Shown here: one piece after another, positions 1 through 32,804 of the stretch
How positions within the stretch are numbered: position 1 is the stretch's first letter
How the letters are laid out: the number at the start of each line of letters is the position of its first letter
Assembly (NCBI GenBank): GCA_036337435.1
Contig: JAYZEG010000082.1
Location: 1-32,804, forward strand
DNA from: Myxococcota bacterium
Lineage (GTDB): Bacteria > Myxococcota_A > Bradymonadia > UBA7976 > UBA1532
DNA length: 32,804 nucleotides
Direction of reading: 5' to 3'
Translations under genes and position numbers: made by a program
Notes under the pieces: generated by a model
Told to the model about the DNA's origin: nothing
The model's input: only the letters and a program-made list of their open reading frames with translations
Databases searched by the model: none

Positions 1-2
1 GT

Positions 3-3000
3 CATGTCGTCGACAGTGCTGCCGTTGACAGTGGTGCCGTCGACAGTGGTGCCGTCGACAGTGGGGCCGTCGACAGTGGGGCCGTCGACAGTGGGGCCGT
101 TGACAGTGGGGCCGTCGACCCATGCCAAGCGAATACAAGTCATTGTCATGAGGATGCGGTTTGCAATTTTATGAACGGCTCTGTCGATTGCGTGTGTCGT
201 GGTGGATTCCGGGGCGATGGCCGAGACTGCATCGATATAGACGAGTGCGCCGTCGACAATGGCGGGTGTACGCAGGTCTGCAACAACAACGCCGGCGGCT
301 TTAGCTGCGGGTGCAACGCAGGATACGAACTGAATGCGGACGGATTGACCTGTGATGATCGAGACGAGTGCGCCGTCGACAACGGCGGGTGTGGGCAGGT
401 CTGTACCAACAATGCAGGCGGCTTTAGCTGCGGGTGCAACGCAGGATACGAACTGAATGCGGACGGGTTGACCTGTGATGATCGAGACGAGTGCGCCGTC
501 GACAACGGCGGGTGTGGGCAGGTCTGTACCAACAATGCAGGTGGCTTTAGCTGCGGGTGCAATCAAGGTTGGCGTCTCAACGCGAATGGGCGTGGCTGCG
601 ACCGTATTCATGTTTGCGGTGACGGTATTTTGGGCCCAGATGAGCAATGCGATGAAGGCGTGCGGAATACGGACTTGTGTTCGTATGGGGCTCTAGAGTG
701 CCTTGTGTGCAATCAAGATTGCGTACTTACCCGTGGTGCGACACGCTACTGTGGTGATGGTGTCGTTCAACCCATCGAGGGCGAGGCGTGTGATGGGAAC
801 GACCGATGCACTCCGTTTTGCGAGCCGATCCCGAATCCCGTTTCATGGCTCACCGTCCTCGATGGTATCGCTCATGAAGGCGGGACTGAGTCCGCTACCA
901 TGAGGCTTTCTCTGTCCGAGCCCTTTCCGATGGACCGAACCATTTTTTTTCAGGTCACCGGGAGCGCAACGCAGGGGATTGACTATGTCATCTCGGTTGC
1001 AGGCGTTTTGGTCGACTCAAGTCTGATTGTTCCGGCGGGAGAAACCAGTGTTGATATCGTCGTGATGCCGCTTGCCACGCCGGTCGTTGAGGCAAGTGAA
1101 TTTCTCCGCCTTAAAATTGTCCCAGCCCCGGACCTCAGGGTTGATGAAGCCAGTGGCGTTGCACGTGTCGACATCGTTGAGTATGGACCTTCCCCAGGTG
1201 CCGTTTACTACGTTGGACCAGACGGCGATGACGCTGCAGCGGGCACTGAGGGTGCCCCTTTTGCGAGTCTCTCTCACGCTTTGGCGCAGATGAATCCGGG
1301 GGATACGGTATTCCTGTTTGATGGCATATATACAAATCATGGCTATGTGGATGAGCATGGGCCTGATGGCAATGTCCGAATCAATAACGGAGTATTGGCC
1401 CGGGTCACGCAGGCCGGTGACGCGGACCGCTGGACTACCATCGCTGCGTACCCAGATGGAAATGGTCAAAAGCCTGTTCTGCGCTTCGATGGTGCGGGGG
1501 GGATACAGCTCGGAGCTCATGCGAGCCACATCGTGATCGATGGCTTAGAGATAGAGGGGCCCAATCGAGGCATTTTGCATGATTGGGCCCACGCCCATCG
1601 GTGGAGTAAAGAGGCTTACTATAATGGGCGCGGCATTTTTACATGGGGACCAGTACACCACATCGTGATCCGTAATTGTGACATTCATCACACGCCCAAC
1701 TCGGGCATCCGTTTCAACGGGTCAGATTACATTCTGGTCGAAAATAATGTTGTTTCAAATGCCACCTGGTGGTCCACAAGTGCTGAGAGTGGGATTGTCA
1801 TCGCGACGGCACGCCATATCGATGAACAAGATGTTGTCAAGATTCTGTATTCAGGGAACACGGTCTACAACAATTGGAATTTTATGGAGTTCTGTAGTGG
1901 GCAAGGCGGGCCCGTCGGAAATTGGGAAGGGCGCGATGATGATGTTTACGGCAATTGCGATCATTACACCGGTGGGATTATCGACGGCCAAGGACTCTAT
2001 GTGACCCGAAATCGGGACACGTATTTGCACGGGCGGATGCGCTTTGAGAACAATGTTGCCTTCAATAATGGGTTTGGCGGCGTAGTTTATCACAAGACCA
2101 ATCGCGGTGAGTTGGTCAATAATACTGTCTTTATGAATGGTGCTTACCCAGGCACTGGGAACTATACCGGGCTGACGGTGAATACGGTTGACGACCTTCT
2201 CATCCAGAATAACTTGGTTTGGTCTCGTGACAATAATGACTACGGCATTAAGAATAACGGTGAGGCAAATAACATTAGGACGCAGAATAATTTCGTTGTT
2301 GGCTTGAGCCAGTTTGGTGATGGCGAGCAAAATCGCTTTGTTGCATTCGACGATGCCCCTCGATTACAAGACACCTTCGTAAATGTGTCCGACATTTCCC
2401 AATTGCGTCCGGACCCAGATAGTCGAGTTGGGCCGGCGTCTCCAGTCCAGATCGATGATGTCCTCCAAGCTTTGGAGTTAGACTTTCAGTTAAGCGGTCG
2501 CGCTGCCGAGTTGGTCAATGCCGCGGAATTGCTCTCGGCTCCACCCAGCGATGCTGCTGGTCTCGTGCGACCGCAATGGTTTGCACCAGACATCGGCGCA
2601 TTTGAACGACAATCATGTCGACCGCAGTCGCAGTTTATGACCACGGATGTCACTGTTTTGGGAGACGCGACGCGGGGGGACGAGCATTGGACTCTGACCA
2701 CGAATGACCTGGGACAGGCCGGTGCGGTTTGTGAGCAAGGAGTGAGATCTACCGTGAACCCCGGCCATCTCATGATCGAGTTCGATTTTTTTGCAGGTTG
2801 GAGAAATCTCGGCGGTGATGGATTTTCTTACACGCTTCTAGATTCTGTTGCCGACGTTGACTGCGCCCGATTTCCTCTGCCGCAAGTTGAGATGGATACA
2901 GCACCGGTTGGCCTTACTTTTAAGTTCGATACATATCGAAATATCGATATTGACCCGAACACGAATCGAGATTTTATTTCCGTTCGAGCACCAATGACGG

Positions 3001-3440
3001 GTGAACTCCTCGCTTGGGTCGATGTGCCTAATATTGAGAATAACCGCTGGTATCGCGCGTTGATTGACATCCGTTCAGGCCGAATTCAGATTGCTCTTGA
3101 TGGGGTCATTGTCTTGGATGAATCACTGCCTCCTGATGCCTATTTGTTACCGGAGACCACGCGCAACTTGTTCCAAGCCTGGACGGATTCGGAACGCAAC
3201 GTGCACCGAATCCGAGGAGTTCGAGTCACAGCCTGTGCGACAGATGTTGAGCCTGATAACTGCCCTCAAGTTGAGAATGCAGACCAACTTGATACTGACT
3301 TTGATGGTCTTGGGGATGCATGCGATCCGGATCTCGATAACGATGGCCATGCCAATGACGAGGACAATTGTCCACACCTTCCGAATCCGAACCAGATAGA
3401 CAGAAATGATGACCAGGTGGGTGACCTTTGTGAACCGTAG
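3..3440 (+). CDS. 5'-truncated large modular secreted/surface protein: VDSGA linker, EGF plus 3 Ca-binding EGF repeats, myxobacterial Cys-rich repeats, Calx-beta-like domain, right-handed beta-helix (pectin-lyase fold), ConA/L-lectin-like domain, C-terminal thrombospondin type-3 repeats
   Basis: The frame of ORF 171..3440 stays open back to position 3 (HV-VDSAA-(VDSGA)6[20 protein letters not shown]...), so ATG 171 lies inside an EGF module and the start is outside the window. Motifs: DIDEC/DRDEC...CTN..GGFSCGC; CGDG...[24 protein letters not shown]...[10 protein letters not shown]; Asn-ladder repeats ([25 protein letters not shown]); PDIGAFE; GGDGFSY...FDTY; DNCP..N.DQ.D.D.DG.GDACD. Confidence 0.9.
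9..119 (+). repeat. 15-bp tandem repeat (GTYGACAGTGSKGCC x7 plus partial) encoding VDSGA linker
   Basis: Units start at 9, 24, 39, 54, 69, 84 and 99, with a partial unit at 114; in frame with the downstream CDS; no spacers. Confidence 0.95.
240..602 (+). repeat. 123-bp tandem repeat x3 encoding 41-aa calcium-binding EGF-like modules
   Basis: gacgagtgcgccgtcgacaa at 240, 363 and 486; copies are nearly identical at DNA level, and the third diverges after about 562. Confidence 0.95.
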
Positions 3441-3607
3441 GATGAACTGAGGAAGGCGAGCGATCCAGAGGCTGGAGCCCCCCATAGGCGGATGGAGCTA
3501 CAACTTTTTATTGTTGGGCTTGGGCTCGCTGGTTTTTCAGGGTGTCCTGTTGGGGCTTCGTGGTAACCTTGTTCATGCTGTTGCCTTGGACTTAATGGGA
3601 GATACCT

Positions 3608-5752
3608 GTGTTTAGAAAACAGTCTTTAGTCTACCTACTCTTCTTTTTGTTTGCGTGTGAAGCAGCTGAAGAAACGTCGAGTTCCGATGGGTCTATTCAG
3701 TTGGACCATCAAATTGTGGACCAGCACATTGACTCAAGGATAGCAGACGCCTCCGTTCCTTTTGCCGATAATGGTGTTGATGCTCAAGTTCCCGAACGTG
3801 GCGTTTGTGGCGACGGCATTGTGGACGATGGTGAGGGCTGTGACGACGGCAACACGGTGACCGAAGAGTGTGCCTACGGTGAGGCTGCGTGCACGGTGTG
3901 TGCGGCCGACTGCACGGAGCAATCTGGCGAGACGGATGTTTGTGGCGACGGCACTGTGGACGACGGTGAGGGCTGTGACGACGGCAATACGGTGACCGAA
4001 GAGTGTGCCTACGGTGAGGCTGCGTGCACGGTGTGTGCGGCGGACTGCACGGAGCAACCCGGCGAGACGGATGTTTGTGGCGACGGCACTGTAGACGATG
4101 GTGAGGGCTGTGACGACGGCAATACGGTGACCGAAGAGTGCTTGAGTGGGCAGCAGGCTTGTGTTGTGTGTGCGGCGGATTGCACTGAACAGCCGGGCGT
4201 AATCCACGCGTGTGATGACCAGCAAAGAAATGGGGAGGAAACAGGGACCGATTGTGGTGGTCCCGATTGTCAATCATGCTTTGACGGTGAAGCCTGTATT
4301 CAGGACCGTGACTGTGCAGGCCTGCATTGCGAGGCAGGTCTCTGTGTGGACCAACTTGTGCGCGTTGCACCTGCACCCTATGCGAGAGCCCTTCGCAATC
4401 CAATGAAAGGGCTGACAACAAATGGTGTCAACCCACACGAATGGGCCAACCTGAATCATGTGTATATTCGGTGGAATGAACTCGAAGACCGCGAGGCGGA
4501 TGGGATCGATAGGATCCGCTGGGTAACAGAGCAAAAGTTTGCGGGCGTTGCGGAGAGAAACGTCAAAGTGATTCCGAGAGTGTATCTGCATTGGTCGCGA
4601 AACGATCAGAAATATTGGCCGTCGGATATGGTTACAGATGATTACACAAGCGAACAATTTCAAAGACGTTTGAGGCGTCTAATCGGCCGGCTCGGCGAGG
4701 TTTGGAATGATGACCCCCGGGTCGCGTTTATCGAGTTGGGCATTTTCGGGAAGTGGGGAGAGCACCATAGCCCTGCGCCCGAACCCTTCATGCAGGCGTT
4801 GGCCGGAGAGGCCTTTGCGGCAGCATTTCCAAACAAACATATCTCAGTGCGGCATGCGTGGCGTGAGTTCGAAGGTCATGATTTCGGAGAGTATTGGGAT
4901 TCGTTTAGTCACTATGACCAAATGTGGCCCCATGGGCAGCAGGTGCACACCATGAATGAGCGGGATGACAGATGGAAACGAAACTATATCGGGGGAGAGA
5001 CCGCATACGATTGGGGTAATTGGGAGCAGCAACCTGGTACAAACCCAACAGATAGCGTGCGTGATCCGATTCATCGAGCGTTCATCATCAATTCAATTCG
5101 ATGGTTGCATTGCACCCAGCTCAGGTGGATCCATGCCTATGATGCAAACGACCCCTTGGCACAGGCAGGTGCAGAAGAGGTTCATAAGGCCATGGGCTAT
5201 CGATATGTCATGGAGGGCGTTGAGTTTTCTCCGCGGGTGACAAACGGTTCGCTTCGTGTTGCTCTCACCATCCGAAATGAAGGGGTTGCGCCATTTTATT
5301 ACCGATGGCCAGTGACAGTGTATTTGCTCGATGAACAGTCCCGACAGCCAGTTTGGCAAGCCCAGTATCAAGGAGCAGACATTCGTACATGGCTCGGTGG
5401 GGAAGAGTGGACGACCCCCGATTGGATTCCAGTCAATCACTGGTCGCAGAACATCGTCGAGAATAGGTGGGCGGATACAGTGCTCGAGTGGGGATTACCA
5501 GCACCGCTCCATCGGATCGATGAACGCTTCGACGTCAACTTGCCCGAGGGGCGCTATTTGCTGGCCGTTGGCATTCCTGACCCGGCCAACGGCCGCCCTA
5601 ATTTGAGGTTCGCCAATGGATGGTACTTGAACGGCGGCTTCCATCCCATCGGTCTCGTCGGTGTCGGCCAACAGGCAGGTGGCCCGTTGCCAGCCGACAT
5701 GGTCTTCGATGACCCCTTCTTCGATCAATCTCTAAGCTACGGCCGCGATTAA
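3608..5752 (+). CDS. Lipoprotein with myxobacterial Cys-rich repeats and a C-terminal DUF4874/DUF4832-type glycoside-hydrolase-like TIM barrel
   Basis: GTG start after GGGAG; signal peptide with lipobox LFAC; three CGDG..DDGEGCDDGN repeats; ETGTDCGG motif; catalytic-like part with NPMKG, W.ELE, FGKWGEHH, GGE, MGYRY and N.GVAPFYY.WPV, recognisable as the DUF4832-associated family. Confidence 0.8.
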   Translation: MFRKQSLVYLLFFLFACEAAEETSSSDGSIQLDHQIVDQHIDSRIADASVPFADNGVDAQVPERGVCGDGIVDDGEGCDDGNTVTEECAYGEAACTVCAADCTEQSGETDVCGDGTVDDGEGCDDGNTVTEECAYGEAACTVCAADCTEQPGETDVCGDGTVDDGEGCDDGNTVTEECLSGQQACVVCAADCTEQPGVIHACDDQQRNGEETGTDCGGPDCQSCFDGEACIQDRDCAGLHCEAGLCVDQLVRVAPAPYARALRNPMKGLTTNGVNPHEWANLNHVYIRWNELEDREADGIDRIRWVTEQKFAGVAERNVKVIPRVYLHWSRNDQKYWPSDMVTDDYTSEQFQRRLRRLIGRLGEVWNDDPRVAFIELGIFGKWGEHHSPAPEPFMQALAGEAFAAAFPNKHISVRHAWREFEGHDFGEYWDSFSHYDQMWPHGQQVHTMNERDDRWKRNYIGGETAYDWGNWEQQPGTNPTDSVRDPIHRAFIINSIRWLHCTQLRWIHAYDANDPLAQAGAEEVHKAMGYRYVMEGVEFSPRVTNGSLRVALTIRNEGVAPFYYRWPVTVYLLDEQSRQPVWQAQYQGADIRTWLGGEEWTTPDWIPVNHWSQNIVENRWADTVLEWGLPAPLHRIDERFDVNLPEGRYLLAVGIPDPANGRPNLRFANGWYLNGGFHPIGLVGVGQQAGGPLPADMVFDDPFFDQSLSYGRD
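3803..4200 (+). repeat. 135-bp tandem repeat x3 encoding 45-aa Cys-rich modules
   Basis: tgtggcgacggc at 3806, 3941 and 4076; copies are nearly identical. Confidence 0.95.
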
Positions 5753-5767
5753 GACCCTTTGCCGAAT

Positions 5768-7375
5768 TCAGGGTGCGCCTTGGCGAAACCGGGGGCTCTG
5801 GGGCGACGCCTGCCGGAGCTTGGGAGGAACAAAACCACCCGTGACCGCTTCGATGGCTGCACCAAGACTAATGAGTGCTGCATCGCCGAATTGAGGGCCC
5901 ATGATACTGACGCCGATGGGCAGGCCTTCGAACTGGGTCATGGGGATGGTCATCGCTGGATAGCCTGAGACCGCCGATGGGGACGATGACCCCACTTCAT
6001 ATCGGTCTCCATGGGCATAGTCGATGGTCCAAGCAGGGCCATTGCTCGGTGCGAGCAATGCGTCGAGTTGGTGTGTTTTCAGGAGACGGTCTAAACCGTC
6101 TGGACCGGCAAGTTTATGGGCAAGTTGTCGAGCAACTTGGTAGCTGTTTTCACTCATCGTCGCGATGCGGGTCGCTTGAATGAAACGATACTGGCCAAAA
6201 TGAGGCATGACCCTGTCCGCATGGACTTGATTGTATTCGATTAAGGCCGCCAACGAGTCGATTGGGAGTCGATTTCTATGGGCCTTCAAATAGGCATTCA
6301 GGTCCCGCTGAAATTCAAAGTAGAGGGTTTGAATTTCCGCTTTACTCAACTGCGGCAGGCCAGGGAAAGTCACGGGTATGAGCTGTACACCTTCTTTAAT
6401 TAATTTGTCTTGAAGGTCGCTGAACGCGGCATTAACGACCCTATTGGTGTGACCCAAATTTTGGATGATACCGAGTCGGAGTTGGCCTAACTGAGTTGGC
6501 TTTGTTGCAGCTTGGCTAATGGCAGCAGCGCGATGCACATGCTCGTCTTTGAGCATGACGGACAAGAGCAATGCTGCATCTTTCACGGTCCGCGCCATGG
6601 GGCCTACAACATCCTGGCTTTTGGCGAGTGGGACAACACCCGCCTGGGAAATTAATTGGCGGGTTGGCTTAATGCCGACGAGCCCGTTCATGGCAGCGGG
6701 GCAAATGATTGAGCCATCTGTTTCAGTCCCTAAGGCGACAGGAGAATAGCCGAGTGCGACGGCAACCGCAGAACCCGAACTGGAGCCACATGGCGTTCGA
6801 CTCGGGTCATACGCGTTGCCTGTCTGGCCTCCGACACTGCTCCAACCACTGGTCGATCGATTGTCCCTAAAATTGGCCCATTCGCTGAGATTGGTTCGTG
6901 CGATAATCAACGCACCAGCCTTACGCAGGGCCGCGACAACAGGCGCATCATGCGTCGCGATGTTGGTCCTTAATGCCAAACTGCCCGCGGTGGTTGGCTC
7001 ACCGCGAATCGCAATATTGTCTTTGACAACCACGGGAACACCATAAAGTGGTGCGGTCTGCGGGACGACGGTCTTCAGATGCCGAAGCTGGCTATCGATG
7101 TCCGTAACCCACCCGATGAGGGCACCGTAGTCCGTATTGGACCGTCGTACCTCGTCGACTCTTGACTTCGAAAGGGCGACGACCTTTGTGGGTGTAAGTC
7201 GGCCGCTGATGATCATCGCTCTCAGGTTTAAGGCCGTCGGATAGGGACCGAGTTCAATTTTCAAAGTATCGCCTGATGTCGCGGCAGAATCGCCCGGTGC
7301 GGGCGACTGCACCGAATCTCCGAAGGCCAGAATACATGCGAGGATGGCCATGACCAATAGTGCGCCCCATTTCAC
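5768..7375 (-). CDS. Secreted amidase-signature family enzyme (peptide-amidase-like)
   Basis: N-terminal hydrophobic signal; LYGVPVVVKDNI (catalytic Lys), TNLSEWANFR, PCGSSSGS and GTETDGSI give the Ser-cisSer-Lys triad. Confidence 0.92.
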   Translation of the reverse strand: MKWGALLVMAILACILAFGDSVQSPAPGDSAATSGDTLKIELGPYPTALNLRAMIISGRLTPTKVVALSKSRVDEVRRSNTDYGALIGWVTDIDSQLRHLKTVVPQTAPLYGVPVVVKDNIAIRGEPTTAGSLALRTNIATHDAPVVAALRKAGALIIARTNLSEWANFRDNRSTSGWSSVGGQTGNAYDPSRTPCGSSSGSAVAVALGYSPVALGTETDGSIICPAAMNGLVGIKPTRQLISQAGVVPLAKSQDVVGPMARTVKDAALLLSVMLKDEHVHRAAAISQAATKPTQLGQLRLGIIQNLGHTNRVVNAAFSDLQDKLIKEGVQLIPVTFPGLPQLSKAEIQTLYFEFQRDLNAYLKAHRNRLPIDSLAALIEYNQVHADRVMPHFGQYRFIQATRIATMSENSYQVARQLAHKLAGPDGLDRLLKTHQLDALLAPSNGPAWTIDYAHGDRYEVGSSSPSAVSGYPAMTIPMTQFEGLPIGVSIMGPQFGDAALISLGAAIEAVTGGFVPPKLRQASPQSPRFRQGAP

Positions 7376-7560
7376 GATACACGGTCCAGAGTTGGTTGAT
7401 TCGCTTCATTTATAGCCGAATTCTGTCTACCACTCATGCCTTGCATGAAAACAGCGTTTGATTTTTATCGACGGTATCCCCCTGGTCACGATGGGCAATG
7501 ATGTTTCGATATGCCGCTTTCGGCTAAAACAATTTATCGCTCTTGAAAGACCAACGTGAA

Positions 7561-7615
7561 ATGAAGGCTGAGGGCCGCTCAAGTGGCTCCGGGTCACCCC
7601 TGAGCCTTTATTTTT
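7561..7615 (+). terminator. Terminator-like stem-loop with T tract, upstream of the aconitase-family gene
   Basis: ATGAAGGCTGAGGG (7561-7574) pairs with CCCTGAGCCTTTAT (7598-7611) with one mismatch and one G-U; T run continues to 7615. Confidence 0.35.
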
Positions 7616-7716
7616 CTATCAAACTGACGTATACAGTTGAAACTTTGAGGGGGACGCGGACTTTCCTTTCATGGCATCAACGCCCTTAGATAAAGACCGC
7701 TTCGAAGGACTGACTT

Positions 7717-9717
7717 TTGACAAAATGGCCGCCCAACCAGATTCGACTCACGCCAGGCAAACGGGTGCTTTTCCTAACGAAGGATTTAGACCTCATTCGG
7801 AAGCAACTCTACGAGGGAGTCGACCTACAGATGGCGGATTTAGCGGTCGATGACCTGCTCGATGACATCAACACCGATGCCATGACGCCCGCTTGGGTTT
7901 GCTTTGATCATGACCCAAGCGAGATCGCAAAAAACGCCTATGCAGGTCTCATGCATCGGGGCGAGAGGGTTTTTAAGACGAACGCTTTAAAGCAAGGCAA
8001 TTTTGAAGTGATTGTCTCCGGGCAGCGAAAAGGGACCGGTTCGTCTCGAGAAACTGCTGCCCAATGTGAGCGCTGGTCTGGAATTCGGCTCGTGATCGCG
8101 GCCTCGTTTGCGCCCATCCATGAGCGTAACAACATCAATCTAGGTCAATTGATGGGCGACCATGAGATGTTGGCTCGGTTACAAGCGGGTGGAACCATCG
8201 ATTTGTCAGAATTTACAGGCCGTTATGACCCGGTGACCCGACTGATTCTCGAGAGTGGGGGACTGTTCGCTTTCGCCGAGAAGTTGAATGCTGGCGAGAT
8301 TAAAGTGCCCGCGTTATCCGATGAGATTCGCCCGATGACGATGGCCGAAAAAATCATCGCACGAAACCTTGTTGGTCAGGTTGATGGCACCTGTGTAAAG
8401 CCTGATGACCCTGTCATCGCCCGAGTTCATGGTGGGTATTCGCACGAGTTCACGACCGCCCAGGTTCACACCTTTTTGAGCGAAGCGTACGGCGCAGATT
8501 ATGCTCTGCCGAAACCCGATCGTTTTGCGGTATTCGAAGACCATTTGCTCTATGCGCATCACAATCCCAAGTTTTTGCCATTCATGGACAAGGTACAGAC
8601 TTTGCGTGATCTGCAGGTCGCCTTTCAAAAGCACACGGGGGTTCGCGACTACTCAGCTGTTGATTCTATCTCGCCAGGCATCTGCCACCAAGTTGCTCGC
8701 GAAGAGTTTATCAATGTGGGCGATTTTATACAGGCGACTGACTCCCACACGTGTATGGGGGGCGCATCGAACGCGCTCACCTATGGCGTTGGCTCAACGG
8801 AATATTCGAGTTTAGTCTATCATGGTTTCACCTTCGTTAAGGTTCCCGAAAGCATTCGATTCGAGTTGATCGGCGAATTGGACCCAGGTTGTACTGCGAA
8901 GGATGTTATCCTGTTCATTTTGGCCGACCATGCAAGACAGGAATTAACCCTGAATCGGTCTATGGAGTTCGGTGGCCCGGGTTTAAAGAGTTTATCGATG
9001 GATGAACGGGCTACTCTCTGCAACATGGCGACAGAATGCAGTGCACGCACTGGAATCTGTGAGGCCGATGAGACAACCATTCAATGGATGAAAGACCGGC
9101 GCCCTGAACAGACCGACGAATTCATCAGGCGGCACATGGTCAAACCCGATGCCGGTGCCCGATATGACGGGGGCAAATTTGTCATCGATCTTTCAAAGAT
9201 TAAGCCGATGGTCGCTCACCCAGGGGATCCGGACAAGGGGATTCCGAGCGACCCAACCAATGGCGCACTGGTCTCTGCAATCGGTGATGTGTCCATTGAT
9301 ATTGCCTACGGTGGTTCCTGTACCGCCGGAAAAATTGATGACATCGCCTATTACGCCCAGGTCTGCGAAGCGGCCGAAAACGCGGGCTTGCGGGTCAAAG
9401 ACGGTGTCGAGTTCTATATTCAATACGGAAGCGGTCACGTCAAGAGTCACGCGATCGCCCAGGGCTGGCATGGTTTGTTTGGCCGTGTTGGCGTGCGCAT
9501 TATTGATCCGGGCTGTGGTGCCTGTATCGGCGCAGGGCCCGGTGTGTCATTGACGCGCGACCAAGTGACCGTCTCCGCCATCAATCGCAATTTTCAGGGT
9601 CGGTCAGGTCCAGGTCGACTCTACCTCGCCTCACCGCTCACAGTCGCAACGTCCGCTTTCACCGGTTGCATCACTGCGTGGAACCCGAGGGTGTTTCGGG
9701 CCAGCACAGCCCAATAG
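7717..9717 (+). CDS. Aconitase-superfamily [4Fe-4S] hydro-lyase; single chain with LeuD-like swivel domain N-terminal to a LeuC-like domain
   Basis: TTG start after GAAGGA. N-terminal INTDAMTP, GTGSSRETA, FAPIHERN (small-subunit motifs); then MTMAEKI, EDH, GICHQ, TDSHTCMGG, GGSCT, PGCGACIG, NRNFQGR and LASP (large-subunit motifs with three Fe-S cysteines). Confidence 0.88.
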   Translation: MTKWPPNQIRLTPGKRVLFLTKDLDLIRKQLYEGVDLQMADLAVDDLLDDINTDAMTPAWVCFDHDPSEIAKNAYAGLMHRGERVFKTNALKQGNFEVIVSGQRKGTGSSRETAAQCERWSGIRLVIAASFAPIHERNNINLGQLMGDHEMLARLQAGGTIDLSEFTGRYDPVTRLILESGGLFAFAEKLNAGEIKVPALSDEIRPMTMAEKIIARNLVGQVDGTCVKPDDPVIARVHGGYSHEFTTAQVHTFLSEAYGADYALPKPDRFAVFEDHLLYAHHNPKFLPFMDKVQTLRDLQVAFQKHTGVRDYSAVDSISPGICHQVAREEFINVGDFIQATDSHTCMGGASNALTYGVGSTEYSSLVYHGFTFVKVPESIRFELIGELDPGCTAKDVILFILADHARQELTLNRSMEFGGPGLKSLSMDERATLCNMATECSARTGICEADETTIQWMKDRRPEQTDEFIRRHMVKPDAGARYDGGKFVIDLSKIKPMVAHPGDPDKGIPSDPTNGALVSAIGDVSIDIAYGGSCTAGKIDDIAYYAQVCEAAENAGLRVKDGVEFYIQYGSGHVKSHAIAQGWHGLFGRVGVRIIDPGCGACIGAGPGVSLTRDQVTVSAINRNFQGRSGPGRLYLASPLTVATSAFTGCITAWNPRVFRASTAQ

Positions 9718-9745
9718 AAGTGGCTGTGCTGAAATCTCGTACCGA

Positions 9746-10285
9746 TTACTCGACGATGAGTTGGCCCTTCATGAGCGCATAGTGTCCGGGGTATGAACAG
9801 ATAAAGGTGTACTTGCCCTTAGCTGGTGCGTCGAACTCAATGCTGGTGGAACCACCGCCGCCGATTAACGTTGTGTTTGCAATGATCTTGTCTGCTTCGC
9901 TCGCTGGGATGTAGTTGGTGGCCTTTGCGTTGATGGCCTTCGCGTTGAAGGCAGCAAGGTCAGTTCCGGGCTTCAAGAGCACGAAGTTATGACCCATCGC
10001 TGTGATTGGCAACTTACCCACGTGCTTCAGGTTCAATTTGATCTTACGACCCGCTTTTACCGTCACTTTCTGGGTATTGAAACGCATCTGGTCGTTGCCC
10101 GTCAGATTGATGGTCGCCGTCGTGCCGTCATCAACAACGATTTTTGGTGCTGCTTTTTTTGCGGGTGCCTTAGGCGGTGTTTTGGCTTTCGCGGTCGGCT
10201 TGGCAGCTGTCTTTGCAGGGGCTTCTTCCTTCTTTCCACAACCAACCACCATGAGCATGGCGACTAAAACAGAAAGCTTCTTCAT
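9746..10285 (-). CDS. azu: Lipid-anchored azurin (type-1 blue copper protein) with K/A/P-rich linker
   Basis: Lipobox VVGC; GNDQMRFN; MGHN and CSYPGHYALM give the His/Cys/His/Met copper ligands; AGGAG RBS. Confidence 0.92.
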   Translation of the reverse strand: MKKLSVLVAMLMVVGCGKKEEAPAKTAAKPTAKAKTPPKAPAKKAAPKIVVDDGTTATINLTGNDQMRFNTQKVTVKAGRKIKLNLKHVGKLPITAMGHNFVLLKPGTDLAAFNAKAINAKATNYIPASEADKIIANTTLIGGGGSTSIEFDAPAKGKYTFICSYPGHYALMKGQLIVE

Positions 10286-10666
10286 TGTGTCTCCTATCGA
10301 TGCCTTTTCAACATCGGTGTTTTCTTTTTATGGGCGATTGGCCCGGTTTTAAGACTCACCTAGAATTGGATAACATAGTCCGTACGACGTTAAAGATACC
10401 GGCAAGGCAAAGCCGTTACCCTCGGCTCCTGTTTCTGCCTGTATCGAGCATGGCAGCGTTCTGAGTCCATGGTTCATATCCAGCCACTTTAGCGTCGCTT
10501 GCGCAGTATAGGGTGCTCGATGTGCCATGAATAGATCTTATTGACACGCGTTCGAAATGATTGCCATGAATCGGTCTATGAGAGCTCTGTACCTGTCGGC
10601 AACGGCTAGACCGGGTGGTGGCAAACTGCTTTCAGCAATCGATGCCAAACACCGCCGAGGTAATTT

Positions 10667-12271
10667 TTAGGTCGTGTCGTTCCCGCGAGAGAGGAGCACA
10701 CCTGGGTTCAATGTCGAGTTTGGATCGAAGTGAGTCTGAAGCGCGCACAAGGCATTCATCCCGAGGTCACCTTTTTCGGATTTGAGGTACGGGGCATGAT
10801 CGCGCCCGATGCCGTGCTGATGGCTTATGGTGCCGCCACTGCGGACAACCGCCATCGACGCCGCTTTTTTTAACTTTTTCCAGTTTTGAATCGATTCGGC
10901 ATAGGTCGCGCCATTGGGGAAGATATAGGAGGTATAAATGGAGGCTCCCTGCGGATAGATATGAGACATATGGGTAAAGACATGGATTGGCAGTTCGGGG
11001 ACAGCCTCGCGTAGCGCATTTTCAATCTCGTTGACTGCCTCAGGCAAACGAGCCCAATCAACTGCGGTCTCAAGGGTATCGACGGCATAGCCTACATCCC
11101 AAAGCGTGTGCCTCAAATATGGAGACCGAAACCGACTGTGCTCCCATATCTTTCCCAGTCCCTTGCCCATGTGGATGACACCGAATTCTGCAAACAGGGC
11201 TTTTATTTGCTTCAAGGCATTGGCGCATTGTTGTCGGCTCCCCGTAATGCCGAATGTAATCATCGACTTCGATGTGTGTATGCCCCGAAGTCTGAGATAC
11301 TTTTCCAACCAGGCGATTTTCTTCGGCTGGCCCGCCAGCTGTAATTGCGTCTCTGTTTCTGTCTCGTTTGAGAGTCTAAGCATCGATAGCGGAATTCTGC
11401 GCTGGGCGGCGGCTCTGGCAAGCGCAATGGACGTGTTCCAGTCAGGTCCAAAAGCAACGTGGAAATGTTCCGCGGAGGCCTTCGGAGTGATGCGAACCTT
11501 CACCTCGCTGATAATGCCAAAACGACCCTCTGAACCAAGCACCATTTCCCGCAGATCAGGACCCGCCGACGAGGCCGGGAAGGTCGGGATCTCCAAGGGA
11601 CCATTAAAGGTCTCCAGCGTGCAGCCCGCAAAGAGTTGTTCGATTCGCCCATACCGCCAGGACTGCTGGCCACTGGAGCGTGTCGCGACCCAGCCTCCAA
11701 TGGTCGAGAGCTCAAAGGATTGGGGATAGTGGCCGAGGACGAATCCGTAGGCGTTTAGTTGTGACTCTACCTGGGGGCCACTCGCCCCGGGACCGAATGT
11801 CGCAATTTGGCTTACTCTGTCGATCTCGACCAGTTCATTCATTCTCGCCAAAGAGACTGTCAGAATGGGTTTGTCCTGATGATCTGGCGTCACATGACCC
11901 GCCACCGATGTTCCGCCGCCATAGGGAATCATGATCCAGCCCTGTTCGGCACCGAGTTTTAGAAGTGTTCTGATCTGTTCTTTGGACTCAGGAAATGCAA
12001 CCCCGTCGGTAAATATTCGAAACTGGCCACTGCGCATGGCCATCCAGTCAGGTAAACTTTGACCACGAGAATGCCTGATTCGCGCCTCTGCACTCCGATC
12101 GATCAAGGCGTTTTCGGGCAATCGGCTGGGTGGGACGGTATCAATGACGTCGGCCAGTGAGGCGTCCGGCAAGACGCGCCCTTCACCCAAGCGGGCTGTC
12201 AAAAAATCCAGTCCACCCTCAGGCATGGGATAATGGGTTCCATCATCGCCCCAGCCGTTCCATCGTCTCAT
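10667..12271 (-). CDS. FAD-linked oxidoreductase, alkyl-dihydroxyacetonephosphate synthase-like (VAO/PCMH family)
   Basis: MRRWNGWG, PYGGGTSV.G, GHYPQSFELSTIGGWVATRSSGQQS.RYG, GSEGRFGII, DTLETA, H.SH.Y..GASIY, GGTISHQHGIG, LNPG. Confidence 0.88.
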   Translation of the reverse strand: MRRWNGWGDDGTHYPMPEGGLDFLTARLGEGRVLPDASLADVIDTVPPSRLPENALIDRSAEARIRHSRGQSLPDWMAMRSGQFRIFTDGVAFPESKEQIRTLLKLGAEQGWIMIPYGGGTSVAGHVTPDHQDKPILTVSLARMNELVEIDRVSQIATFGPGASGPQVESQLNAYGFVLGHYPQSFELSTIGGWVATRSSGQQSWRYGRIEQLFAGCTLETFNGPLEIPTFPASSAGPDLREMVLGSEGRFGIISEVKVRITPKASAEHFHVAFGPDWNTSIALARAAAQRRIPLSMLRLSNETETETQLQLAGQPKKIAWLEKYLRLRGIHTSKSMITFGITGSRQQCANALKQIKALFAEFGVIHMGKGLGKIWEHSRFRSPYLRHTLWDVGYAVDTLETAVDWARLPEAVNEIENALREAVPELPIHVFTHMSHIYPQGASIYTSYIFPNGATYAESIQNWKKLKKAASMAVVRSGGTISHQHGIGRDHAPYLKSEKGDLGMNALCALQTHFDPNSTLNPGVLLSRGNDTT

Positions 12272-12309
12272 GCTTCGTTCCCTCCATCGAGAGTGGTCTC
12301 GGCTTTGAC

Positions 12310-13086
12310 CTATTCCGGTGTGACGTAAGCAGCTGTAATTCCACCGTCAACGAGGAAGTCGGTCCCGGTGACATAGCTTGAATCATCGCTGGCCAGAAAA
12401 AGAGCCGCTTTGGCCATTTCTTCCGCAAGACCAAAACGGCCCATTGGGATGTGAACAAGACGCCTCTGTTTTTTTGCATCCGTATCCAAAAAGTCCATCA
12501 AGAGTTTTGTGTGTAACGGGCCTGGGCACAGGGCATTGCATCGAATATTTTCGCGCGCGTGGATCACAGCAAGCTCCCGTGTCATAGCCAGGACGCCACC
12601 CTTGCTCGCTGTGTACGCCAGTTGAGGCGTTGCTGCGCCCAAGATCGCGACGAACGAAGCCGTATTGATGATGGAGCCTCCGCCCCGACGCTGCATGGCT
12701 GGGATGCCATACTTGCAACCCAAGTAAACGCCCTTTAGATTGATGTTCATTGTCAGATCCCAAATTTCCTCTGACGTCTGCATGGCGTTTCCATCATCTC
12801 CGTGCATGATGCCTGCGTTGTTAAACAGGATATCCAAGCCGCCAAATTCTGCTTCTGCACGTGCAACCATTGCTTTGCAATGGCTGGCCTGAGCAACATC
12901 AGCCGTCATGTAAACAGCATCCGATGAATGGAGCTTGACCATGTCCAGTGTTTCCTGCCCCCCATGATCATTCACGTCGGTGATGACAATTTGAGCACCC
13001 TCTTTCGCGAATTGAATCGCGGTCTGTCGGCCGATCCCACCGGCCGCGCCCGTAATCAATGCAACTTTTCCCTGCAGTCGACTCAT
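12310..13086 (-). CDS. Classical short-chain dehydrogenase/reductase, probably NAD(H)-preferring
   Basis: TGAAGGIG, Asp after beta-2 (ITDV), NNAG, catalytic YTASK, VDGG; 38 bp upstream of the AGPS-like gene on the same strand. Confidence 0.93.
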   Translation of the reverse strand: MSRLQGKVALITGAAGGIGRQTAIQFAKEGAQIVITDVNDHGGQETLDMVKLHSSDAVYMTADVAQASHCKAMVARAEAEFGGLDILFNNAGIMHGDDGNAMQTSEEIWDLTMNINLKGVYLGCKYGIPAMQRRGGGSIINTASFVAILGAATPQLAYTASKGGVLAMTRELAVIHARENIRCNALCPGPLHTKLLMDFLDTDAKKQRRLVHIPMGRFGLAEEMAKAALFLASDDSSYVTGTDFLVDGGITAAYVTPE

Positions 13087-13517
13087 GCTGATTGCCCTTT
13101 CTTTTTTATGCCCGCCAAAGTTCGATGGAGCGAGTTCATTGATTCAATGTTTATTGGAATTCCTCTGATTGTAAAGGCATCCACTGGGGTTACAATCATC
13201 GTCCGTTGAATTTAGGTCAAGGAGCGAAGCGGCCTCTGCCCTAATTTTGTTGTCTTAGAAGACTCGACAGGGGTCTTTCATGGTTTGAATGACACTTAAG
13301 TCGCATGCGATTCAATGGAATTGGAGTGAGTGTGAAGCAGCCATGGCGAAATGGCTTGGATCGGTTCCGGTATGGTGTTGCCAGCAGAAAAATGCTTGCC
13401 AAAAAAACAGGGTCATTCCTATGTTTGATGGCTTTAAGGCGGTGTTAGGTTCCGAGTCGAGCAATGGGTGTCGAGATTGGGTACGGTCTCGCTCCGTTTT
13501 TGAAATTGGAGGGTTGA

Positions 13518-14702
13518 ATGCGTTTATGCAGCAGTTGCAAATGGAAGCAGACATCGGACCGGCTGAAACGATGGAGCATCATTGCGTCGGTCCTGATGAT
13601 TCAGCTCTGGCTTTCTAGCTGTCAGTCTGACGATAGCCCCAAAGCACAATCACAATTGCAGAGATATTACGACACTCTCATCGCTGATGTCGCAACTTGG
13701 GGCTACAGCGGGGGCGAATGGACGGAAGACTTTGGTGACGGTGCTGCTTTTGGAGCCATGTATTTCGCTAATGTCGCGGCGACTGATGGTGGGGACCAGG
13801 CCCTTGCCTATGCGACCGAGACCCGTAGCTATAATTTATCGGTTGTTAAGCAGGCCGGGGCTGACCTCGGCTGGGCACTGGAGAATCTCGAAGAAGTGTT
13901 CATGGCGTCCCAAGGTTTGCTTGAATATGCGGGTCTATTCGAGGACGAGGAAGCTGTGCAGGCGTTGGACGTGCTGATCGACAACGTAATGGATCCTGTT
14001 GTGATTGGATTTGGCAACTACGTTGACGCGAGTCTAGGCGATTTTGCTGCCGACCTATACGGTCCCACGTCAATCACTGCGGGCCTCGTCGTGATTTACA
14101 CTCAGTATGCCCTTCGCCTGCAAACCCCTCAACGAACAAAACGAATCGAGCGGGCCGTTGAAATTCTCGACGTCATACATGAGCAGGCTTGGGATGACGA
14201 GGGCAGCCGCTACGTGTTCCGCCCTGGCACCGAACGGCTGTTTCTCTACCCAAACGGAACCATGTTGATCGCGCTCAACCGTGTATATCAGCTGACAGGT
14301 CAAGCTCGTTTTCTGGAGAGAGCAAAAGCGACCTTCAACGGAATTCAGCCGCTCAGGAAGGAAACGGGCTATTACCAAAGTCCCTACAGCCAGGAATATC
14401 AAGGCGCAATGACCGATGAATACGGAACCCTGTCGGCCCAGAACTATCTGACGATCGGGTTGATGCTGATGCATCAAAATACAGGGGATACAGCTTATCT
14501 CACAGAGGCGTTGACGCTCATTAGTTTTGTCCAACAGCATCTGTACGATGCCGCGGAGAGAAAACTGCTGCATCACTGGATAGATGGGCGAGCGGCTCTT
14601 GAGACAGACCCTGACTACTTCTGTAGTGGATGCAATCTCCAAGTCTTGTACATCATCTGGTATCTCCAAAACGAAATTGGCTACGACCTAAACAGCGCTT
14701 GA
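13518..14702 (+). CDS. Putative lipoprotein with (alpha/alpha)6-barrel fold (six-hairpin glycosidase/GH76/AGE-like); start uncertain
   Basis: Hydrophobic stretch ending in LSSC; repeated helix-hairpin motifs LNRVYQLTGQARFLERAK and LMHQNTGDTAYLTEA; acidic and aromatic composition. Confidence 0.6.
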   Translation: MRLCSSCKWKQTSDRLKRWSIIASVLMIQLWLSSCQSDDSPKAQSQLQRYYDTLIADVATWGYSGGEWTEDFGDGAAFGAMYFANVAATDGGDQALAYATETRSYNLSVVKQAGADLGWALENLEEVFMASQGLLEYAGLFEDEEAVQALDVLIDNVMDPVVIGFGNYVDASLGDFAADLYGPTSITAGLVVIYTQYALRLQTPQRTKRIERAVEILDVIHEQAWDDEGSRYVFRPGTERLFLYPNGTMLIALNRVYQLTGQARFLERAKATFNGIQPLRKETGYYQSPYSQEYQGAMTDEYGTLSAQNYLTIGLMLMHQNTGDTAYLTEALTLISFVQQHLYDAAERKLLHHWIDGRAALETDPDYFCSGCNLQVLYIIWYLQNEIGYDLNSA

Positions 14703-15110
14703 TGTCGCGACGCACAGACTGTCGAGCTGCGGGTCTTCATGTTCGTGTATGGGCTGCTGGATTGGCGAGCCGAAAGCACGCATGTGCCTGGTTGGCTTGC
14801 TGCCGCGTTAGACACTTCAACTGATTAAGCGTGCTGCTGAAGCATGTTTGGGTCCAAGCGGCTTTGGTGCATTCATTTCTCACCCACTCTCCCGTGCATG
14901 ACCGGCGCGTCTGGTCCTTCGTCCACGACGGACCCTCACTGTCGGTCGTCGACCGACCAGCAGAAACTGAGCGGAACGCTCGGGCCAAAAGAATTCGGGC
15001 GAGGCGCGAACGGCCATCGGCTCGAATCGTATCGCGGCGTAACCGAGCCAGCGTTTGGAAGCAGACCATTCAGTCTGATGAGCCTCAATCGTCTGTTACT
15101 GGAGAACCCT

Positions 15111-15740
15111 TTAAACAGGGTCAGGCACCGTGCGTAAATAAGGTTTTATCGTTTCGAATTCCGTAAACAATTCGGTGGCAGCTTCATCTGAGAGCGACGG
15201 TACAATGATCACGTCATCACCCGGCACCCAATTGGCAGGTGTCGCAACCTTGTTTAAGCTCGTCCTCTGCAAGCTATCGACGACTCTCAAGATTTCATTA
15301 AAGTTCCGACCGGTTGAGGCAGGATAGGTCAAGGTGAGCTTTACCTTTTTATCAGGGCCGATAATGAAAACGCTGCGTACTGTGCCGGTCGTGTCGGCAT
15401 TCGGATGAAGCATGTCATAAGTCAGTGCGACTTCACGATTTGGGTCAGCGATGAGCGGGAAGTTGAGTGCGTTTCCCGTGACGTCCTCAATATCGCTTTT
15501 CCATCCGTTGTGGTCTTCAATGGGATCGATGCTTAACCCGACCACTTTGACGTTTCGGGCATCGAATTCATCTTTGAGTCCCGCAACCGCACCGAGTTCG
15601 GTTGTGCAAACGGGTGTGTAGTCTCTTGGGTGACTGAACAAAATCCCCCAACTATCACCGAGATATTCGTAGAAATTAATGGTCCCAGACGTGGTGTCTG
15701 CTGTGAAATCTGGTGCTGTGTCTCCGAGTCGTATACTCAT
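15111..15740 (-). CDS. 1-Cys peroxiredoxin (Prx6 subfamily)
   Basis: FSHPRDYTPVCTTE active site, YPASTGRNF, ATPANW; start moved to ATG 15740 (MSIRLGD) behind an AGGAG RBS. Confidence 0.95.
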   Translation of the reverse strand: MSIRLGDTAPDFTADTTSGTINFYEYLGDSWGILFSHPRDYTPVCTTELGAVAGLKDEFDARNVKVVGLSIDPIEDHNGWKSDIEDVTGNALNFPLIADPNREVALTYDMLHPNADTTGTVRSVFIIGPDKKVKLTLTYPASTGRNFNEILRVVDSLQRTSLNKVATPANWVPGDDVIIVPSLSDEAATELFTEFETIKPYLRTVPDPV

Positions 15741-15846
15741 TTTTGCGTCTCCTGTCTTCATGATAGGCGCGTAGGGCCCTGAATGACGCCGTGTCACTCG
15801 GGCAACATGGCCTAAACTCAACACCCTCGATCACTAACGAAAAGGA

Positions 15847-15925
15847 TATTAAAAAGATATACTTAAATATAAAATTAGAAATAGGTCATTAAAGTTGTAT
15901 ATTTAAAACATGCATCTTTTTGATA
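15847..15925. promoter_or_regulatory. Very AT-rich divergent promoter segment with imperfect inverted repeat
   Basis: TATTAAAAAGAT (15847-15858) and ATCTTTTTGATA (15914-15925) match 11/12; TTAAATATA (15863-15871) and TATATTTAA (15898-15906) match perfectly. Confidence 0.45.
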
Positions 15926-16114
15926 GGTTTATTCTCATTCTGCCTTTAGGTCGTGAAATGTCTCTGTCGGCACACATCTCAGTTCTCGTTTTGCCTCCAA
16001 GGGTCTTTTCGCGGAGAGAATCAACCATGAATCGACATTTAATTTTCTGGTGGACGTACTTTGAGCATGGCATTAAGAGTCAGTTGACGTATAAGCCACG
16101 ATGGGGACGGTAGC

Positions 16115-16798
16115 GTGAATATATCAGCCACAGTTTGCTTAATTCAGCCGCTGACTGAGCACGTATTTGAATTGTACCTACAGCCCGAACGAGAGATTCA
16201 GTATCAACCAGGCCAGTGGGTTTCTATAAAGATACCGATTGAATCGAGACGCCCCATGAAACGAGTCTATTCCATGGCAGGCCCGATGCGGTCCGACGGC
16301 AAGATTCATTTGGTTTTCGATGTGGTTCCAGGTGGGATTGGCACAGGATACCTATCGTCACTCCAGCCGGATGACCGGGTAGAGATTGTCAACTCCATGG
16401 GCAATTTCGTTTTGGATGAATTGAGGCCCAAGAATTTGGTCTTTTTCGCGCGCTATACCGGCCTTATCCCCATATTGGCCATGTTGAAAGCTCTTGAAGC
16501 AGAGAAATATCGTGGTCGAGTATCGCTGTACTATAGCAGTCCGTGTGCATCTGAGGTGCTCTTTCGTGAGACCTTAACTGGCCTTGACTTGGACATGCAT
16601 TGCGAATTCATTCTCCTCGACGAGCATTCATCTGACCTGCCCGAATTGTCCACGCTTACCCAAGTTTTGAGCGATGCATCTTCAGATTCAACGCAAGTCT
16701 ACATTTGCGGGGTCGGCCAGATGGTCAAACCGCTTCGCAAACATGTGCTCGATTTGGGCTGGCCGCGTGGGACATGGAAAACTGAGCGCTATAATTAG
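16115..16798 (+). CDS. FNR-superfamily FAD/NAD(P)-binding oxidoreductase (no Fe-S domain)
   Basis: YQPGQW, RVYS (FAD), GGIGTGYL, MGNF, ARYTGLIP (variant of GTGIAP), YICG, C-terminal ERYN. Confidence 0.82.
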   Translation: MNISATVCLIQPLTEHVFELYLQPEREIQYQPGQWVSIKIPIESRRPMKRVYSMAGPMRSDGKIHLVFDVVPGGIGTGYLSSLQPDDRVEIVNSMGNFVLDELRPKNLVFFARYTGLIPILAMLKALEAEKYRGRVSLYYSSPCASEVLFRETLTGLDLDMHCEFILLDEHSSDLPELSTLTQVLSDASSDSTQVYICGVGQMVKPLRKHVLDLGWPRGTWKTERYN

Positions 16799-17116
16799 GT
16801 CGCTCGTTTCATCGGTCAGCGTTCATCTGCCAGGATAAGTGCCCATTTTTTTCTCTGATTGGATCTTACGGGCAACACCCAGCGGGCTCATTCGGTGTCA
16901 TTTTTCTCTCCGCGAAAATGTTTTTTTTAATTATTTTAAGAAATTTTCCGATTCTATTTAGTTAATGGTTATGGGGGGTTAGATCATTGGGTGTACGATA
17001 TTTGGGGACAATGTGATCCAATATAGGGAAATGTAGGATAAATTTGCATTGATTAATGAGATCCGCCCGTGCTAATCATTTTTCACAAGCTGCTAACTAC
17101 AGGTGGGATAAAGGAA

Positions 17117-17650
17117 ATGCTTAACAGTGGACTCAATGTAAAGGATGCGGGCAGTCCTGGCCAAGAGTTGCCGCATTCCTATCGTCGGACCAATACGCCG
17201 GAACGGAAACGGCCCGGCAAAAAAGGACGACGCCGTTCTAGAACAATTGCGACAAGGCGTTTGAGTAGAGAAGAGCTCGAACTGGCCGAGGAACTCAGCA
17301 CAGTAGAGGTGAACCGGCCGGTGATGCGTGATGTCTGCGCGTCAGCGGTGAGGCCATGCCCTTATGTTTCGTGCAAACACCACTTGTATTTGGATGTTAA
17401 TCCGGACACCGGCTCAATTAAGTTGAACTTTCCAGACTTGGAGGTTTGGGAAATGCGAGAGACCTGTGCGTTGGATGTTGCTGACCGTGGTGGTATCACA
17501 CTGGAAGAGGTCGGTGAAATTCTGAATCTGACTCGAGAACGAATTCGCCAGGTCGAGGTAAAGGGGCTCCAAAAACTAAGGGCAACCGCTGAGAGTCTCG
17601 GCTTGAAAGACTTCTTGAATTTCATTGATGCGCAGGTTCCCATCGACTAA
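17117..17650 (+). CDS. Small protein: basic N-terminus, Cys/His-rich putative metal-binding domain and sigma70 region 4 HTH
   Basis: [28 protein letters not shown] closely matches RpoD region 4.2; upstream C-x6-C-x4-C-x-HH...ETC; no region 2 or 3; ATG 17117 follows AAGGA. Confidence 0.88.
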
Positions 17651-17760
17651 ATCGGGCCGAGTTTATGGCTGGCCCTCGGGGCGCATCGCTTCAGGGGACT
17701 GAGTCGATGCGTTCGTCTGTCAAATATTTTTGTTTCGTATCCAATGGTTGTTTCTGCAGT

Positions 17761-18873
17761 TCAGGTTTGAGTCGAACGGCTTGGGAGTGGTGTTGCCTCG
17801 TTGACGAAGGCGATGATTTCCTTGGCTCTGTCGAGCGTAGCACCGGAGCCAAGAATCGCATTGGCCGAGTTAATGCAGCGTCGATCGGCGCGGGTCAATT
17901 TTCCATTGAGACAACATGCGACGGTGAGCACGTCGAGCACAGTCCGTTGCTCTTCCTTCGAACATTTCTTTAGCGATTCATGGAAATCTTTTTTGACGAG
18001 TTCGTTCTCGCATAAATCAGTCTCCGCCGTAAATTTTTCTAGAAAAAGAACGACGTTCGGGTGGAATTCACCACTGCTATGAACAGCTTCGCCCAAAGCA
18101 AGAAAACATGTGTACTGCCCGTGTCGAGACATGGATGAAAGGTCTTTTAGAATCTTGGGGTATATAGACTCTACAATTGCTTGCCCTAGGGCTCTGGTTC
18201 TTGTCTCGGCCATGATCCAACGTGTAATAAGCATGTTCCAAAAGGCGAAAACGGGCACGGCAACTAATTCGACAAAGTAGCGAGATGCGGCGCGTCCAAA
18301 AATTCTTTTTAGCAGTGCTTTCAGCAGGAAATTAGTGACCGCAATCTTGGCCTTGTATGCAATGGTTTTCAAAAATACGCGCAGTTTCGATTTACGGCTG
18401 AGTGGATTAATCCCGAACAGTGGTTCGACTGGTTCAGACAATTCGAGAGCCGAGCGAACGAGGATTAAATCCATCGTGCGTTCCTGAGTTTGGCAGTTGA
18501 GTTCACAGCGTTGAGCGATTCGGTTAATGCGCACTGCCGCGTAGAGTCCGTCCCAATATAAATAGGCAATTTCGAGTGCAGTGGCGACCAGAGTGACCGA
18601 GAACACAATCGCCAAATAGGGGAGTTGCTCAGTCAGCGATGGCTCTCCACTGGGCATTAATGGGTCTGCGAAATAGGCAGCTATAGCCCCCGATAAGCCT
18701 GATAACGCACCGGCAATCGCGGCGTTTCGAATCGTCCGGCGTTCGACCTGATTGATTTGGCTGTGGCACGCTCTTAGATCGATAAGGGGTTCGTCGTCGC
18801 AAGCGATCCGCTCATCGCATTTGCGGTACCGCTCCAAGGCCCACTTCTCGAGAATACTGAGGTCTTGCGACAT
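17761..18873 (-). CDS. Conserved hypothetical membrane protein with possible TerB-like C-terminus (resembles the LBF_2804-type family, from memory)
   Basis: 370-aa ORF; hydrophobic helices AAIAGALSG, YLAIVFSVTLVATALEIAYLYW and VAVPVFAFWN; C-terminal VACCLNGKLTRADRR helix motif. Confidence 0.65.
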   Translation of the reverse strand: MSQDLSILEKWALERYRKCDERIACDDEPLIDLRACHSQINQVERRTIRNAAIAGALSGLSGAIAAYFADPLMPSGEPSLTEQLPYLAIVFSVTLVATALEIAYLYWDGLYAAVRINRIAQRCELNCQTQERTMDLILVRSALELSEPVEPLFGINPLSRKSKLRVFLKTIAYKAKIAVTNFLLKALLKRIFGRAASRYFVELVAVPVFAFWNMLITRWIMAETRTRALGQAIVESIYPKILKDLSSMSRHGQYTCFLALGEAVHSSGEFHPNVVLFLEKFTAETDLCENELVKKDFHESLKKCSKEEQRTVLDVLTVACCLNGKLTRADRRCINSANAILGSGATLDRAKEIIAFVNEATPLPSRSTQT

Positions 18874-19284
18874 GGGTCGTGCTTACCTTCTTAAGATAAA
18901 ACAGCTTTACGATCTGTTTTGATCGCGCTCGATCTAGTGAGAGTGTCACCTAATCACACGAACAGCGTCAACCTTATCATCAACGTTTGACTCTCTGGTT
19001 CGACTAACAGTTATCGCTGTGAAGAGTATCTTTTGATGAGGTTGTGCTCGAGTGGGGGCGTGGCTGAATTCCATGACCAACACGCGGATTGGTCTTTGGC
19101 TGAATGTGGGGGGGAAGTCAAAAGTCTTGTCAAAAGCACACGGCCCTTTTTATTCTGCGAGTCGCTCACGGTGGTCGCCGACTCTCATGGAGGCTGTGAA
19201 GCCCAGCGTGGCGAGCGATATCGGTCATGCCTATGGATGCATCACGTGGTCCATCGGTTTGTATGTACACTCGAGGTAGGATTC

Positions 19285-20244
19285 ATGGAACCGAACTTTC
19301 CAATCGTTGAGGCGAATATTGTTGCAGCGACAGAGACCATAGAAGTTAAAATTTCAGCGAACAAGCGGTGCATGCGCGGGAAGTCTGCGAGTTTTGTCCA
19401 TCATATGGAATTTGACCTGTCTGGAACTGTTTTGGAAGGTCGGTTTCGACCGGGCCAAGCCATCGGCGTCTTGCCACCAGGCGTCGATGAATTGGGGCGC
19501 CCCGAGGTTGTGCGTCTGTACTCTATTTCTTCCCCGAGTTGGGGCGAAGATGGTGCCGGCAAGATCGTATCCACGACGTGCAAGAGAATGATCGATGAGT
19601 TTAGCCCGCAGCACGCTGAGCAAGAAACACCTGGCAATGGCCTTTTCATTGGGACTTGTAGCAATTATTTGTGTTCGCGAGCGGCGGGCGATTCGGTTTT
19701 TGTTTCGGGACCAGCGGGAAAGAAATTTCTGTTGCCCTTGGAAGCGGCGAATCATAACTATGTCTTCTTAGCGACGGGCACTGGGATTGCCCCCTTTCGA
19801 GGTATGGTAAAAGAGCTATTTTATGGACCCCTCGGACCGACGTCCAACCAAGTGCATTTGGTCATGGGCGTCCCTTATGCGAGCGACCTATTATACGATG
19901 ATTTTTTCACCGAGGCAGCTGCACGCTTCGATAATTTTCATTATCACTCGGTCTTGAGTCGCGAAGGCGGAGATGAGGGCAGGGGTGAAGGGTACGTGCA
20001 TGATTACTTGGCGCGTACACCAGACCTTTACGACGTGGTTTTGACAGACCCAAAAACAATGCTTTATCTCTGCGGTCTCGCTGGAATGCAGACCGGTGTG
20101 TACCGATTCCTCGTCGAACGTGGATTGGCTGATGGGTATCTTCGAGTACCGGACAAAGTGGCTGCTATGAATCCAGATGACTGGACGCCGAAAGAGACGA
20201 GAAAGCTTAGGCCTTTGGCACGTTGTCAGCTCGAAGTCTATTAA
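19285..20244 (+). CDS. petH: Plant/plastidic-type ferredoxin-NADP+ reductase
   Basis: GQAIGVLPPG, RLYSISS, GTCSNYLC, GPAGK, LATGTGIAPFRGM, LSRE, YLCGL.GM, terminal EVY; ATG 19285 follows GAGGTAGG (the ORF-track extension to 19033 looks spurious). Confidence 0.88.
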   Translation: MEPNFPIVEANIVAATETIEVKISANKRCMRGKSASFVHHMEFDLSGTVLEGRFRPGQAIGVLPPGVDELGRPEVVRLYSISSPSWGEDGAGKIVSTTCKRMIDEFSPQHAEQETPGNGLFIGTCSNYLCSRAAGDSVFVSGPAGKKFLLPLEAANHNYVFLATGTGIAPFRGMVKELFYGPLGPTSNQVHLVMGVPYASDLLYDDFFTEAAARFDNFHYHSVLSREGGDEGRGEGYVHDYLARTPDLYDVVLTDPKTMLYLCGLAGMQTGVYRFLVERGLADGYLRVPDKVAAMNPDDWTPKETRKLRPLARCQLEVY

Positions 20245-20451
20245 TGCGAAGCAATAGAGGTCGCCGTCTTTTCAGTAGAGCCGCCCAGCGGTGAGGCCAT
20301 CGGAACCCGTGCGCTTGAGGGGCTGTATGCAGTTCGAGGCGTTGACGAAATGAAGATGTGGCACAATGAGTTGGACGGCTCTTCCCAAATGGGGGCGGAC
20401 CGACTTATACTCTCGGGCATAACGCCAATGCATATTTGAGGGGGTGACGCC

Positions 20452-21222
20452 ATGGCCGCGCCAGCCAATGAAGTTAGGGTTCTCTCGGTTCAACATTATA
20501 CGGACAGACTCTTTAAGTTTAGAGTGACACGGCCGAAGTCGTTTCGCTTTCAATCAGGACAGTTTGTCATGATTGGTCTAGAGGTCGACGGCAAACCGCT
20601 CATGCGAGCGTATTCCATGGCGAGTCCAGCTTGGGATGATGAATTAGAATTCTATTCCATTAAAGTACCTGATGGTCCTTTGACGAGTCGACTCCAACAT
20701 ATCAAGGTTGATGACACGATCTTGATTAGCGGCCGGGCGGTGGGGAGCCTGGTGATCAATTCGCTCAAGCCCGGCAAACGTCTGTTTTTGGTATCGACGG
20801 GCACTGGAATTGCCCCTTTTGCGAGTATTATTCGAGATCCGGAGACCTACGAGAGATACAGCCATGTTTATTTGACGCATACCTGTCGTGATGTTGCCGA
20901 ACTCACGTACGGAAAGGAACTGTATCAGGCGTTGGCCGATGACCCCCTCTGCGGTGAGTTTGCCGCCAATCTGACTCATTACACCAGTGTGACACGCGAA
21001 GATTACCCATTTCGGGGTCGCATCACACATCTTCTAGAGAACGAAAAGTTTTTCTCCGACCTGAATATTGATGGATTCGATCCGGCAGAAGACCGGGTGA
21101 TGATTTGTGGATCGATAGAGATGAATAAGGACATGAAAGATCTGCTGGAAGCTCGAAACTTTGGAGAAGGCTCCCTGCGCGAGAAGGGCGAATTTGTTAT
21201 CGAGCGAGCCTTTGTAGGCTAG
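20452..21222 (+). CDS. fpr: Bacterial-type ferredoxin/flavodoxin-NADP+ reductase (subclass I)
   Basis: GQFVMIGL, RAYSMAS, DGPLTSRL, STGTGIAPF, VTRE, MICGS, C-terminal ERAFVG. Confidence 0.93.
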   Translation: MAAPANEVRVLSVQHYTDRLFKFRVTRPKSFRFQSGQFVMIGLEVDGKPLMRAYSMASPAWDDELEFYSIKVPDGPLTSRLQHIKVDDTILISGRAVGSLVINSLKPGKRLFLVSTGTGIAPFASIIRDPETYERYSHVYLTHTCRDVAELTYGKELYQALADDPLCGEFAANLTHYTSVTREDYPFRGRITHLLENEKFFSDLNIDGFDPAEDRVMICGSIEMNKDMKDLLEARNFGEGSLREKGEFVIERAFVG

Positions 21223-21340
21223 GTCGTGCTGGTCGATGTTATAGATTTTCGGCCCCCTTGGCTTTTACGCGCCAGGCTCAATTGAGCCAACATGCAATCA
21301 GGTGCTGAGGTGAGCTTTCGCGAACGGGGATTTATCTTTC

Positions 21341-22246
21341 ATGGGGACAACCTTAGACGCATTTAAACAGGCTCGAACGAACCTGGGTTTAGGCGAGCGA
21401 GTCGATGAATCATTTTCAACGATTTATCGACCCGTAGCCGATTGGGTCGCTGCAAGCCACGCGTTGGCCGACGGGTGCGTGACCATCGGCATAAACGGGG
21501 CTCAGGGGTCAGGCAAGTCTACTTTTTGTGCGCTTCTGAAGCCCGTCTTAGAAAAACTACACCAACTCAAAGTGGTTATTTTGTCCATAGATGATGTCTA
21601 CCACACGCGAGCGACGCGCAGTCGACTCAGTCAGGACATTCATCCGCTTTGTCAAATTAGGGGGGTGCCAGGCACTCATGATGTCGCGCTTGCCCTGCAG
21701 ACACTTAACTCGTTGAAGGCCTCCAGTGACTGGTCAAGCATACCCATTCCGCGATTCGACAAGGCATCCGATGATCGAAGGCCTGAACACGAGTGGGATG
21801 TGGCGGACGGCTCCGTCGACGTTGTCCTTTTCGAAGGTTGGTGTGTGGGGTGCCCTCCCATGAAAAATTGGACTGCACCCTATAACGAGAGAGAGGCTCG
21901 TGAAGATCCCAACGGGGTGTGGGCAAAATGGAGTATCAAGAGTCTCGAGACGGACTATAATCCGCTCTTCGAAAAACTCGATGGACTCGTCATGATCAAA
22001 GTGCCGTCCATGGAGACAGTTCGTAACAGTCGATGGCTGCAAGAAAAAACACTTCGTGCAAAGCTGGGCGTGACTCAGGACGTCGATGAACGGCACGTGG
22101 GCCTGATGACGAAGGCGCAAGTCTTCGATTATGTGGCACTTTTTGAAAGGGCAACGGAACACATGTTGCGGAGCTTGCCAAAAACGGCCGATGTGCTTAT
22201 CGACAGGGACGCGCAGTTTCGTTACCGTCTGCGCCGGCTCCCTTGA
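21341..22246 (+). CDS. P-loop kinase, D-glycerate 3-kinase (GLYK)-like
   Basis: GINGAQGSGKST, LSIDDVY, RGVPGTHD, PRFDKASDDR, FEGWCVG and R..QE are GLYK-family signatures. Confidence 0.85.
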   Translation: MGTTLDAFKQARTNLGLGERVDESFSTIYRPVADWVAASHALADGCVTIGINGAQGSGKSTFCALLKPVLEKLHQLKVVILSIDDVYHTRATRSRLSQDIHPLCQIRGVPGTHDVALALQTLNSLKASSDWSSIPIPRFDKASDDRRPEHEWDVADGSVDVVLFEGWCVGCPPMKNWTAPYNEREAREDPNGVWAKWSIKSLETDYNPLFEKLDGLVMIKVPSMETVRNSRWLQEKTLRAKLGVTQDVDERHVGLMTKAQVFDYVALFERATEHMLRSLPKTADVLIDRDAQFRYRLRRLP

Positions 22247-22272
22247 GCGTCTCGAGACTGTACCGATTGGGT

Positions 22273-23979
22273 TTAGATTTCGTACCAGATCGCTGCATAG
22301 GGTCCCATGCCTAATGTCTCCCGGTCAAAGCGGAGGTCTCCAGTCCGATAAACCGCTCGCCTTTCAGAGAGTTTGACAACTCCCAAATCAGCAACCGGTA
22401 CTTGTGTTGATTTATCGCTGACGTTGAAAACGCAGATGAGGCACTGTCCGGAGTTCGCTGCCGTGCGCTTAATGGCGAACAGCTGTGTATCCAGGTCAAG
22501 GCAGACCTGCTCACTCTCCGGATGGAATGCAGTTTGTTGTCGGCGAACGTTCAACATCGTTCTGAGTCCGTCCAAAACTCGCCTGGGTTGGCCATCAACC
22601 GGGTCCAAGCGTTCTGAAACTTCAGTCAGTGTCCATTTTCGCCTGTTTATGGTTCGGTTACGACCAGTGGCCTTAAGCCCCTCTAGATTGTTTGGCGTTG
22701 CAAGTAAGCTATTGTAGTACAAGGCGGGTACGCCTTTGAGTGCCAGCATGAGACATTGAGAGAGCAAGAAACGCTCTGTCTGAAGGGAGTCAATTCCCGC
22801 AACTGTGCCTTTGAACGCGTCAAACATGGAAATATTGGCCTCGTAGGGGCTCAGGCTGCCGTCGGGCCGCCGACGTTCAGTGACCAGCCCGCCGAAAGAG
22901 CGCAGGCAGTTGACCAGGTTCTTTGTCTCTCGCTCACTCAAAATGCCCTCGGCCGGTCTAAGACCAACCCCATCATGGGACGCGGTGAAATTGAGTAAAG
23001 TGCAGCCCGGTGGCAGTGCAGGCAGCGAGCGACACCATCTTGTTAAATGTCCGCTGTCACCGGACAGCAGAGTATGGGTGAGCAGCGGGGGCAGTGAAAA
23101 ATTATAGACGATGTGGGCTTCGTCGCCGTCGCCGAAATAACTTAGATTTTCGTCTTGTGGGACATTGGTCTCTGTCAAAAGCTTAATGGTCGGTGAGATC
23201 GCGTCTGCGACCGCTCGCAAGACCTTGACCACCCCATGTGTTTGAGGCAAATGAACACAATTTGTGCCCAGCTGTTTCCAAAGATAAGCGATGGCATCGA
23301 TCCGGAGCCAGCGAGCACCGTGCTCAATATATTGTATGAACACCTCAACGAAGTCGTACAGAACCTCTGGATTAGCAAAGTTCCAATCAACTTGGTCCCG
23401 CGAGAAGGTACACCATACGAATTGCACGCCTTTGGCAGTTTGGTACTCTTGTAGCAGACTGCTGGCCCTTGGTCTGGTGACCTTTGAAACGTCGGTCTCT
23501 GGATCCGCCGTAATGAAATATTGATTCCCTGGTGGCCTGTCGTCGAGGAACTCTTTGAATCGTGGATGCTGGCTCGAGCCGTGATTAATGACATAATCGA
23601 AAACAAGGTCATGGTCATTCGTCAGCGCATCGATATCGCTCCATGACCCATTATGGCCCGCGACTTTTAGGTAATCGGAGACAGCAAAACCGTCGTCTGA
23701 TGTATATGGGTAGAAGGGGAGAAGGTGAACTTGGGAAAACAGACCAGGTGCGTAGTCGCGTAAAAACTGCTTTAAGCTTAGGAGTGGCGGCTGATTTTCT
23801 TCGGAAAATGAATCAGCGTAGGTAATCAATAAAACATCCGATTCACACCACAAGGCCCTATCTGCGATTTGGACGCTTACCTCGGAGACGCGCTTGCTGA
23901 TTCGTTCAGCCAGCAATCGGGCCGTCTCGCTGCTGTAAATATCACCCAGTAGTGCCTGCAATCGAGCTTGGCTTTTCAT
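22273..23979 (-). CDS. GH13_18 sugar phosphorylase, probable glucosylglycerate phosphorylase
   Basis: LITYADS, HLLPFYP.SDDGF, WCTFSRDQVD, LRIDA (nucleophile), TETN (acid/base), ASHDG, PYEAN; about 570 aa like the YcjM clade. Confidence 0.85.
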   Translation of the reverse strand: MKSQARLQALLGDIYSSETARLLAERISKRVSEVSVQIADRALWCESDVLLITYADSFSEENQPPLLSLKQFLRDYAPGLFSQVHLLPFYPYTSDDGFAVSDYLKVAGHNGSWSDIDALTNDHDLVFDYVINHGSSQHPRFKEFLDDRPPGNQYFITADPETDVSKVTRPRASSLLQEYQTAKGVQFVWCTFSRDQVDWNFANPEVLYDFVEVFIQYIEHGARWLRIDAIAYLWKQLGTNCVHLPQTHGVVKVLRAVADAISPTIKLLTETNVPQDENLSYFGDGDEAHIVYNFSLPPLLTHTLLSGDSGHLTRWCRSLPALPPGCTLLNFTASHDGVGLRPAEGILSERETKNLVNCLRSFGGLVTERRRPDGSLSPYEANISMFDAFKGTVAGIDSLQTERFLLSQCLMLALKGVPALYYNSLLATPNNLEGLKATGRNRTINRRKWTLTEVSERLDPVDGQPRRVLDGLRTMLNVRRQQTAFHPESEQVCLDLDTQLFAIKRTAANSGQCLICVFNVSDKSTQVPVADLGVVKLSERRAVYRTGDLRFDRETLGMGPYAAIWYEI

Positions 23980-24026
23980 GTTCTTATCCCCAGCAGCATG
24001 TTGCTACGCGTGCTTTCACTAAACTC

Positions 24027-25658
24027 TCAAAGCAGGAAGGTAAGCCCCGTGCAGAAGAGGATCATGAGAACCGAATAGCCAGCCATAAGGCGATATCGGG
24101 CAGGCCAGTTCACTTCGTAATTGAACTCTTTGTCTACACCTTTAAACCAGACCAGGCCTGTGAGTTCTTTGTCGCTCCCACCCGTAAAGGTTGAGACAAC
24201 AACACCGACCCCGAAGGCTACGAAAAATCCAGATACGTTCCACCAAAGCCAAGAGATATGGGGGGCAAACTTCCATAAGACAGCATTGCTGATCAGACCG
24301 ACGATCAAGCCCGTCACGGCCCCCCGTTCATTGCCAATGGTCGTCAGAATGCCGAGTAGGAACATGGCAAGAATGGGCCCATTTGCTAACGAGCCCACTT
24401 TGTTGACTGATTCTATGACGGAGTTTGAAATGTCGCCTACGAAAAAAGAAAAGGCAACGATCAAGGCACCCCAGAAAACAGTGAAAAACCGCGAGAGTTT
24501 AAGCTGTTTGTCGTCAGGGATTTCACCTTTCTGAATAAACGGCTCATAGATGTCCTTGATGGTTGTTGCCGACAAGGAGTTGATGGTGGAGTCCAAGGAC
24601 GACATGGCTGCTGAAAACAAGGCTACGATGACCAGCCCGATGATGCCATTGGGAAGTACGGTGGTCACAAATTTTGGCACAGCCAGGTTATAATTGGGCC
24701 CGCTGCCGTCATTGAGCATCCCAAGAAAATCAGGGTTTTTGACGATGTAGGCCCCAATGCAAACACCGAGGAAACAGTAGGTCAGCACCAGCGGGAAGCG
24801 CATCATACCATTGAGCATGAGAGATCGGTTGGTATCGTCTATATTGGCCGAAGAGAGTTCTCGTTGGACTTGGGTTTGGTCTGTTCCATAGTAAGACACA
24901 TACAAGAAGAGGCTCCCGAAGAGCATGGGCCAAAACCCATATTGCGTCTCTGCTGTGAATCCCCAGCCATCGAAGTCGATCGCTTGCAGCCCAACAAATG
25001 AGTCCGATTGGATCATTGGTCCGAGTTTGACGAACTCGGTGAAGACCTCAGAAAGCCCTCCGACCTCTGATATGCTGTAGATAACGCACAGCGCAATTCC
25101 AAGGTATAAAATCACCATTTGAATCACATCGGATAGAACCACTGCAGCCATGCCGCCTAGCATATCGTAGATAACGGTGACCACACCAAGGATGACGACG
25201 GAAAGCCAGAATGGAATGCCTACTATGCTCTGCAGAACGATTGAAATGCCGTAAACTGTGACACCGGTGGCGAATGCCCGAAGAAACTGAAATGTGACCG
25301 AGAGCACCGTACGAGCCGTGCGCCCAAAGCGACGTTCCTGATACGCATACACAGAGACGAGGTTCAATTTTCGGTAGAATGGCAGCAAGCAAATCATGAT
25401 GAAGACCATTGCCAGTGGCAATGCAAACTCATACTGCAGCCAAATGAGGCCCGTCGTGATGACAAAGGCCGGTGCCCCTAAAAGGCTATTGGTGGAGCAT
25501 TGGGTTGCCATTGTCGATATTCCGACGGACCACCAACTCAAGTTGTTTCCACCGAGATAGTAATCTTTTGCATCTGATTGGTTGCGGCCGAGATACCAAG
25601 ACAGCCCGATCATGGCTGTGAGGTAGACGCCTACAACACTCCAATCTAGTGAATTCAC
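24027..25658 (-). CDS. Sodium:solute symporter (SSS/SLC5 family)
   Basis: Many TM helices; DYYLGG, ERRFG, YDMLGGMAAVVLSD.IQ, GTDQTQVQR, SAAMSSLDSTINSL; 47 bp upstream of the phosphorylase on the same strand. Confidence 0.93.
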   Translation of the reverse strand: MNSLDWSVVGVYLTAMIGLSWYLGRNQSDAKDYYLGGNNLSWWSVGISTMATQCSTNSLLGAPAFVITTGLIWLQYEFALPLAMVFIMICLLPFYRKLNLVSVYAYQERRFGRTARTVLSVTFQFLRAFATGVTVYGISIVLQSIVGIPFWLSVVILGVVTVIYDMLGGMAAVVLSDVIQMVILYLGIALCVIYSISEVGGLSEVFTEFVKLGPMIQSDSFVGLQAIDFDGWGFTAETQYGFWPMLFGSLFLYVSYYGTDQTQVQRELSSANIDDTNRSLMLNGMMRFPLVLTYCFLGVCIGAYIVKNPDFLGMLNDGSGPNYNLAVPKFVTTVLPNGIIGLVIVALFSAAMSSLDSTINSLSATTIKDIYEPFIQKGEIPDDKQLKLSRFFTVFWGALIVAFSFFVGDISNSVIESVNKVGSLANGPILAMFLLGILTTIGNERGAVTGLIVGLISNAVLWKFAPHISWLWWNVSGFFVAFGVGVVVSTFTGGSDKELTGLVWFKGVDKEFNYEVNWPARYRLMAGYSVLMILFCTGLTFLL

Positions 25659-26016
25659 CTAGCCCCCCATTCCCATCACTGTCGTCATGAACCAACACGG
25701 GCGATACATCGGGTTCGATATACTGGTTTAGCAGCCAAACGAGCCAAGATGTGCCTAGAGTTAGTCCCAGCGGATAATTTTAATCATACTTGTCTTGATA
25801 GTAAGGTCTTTTTGTATGCGCTGACAACCCAGGAAACAGGGCTTTTGTATGGAAAGGACTTAAGGCTCATGTTTGAGACGCGACAGGCCTTGAATTCAGC
25901 CTCGATGAAAAGCGTGTTTAGGCTTCTTTTGAGCATCGTTTTCAGAGCGGTATCACCGAGCCAAAGATACTAAGGACCCAGATGAGAAAACGGGTTTTTA
26001 GTCAAGCGGACGCCTC

Positions 26017-29000
26017 CTATAGGCTGCATACATACGACTTTTCTTCATCACAAGCAGCATCGCTCCAATAGGCTTTGTTTTCGCCAAGACTAACGCAGTC
26101 TTGGTCGGCGGGAAGGCCATTGGGGTCAAACCCTGAAAAACTGAGGTTAAGATGGTCCGTTCTCAACCAGTGGCCATCAACCATTCGGTGTCCGATCCAA
26201 GCACCTGCCAGTTCATTTGAACGAACGGTTTCTGCGATCCACTGATTTTCTTCCACGTAGGTGACACTGGCCAGTCGTCCGCCAGCCTCTTCGCAGGCAG
26301 CGTTGGCTTGCTCTTGAGTTCGATGGCTTCCGCAAAATAAGAAATCACGGCTGACAAGGTCTGTTGCTCGGTACCGCTTTGTACCAGCTGGAAATCCAGC
26401 CCGACGCAAGCCCAGGTCCGTGCCCGCGAGATGTAGATGCGATTCCGACTCAAGGTCCAGTGTACTGCCAAACACCCTTGTTCCGAGAGGGAATCCGAGC
26501 CGACTGGCGACGCCGCTGGTTTGCACCTCGATATTTCGGCCATCGGGTGCCGTCAGCATGAGATGACGATCCGCCGTTAGGTTGGCATACACACCCGTAA
26601 AGTCAGAAACCGAGTTAATTAGACTTCGCAAATTATCCGACCCGTCAGCACGCAGCGCAGCGACGATGATTGGCTGTGAAAAGCCGATGCTTGCGAGGGC
26701 TGCCGCATTGCCATGAATTGTAAAGGCGTTGTCAGAGGTCAAAGTGAGTGGCGCACCATATACGCCATTGTAATGGTTGCGGCCTAATCCGGTGATTCGG
26801 CCGGTGGCGATATTTGTATGGCTCAAGGCGATATTTCGACCATCTTGCGCGGTAAGGACAAGGCGGCCCTCAACATCCAAAGACGCAGTCACCCCGGTCT
26901 CGGTGCTTGCGGCATTGATCAAGCTGCGTAAATTATCCGCACCGTCTGCACGCAGTCTCGGAATAATCGTTTCATCCTGAATGCCGATTTTATCGGGGGA
27001 ATTTCCTGATATGATGATGGTCTCGGCACTCTCCAATGATAACGCTCCGCCGTGGGTACGCAGGCCTTGGAACCCGAGCCCGAGACGAGTCGCGTTGCCA
27101 ATAATCCCGAGCTCAATGTTTCGACCATCATTCGCGGTCAAGACCACCCTATGGTCCGCGTCTAAAGCCGCCGTGACACCGGTTTTCTCTGTCACAGAAT
27201 TGATCAAGCTTCTCAGGTTGTCGCTGCCATCTGCTCGGAGGGGGAACGCGAAGGTGTTGTTCGTACCGATCTTCGCAACGGCGTTCCCCTCGAGCCGTAT
27301 GGATTCACTCGATTCGAGGACCAGGCGGCCCCCAACTGAATAGGTTCCGGGGCCTGGGGATAGTCCGAGACGGGTTGCATCTCCGAGCACCGTGATTTCA
27401 ATGTTTCGTCCATCTGCAGCTGTCAGAATCAATCGAGATGCCGGGCTGAGAGACGCGATGACACCCGTTTCATCCGTCAGTGAATTGATCACACTTCGGA
27501 GTGTATCCCGCCCATCAATGCGCAAGGCACTCTTGTAGATTTGCAGTCCGACGAAGCCGAGTTTAGCCATCGTGTTCGTAGGCGACCAAAGACGGATGCG
27601 GTTCGGGGACGTCAGGCTGATTGTGCCGCCGACAACCCGCGTCCCCGGGGTGGCCAATAGTCCAAGTCGAGTTGCAGCACCTTCGATCAATACATTGATA
27701 TTTCGTCCATCGATGGCGGTGAGAACCAAGCGTTGTTGTGCATTGAGTGATGCTTGGACACCGGTCTGAACGACTCGGGCATTGATAGCCTCGCGCAGTG
27801 TGCCTGTCGCATCTGCGTCTTGGACTTCAATATCTCGAATAACAACGCCATTGATATGGAGGGCATTATCATCATTCAGTGTGACTTGAACGAGATTCCC
27901 GGAACCAACGAAATAGCTCGGTTCCGCTCTTGCGGTGACCGTTGTAAAATCACTGGATGCATTGATGGCGGCCGCTTTGGCGATGGCAGAAGACGAACCA
28001 AATCTAATTGAGAGTGGGTCATCAGCAGCGATAGATGCCCGAATATTGACCCCATTTACGAGGAGGTCGCCTCGGTTCAACTCATTGCCCGGCCCCTGTG
28101 GAATATTTGTAATCCCATAGTCTGCTGCAAGGATGCTTGCCCGGCGTTCAACGGCATCTCCATTGTCACCACCTCCGTCGCCAGCGTCGTTGTCGAGAAC
28201 CTCAAATCCGGCAATAATCACGCCATTGATGGATACGTAATTGCTGCTGTCGAGGGCGACCTGGGCGATGTCGCTCACACCCGTCACCTGGCTCTGTTGG
28301 ACCCGTGCGGTGACCCGAGTGTGTTCGCTCGACGAATTAATCGCATTTGCTTTCGCGATCGCGGAGGTTGCAGGCCTGACCGTCGATAAAGGGTCATCAG
28401 CACCGACGGTGGCGCGAATGGGGACGCCGTTTATGACGAGGTCAAAAGCGGCCAGTGCTTCAGCTGCATTGCCCACCGAAATACTGTTGTTTGACTCCAG
28501 CCGCGCGATTCGCATCGCGTCTGCGGGGTCATCGCTTATGGGCCCAGGTCCGGCATCGTTGTCTTGTATTTGAATCCCGGCGATCATCTCTCCGTTGATC
28601 ATCAATAAATTGGTCGAATCGAGTTCAACGGCACTGATGTCGCTGGTTCCATAAAGCTTTGTTGGCATGACCCTAGCCGTGACGCCAGTGAACTCCGTTG
28701 ACGAATTAATGGCGTTCATCTTGGCGATAGCCGATGAGGCTTTATCTCGCGTCGAGGTGGCGTCGTCTGCATCAACCGTCGAGCGAATATCGACCCCATT
28801 GATGATGACATCCTGGTCCATCAATCGTTCCCCGTCGCCTTGCGCGATCGACCGGAAGGGAGATGGTACAAAGAGCGCACGGCGACGCGCATCCTCAGGA
28901 CGTTGGCTGACTGGGCCGGGTCCGCCATCTCGGTCTTCAACGCCAATGCCTGTGAACAAGACGCCATTGATGGTGACATAATGAGTCGAATCAAGAGTAC

Positions 29001-31710
29001 CCGCATTGATCGGGTCTCGATCGTGAATCACTGTCGCGTTGGCCGACGCCGTGACCCCCGTGAAAGGCGTACTGGCATTGATGGCACTGCTTTTGGCAAG
29101 GGCTGATAAGCCGCTATTGGTTGTGGAAAGCTGATCATCTCCTTCGACTGCGGGTCGAATGGCTACGCCATTAATGAAAACGGAATCGGGTCGGATCGGT
29201 GTCTGGGCGACTGCGTCACCCGTCATCTCTGCTCGCCGGATACTGTCCTCCGCTCGATCGCTTTGCGGACCCGCTGCGGCGTCGTCATCGAGTACCTGAA
29301 TTCCAGTGATCAGATTTGCGTTAATGGCGATGTAATTGGTGCTGTCGAGCAACACGTCGAGAATTGGATCGTCTGCAACGACGCGGGTTGGCGCTGGCGT
29401 CGCGCGAACCTGAGTTGACCCGAAAGCATCATTAATGGCGTTCGCTTTCGCGATGGCGGAGCCGGTGGCATTGTTGGTCGAGTAAAAATCGTCGGACTGT
29501 TGACTGGCTCTCACGTCGATTCCATCGATGACGAGGTCTGACTCCACAAGACCTTCCAGCAGCCTTTCATTGCCATTATTTAAAGGAAAGTCATCGGCCC
29601 GCACATGGACGCGTTTTTGGTAGCGTCGTCGTTGGACACAACGATCCGGACCCACAACCCCTTCCGGATGGGCAGGCTCTCGTGTCACGCCTGCCGGTGC
29701 CGTGTAAATACGACTTGGGTTTGTCCGTGCGATTCGGAACCCGATCCCATCATGGAACGCCGGTGCCTGAATTGCCCCCGGATTCGCCATAGACCGAAAA
29801 GCCGCTCGAATGTGCACCCGTGGGGTTTCGTAAGACCCACCGCGGATCACCCTTTGGGTTCCGAATCGGGCACCCACTGGGTTCAAAACGGTCCGACTGG
29901 TGAATGGTGCGTACACGTCCCAAACCCACTCAGATACGTTCCCGAGCATATCCGAGACCCCAAACGCATTCGGCGCGCCGACACTCGCGACCGGGTTTAG
30001 ACACACATCATCGACGCCGCCACACTCACCAGAGTCGCGGCGTGTATGGAAATTAGCGCAGTCGTTTATGTTGGCAAAAGCAGGTCCACCCATTTGGGCT
30101 GCGCCAACAAATAGACAGGTTCGCAGCCTCATATCTTGGTACAAAGCCGTTAAATCATCGCCGCCCACATTCGGATTGCCGACGCCAAGGGTATCTGTTG
30201 ACCCGCTGCGTGCGGCGTATTCCCATTCCGCCTCTGTCGGGAGTCGGTATCCAGCGCAATCATAGGGATGGCCTGACCCTGTGTTCACAGTCACGCTCGA
30301 ACAACTATAATCAGGAAAACCTTCTCGTTCTTCATTGCACTCGTTTAGCTGAAAGCACTCAGGGAGCCCTTCTTGTTGACTGAGGCGATTGGCATAGGCG
30401 AGGGCATTGTAGAAGTTAAGCCCCGCAACGGGGCATTGTTCGCAATCTAACTCGGGCTTTGGGCTGTAATTTCCTGGCCCGTACATGTCGTCCCACTGTG
30501 CTTTTGTGACTTCAGTTGCTTGTAAAAAGAACCCGTGGGTCAAGTAGACAGCGTGCCGGTTTTCGTCCGTGTGGCGTCCAGGCTCATTCGCTGGTGAACC
30601 AATGAAGAATGGCACCAGCTGCTCTTCATCATTTAGGGGTGGCGTGATTGACACAAAGCCATCAATGGGTGCGATTGGCCCGCATTGACTCGGCTCACCG
30701 ATACAGCCTCGATCTGGATCGAACTGACAGTTTGTGCACCCATCACCATCGATGTCATTGCCGTCGTCACACGCTTCGTCGGCGTCATCCAGTTGACCGT
30801 TACCGCAACGGGTTCCAATGGGACCATTTGCGCCCTGCTGGCCGACCAGAACGATCGCAGGTCCGTGCGGGCAAGTTAGCGTAAACGTGCCATCATCATT
30901 GGGATCGATTCGACAGCCAGCACCATTGAGACCATCGGCACCGTCTTGACCATCGGCACCGTCTTGACCATCGGCTCCAGGCTGTCCATCGCGCCCTTGT
31001 TGAATGGTCACAGGTGGGCTGCCCGGACAATTAATGGTCACCGATTGATCTGCGTTGGAAACCACAATGCATCCTGGGCCATTCTCGCCGTTACTAATCA
31101 CGACAGGCTCGCTGTCCGGACAATTTAGGGTTGCCACGCCGTTGTCATCGATCTCGATTCGGCAAGGCTCGCCAGCCTCTCCACTCGGCCCCCTTTCTCC
31201 TTGCATGCCGGGTGCGCCATCTATGCCGGCCGGTCCTTCGGGACCCGGCTCTCCTTGAGACCCTTGTTCGCCTTGAGGACCCGCCTCACCCCGAGACCCC
31301 GTGTCTCCTTGGGGCCCTTGTGGTCCCTCTTCACCCTGTGGGCCTGGCTCACCCTGCGGACCTTGCTCACCTTGCGGGCCTTGCTCACCCTGCGGGCCTT
31401 GTTGGCCAGGCAAGCCCTGCTCGCCTCGCGGTCCTCGCTCGCCTGCTTCGCCATCTCGTCCGTTACAGACAACGTCTTGGCGGTCCACTTCGTCGGCATC
31501 GAGCATGCCATCTCCGTTTGTATCGACGCCAACATCGAGAACGACGCCACCGTTGGGGCATTCGTCCAATGTTGCCGGTCTCGCTTCCTGAGCCAGTGCG
31601 ACGACATTGAGCGGGACATCCGCATCGGGTGCTTGGTCTGGACCATCTGTTTGCGTTTCACATCCAAGACTAGCGAGCAGAAGTATGGCGAGGCTGTAGC
31701 GAAGCATCAT
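26017..31710 (-). CDS. Giant surface lipoprotein: collagen-like stalk, Cys-rich repeats, FGE-sulfatase-fold domain, nested flagellin IN-motif repeats, C-type lectin domain
   Basis: ATG 31710 after GGGGGA; lipobox SLGC; CPNGG...[12 protein letters not shown] module; GXY tracts; CGNG...EACDDGN; FGE fold 29722-30657 ([33 protein letters not shown]); SAIAK..AIN...T.V.A x5 then LR..IN...TGV.A.L...LTA.DGRNI x5; CTLD (A..AC...GGRLASV...EN.WI...WIG...DC...WSD..C...YVC). Confidence 0.9.
26392..27807 (-). repeat. Five 'C-half' flagellin-like repeats (~85 aa each)
   Basis: Copies at 27553-27807, 27265-27516, 26983-27231, 26680-26946 and 26392-26646; consensus DG.D.LRSLIN.....TGV.A.L....RL.LTA.DGRNI......A.RLG......GG.L.L.S...I.I.G.....IG. 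Confidence 0.9.
27808..29538 (-). repeat. Five 'N-half' flagellin-like repeats (~87 aa plus linkers)
   Basis: Copies at 29278-29538, 28924-29187, 28552-28812, 28183-28443 and 27808-28068; consensus DL.INGV.IR.....DD..S......SAIAK..AIN.S..FT.VTA...LDS.N...ING..I.G..V.D.DA. Confidence 0.9.
30916..31461 (-). repeat. Collagen-like Gly-X-Y tracts (33 triplets at 31165-31461; 9 triplets at 30916-30996)
   Basis: Uninterrupted [12 protein letters not shown]...GEP; second tract [27 protein letters not shown] includes an 18-bp DNA tandem repeat. Confidence 0.95.
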
Positions 31711-31889
31711 GTTCCCCCGGATTAAGGTTCGATGGCGTAGACAATAGGACGATGTCCCCGTTGGAGCCAAGGCGTTTAATCCGTGTCCAAGGAATTTCAT
31801 GAGTTCAGCGAGAGTGGACAGTCATTTCAGATGGGAAAAGCAGCGTTGGAACGCATTGAAAACACCGCTTTTTCAGGTGCTTTCAGTCG

Positions 31890-31907
31890 CCGAGCGATAT
31901 CGCTCGG
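31890..31907. promoter_or_regulatory. Perfect 18-bp palindrome, candidate operator
   Basis: CCGAGCGATATCGCTCGG is its own reverse complement and lies in a divergent intergenic region. Confidence 0.4.
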
Positions 31908-31993
31908 AGTTTTAACTCACCCGCTATTTGAGGCGAAAAAGGGGGGGGGCTTCCTAAAAACTTATCAAAACACCTTATCGTGCGATTTTTTTC

Positions 31994-32020
31994 TAAAGTT
32001 TTCCCCAGACGGGTCGATGT
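31994..32020 (+). promoter_or_regulatory. Sigma-28 (FliA)-type promoter
   Basis: TAAAGTTT-N11-GTCGATGT versus consensus TAAAGTTT-N11-GCCGATAA: 8/8 at -35, exact spacing, 5/8 at -10 including the CGAT core. Confidence 0.6.
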
Positions 32021-32053
32021 AGATGGTGAAGCAGACCATTTTGGGGTGTTAAA

Positions 32054-32473
32054 GTGGCGGCGATGTCGGTGCGACAAGAGCTCGGTCCAAGAGTCTCTGA
32101 AGACATCCGAAAAAACTATGCTGCTCGACTTGCCCAACGGTTCTCTCCTCAGCGGTCAAATGTTCCGAGCAGAACGAATTTTCGCCATCGACTGGAGTCT
32201 CATTTAAATGACGTTTCAAGCGGACACGCTTGGCGTTCCCTCGTCGTTCATCAAGAACTTCGGGCCCAGCATCTCGATAATCGCCGTTCACTGGCCGAGT
32301 TTGATCCCGAGTCTTTGAGGCTGTATGTCGGGCTGATGTCAGGCATGTCGTATAGCCACCAAGCGCGTCTTGCATCGACAGTCTATAATATGAATCGGGA
32401 CCTCGGTGTCTTGATCGATGCGGGCCGACAATTGGCGGCACTCAAGGTGGCCACTGTCGATAGATATGCCTGA
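32054..32473 (+). CDS. Hypothetical protein (start GTG 32054 or ATG 32063), ends ...ATVDRYA
   Basis: 139-codon ORF directly downstream of the sigma-28-like promoter; helical-looking C-terminal half; no family recognised. Confidence 0.55.
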   Translation: MAAMSVRQELGPRVSEDIRKNYAARLAQRFSPQRSNVPSRTNFRHRLESHLNDVSSGHAWRSLVVHQELRAQHLDNRRSLAEFDPESLRLYVGLMSGMSYSHQARLASTVYNMNRDLGVLIDAGRQLAALKVATVDRYA

Positions 32474-32545
32474 ACACCGGACCCCGGGGAAAGCCGAAGG
32501 CCGGACGGGTGCATGCTGTGGTGAGACTCAGTTGCGGACCGTGGC

Positions 32546-32803
32546 TCAGATTCGGGTGAGCCAGTCGGTCAAGCGATTGAAAAATTCGGACTCATCGCCC
32601 TCCAAGTCCGTCAGCTCTTTTGAAGACATGACCATTTCGAAGTGGCCTTCAAATCGTGCGATAAAACAGGGCGTATGGCCCTCGGTGAAATCTATGAGGT
32701 CTGGTGTTCGCTCGTTTAAATGTAGCATCACAATTGGCACCGGGCTGTCTGCGGAGAGTGTCTTGAATCGTACTTTCTGTCTGATCAGGTGATGACTGAT
32801 GTC
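32546..32803 (-). CDS. 3' part of a hypothetical protein, truncated by the window edge
   Basis: Frame is open from 32803 (DISHHLIRQK...LHLNER...HTPCFIAR...) to TGA at 32546; DISH/HL.ER/TPC pattern resembles a small conserved hypothetical family (from memory). Confidence 0.6.
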   Translation of the reverse strand, partial: DISHHLIRQKVRFKTLSADSPVPIVMLHLNERTPDLIDFTEGHTPCFIARFEGHFEMVMSSKELTDLEGDESEFFNRLTDWLTRI

Positions 32804-32804
32804 G

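Follow-up and report, generated by a model that had tools for sequence, protein, structure and literature searches.

A flagellin outer-domain cassette probably nested recursively within itself in a putative lipoprotein of a Myxococcota bacterium

The window analysed here, a stretch of 32,804 nucleotides from a Myxococcota bacterium (assembly GCA_036337435.1, contig JAYZEG010000082.1), carries on its minus strand a single open reading frame (26017..31800, 1927 aa; protein P0001) that holds the entire repeat block under study (26392-29538). All features given below lie on that strand. The true start of the protein is likely the Met pair at aa 31-32, which precedes a hydrophobic stretch ending in ..LGC, and aa 31-47 (31660..31710) would form a putative lipoprotein signal peptide, the lipobox having been read by eye from the translation. 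Similar leaders, ..LLGC and ..FMGC, are found at the N-terminus of the related proteins P0002 and P0003. The putative signal peptide is followed by a DUF7151 domain at aa 79-112 (31465..31566; Pfam, 39 bits against a cut-off of 27.2), by a collagen-like stretch of G-X-Y repeats, between which Cys-containing modules are interspersed, at aa ~113-300 (30901..31464; Pfam Collagen PF01391, three stretches, 67 bits against a cut-off of 27.2), and by an FGE-sulfatase-like domain at aa 400-692 (29725..30603; PF03781, 103.1 bits, cut-off 23.3). The catalytic Cys pair of FGE comes after an RGGS motif; no Cys was seen after this motif in the FGE-like domain of P0001 when the translation was read by eye. 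A C-type lectin domain at aa 1827-1926 (26023..26322; PF00059, 45.6 bits, cut-off 22.6) closes the protein.

The repeat block lies between the FGE-like and the lectin domains. Motif anchors and unit HMMs built from the A and B copies of P0001 give the order AAAAABBBBB, with the A units at aa 751-1330 and the B units at aa 1331-1810, and all ten units score 120-140 bits. The outermost N-half, A1 (aa 751-840, 29281..29550; 129 bits), is followed by linker 1 (aa 841-869, 29194..29280), A2 (aa 870-958, 28927..29193; 130 bits), linker 2 (aa 959-992, 28825..28926), A3 (aa 993-1082, 28555..28824; 140 bits), linker 3 (aa 1083-1115, 28456..28554), A4 (aa 1116-1205, 28186..28455; 134 bits) and linker 4 (aa 1206-1240, 28081..28185). 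The innermost N-half, A5 (aa 1241-1330, 27811..28080; placed by HMM, AF2 model and structural alignment), joins without any linker the innermost C-half, B1 (aa 1331-1425, 27526..27810; best Pfam Flagellin_IN stretch aa 1314-1362), after which come B2 (aa 1426-1520, 27241..27525; 121 bits), B3 (aa 1521-1615, 26956..27240; 120 bits), B4 (aa 1616-1715, 26656..26955; 120 bits) and the outermost C-half, B5 (aa 1716-1810, 26371..26655; 123 bits). A1-A4 share a common stop at D-x-D-A/G and continue into a linker of 29-35 aa with the common pattern GPGP..S..P.DA.RRA, and each of B2-B5 opens with LRxDGxDxLRS.IN. An earlier note on this DNA had described an AAAAA-BBBBB order with equal counts, in which the fifth A runs directly into the first B, the outer A copies end at one point before a common linker, and the outer B copies restart at the point of the A5|B1 junction; the anchors and HMMs bear out this description.

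The same note had called the module flagellin-like, and the flagellins of the same genome agree with it. Eight ORFs of flagellin size (472-509 aa, for example the ORF of 481 aa at L002), of which five lie on contig C28, two on C30 and one on C62, contain exactly one A followed by one B each, and along its full length this module shares 39-47% identity with A5-B1. They share with P0001 not only the module but also its leader and tail segments: the linker behind the outer A copies can be aligned to the part of flagellins preceding A, the homologous portion of linker 1 being its C-terminal part, and the B tail aligns with the segment following B. Furthermore, Pfam recognizes Flagellin_IN (PF07196) in five stretches of P0001 (90.9 bits, cut-off 22.7), and C. 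jejuni FlaA (6x80) is matched by the module with an E value of 1e-8 in a single-sequence search and of 8e-19 in a profile search. Judged by sequence, A and B together are the outer-domain cassette of flagellins. Unlike P0001, the flagellins of this genome have a single module and D0/D1 helices, and are devoid of FGE, lectin or collagen parts. PF00669 and PF00700, the D0/D1 helical regions, were absent from P0001 in a Pfam scan at E<=1 that listed seven families, and the NCBIfam flagellin models align to it by their central positions only (e.g. 198-374 of 475) with a score far under the cut-off (158 vs 531). P0001 is not a flagellin; it is a putative lipoprotein in which a collagen-like region is combined with an FGE-like and a C-type lectin domain.

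The position of the A|B break was located on an AF2 model of the two-level construct A4-A5-B1-B2 (aa 1113-1520, 408 aa, 55-row alignment), which reached a mean pLDDT of 91.4 and a pTM of 0.82, with the A4 part at 90-97 and the B2 part at 91-95. The four units are predicted to form one rigid body, and the pTM, the pLDDT values and homology point to a pairing of A4 with B2. The best structural matches of the model are H. pylori FlaA (9ygu, Z 14.4) and FlaB (9yh1, Z 14.3), followed by C. jejuni FlaA (6x80, Z 12.5; domain boundaries taken from our own alignments) and the D2/D3 domains of P. aeruginosa PAO1 FliC (8sug/8erm, Z 10.6 and 9.7), with 162-188 residues aligned; the D2/D3 domains of all these flagellins have the fold of the predicted A-B module. 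The junction, model residue 218|219, falls in a loop that connects a strand (212-214) to a helix (222-228). Structures of FliD and flagellar proteins align to model residues 181-281 as a single contiguous domain; 6iwy aligns to the two-level model with a Z of 9.1 (rmsd 1.9, 78 residues aligned), and the inner subdomain matches FliD with Z 6.2-9.1. The contiguous 103-residue domain of Sphingomonas flagellin (3k8v/2zbi; Z 7.8-8.0, 95-100 residues aligned) maps onto model range 107-315, so that the outer subdomain is discontinuous. In the model, the A|B break is the loop between the strand and the IN helix, within one compact subdomain. Linker 4 is structurally part of the central module from ~aa 1218, since the alignment of flagellin structures begins at model residue 106-107.

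Co-folding of the two outermost units, which lie 850 residues apart in the chain, was analyzed by a complex prediction in which A1 (aa 745-850) and B5 (aa 1716-1812) were supplied as separate chains, with three controls. The pair gave an ipSAE of 0.78, against 0.00 for the best of the controls; of 157 solved complexes, 116 attain a value of 0.78, as do 2 of 215 mismatched pairs, which is a rough mark only since custom alignments were used. The runs agreed in at least 93% of contacts (262-272 contacts), both partners had a pLDDT of at least 79 (79-83), and strands 60-65 and 81-83 of A1 paired with strands 31-36 and 42-45 of B5, respectively. In the controls the pLDDT was 35-36 for A1 and 38 for B5, so that each alone is predicted to be disordered. 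A1 and B5 are thus predicted to co-fold into one intertwined unit, a result that supports the earlier suggestion that the first A folds with the last B. It speaks for A and B as complementary halves rather than for B5 as the specific partner of A1, and it may originate in flagellin outer domains of solved structure (6x80, 9ygu, 9yh1) that the predictor had memorized.

We consider it quite probable that the block at aa 745-1812 arose when one flagellin outer-domain cassette was inserted recursively, domain in domain, in the manner of a Russian doll. This cassette would consist of two subdomains, a discontinuous one made of the start of A and the end of B, and an inner FliD-D2-like one made of the end of A and the start of B. 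The entire cassette, copied together with a short leader and tail, would have been inserted in the loop between the last A strand and the B IN helix of its host, and this insertion into the enclosing cassette would have been repeated four times. The chain would then run up from A1 to A5, turn at A5|B1, the one junction that is intact, and come down from B1 to B5, pairing A1 with B5, A2 with B4, A3 with B3 and A4 with B2. Self-insertion implies that guest and host are copies of each other, as the unit scores and the identities among copies (37-51% for A, 38-52% for B) indicate; that the host is broken within a loop and its sequence continues behind the guest, as observed at the unit boundaries; and that the separated pieces of the host fold together, as predicted for A1 with B5 and for the two-level chain. 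The product would be a two-stranded stalk, built of five modules with ten subdomains in all and perhaps a few tens of nm long; the two ends of the chain would lie at its base, where the FGE-like domain on the N side would adjoin the C-type lectin on the C side. This stalk would in turn sit on the collagen-like stalk of a lipid-anchored, presumably trimeric protein that would be exposed at the surface and could act as a spacer or in adhesion.

The prediction of A and B as separate chains would also fit an intermolecular complementation, in which the A units of one chain pair with the B units of a neighbour, within or between collagen-held trimers, to give a domain-swapped fibre or lattice. The collagen-like region should gather chains, and the full-length intramolecular model did not converge: AF2 on the whole block (aa 745-1812, 1068 aa, 12-row alignment) gave a pLDDT of 48.3 and a pTM of 0.30, values at which the model speaks neither for nor against a stalk of five levels. 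However, the linker-free A5-B1 must pair in-chain, and the ends of this pair make neighbours of A4 and B2 from one and the same chain; the two-level construct was predicted with its high pTM as a single chain; and the flagellin precedent is intramolecular (PMC11532411). We regard pairing between chains as unlikely.

The order of units could also be read as two independent tandem arrays, in which A and B are autonomous domains, five of each, arranged as beads on a string with equal counts that are coincidental or weakly selected. The most alike pairs of copies tend to be neighbours (A3-A4 49%, A4-A5 51%, B2-B3 52%), as tandem duplication predicts, and the first parts of the A units reached a local pLDDT of 70-84 even in the poor whole-block model. 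This reading is at odds with an A|B boundary placed within a subdomain that forms one uninterrupted stretch in the solved structures of FliD and flagellins, with the predicted disorder of A1 and B5 when alone and their ordering when together, with the rigid two-level model, and with the counts in relatives. Four out of four complete blocks are balanced (P0001 and L061 with 5+5, P0002 and the G027 orthologue with 4+4), and these proteins represent three lineages with a mutual identity of 44-47%. Six fragmentary sequences (P0003, P0078, P0080, P0081, P0082 and P0084) were left out of this tally; among them P0003, named partial, has 4+3 and ends within a B, and P0078 has 4+5, its A1 aligning to A2 of P0001 and its C-end appearing frameshifted. 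The expectation that homologues have equal A and B counts holds in the complete blocks, and P0079 (968 aa), which reads AAAABBB followed by a tail of 31 aa in a record of uncertain completeness, is kept as a possible counterexample that would favour tandem arrays.

A further expectation from nesting, that A and B copies diverge in mirror order, found support in the 5+5 proteins (P0001, r 0.86, rank 4 of 120; L061, r 0.75, rank 8 of 120) and failed in the 4+4 proteins (P0002, r 0.16, rank 8 of 24; G027, r 0.16, rank 11 of 24). The parallel order, which ranks 2 of 24 in both 4+4 proteins, beats the mirror order there, in agreement with tandem arrays. ML trees of the A and B copies of four proteins with eight flagellins were mostly unresolved, with 3 of 22 inner branches starred for A and 1 of 22 for B; the only position groups recovered were the first A (91/90), the last B (92/86) and the innermost A of P0001 with P0078 (81/88), and the identity matrices between proteins gave no clean one-to-one orthology of copies. 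In view of the structural predictions and the balanced counts, two separate arrays seem to us very unlikely.

The source genome is a draft (95 contigs, 87% complete) and repeats are a known assembler hazard, but a mis-assembly of the repeats, or an ORF that is no real gene, is hardly credible and was rejected, given that DNA-level likeness among the copies is confined to short patches of 60-87% identity, that the independently assembled metagenome contig L061 has the same 5+5 order with 83% protein identity and 0 gaps over 1642 aa at a whole-block dN/dS of 0.11, and that the same architecture is present in two further lineages. The shortness of the DNA patches also indicates that the repeats are old. 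Against L061, dN/dS is 0.05-0.14 in all units and in three of the four linkers (0.09 in linker 2), and purifying selection acts on all of these.

Domain insertion is normally one level deep, and repeat proteins normally grow by head-to-tail duplication. Here a natural family seemingly has the same two-subdomain cassette nested four to five deep, and the growth of a nested cassette needs matched changes at two distant sites of the gene. In known flagellins the module is found as a single copy flanked by the D1 helices of the filament subunit, or, in some of them, in ABAB order, whereas P0001 is devoid of D0/D1 regions and would hold a five-deep nest. If the five-level fold is real, we are not aware of any module that is nested more deeply in itself.

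One-level self-insertion is already known, and P0001 would be a further variant of that kind. Domain D5 of the Geovibrio thiophilus flagellin is a duplicate of D4 set in a D4 loop, and D4 resembles FliD D2 (PMC11532411); as in P0001, a FliD D2-related outer domain has been duplicated and the copy put into a loop of the original, a likeness drawn from the published description. The G. thiophilus protein is described there as a true flagellin with one nesting level and a single domain, whereas in P0001, outside the flagellum, a cassette of two subdomains would be nested through four successive levels. The D0-D1-D2-D3 hairpin of Salmonella FliC goes out by N-halves and back by C-halves, with only the outermost domain contiguous (PMC8306008). 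The proposed block of P0001 follows the same path, but the nested domains of FliC have different folds, whereas P0001 would have the same cassette repeatedly inside itself.

We lean towards the view that recursive self-insertion, with the exaptation of a flagellin surface domain, provides a heritable and length-tunable route to a two-stranded protein stalk. The stalk would lengthen by one module whenever an A and a B were gained together, as between the lineages with four and with five of each, and its growth would keep the chain ends, with their FGE-like and lectin domains, together at the base. Flagellin outer domains are reused here outside the flagellum and, if the nested reading is true, would have been exapted for a non-flagellar surface organelle. 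If confirmed, the block would serve as a model for the folding of discontinuous domains whose halves are separated by as many as 850 residues; it would also exemplify selection for a balanced copy number and give a design principle for rigid hairpin spacers with both ends together.

An order-wide search of 31 genomes found the multi-module protein in G000 and G027 only, and with this query two other congeneric genomes, G025 (81% complete) and G026 (100% complete), gave flagellin-level matches only. Contig scans of genomes returned 84 pattern matches and 0 relatives with the block as query, and three loci, all ordinary one-module flagellins, with an alignment of the B-B junction. The metagenome scan returned two loci, the close 5+5 relative L061 and L062, which has weak B-like matches in flagellar proteins only. 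A literature search found no description of this architecture. P0096 (818 aa), a protein without flagellin or FGE domains, has the order AABB, a 2+2 nest at another loop, in which the inner cassette lies ~14 residues further on, behind the IN helix, and the broken motif restarts exactly at the TGV strand; from its sequence it is an independent case of nesting, in an unrelated protein. Tandem ABAB order was seen in 24 of 149 newly listed representatives with a unit hit, and P0083 reads ABABABAB, so that nesting is not the sole way in which this module has multiplied.

P0001, the putative lipoprotein that carries the repeats, is encoded by a single 1927-aa frame on the minus strand (26017-31800) that encloses the whole repeat block. 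The Pfam scan assigned to it DUF7151 (aa 79-112), three stretches of collagen repeats, a weak match to the Cys-rich DUF4215/myxo repeat (about aa 331-359), an FGE-sulfatase-like domain (aa 400-692, 103 bits), five stretches of Flagellin_IN (90.9 bits) and a C-type lectin domain (aa 1827-1926), and it found neither Flagellin_N nor Flagellin_C. NCBIfam flagellin models align at their central positions alone, with scores far under cut-off. By its sequence, the N-terminal end resembles a lipoprotein signal. The gene context is non-flagellar, the neighbors being genes for a sodium:solute symporter and for a protein of the alpha-amylase family.

Motif anchors and unit HMMs bore out the order proposed in the earlier note, five N-halves (A) followed by an equal number of C-halves (B), and placed A1 at aa 751-840, A2 at 870-958, A3 at 993-1082, A4 at 1116-1205, A5 at 1241-1330, B1 at 1331-1425, B2 at 1426-1520, B3 at 1521-1615, B4 at 1616-1715 and B5 at 1716-1810. 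As had also been described, A5 runs straight into B1, the outer copies A1-A4 end at one point, a common D-x-D-A/G stop followed by a 29-35 aa linker of common pattern, and the outer copies B2-B5 resume at that same point, each opening with LRxDGxDxLRS.IN. The copies share 37-52% protein identity, and their DNA identity of 60-87% is confined to short patches.

The source genome (4.38 Mb, 95 contigs, 87% complete) has eight flagellin-size ORFs (472-509 aa), each with exactly one A and directly after it one B, 39-47% identical to A5-B1 of P0001. Five of these paralogues are clustered on contig C28 (at about 40-53 kb), with two on C30 and one on C62 (loci L002-L007); one relative of P0001 carries the NCBI label Myxococcota, a phylum better known for gliding. 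In the PDB, sequence search matched the module to 6x80 (C. jejuni FlaA), to two flagellins of H. pylori and to another flagellin chain, 6b5b. Aligned with flagellins, the linker behind the outer A copies corresponds to the stretch immediately preceding A, and the end of each B to the stretch immediately following B; the repeated unit is consequently a complete flagellin outer-domain cassette, including its connectors.

We modeled two levels of the block (aa 1113-1520, comprising A4, linker, A5, B1 and B2) with AF2, using a 55-row alignment with a depth of 54 over A5-B1 and 5-8 over A4 and B2, and obtained a mean pLDDT of 91.4 and a pTM of 0.82. When this model was compared with the PDB by VIA-align, the highest similarities were to H. 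pylori FlaA and FlaB (Z 14.4 and 14.3; 183-188 residues aligned, model 106-318), C. jejuni FlaA (Z 12.5) and P. aeruginosa FliC D2/D3 (Z 10.6 and 9.7). About 20 FliD, hook and filament structures align to model residues 180-281 as a single contiguous domain (H. pylori FliD 6iwy: Z 9.1, rmsd 1.9, 78 aligned), and a contiguous 103-residue domain of a Sphingomonas surface flagellin is scattered across residues 107-315. These alignments point to a cassette of two subdomains, an outer one that is discontinuous and an inner one that resembles FliD. Within the inner subdomain, the A|B junction (model 218|219) falls in a predicted loop between strand 212-214 and helix 222-228, so that each outer A would end in a partial subdomain and each outer B would begin with the remainder of one.

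The earlier note had expected structure prediction to join the first A with the last B. A1 (aa 745-850) and B5 (aa 1716-1812), given as separate chains with 11-row alignments, were predicted to form a complex with a score of 0.78, the best of three controls scoring 0.00; 116 of 157 solved complexes score this high, as do 2 of 215 mismatched pairs, a calibration that is only rough here because custom alignments were used. The runs showed at least 93% contact agreement, partner pLDDT of at least 79 and an interface of 262-272 residue pairs, strand-strand pairing included; with unrelated partners predicted pLDDT dropped to 35-36 for A1 and 38 for B5. Since structures of such flagellin outer domains already exist, the result may reflect the model's memory of that fold. 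It shows A and B, as predicted, to be complementary halves, and implies no preference of A1 for B5 over other B copies. The mirror pairing comes from topology: as A5-B1 is fused and the cassette ends adjoin, as in flagellin, A4 would meet B2 at its foot, and likewise outward, with which the pTM of the two-level chain fits. A model of the whole 1068-aa block (12-row alignment) reached only pLDDT 48.3 and pTM 0.30 and speaks neither for nor against the nest.

We consider it probable that the block is a five-level nested stalk, with A1 folding with B5, A2 with B4, A3 with B3 and A4 with B2 around the intact A5-B1. Its foot would join the FGE-like domain and the lectin, and would sit on a collagen-like, lipid-anchored base. 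The segments ahead of A1 (window 29551-29724, aa 693-750; ..RRYxK.V.V..) and after B5 (window 26323-26370, aa 1811-1826; ..KRY..T.LVSRDFL.C) are conserved in the homologous protein P0002, and may be this foot. The domain content suggests a surface spacer or adhesion role. A level would be added when a whole cassette inserts into the loop or, alternatively, through two compensating unequal crossovers, with orphan halves selected against. Complementary halves might instead pair between molecules, within or between trimers, which we regard as unlikely. Neither repeated self-nesting nor the P0001 family turned up in full-text searches of the literature. Nearest among described proteins is the flagellin of G. 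thiophilus, whose D4 resembles FliD D2 and has a duplicate of itself, D5, inserted in one of its loops (PMC11532411); self-insertion there goes one level deep, in a genuine flagellin.

Slightly less likely than pairing between molecules is that A and B are independent tandem arrays, a reading on which unit counts in homologues bear. An exhaustive profile-free search gave 10 representatives at E<=1e-30, and a length-restricted search listed 76 proteins. Equal counts, as the earlier note had predicted, were found where the block is complete: 5+5 in P0001 and in L061, a metagenome contig, and 4+4 in P0002, which has FGE and lectin domains, and in the orthologue from G027, another genome of the order. 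P0079 is a possible exception: it has 4+3 units, a tail of 31 aa and no lectin. P0003 (4+3; named partial, stopping inside a B), P0078 (4+5; its first A matches A2 of P0001 and its C-end is apparently frameshifted), P0080 to P0082 and P0084 were left out of this tally as fragments. The balanced proteins form three lineages, 44-47% identical to each other, with about one copy-number change (4 to 5) between them, so this evidence rests on few events. Within the order, the nested protein occurs in two of 31 genomes, that of P0001 and G027. That the repeats are an artefact can be dismissed almost entirely, L061 being an independent assembly 83% identical to P0001 with 0 gaps.

Divergence among copies gave a divided answer. 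ML trees were largely unresolved, with first A, last B and innermost A copies clustering by position between proteins. A-A divergence was also correlated with B-B divergence, and the mirror and parallel orders were ranked by the result. The mirror order ranked high in P0001 (r 0.86, rank 4 of 120; parallel 51) and L061 (r 0.75, rank 8 of 120; parallel 73), but P0002 (r 0.16, rank 8 of 24) and G027 (r 0.16, rank 11 of 24) favor the parallel order, at rank 2 in both, and the proposed mirror congruence is overall not established. Against L061, dN/dS was 0.11 for the block and 0.05-0.14 for all of the units and for each linker except linker 3, where saturated synonymous differences left no ratio to compute. 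Selection is maintaining all ten P0001 units.

The module also occurs in other arrangements. P0096, an unrelated 818-aa non-flagellin metagenome protein whose N- and C-terminal regions match no Pfam family, is a two-level nest (AABB); its inner cassette is inserted after the helix of the IN motif, about 14 positions further along, and the broken motif picks up again precisely at the TGV strand. Here nesting arose independently and at a different loop. All 149 newly listed representatives had a unit match, with AB in 98, ABAB in 24 and ABA in 8. P0083 (1218 aa) is a plain tandem ABABABAB with some units partial, and is a natural beads-on-a-string counterpart to the nested family; the module is amplified in tandem order too. 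P0004 and P0085 (2254-2256 aa) and P0005 (1735 aa) are giant flagellins with Flagellin_N, in which an A and truncated B near residue 185-333 are followed about 1,700 residues later by a partial second A and a B, and may hold a very large insertion within a module. Two genomes of sister family f2 have open frames of 1290-2286 aa with a single-module match each (e.g. G028:C9, G029:C15), candidates for giant flagellins or for some other kind of protein with the module. Finally, P0006 (1087 aa) combines an FGE-sulfatase domain and DUF4215 with a weak match to Flagellin_N and units in ABAB order; here too an FGE-like domain is fused to parts of a flagellin, in a non-nested arrangement.

What the first reader, a model, noticed from the sequence alone, without database searches (positions are those of the whole stretch)
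26017..31710. Flagellin surface domains redeployed in a Sec-exported, collagen-stalked lipoprotein with no D0/D1
Seen: SAIAK..AIN...TGV.A and IN...TGV.A.L...L.LTA.DGRNI motifs. Established: these match the flagellin hook IN motif (Pfam Flagellin_IN) of the hypervariable outer domains of flagellins and FliD, which are exported by the flagellar T3SS. Seen: this protein has a lipoprotein signal, 33+9 collagen triplets, an FGE-fold domain and a C-type lectin, and no flagellin N/C-terminal helices. Inference: a trimeric membrane-anchored appendage displaying flagellum-like surface without polymerising. Possible roles include adhesin or prey capture, binding to flagella, or decoy for flagellotropic phage. 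I know of no described protein with this architecture.
Basis: partly seen in the sequence, partly recalled or inferred. Interest (0 to 1): 0.85.

Follow-up and report, generated by a model that had tools for sequence, protein, structure and literature searches.

The report
Flagellin outer domains in a lipoprotein
A marine bacterium with ordinary flagella also encodes a giant membrane-anchored protein whose long middle part is copied from the outer, surface-exposed domains of its own flagellins, apparently folded as a five-level nested hairpin rod between two lectin-like domains.

Summary
Window 26017-31710 (minus strand) encodes a 1897-aa protein. In order it has a lipobox signal, DUF7151, 33+9+4 collagen triplets, a cysteine-rich repeat, an FGE-fold domain lacking the catalytic cysteines, five 'A' and five 'B' repeats, and a C-type lectin domain. 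No Flagellin_N or Flagellin_C is present.

One A plus one B equals the outer-domain cassette (residues ~185-365) of the genome's own seven ~480-aa flagellins, at 45-59% identity. The predicted fold matches H. pylori and C. jejuni flagellin outer domains (Z 12-15).

New here: the order A1-A5 then B1-B5 appears to be a nested hairpin. A5 pairs with B1, A4 with B2, and so on to A1 with B5. This gives a rod with both ends at its base, next to the two lectin-fold domains. Support comes from two AlphaFold models, a split-chain A1/B5 prediction (0.83 against 0.00 for controls), matching A/B counts in most relatives, and paired cysteines in orthologues.

The family is rare: a handful of metagenome clusters, and 2 of 41 related genomes. 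No described counterpart was found. Function is inferred only; a surface lectin or adhesin fibre is most likely.

The parts
26017..31710 (-). Whole gene from the likely start M31 to the stop (1897 aa; the ORF is open from 31800)
31660..31710 (-). Signal peptide with lipobox ([17 protein letters not shown], Cys47). Orthologues P0003 and P0006 also have ...LLGC|E and ...FMGC|E
   Evidence: lipidation itself is inferred
31465..31566 (-). DUF7151 (res 79-112), acidic and Ca-binding-like, bracketed by Cys81 and Cys112
31165..31461 (-). Collagen triple-helix run, 33 G-X-Y triplets (res 114-212)
30808..31164 (-). Three small Cys-bracketed modules (C213-C227, C244-C258, C296-C310) interleaved with collagen runs of 9 triplets (res 269-295) and 4 triplets (res 320-331)
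30682..30813 (-). Cysteine-rich acidic repeat (DUF4215 / TIGR02232 myxo_disulf_rpt; res 330-373)
29725..30603 (-). FGE-sulfatase-fold domain (res 400-692). The catalytic Cys pair is absent ([10 protein letters not shown] where human FGE has GGSYM[C/S]HRSYC). Best solved relative is T. denticola TvpA
27811..29640 (-). Ascending arm of the rod: Cys721, the first base strand (res 724-735) and repeats A1-A5 (res ~754-1345)
27520..28149 (-). Central contiguous cassette A5.B1 (res 1218-1427), equal to a complete flagellin outer-domain unit and forming the tip of the hairpin
26332..27810 (-). Descending arm: repeats B1-B5 (res ~1327-1809), the last base strand and Cys1823
26020..26334 (-). C-type lectin domain (res 1823-1927). 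DPN and WSD stand where canonical sugar-binding domains have EPN/QPD and WND
   Evidence: the canonical motifs are recalled

Best explanation
The gene encodes a Sec-exported lipoprotein, probably displayed on the cell surface. Its conserved core is an FGE-fold domain, then a rod, then a C-type lectin domain.

The rod is made from the two-Ig-like-domain outer cassette of this lineage's own flagellins. The cassette seems to have been inserted into itself recursively, so the chain runs up through A1-A5, turns at the contiguous A5.B1 cassette, and runs back through B1-B5. Each A(i) completes its domains with B(6-i). The result would be a stiff rod of about ten Ig-like domains with both chain ends at its base. 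There the two lectin-fold domains sit side by side, possibly stapled by a Cys721-Cys1823 disulfide.

In this genome a 33-triplet collagen helix lifts the assembly off the membrane and probably makes it trimeric. Orthologues use a disordered spacer instead.

The most likely job is ligand or glycan binding, that is adhesion, by a long non-polymerising surface fibre.

Shown: domain identities, the origin from flagellin outer domains, absence of D0/D1, rarity, and recurrence in independent assemblies.
Predicted by models only: the nested hairpin.
Inferred: surface location, trimer, disulfide, binding function.
For: Domains and origin:
- Domain content.
- Against the genome's own flagellins, A repeats align to residues ~185-280 and B repeats to ~278-361. 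A5+B1 is colinear with residues 185-364 (45% identity over 183 aa, E 2.6e-28). The best single repeat is 59.5% identical over 84 aa.
- In a 105-row tree, the 10 junction cassettes of the family sit with 3 of the 8 own-genome cassettes (those 8 include the FlgL-like one) and 3 other flagellins in a 16-row group, SH-aLRT 92. The other own flagellins lie elsewhere.

Fold:
- AlphaFold model of A4-A5-B1-B2: pLDDT 88.4, pTM 0.79.
- Top Foldseek hits are H. pylori FlaB and FlaA, C. jejuni FlaA, P. aeruginosa FliC D2/D3, FliD and Sphingomonas cell-surface flagellin.
- VIA-align: model 104-313 against FlaA 170-379, Z 15.3, rmsd 3.7, 185 aligned.

Nesting:
- The flagellin-like unit takes in one strand from the A4-A5 linker and one from the B1-B2 linker.
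- All 5 single-domain alignments with widely separated ends that I picked out (1 of 50 rows, 4 of 50 rows) fall on predicted partners: A4/B2 twice, A3/B3 once, A2/B4 twice.
- Split chains A1 (718-856) and B5 (1706-1825): ipSAE 0.83 (runs 0.83, 0.84, 0.83), best of 3 controls 0.00, partner pLDDT at least 79, runs agree in at least 90% of contacts. That mark was reached by 116 of 157 solved complexes and 2 of 215 mismatched pairs.
- A/B counts are equal in 5 of 7 apparently complete members: 5/5, 4/4, 4/4, 4/4, 4/4.
- Rod-internal cysteines in orthologues occur in matched A/B pairs at partner positions: P0003 A3+B2; P0006 and G003 A2, A3 + B2, B3. A cysteine flanks each end of the rod in P0001, P0003 and G003.
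- A^nB^n with n>=3 was seen only in this family among the 268 proteins fetched.

Not an artefact:
- The architecture is repeated in P0003, P0006, the G003 copy and P0122.
- The longest exact DNA repeat in the gene is 18 nt.
- Short contigs from four seawater or marine runs of four studies match at 90-100%, with no indels or joints. They bridge the FGE-to-rod junction.
Against: - No coordinates were available to me. The nesting is read from alignment ranges, scores and sequence patterns, not from a contact map.
- The predictors know flagellin's hairpin topology, and any A may pair with any B in silico. The A1/B5 pass therefore shows the likeness, not partner specificity. The tool itself warns of this for halves of a split domain.
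- In the whole-rod model, A1 and the end of B5 were below pLDDT 50 and pTM was 0.49. My construct lacked the first base strand, and the alignment was thin at both ends.
- Two members have unequal counts: P0002 5/4 and P0123 4/3. Their repeats are near-identical and sit on 3.5-4.3 kb contigs, so assembly error is possible but unproven.
- The cysteine pattern of P0006 and G003 fits parallel pairing equally well. Only P0003 discriminates.
- The DUF7151-type subfamily (P0002, P0004, P0005) lacks the base cysteine pair at its C-terminal end.
- Function: the lectin domain has DPN/WSD rather than canonical Ca/sugar motifs. The FGE fold lacks catalytic cysteines. The neighbours, a Na/solute symporter and an alpha-amylase-family protein, give no functional clue.
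- Two of three other genomes of the genus lack the gene.
Confidence: 0.55

Rival explanations
1. Same domains, different topology. A and B units are ten independently folding beads on a string, so the FGE-fold domain and the lectin lie at opposite ends of a flexible chain about 1100 residues long.
For: A and B both carry a Flagellin_IN-type helix plus strand and are distantly alike. Counts are unequal in P0002 (5/4) and P0123 (4/3). Low confidence for A1 and B5 in the whole-rod model. Flagellins with tandem ABAB orders exist.
Against: Fold domains do not coincide with the sequence repeats. The tip domain spans the A5/B1 border (model 179-279), and the second domain is split around it. Long-range single-domain alignments fall only on nested partners. 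A1/B5 pairing scored 0.83 against 0.00. Cysteines in orthologues are paired. pTM is 0.79 for the four-unit model.
Confidence: 0.15
2. The rod works on the flagellum. Flagellin-like outer domains on the cell surface make the same lateral contacts that outer domains make in filaments. They would tether, bundle or park the cell's own flagella, or those of kin.
For: The cassettes are closest to three of the genome's own flagellin paralogues. Papers found (listing and abstracts only: PMC8931119, PMC10256154) report outer-domain contacts in filaments.
Against: No flagellar genes lie nearby. Identity to the own flagellins is only 45-59%. G001 (100% complete) and G002, in the same genus, have flagellins but not this gene. 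No binding test was possible.
Confidence: 0.1
3. Decoy: a non-motile display of flagellin-like surface that soaks up flagellotropic phages or other agents that recognise flagellin outer domains.
For: The flagellin-derived surface sits on a long stalk. The gene is patchy within the genus, as for many defence or accessory genes.
Against: The sequence has diverged from the real flagellins (45-59% identity), which would weaken mimicry. The conserved FGE-fold and lectin domains are unexplained by a decoy role. No defence genes were seen among the neighbours (only Pfam was scanned, not PADLOC).
Confidence: 0.07
4. Enzyme on a stalk: the FGE-fold domain is a working oxidase or sulfoxide-synthase-type catalyst, and the rest is scaffold.
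For: FGE-sulfatase Pfam match at E 2.6e-29. Weak NCBIfam matches to EgtB, SenA and PvdO.
Against: Both catalytic cysteines of FGE are missing in the alignment to human FGE. NCBIfam scores are far below the cut-offs. The best solved relative is a binding protein, TvpA. No DinB-type partner domain is present.
Confidence: 0.05
5. Assembly chimera or dead gene.
For: The source is a metagenome-assembled genome (95 contigs, 87% complete). No RNA holder was listed (see Tried and rejected).
Against: The frame is open for 1927 codons. The same architecture occurs in at least four other independent assemblies. Repeats are divergent at DNA level, with an 18-nt longest exact repeat. Contigs of other runs bridge the FGE-to-rod junction without joints or indels.
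Confidence: 0.02

Closest known systems
Flagellins with two Ig-like outer domains (H. pylori FlaA/FlaB 9ygu/9yh1, C. jejuni FlaA 6x80, P. aeruginosa FliC 8sug/8erm)
   Same: The A.B cassette has the same fold and detectable sequence homology (Z 11-15, 18-29% identity to solved ones; 45-59% to the genome's own flagellins). It has the same hairpin logic, with entry and exit side by side.
   Different: No D0/D1 helices, so no way to polymerise into a filament or to be recognised by the flagellar export apparatus as flagellins are. It has a Sec/lipoprotein signal instead. The cassette is nested five deep rather than present once or in tandem.
Sphingomonas sp. A1 cell-surface flagellin p5 (2zbi; PMC9751261, passages read)
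   Same: A Flagellin_IN-bearing beta-domain is used at the cell surface for binding (alginate) rather than for swimming. It is a structural match: Z 8.6-8.9.
   Different: p5 is still a complete flagellin with N- and C-terminal helical domains. Here the outer domain has left the flagellin frame altogether.
Flagellins that gained foreign or duplicated outer domains (flagellinolysins, PMC5595980 abstract; G. thiophilus D5 inserted into D4, PMC11532411 passages; giant flagellin P0037 with an internal Lectin_C)
   Same: Outer region evolves by domain insertion and by duplication-with-insertion. A C-type lectin and flagellin outer domains can share one chain.
   Different: In those cases domains flow into flagellin. 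Here the flow is out of flagellin into a lipoprotein, and self-insertion is repeated four times.
Bacterial collagen-like surface proteins (Scl1/Scl2, Lcl) and animal collectins (MBP, SP-D)
   Same: A G-X-Y stalk carries globular binding domains. Collagen plus a C-terminal C-type lectin domain in one chain is the collectin recipe.
   Different: Lipobox anchor instead of LPXTG or secretion. About 1500 residues (FGE fold plus rod) lie between the stalk and the lectin. There is no coiled-coil neck. Orthologues lack the collagen.
FGE-fold lipoproteins: T. denticola TvpA (2y3c), PorK/GldK, GldJ
   Same: Lipoprotein with a non-catalytic FGE/C-type-lectin-fold domain. TvpA is the best solved sequence match (E 4.7e-18). 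There are weak GldK/GldJ model matches.
   Different: No template/variable repeat pair in the genome and no reverse transcriptase among the window's ORFs, so no sign of a diversity-generating retroelement. GldK/GldJ scores are far below cut-off.

Membership tests
Flagellin (FliC/FlaA) | N-terminal D0/D1 helices (Pfam Flagellin_N) | tested here: not met
   No PF00669 match at E<=1. The same model finds 9 places elsewhere in the genome. An own-built N-terminal profile finds none in P0003, the one member of the nested family in the rows counted.
Flagellin (FliC/FlaA) | C-terminal D1/D0 helices (Pfam Flagellin_C) | tested here: not met
   No PF00700 match at E<=1.
Flagellin (FliC/FlaA) | Outer (hypervariable) domains homologous to those of flagellins | tested here: met
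Flagellin (FliC/FlaA) | Export by the flagellar type III apparatus and polymerisation | not testable with these tools
   The protein has a Sec-type lipoprotein signal instead. Export route not tested.
Bacterial lipoprotein | Signal peptide ending in a lipobox cysteine | tested here: met
   LASLG|C at Cys47. Equivalent LLG|C in P0003 and FMG|C in P0006. Judged by eye against the recalled PROSITE-type pattern; no predictor was run.
Collagen-like protein | Long uninterrupted G-X-Y run | tested here: met
   33, 9 and 4 triplets. Pfam Collagen E 1.2e-18. Triple-helix formation not tested.
Scl/Lcl-type collagen adhesins | Full-length match to the family model, LPXTG anchor | tested here: not met
   NCBIfam SclB 73 bits against cut-off 325, SclA 63 against 400, Lcl 54 against 500. 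No LPXTG; the C-terminus is a lectin domain.
Formylglycine-generating enzyme (SUMF1) | FGE-sulfatase fold | tested here: met
   PF03781 E 2.6e-29, profile positions 15-255 of 255.
Formylglycine-generating enzyme (SUMF1) | Catalytic cysteine pair | tested here: not met
   In the alignment to human FGE (2aft), the query has [10 protein letters not shown]...IRAAFRS with no Cys at either site. That these are the catalytic sites is recalled.
C-type lectin domain | CTLD fold with conserved cysteines | tested here: met
   PF00059 E 1.4e-11. 71 solved CTLD chains at E<=0.01, with mannose receptor at 1e-11. Cys 1836, 1902, 1917 and 1925, plus an extra Cys1823.
C-type lectin domain | Ca/sugar-binding EPN or QPD plus WND motifs | tested here: inconclusive
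   DPN and WSD stand at the aligned places. The motif definitions are recalled.
DGR variable protein (TvpA-like) | Variable region paired with a template repeat, and a nearby reverse transcriptase | tested here: not met
   The last 333 nt of the FGE-fold region match nothing else in the genome (blastn word 7, E<=0.01). No RT was found among 19 window ORFs. The genome is 87% complete.
PorK/GldK, GldJ | Score above the family cut-off | tested here: not met
   GldK 51 bits against 350; GldJ 33 against 458.

The most novel reading that the evidence does not exclude
This is the first recognised case of flagellin outer domains leaving the flagellum. A lineage-specific flagellin cassette was exapted into a Sec-exported lipoprotein and then inserted into itself four times. 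That would give a ten-domain 'Russian doll' rod in which nine domains are built from segments up to about 1000 residues apart. Such a chain can only fold from the tip to the base as the B arm emerges after the A arm, a zipper-like vectorial folding that could help pull the protein out of the cell. The rod may also keep the flagellin outer domains' ability to contact the cell's own filaments.
Probability: 0.3. Interest if true: 0.85.

Novelty: new variant of a known kind. Interest (0 to 1): 0.7.

Why it matters
Flagellin outer domains are usually seen as a sink for foreign domains. This protein shows the reverse: they are a portable module that a cell can reuse outside the filament.

If the nested hairpin is real, it is an extreme natural example of recursive domain insertion. 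It would be a ready-made design for a stiff rod whose two ends meet, which is useful for display scaffolds and for studying how discontinuous domains fold after secretion.

It also warns annotators. Flagellin_IN and partial 'flagellin' model hits do not mean a flagellin; the nearest named homologue is labelled only as a SUMF1/EgtB/PvdO-family enzyme.

Finally, it adds a collagen-plus-lectin 'collectin-like' surface fibre to a marine lineage, labelled Myxococcota for the closest named homologue, that also keeps seven flagellin genes.

Tried and rejected
- The search for related loci with the family alignment failed because no stretch was conserved enough. With the single protein it returned only a collagen match in an unrelated MAG, so no outside genomic context or organism names were gained.
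- The search of earlier findings returned nothing for this place.
- Unit-by-unit identity matrices between P0001 and relatives were too flat (about 40-60% everywhere) to show positional orthology or a mirrored duplication history.
- Promoter and terminator scans around the gene were no better than shuffles.
- No RNA holder was listed among 24 runs, so expression is untested.
- The contigs laid were short (46-540 nt) and left parts of the gene uncovered, and none spans the gene. They neither confirm nor contradict the 5+5 repeat number.
- The whole-rod AlphaFold job began at residue 745 and so lacked the first base strand (724-735), which was my error. A1 and the end of B5 came out disordered.
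- A DGR reading, prompted by the TvpA match, was dropped for lack of a template repeat or RT.
- Literature searches for Flagellin_IN/PF07196, 'flagellin hook IN', flagellin outer domain + non-flagellar + lipoprotein, flagellin-like domain + collagen-like + C-type lectin, and Myxococcota + flagellin found no description of such a protein. Subscription journals and the InterPro architecture tables were not searched.
- Taxon names for the genome and its relatives are withheld by the tools and I did not pursue them.
Full report
**1. The observation**

The minus strand of the window carries one open frame, 26017..31800 (1927 codons).
It follows a GGGGGAA stretch and opens a typical signal peptide ending in a lipobox, [17 protein letters not shown].
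- Pfam finds DUF7151 (res 79-112), Collagen, a marginal DUF4215, FGE-sulfatase (400-692, E 2.6e-29), Flagellin_IN (five stretches, E 5.6e-26) and Lectin_C (1827-1926, E 1.4e-11). It finds no Flagellin_N or Flagellin_C even at E<=1.
- NCBIfam flagellin models match only with their middle parts and far below cut-off, e.g. PRK12806 positions 198-374 of 475, 158 bits against 531.
- G-X-Y runs are 33, 9 and 4 triplets.

**2. What the repeats are**

The assembly that holds the window (4.38 Mb, 95 contigs, 87% complete; the window is a whole contig) has seven ordinary flagellin genes of 471-509 aa. It also has FlgL- and FliD-like genes.
- BLASTP of the repeat region against all ORFs of the genome hits only these. 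A repeats align to flagellin residues ~185-280 and B repeats to ~278-361.
- The A5-B1 junction is colinear with residues 185-364 of a flagellin (45% identity over 183 aa, E 2.6e-28). Single repeats reach 59.5% identity over 84 aa.
- So one A plus one B is the complete outer-domain cassette of this organism's flagellins.
- By sequence, the A5.B1 module finds only flagellins in the PDB: C. jejuni FlaA 6x80 at E 8.4e-9, plus 9yh1 and 9ygu.
- An AlphaFold model of A4-A5-B1-B2 (32-row alignment) is confident: pLDDT 88.4, pTM 0.79.
- Its best Foldseek matches are H. pylori FlaB and FlaA, C. jejuni FlaA, P. aeruginosa FliC D2/D3, H. pylori FliD and the Sphingomonas cell-surface flagellin.
- With VIA-align, model residues 104-313 superpose on FlaA 170-379 at Z 15.3 (rmsd 3.7, 185 aligned), on C. 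jejuni FlaA at Z 12.5 and on P. aeruginosa FliC at Z 11.2. A cyanophage sheath protein appears only at Z 7.4 over one subdomain.

**3. Where the cassette came from**

A search of 1.84 billion representatives with A5.B1 gave only 607 hits at E<=0.001 and 9 at E<=1e-30.
- I made a tree of 105 cassettes. It held all 35 from non-flagellar proteins and the own genome, plus the 70 best-scoring of 299 flagellin cassettes; the other 229 were left out.
- The ten junction cassettes of the lipoprotein family sit in a 16-row group with three of the genome's own flagellins and three other flagellins (SH-aLRT 92, below the 95 star). The remaining own flagellins lie elsewhere.
- This points to recruitment from one flagellin paralogue line within this lineage, with moderate support.

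**4. The family**

In 5.8 billion clustered proteins, a search with residues 730-1820 (candidate lengths 1059-3373) gave 144 hits (120 listed).
- Five of the 120 listed (P0002-P0006, 41-44% identical) lack both Flagellin_N and Flagellin_C in the precomputed Pfam column and belong to this family. The rest are giant flagellins, nearly all listed with both domains and a few with only one.
- The representative search added fragments or variants: P0122, P0123, P0125, P0126, P0127 and P0130.
- P0003 (1452 aa) has lipobox, low-complexity spacer, FGE fold, A x4, B x4 and Lectin_C.
- P0006 is labelled by NCBI 'MAG: SUMF1/EgtB/PvdO family nonheme iron enzyme, partial [Myxococcota bacterium]'. It is alike as far as it goes.
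- A subfamily (P0002, P0004, P0005, P0123) has short collagen, DUF7151 and A/B repeats, with no FGE fold or lectin.
- Among 40 related genomes, only G003 (same genus) has an orthologue, with FGE fold, A x4, B x4 and a lectin domain. G001 (100% complete) and G002, in the same genus, do not.
- A 261-aa query spanning the FGE-to-A2 junction found only the own genome among 401 genomes drawn from the phylum at E<=1e-25. G003 was not in that draw.
- The conserved core is therefore lipobox, spacer, FGE fold, A^n B^n, lectin. The collagen stalk is a feature of this copy.

**5. Nested hairpin**

Several lines suggest the A and B arms pair antiparallel.
- (a) Fold domains do not follow the sequence repeats. 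A FliD-D2/D3-like domain spans the A5/B1 border (model 179-279). The other Ig-like domain is split around it and takes one strand from the A4-A5 linker (RRASIL, 1219-1224) and one from the B1-B2 linker (QIYK, 1420-1423). Entry and exit of the cassette are therefore adjacent, as in flagellin.
- (b) The two VIA tables show 50 rows each. Five alignments of a single small domain have ends hundreds of residues apart. All five fall on predicted partners: 54..377 (A4/B2), and 353..778 (A4/B2), 239..832 (A3/B3), 122..974 and 178..939 (A2/B4). Their Z values are low (2-7). What counts is which segments are close in space in the model.
- (c) A1 (718-856) and B5 (1706-1825), about 850 residues apart, were folded as two chains. 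They scored ipSAE 0.83, 0.84 and 0.83 against 0.00 for three controls, with partner pLDDT at least 79 and at least 90% shared contacts. The interface includes 719-736 and 1810-1824. The mark was reached by 116 of 157 solved complexes and 2 of 215 mismatched pairs. Because the unit resembles solved flagellins, this shows that an A half and a B half complete each other. It does not show that A1 prefers B5.
- (d) A and B counts are equal in P0001 (5/5) and in P0003, G003, P0004 and P0005 (4/4 each). They are unequal in P0002 (5/4) and P0123 (4/3), whose repeats are near-identical on short contigs. P0006 and P0122 are incomplete.
- (e) P0001 has no cysteine between 722 and 1822, but has Cys721 just before the first strand and Cys1823 just after the last. 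The FGE fold has ten cysteines and the lectin domain five, so each of these two is the odd one out. P0003 and G003 have the same flanking pair.
- (f) Orthologues also carry rod-internal cysteines at two fixed motif positions (ING...C in A, TI.C.VR.DG before B), in matched numbers and partner units: P0003 A3 with B2; P0006 and G003 A2, A3 with B2, B3. Only P0003 distinguishes antiparallel from parallel pairing.
- (g) Among the 268 proteins fetched, A^nB^n with n>=3 occurs only in this family. Flagellins show AB, ABA or ABAB.

Weak points:
- I saw no coordinates.
- The whole-rod model was middling (pLDDT 73.1, pTM 0.49), with A1 and the end of B5 disordered. This is at least partly because my construct omitted the first strand and the alignment was thin there.
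- A published precedent for duplication-with-insertion in flagellin outer domains exists: G. thiophilus D5 inside D4 (PMC11532411, passages read).

**6. The flanking domains**

- The FGE fold lacks both cysteines that align with the catalytic pair of human FGE (their role is recalled).
- Its best solved relative is the T. denticola surface lipoprotein TvpA (E 4.7e-18).
- No template repeat or reverse transcriptase was found.
- The C-terminal domain aligns with animal C-type lectin domains (mannose receptor at 1e-11; SP-D and MBP-A near 1e-6). It has DPN/WSD at the Ca/sugar motif places.
- If the rod is a hairpin, these two lectin-fold domains sit together at its base.

**7. Reality of the gene**

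- The architecture recurs in at least four other assemblies.
- The repeats are divergent at DNA level; the longest exact repeat is 18 nt, in the collagen part.
- Twenty runs from 13 studies, labelled seawater or marine where labelled, hold part of the gene.
- Contigs from four runs of four studies match at 90-100% without indels or joints. Pieces bridge the FGE-to-rod junction: 29534-29829 in X2 and 29612-29981 in X4.
- Neighbours are unrelated: a Na/solute symporter and an alpha-amylase-family protein downstream on the same strand, and no flagellar genes.

**8. Interpretation**

The best reading is a non-polymerising surface fibre. It has a lipid anchor, a spacer (here a probably trimeric collagen helix), a base of two lectin-fold domains and a projecting rod of nested flagellin-type Ig-like domains. 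It would be used for binding or adhesion.
- The domain facts are shown.
- The hairpin is model-based but supported by independent sequence patterns.
- Location, oligomer state and ligand are inferred.
- Flagellum binding and phage decoy remain possible minor readings.

**9. Novelty**

Six literature searches found no description of flagellin outer domains in a non-flagellar protein or of this architecture. Subscription-only papers and InterPro architecture tables were not covered.

Known relatives in kind are flagellins that gained foreign domains, the Sphingomonas cell-surface flagellin (still a full flagellin; PMC9751261 passages), bacterial collagen-like adhesins and FGE-fold lipoproteins. 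I rate this a new variant of a known kind (mosaic surface protein) with an unusual structural principle.

Noticed in passing
P0124, P0132, P0134, P0141 (metagenome proteins; not in the window): A second family without Flagellin_N/C. It has lipobox-like N-termini, an Asp/Ala/Pro-rich spacer, then two to four tandem A.B cassettes (ABAB order, not nested) and a short conserved C-terminal part ending in Cys. Flagellin outer cassettes seem to have entered lipoproteins more than once or in more than one arrangement. P0162 and P0219 may belong too.
   Followed up: partly
P0137 (4566 aa) and P0145 (818 aa): P0137 is a huge protein with at least ten flagellin-cassette stretches and no N/C domains found; it is open at both ends. 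P0145 shows an AABB order, a possible two-level nested form, in a different non-flagellin context.
   Followed up: no
P0037 (1168 aa giant flagellin): A bona fide flagellin (Flagellin_N and Flagellin_C) carries a C-type lectin domain inside its outer region (res 693-799). Lectin and flagellin outer domains therefore also meet in real flagellins.
   Followed up: no
G025, G026, G027 (same order); P0007/P0128 (2254-2256 aa): Relatives at order level have open frames of 1300-2300 aa containing the cassette. P0007/P0128 have Flagellin_N and two A.B cassettes about 1700 residues apart. This lineage appears rich in giant flagellins.
   Followed up: no
G000 contig C28:39883-53585, plus C30 and C62: Seven flagellin paralogues of 471-509 aa, five of them clustered on one contig, in a genome whose closest named homologue of the studied protein is labelled Myxococcota.
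   Followed up: partly
window 3-3440 (+), open at the 5' end: A large ORF with calcium-binding EGF, cEGF and FXa-inhibition repeats, DUF4215, a right-handed beta-helix and a thrombospondin type 3 repeat. It is another eukaryote-like extracellular mosaic protein on the same contig.
   Followed up: no
window 30808-31164 (-), res 213-331: Three small modules of the form C-x13-C followed by about 10 residues ([45 protein letters not shown]) punctuate the collagen runs. They may set the register of the triple helix or cross-link it. No family match was found.
   Followed up: no
window 13518-14702 (+), 17761-18873 (-), 21341-22246 (+): Three ORFs of 301-394 aa with no Pfam match at E<=0.001.
   Followed up: no
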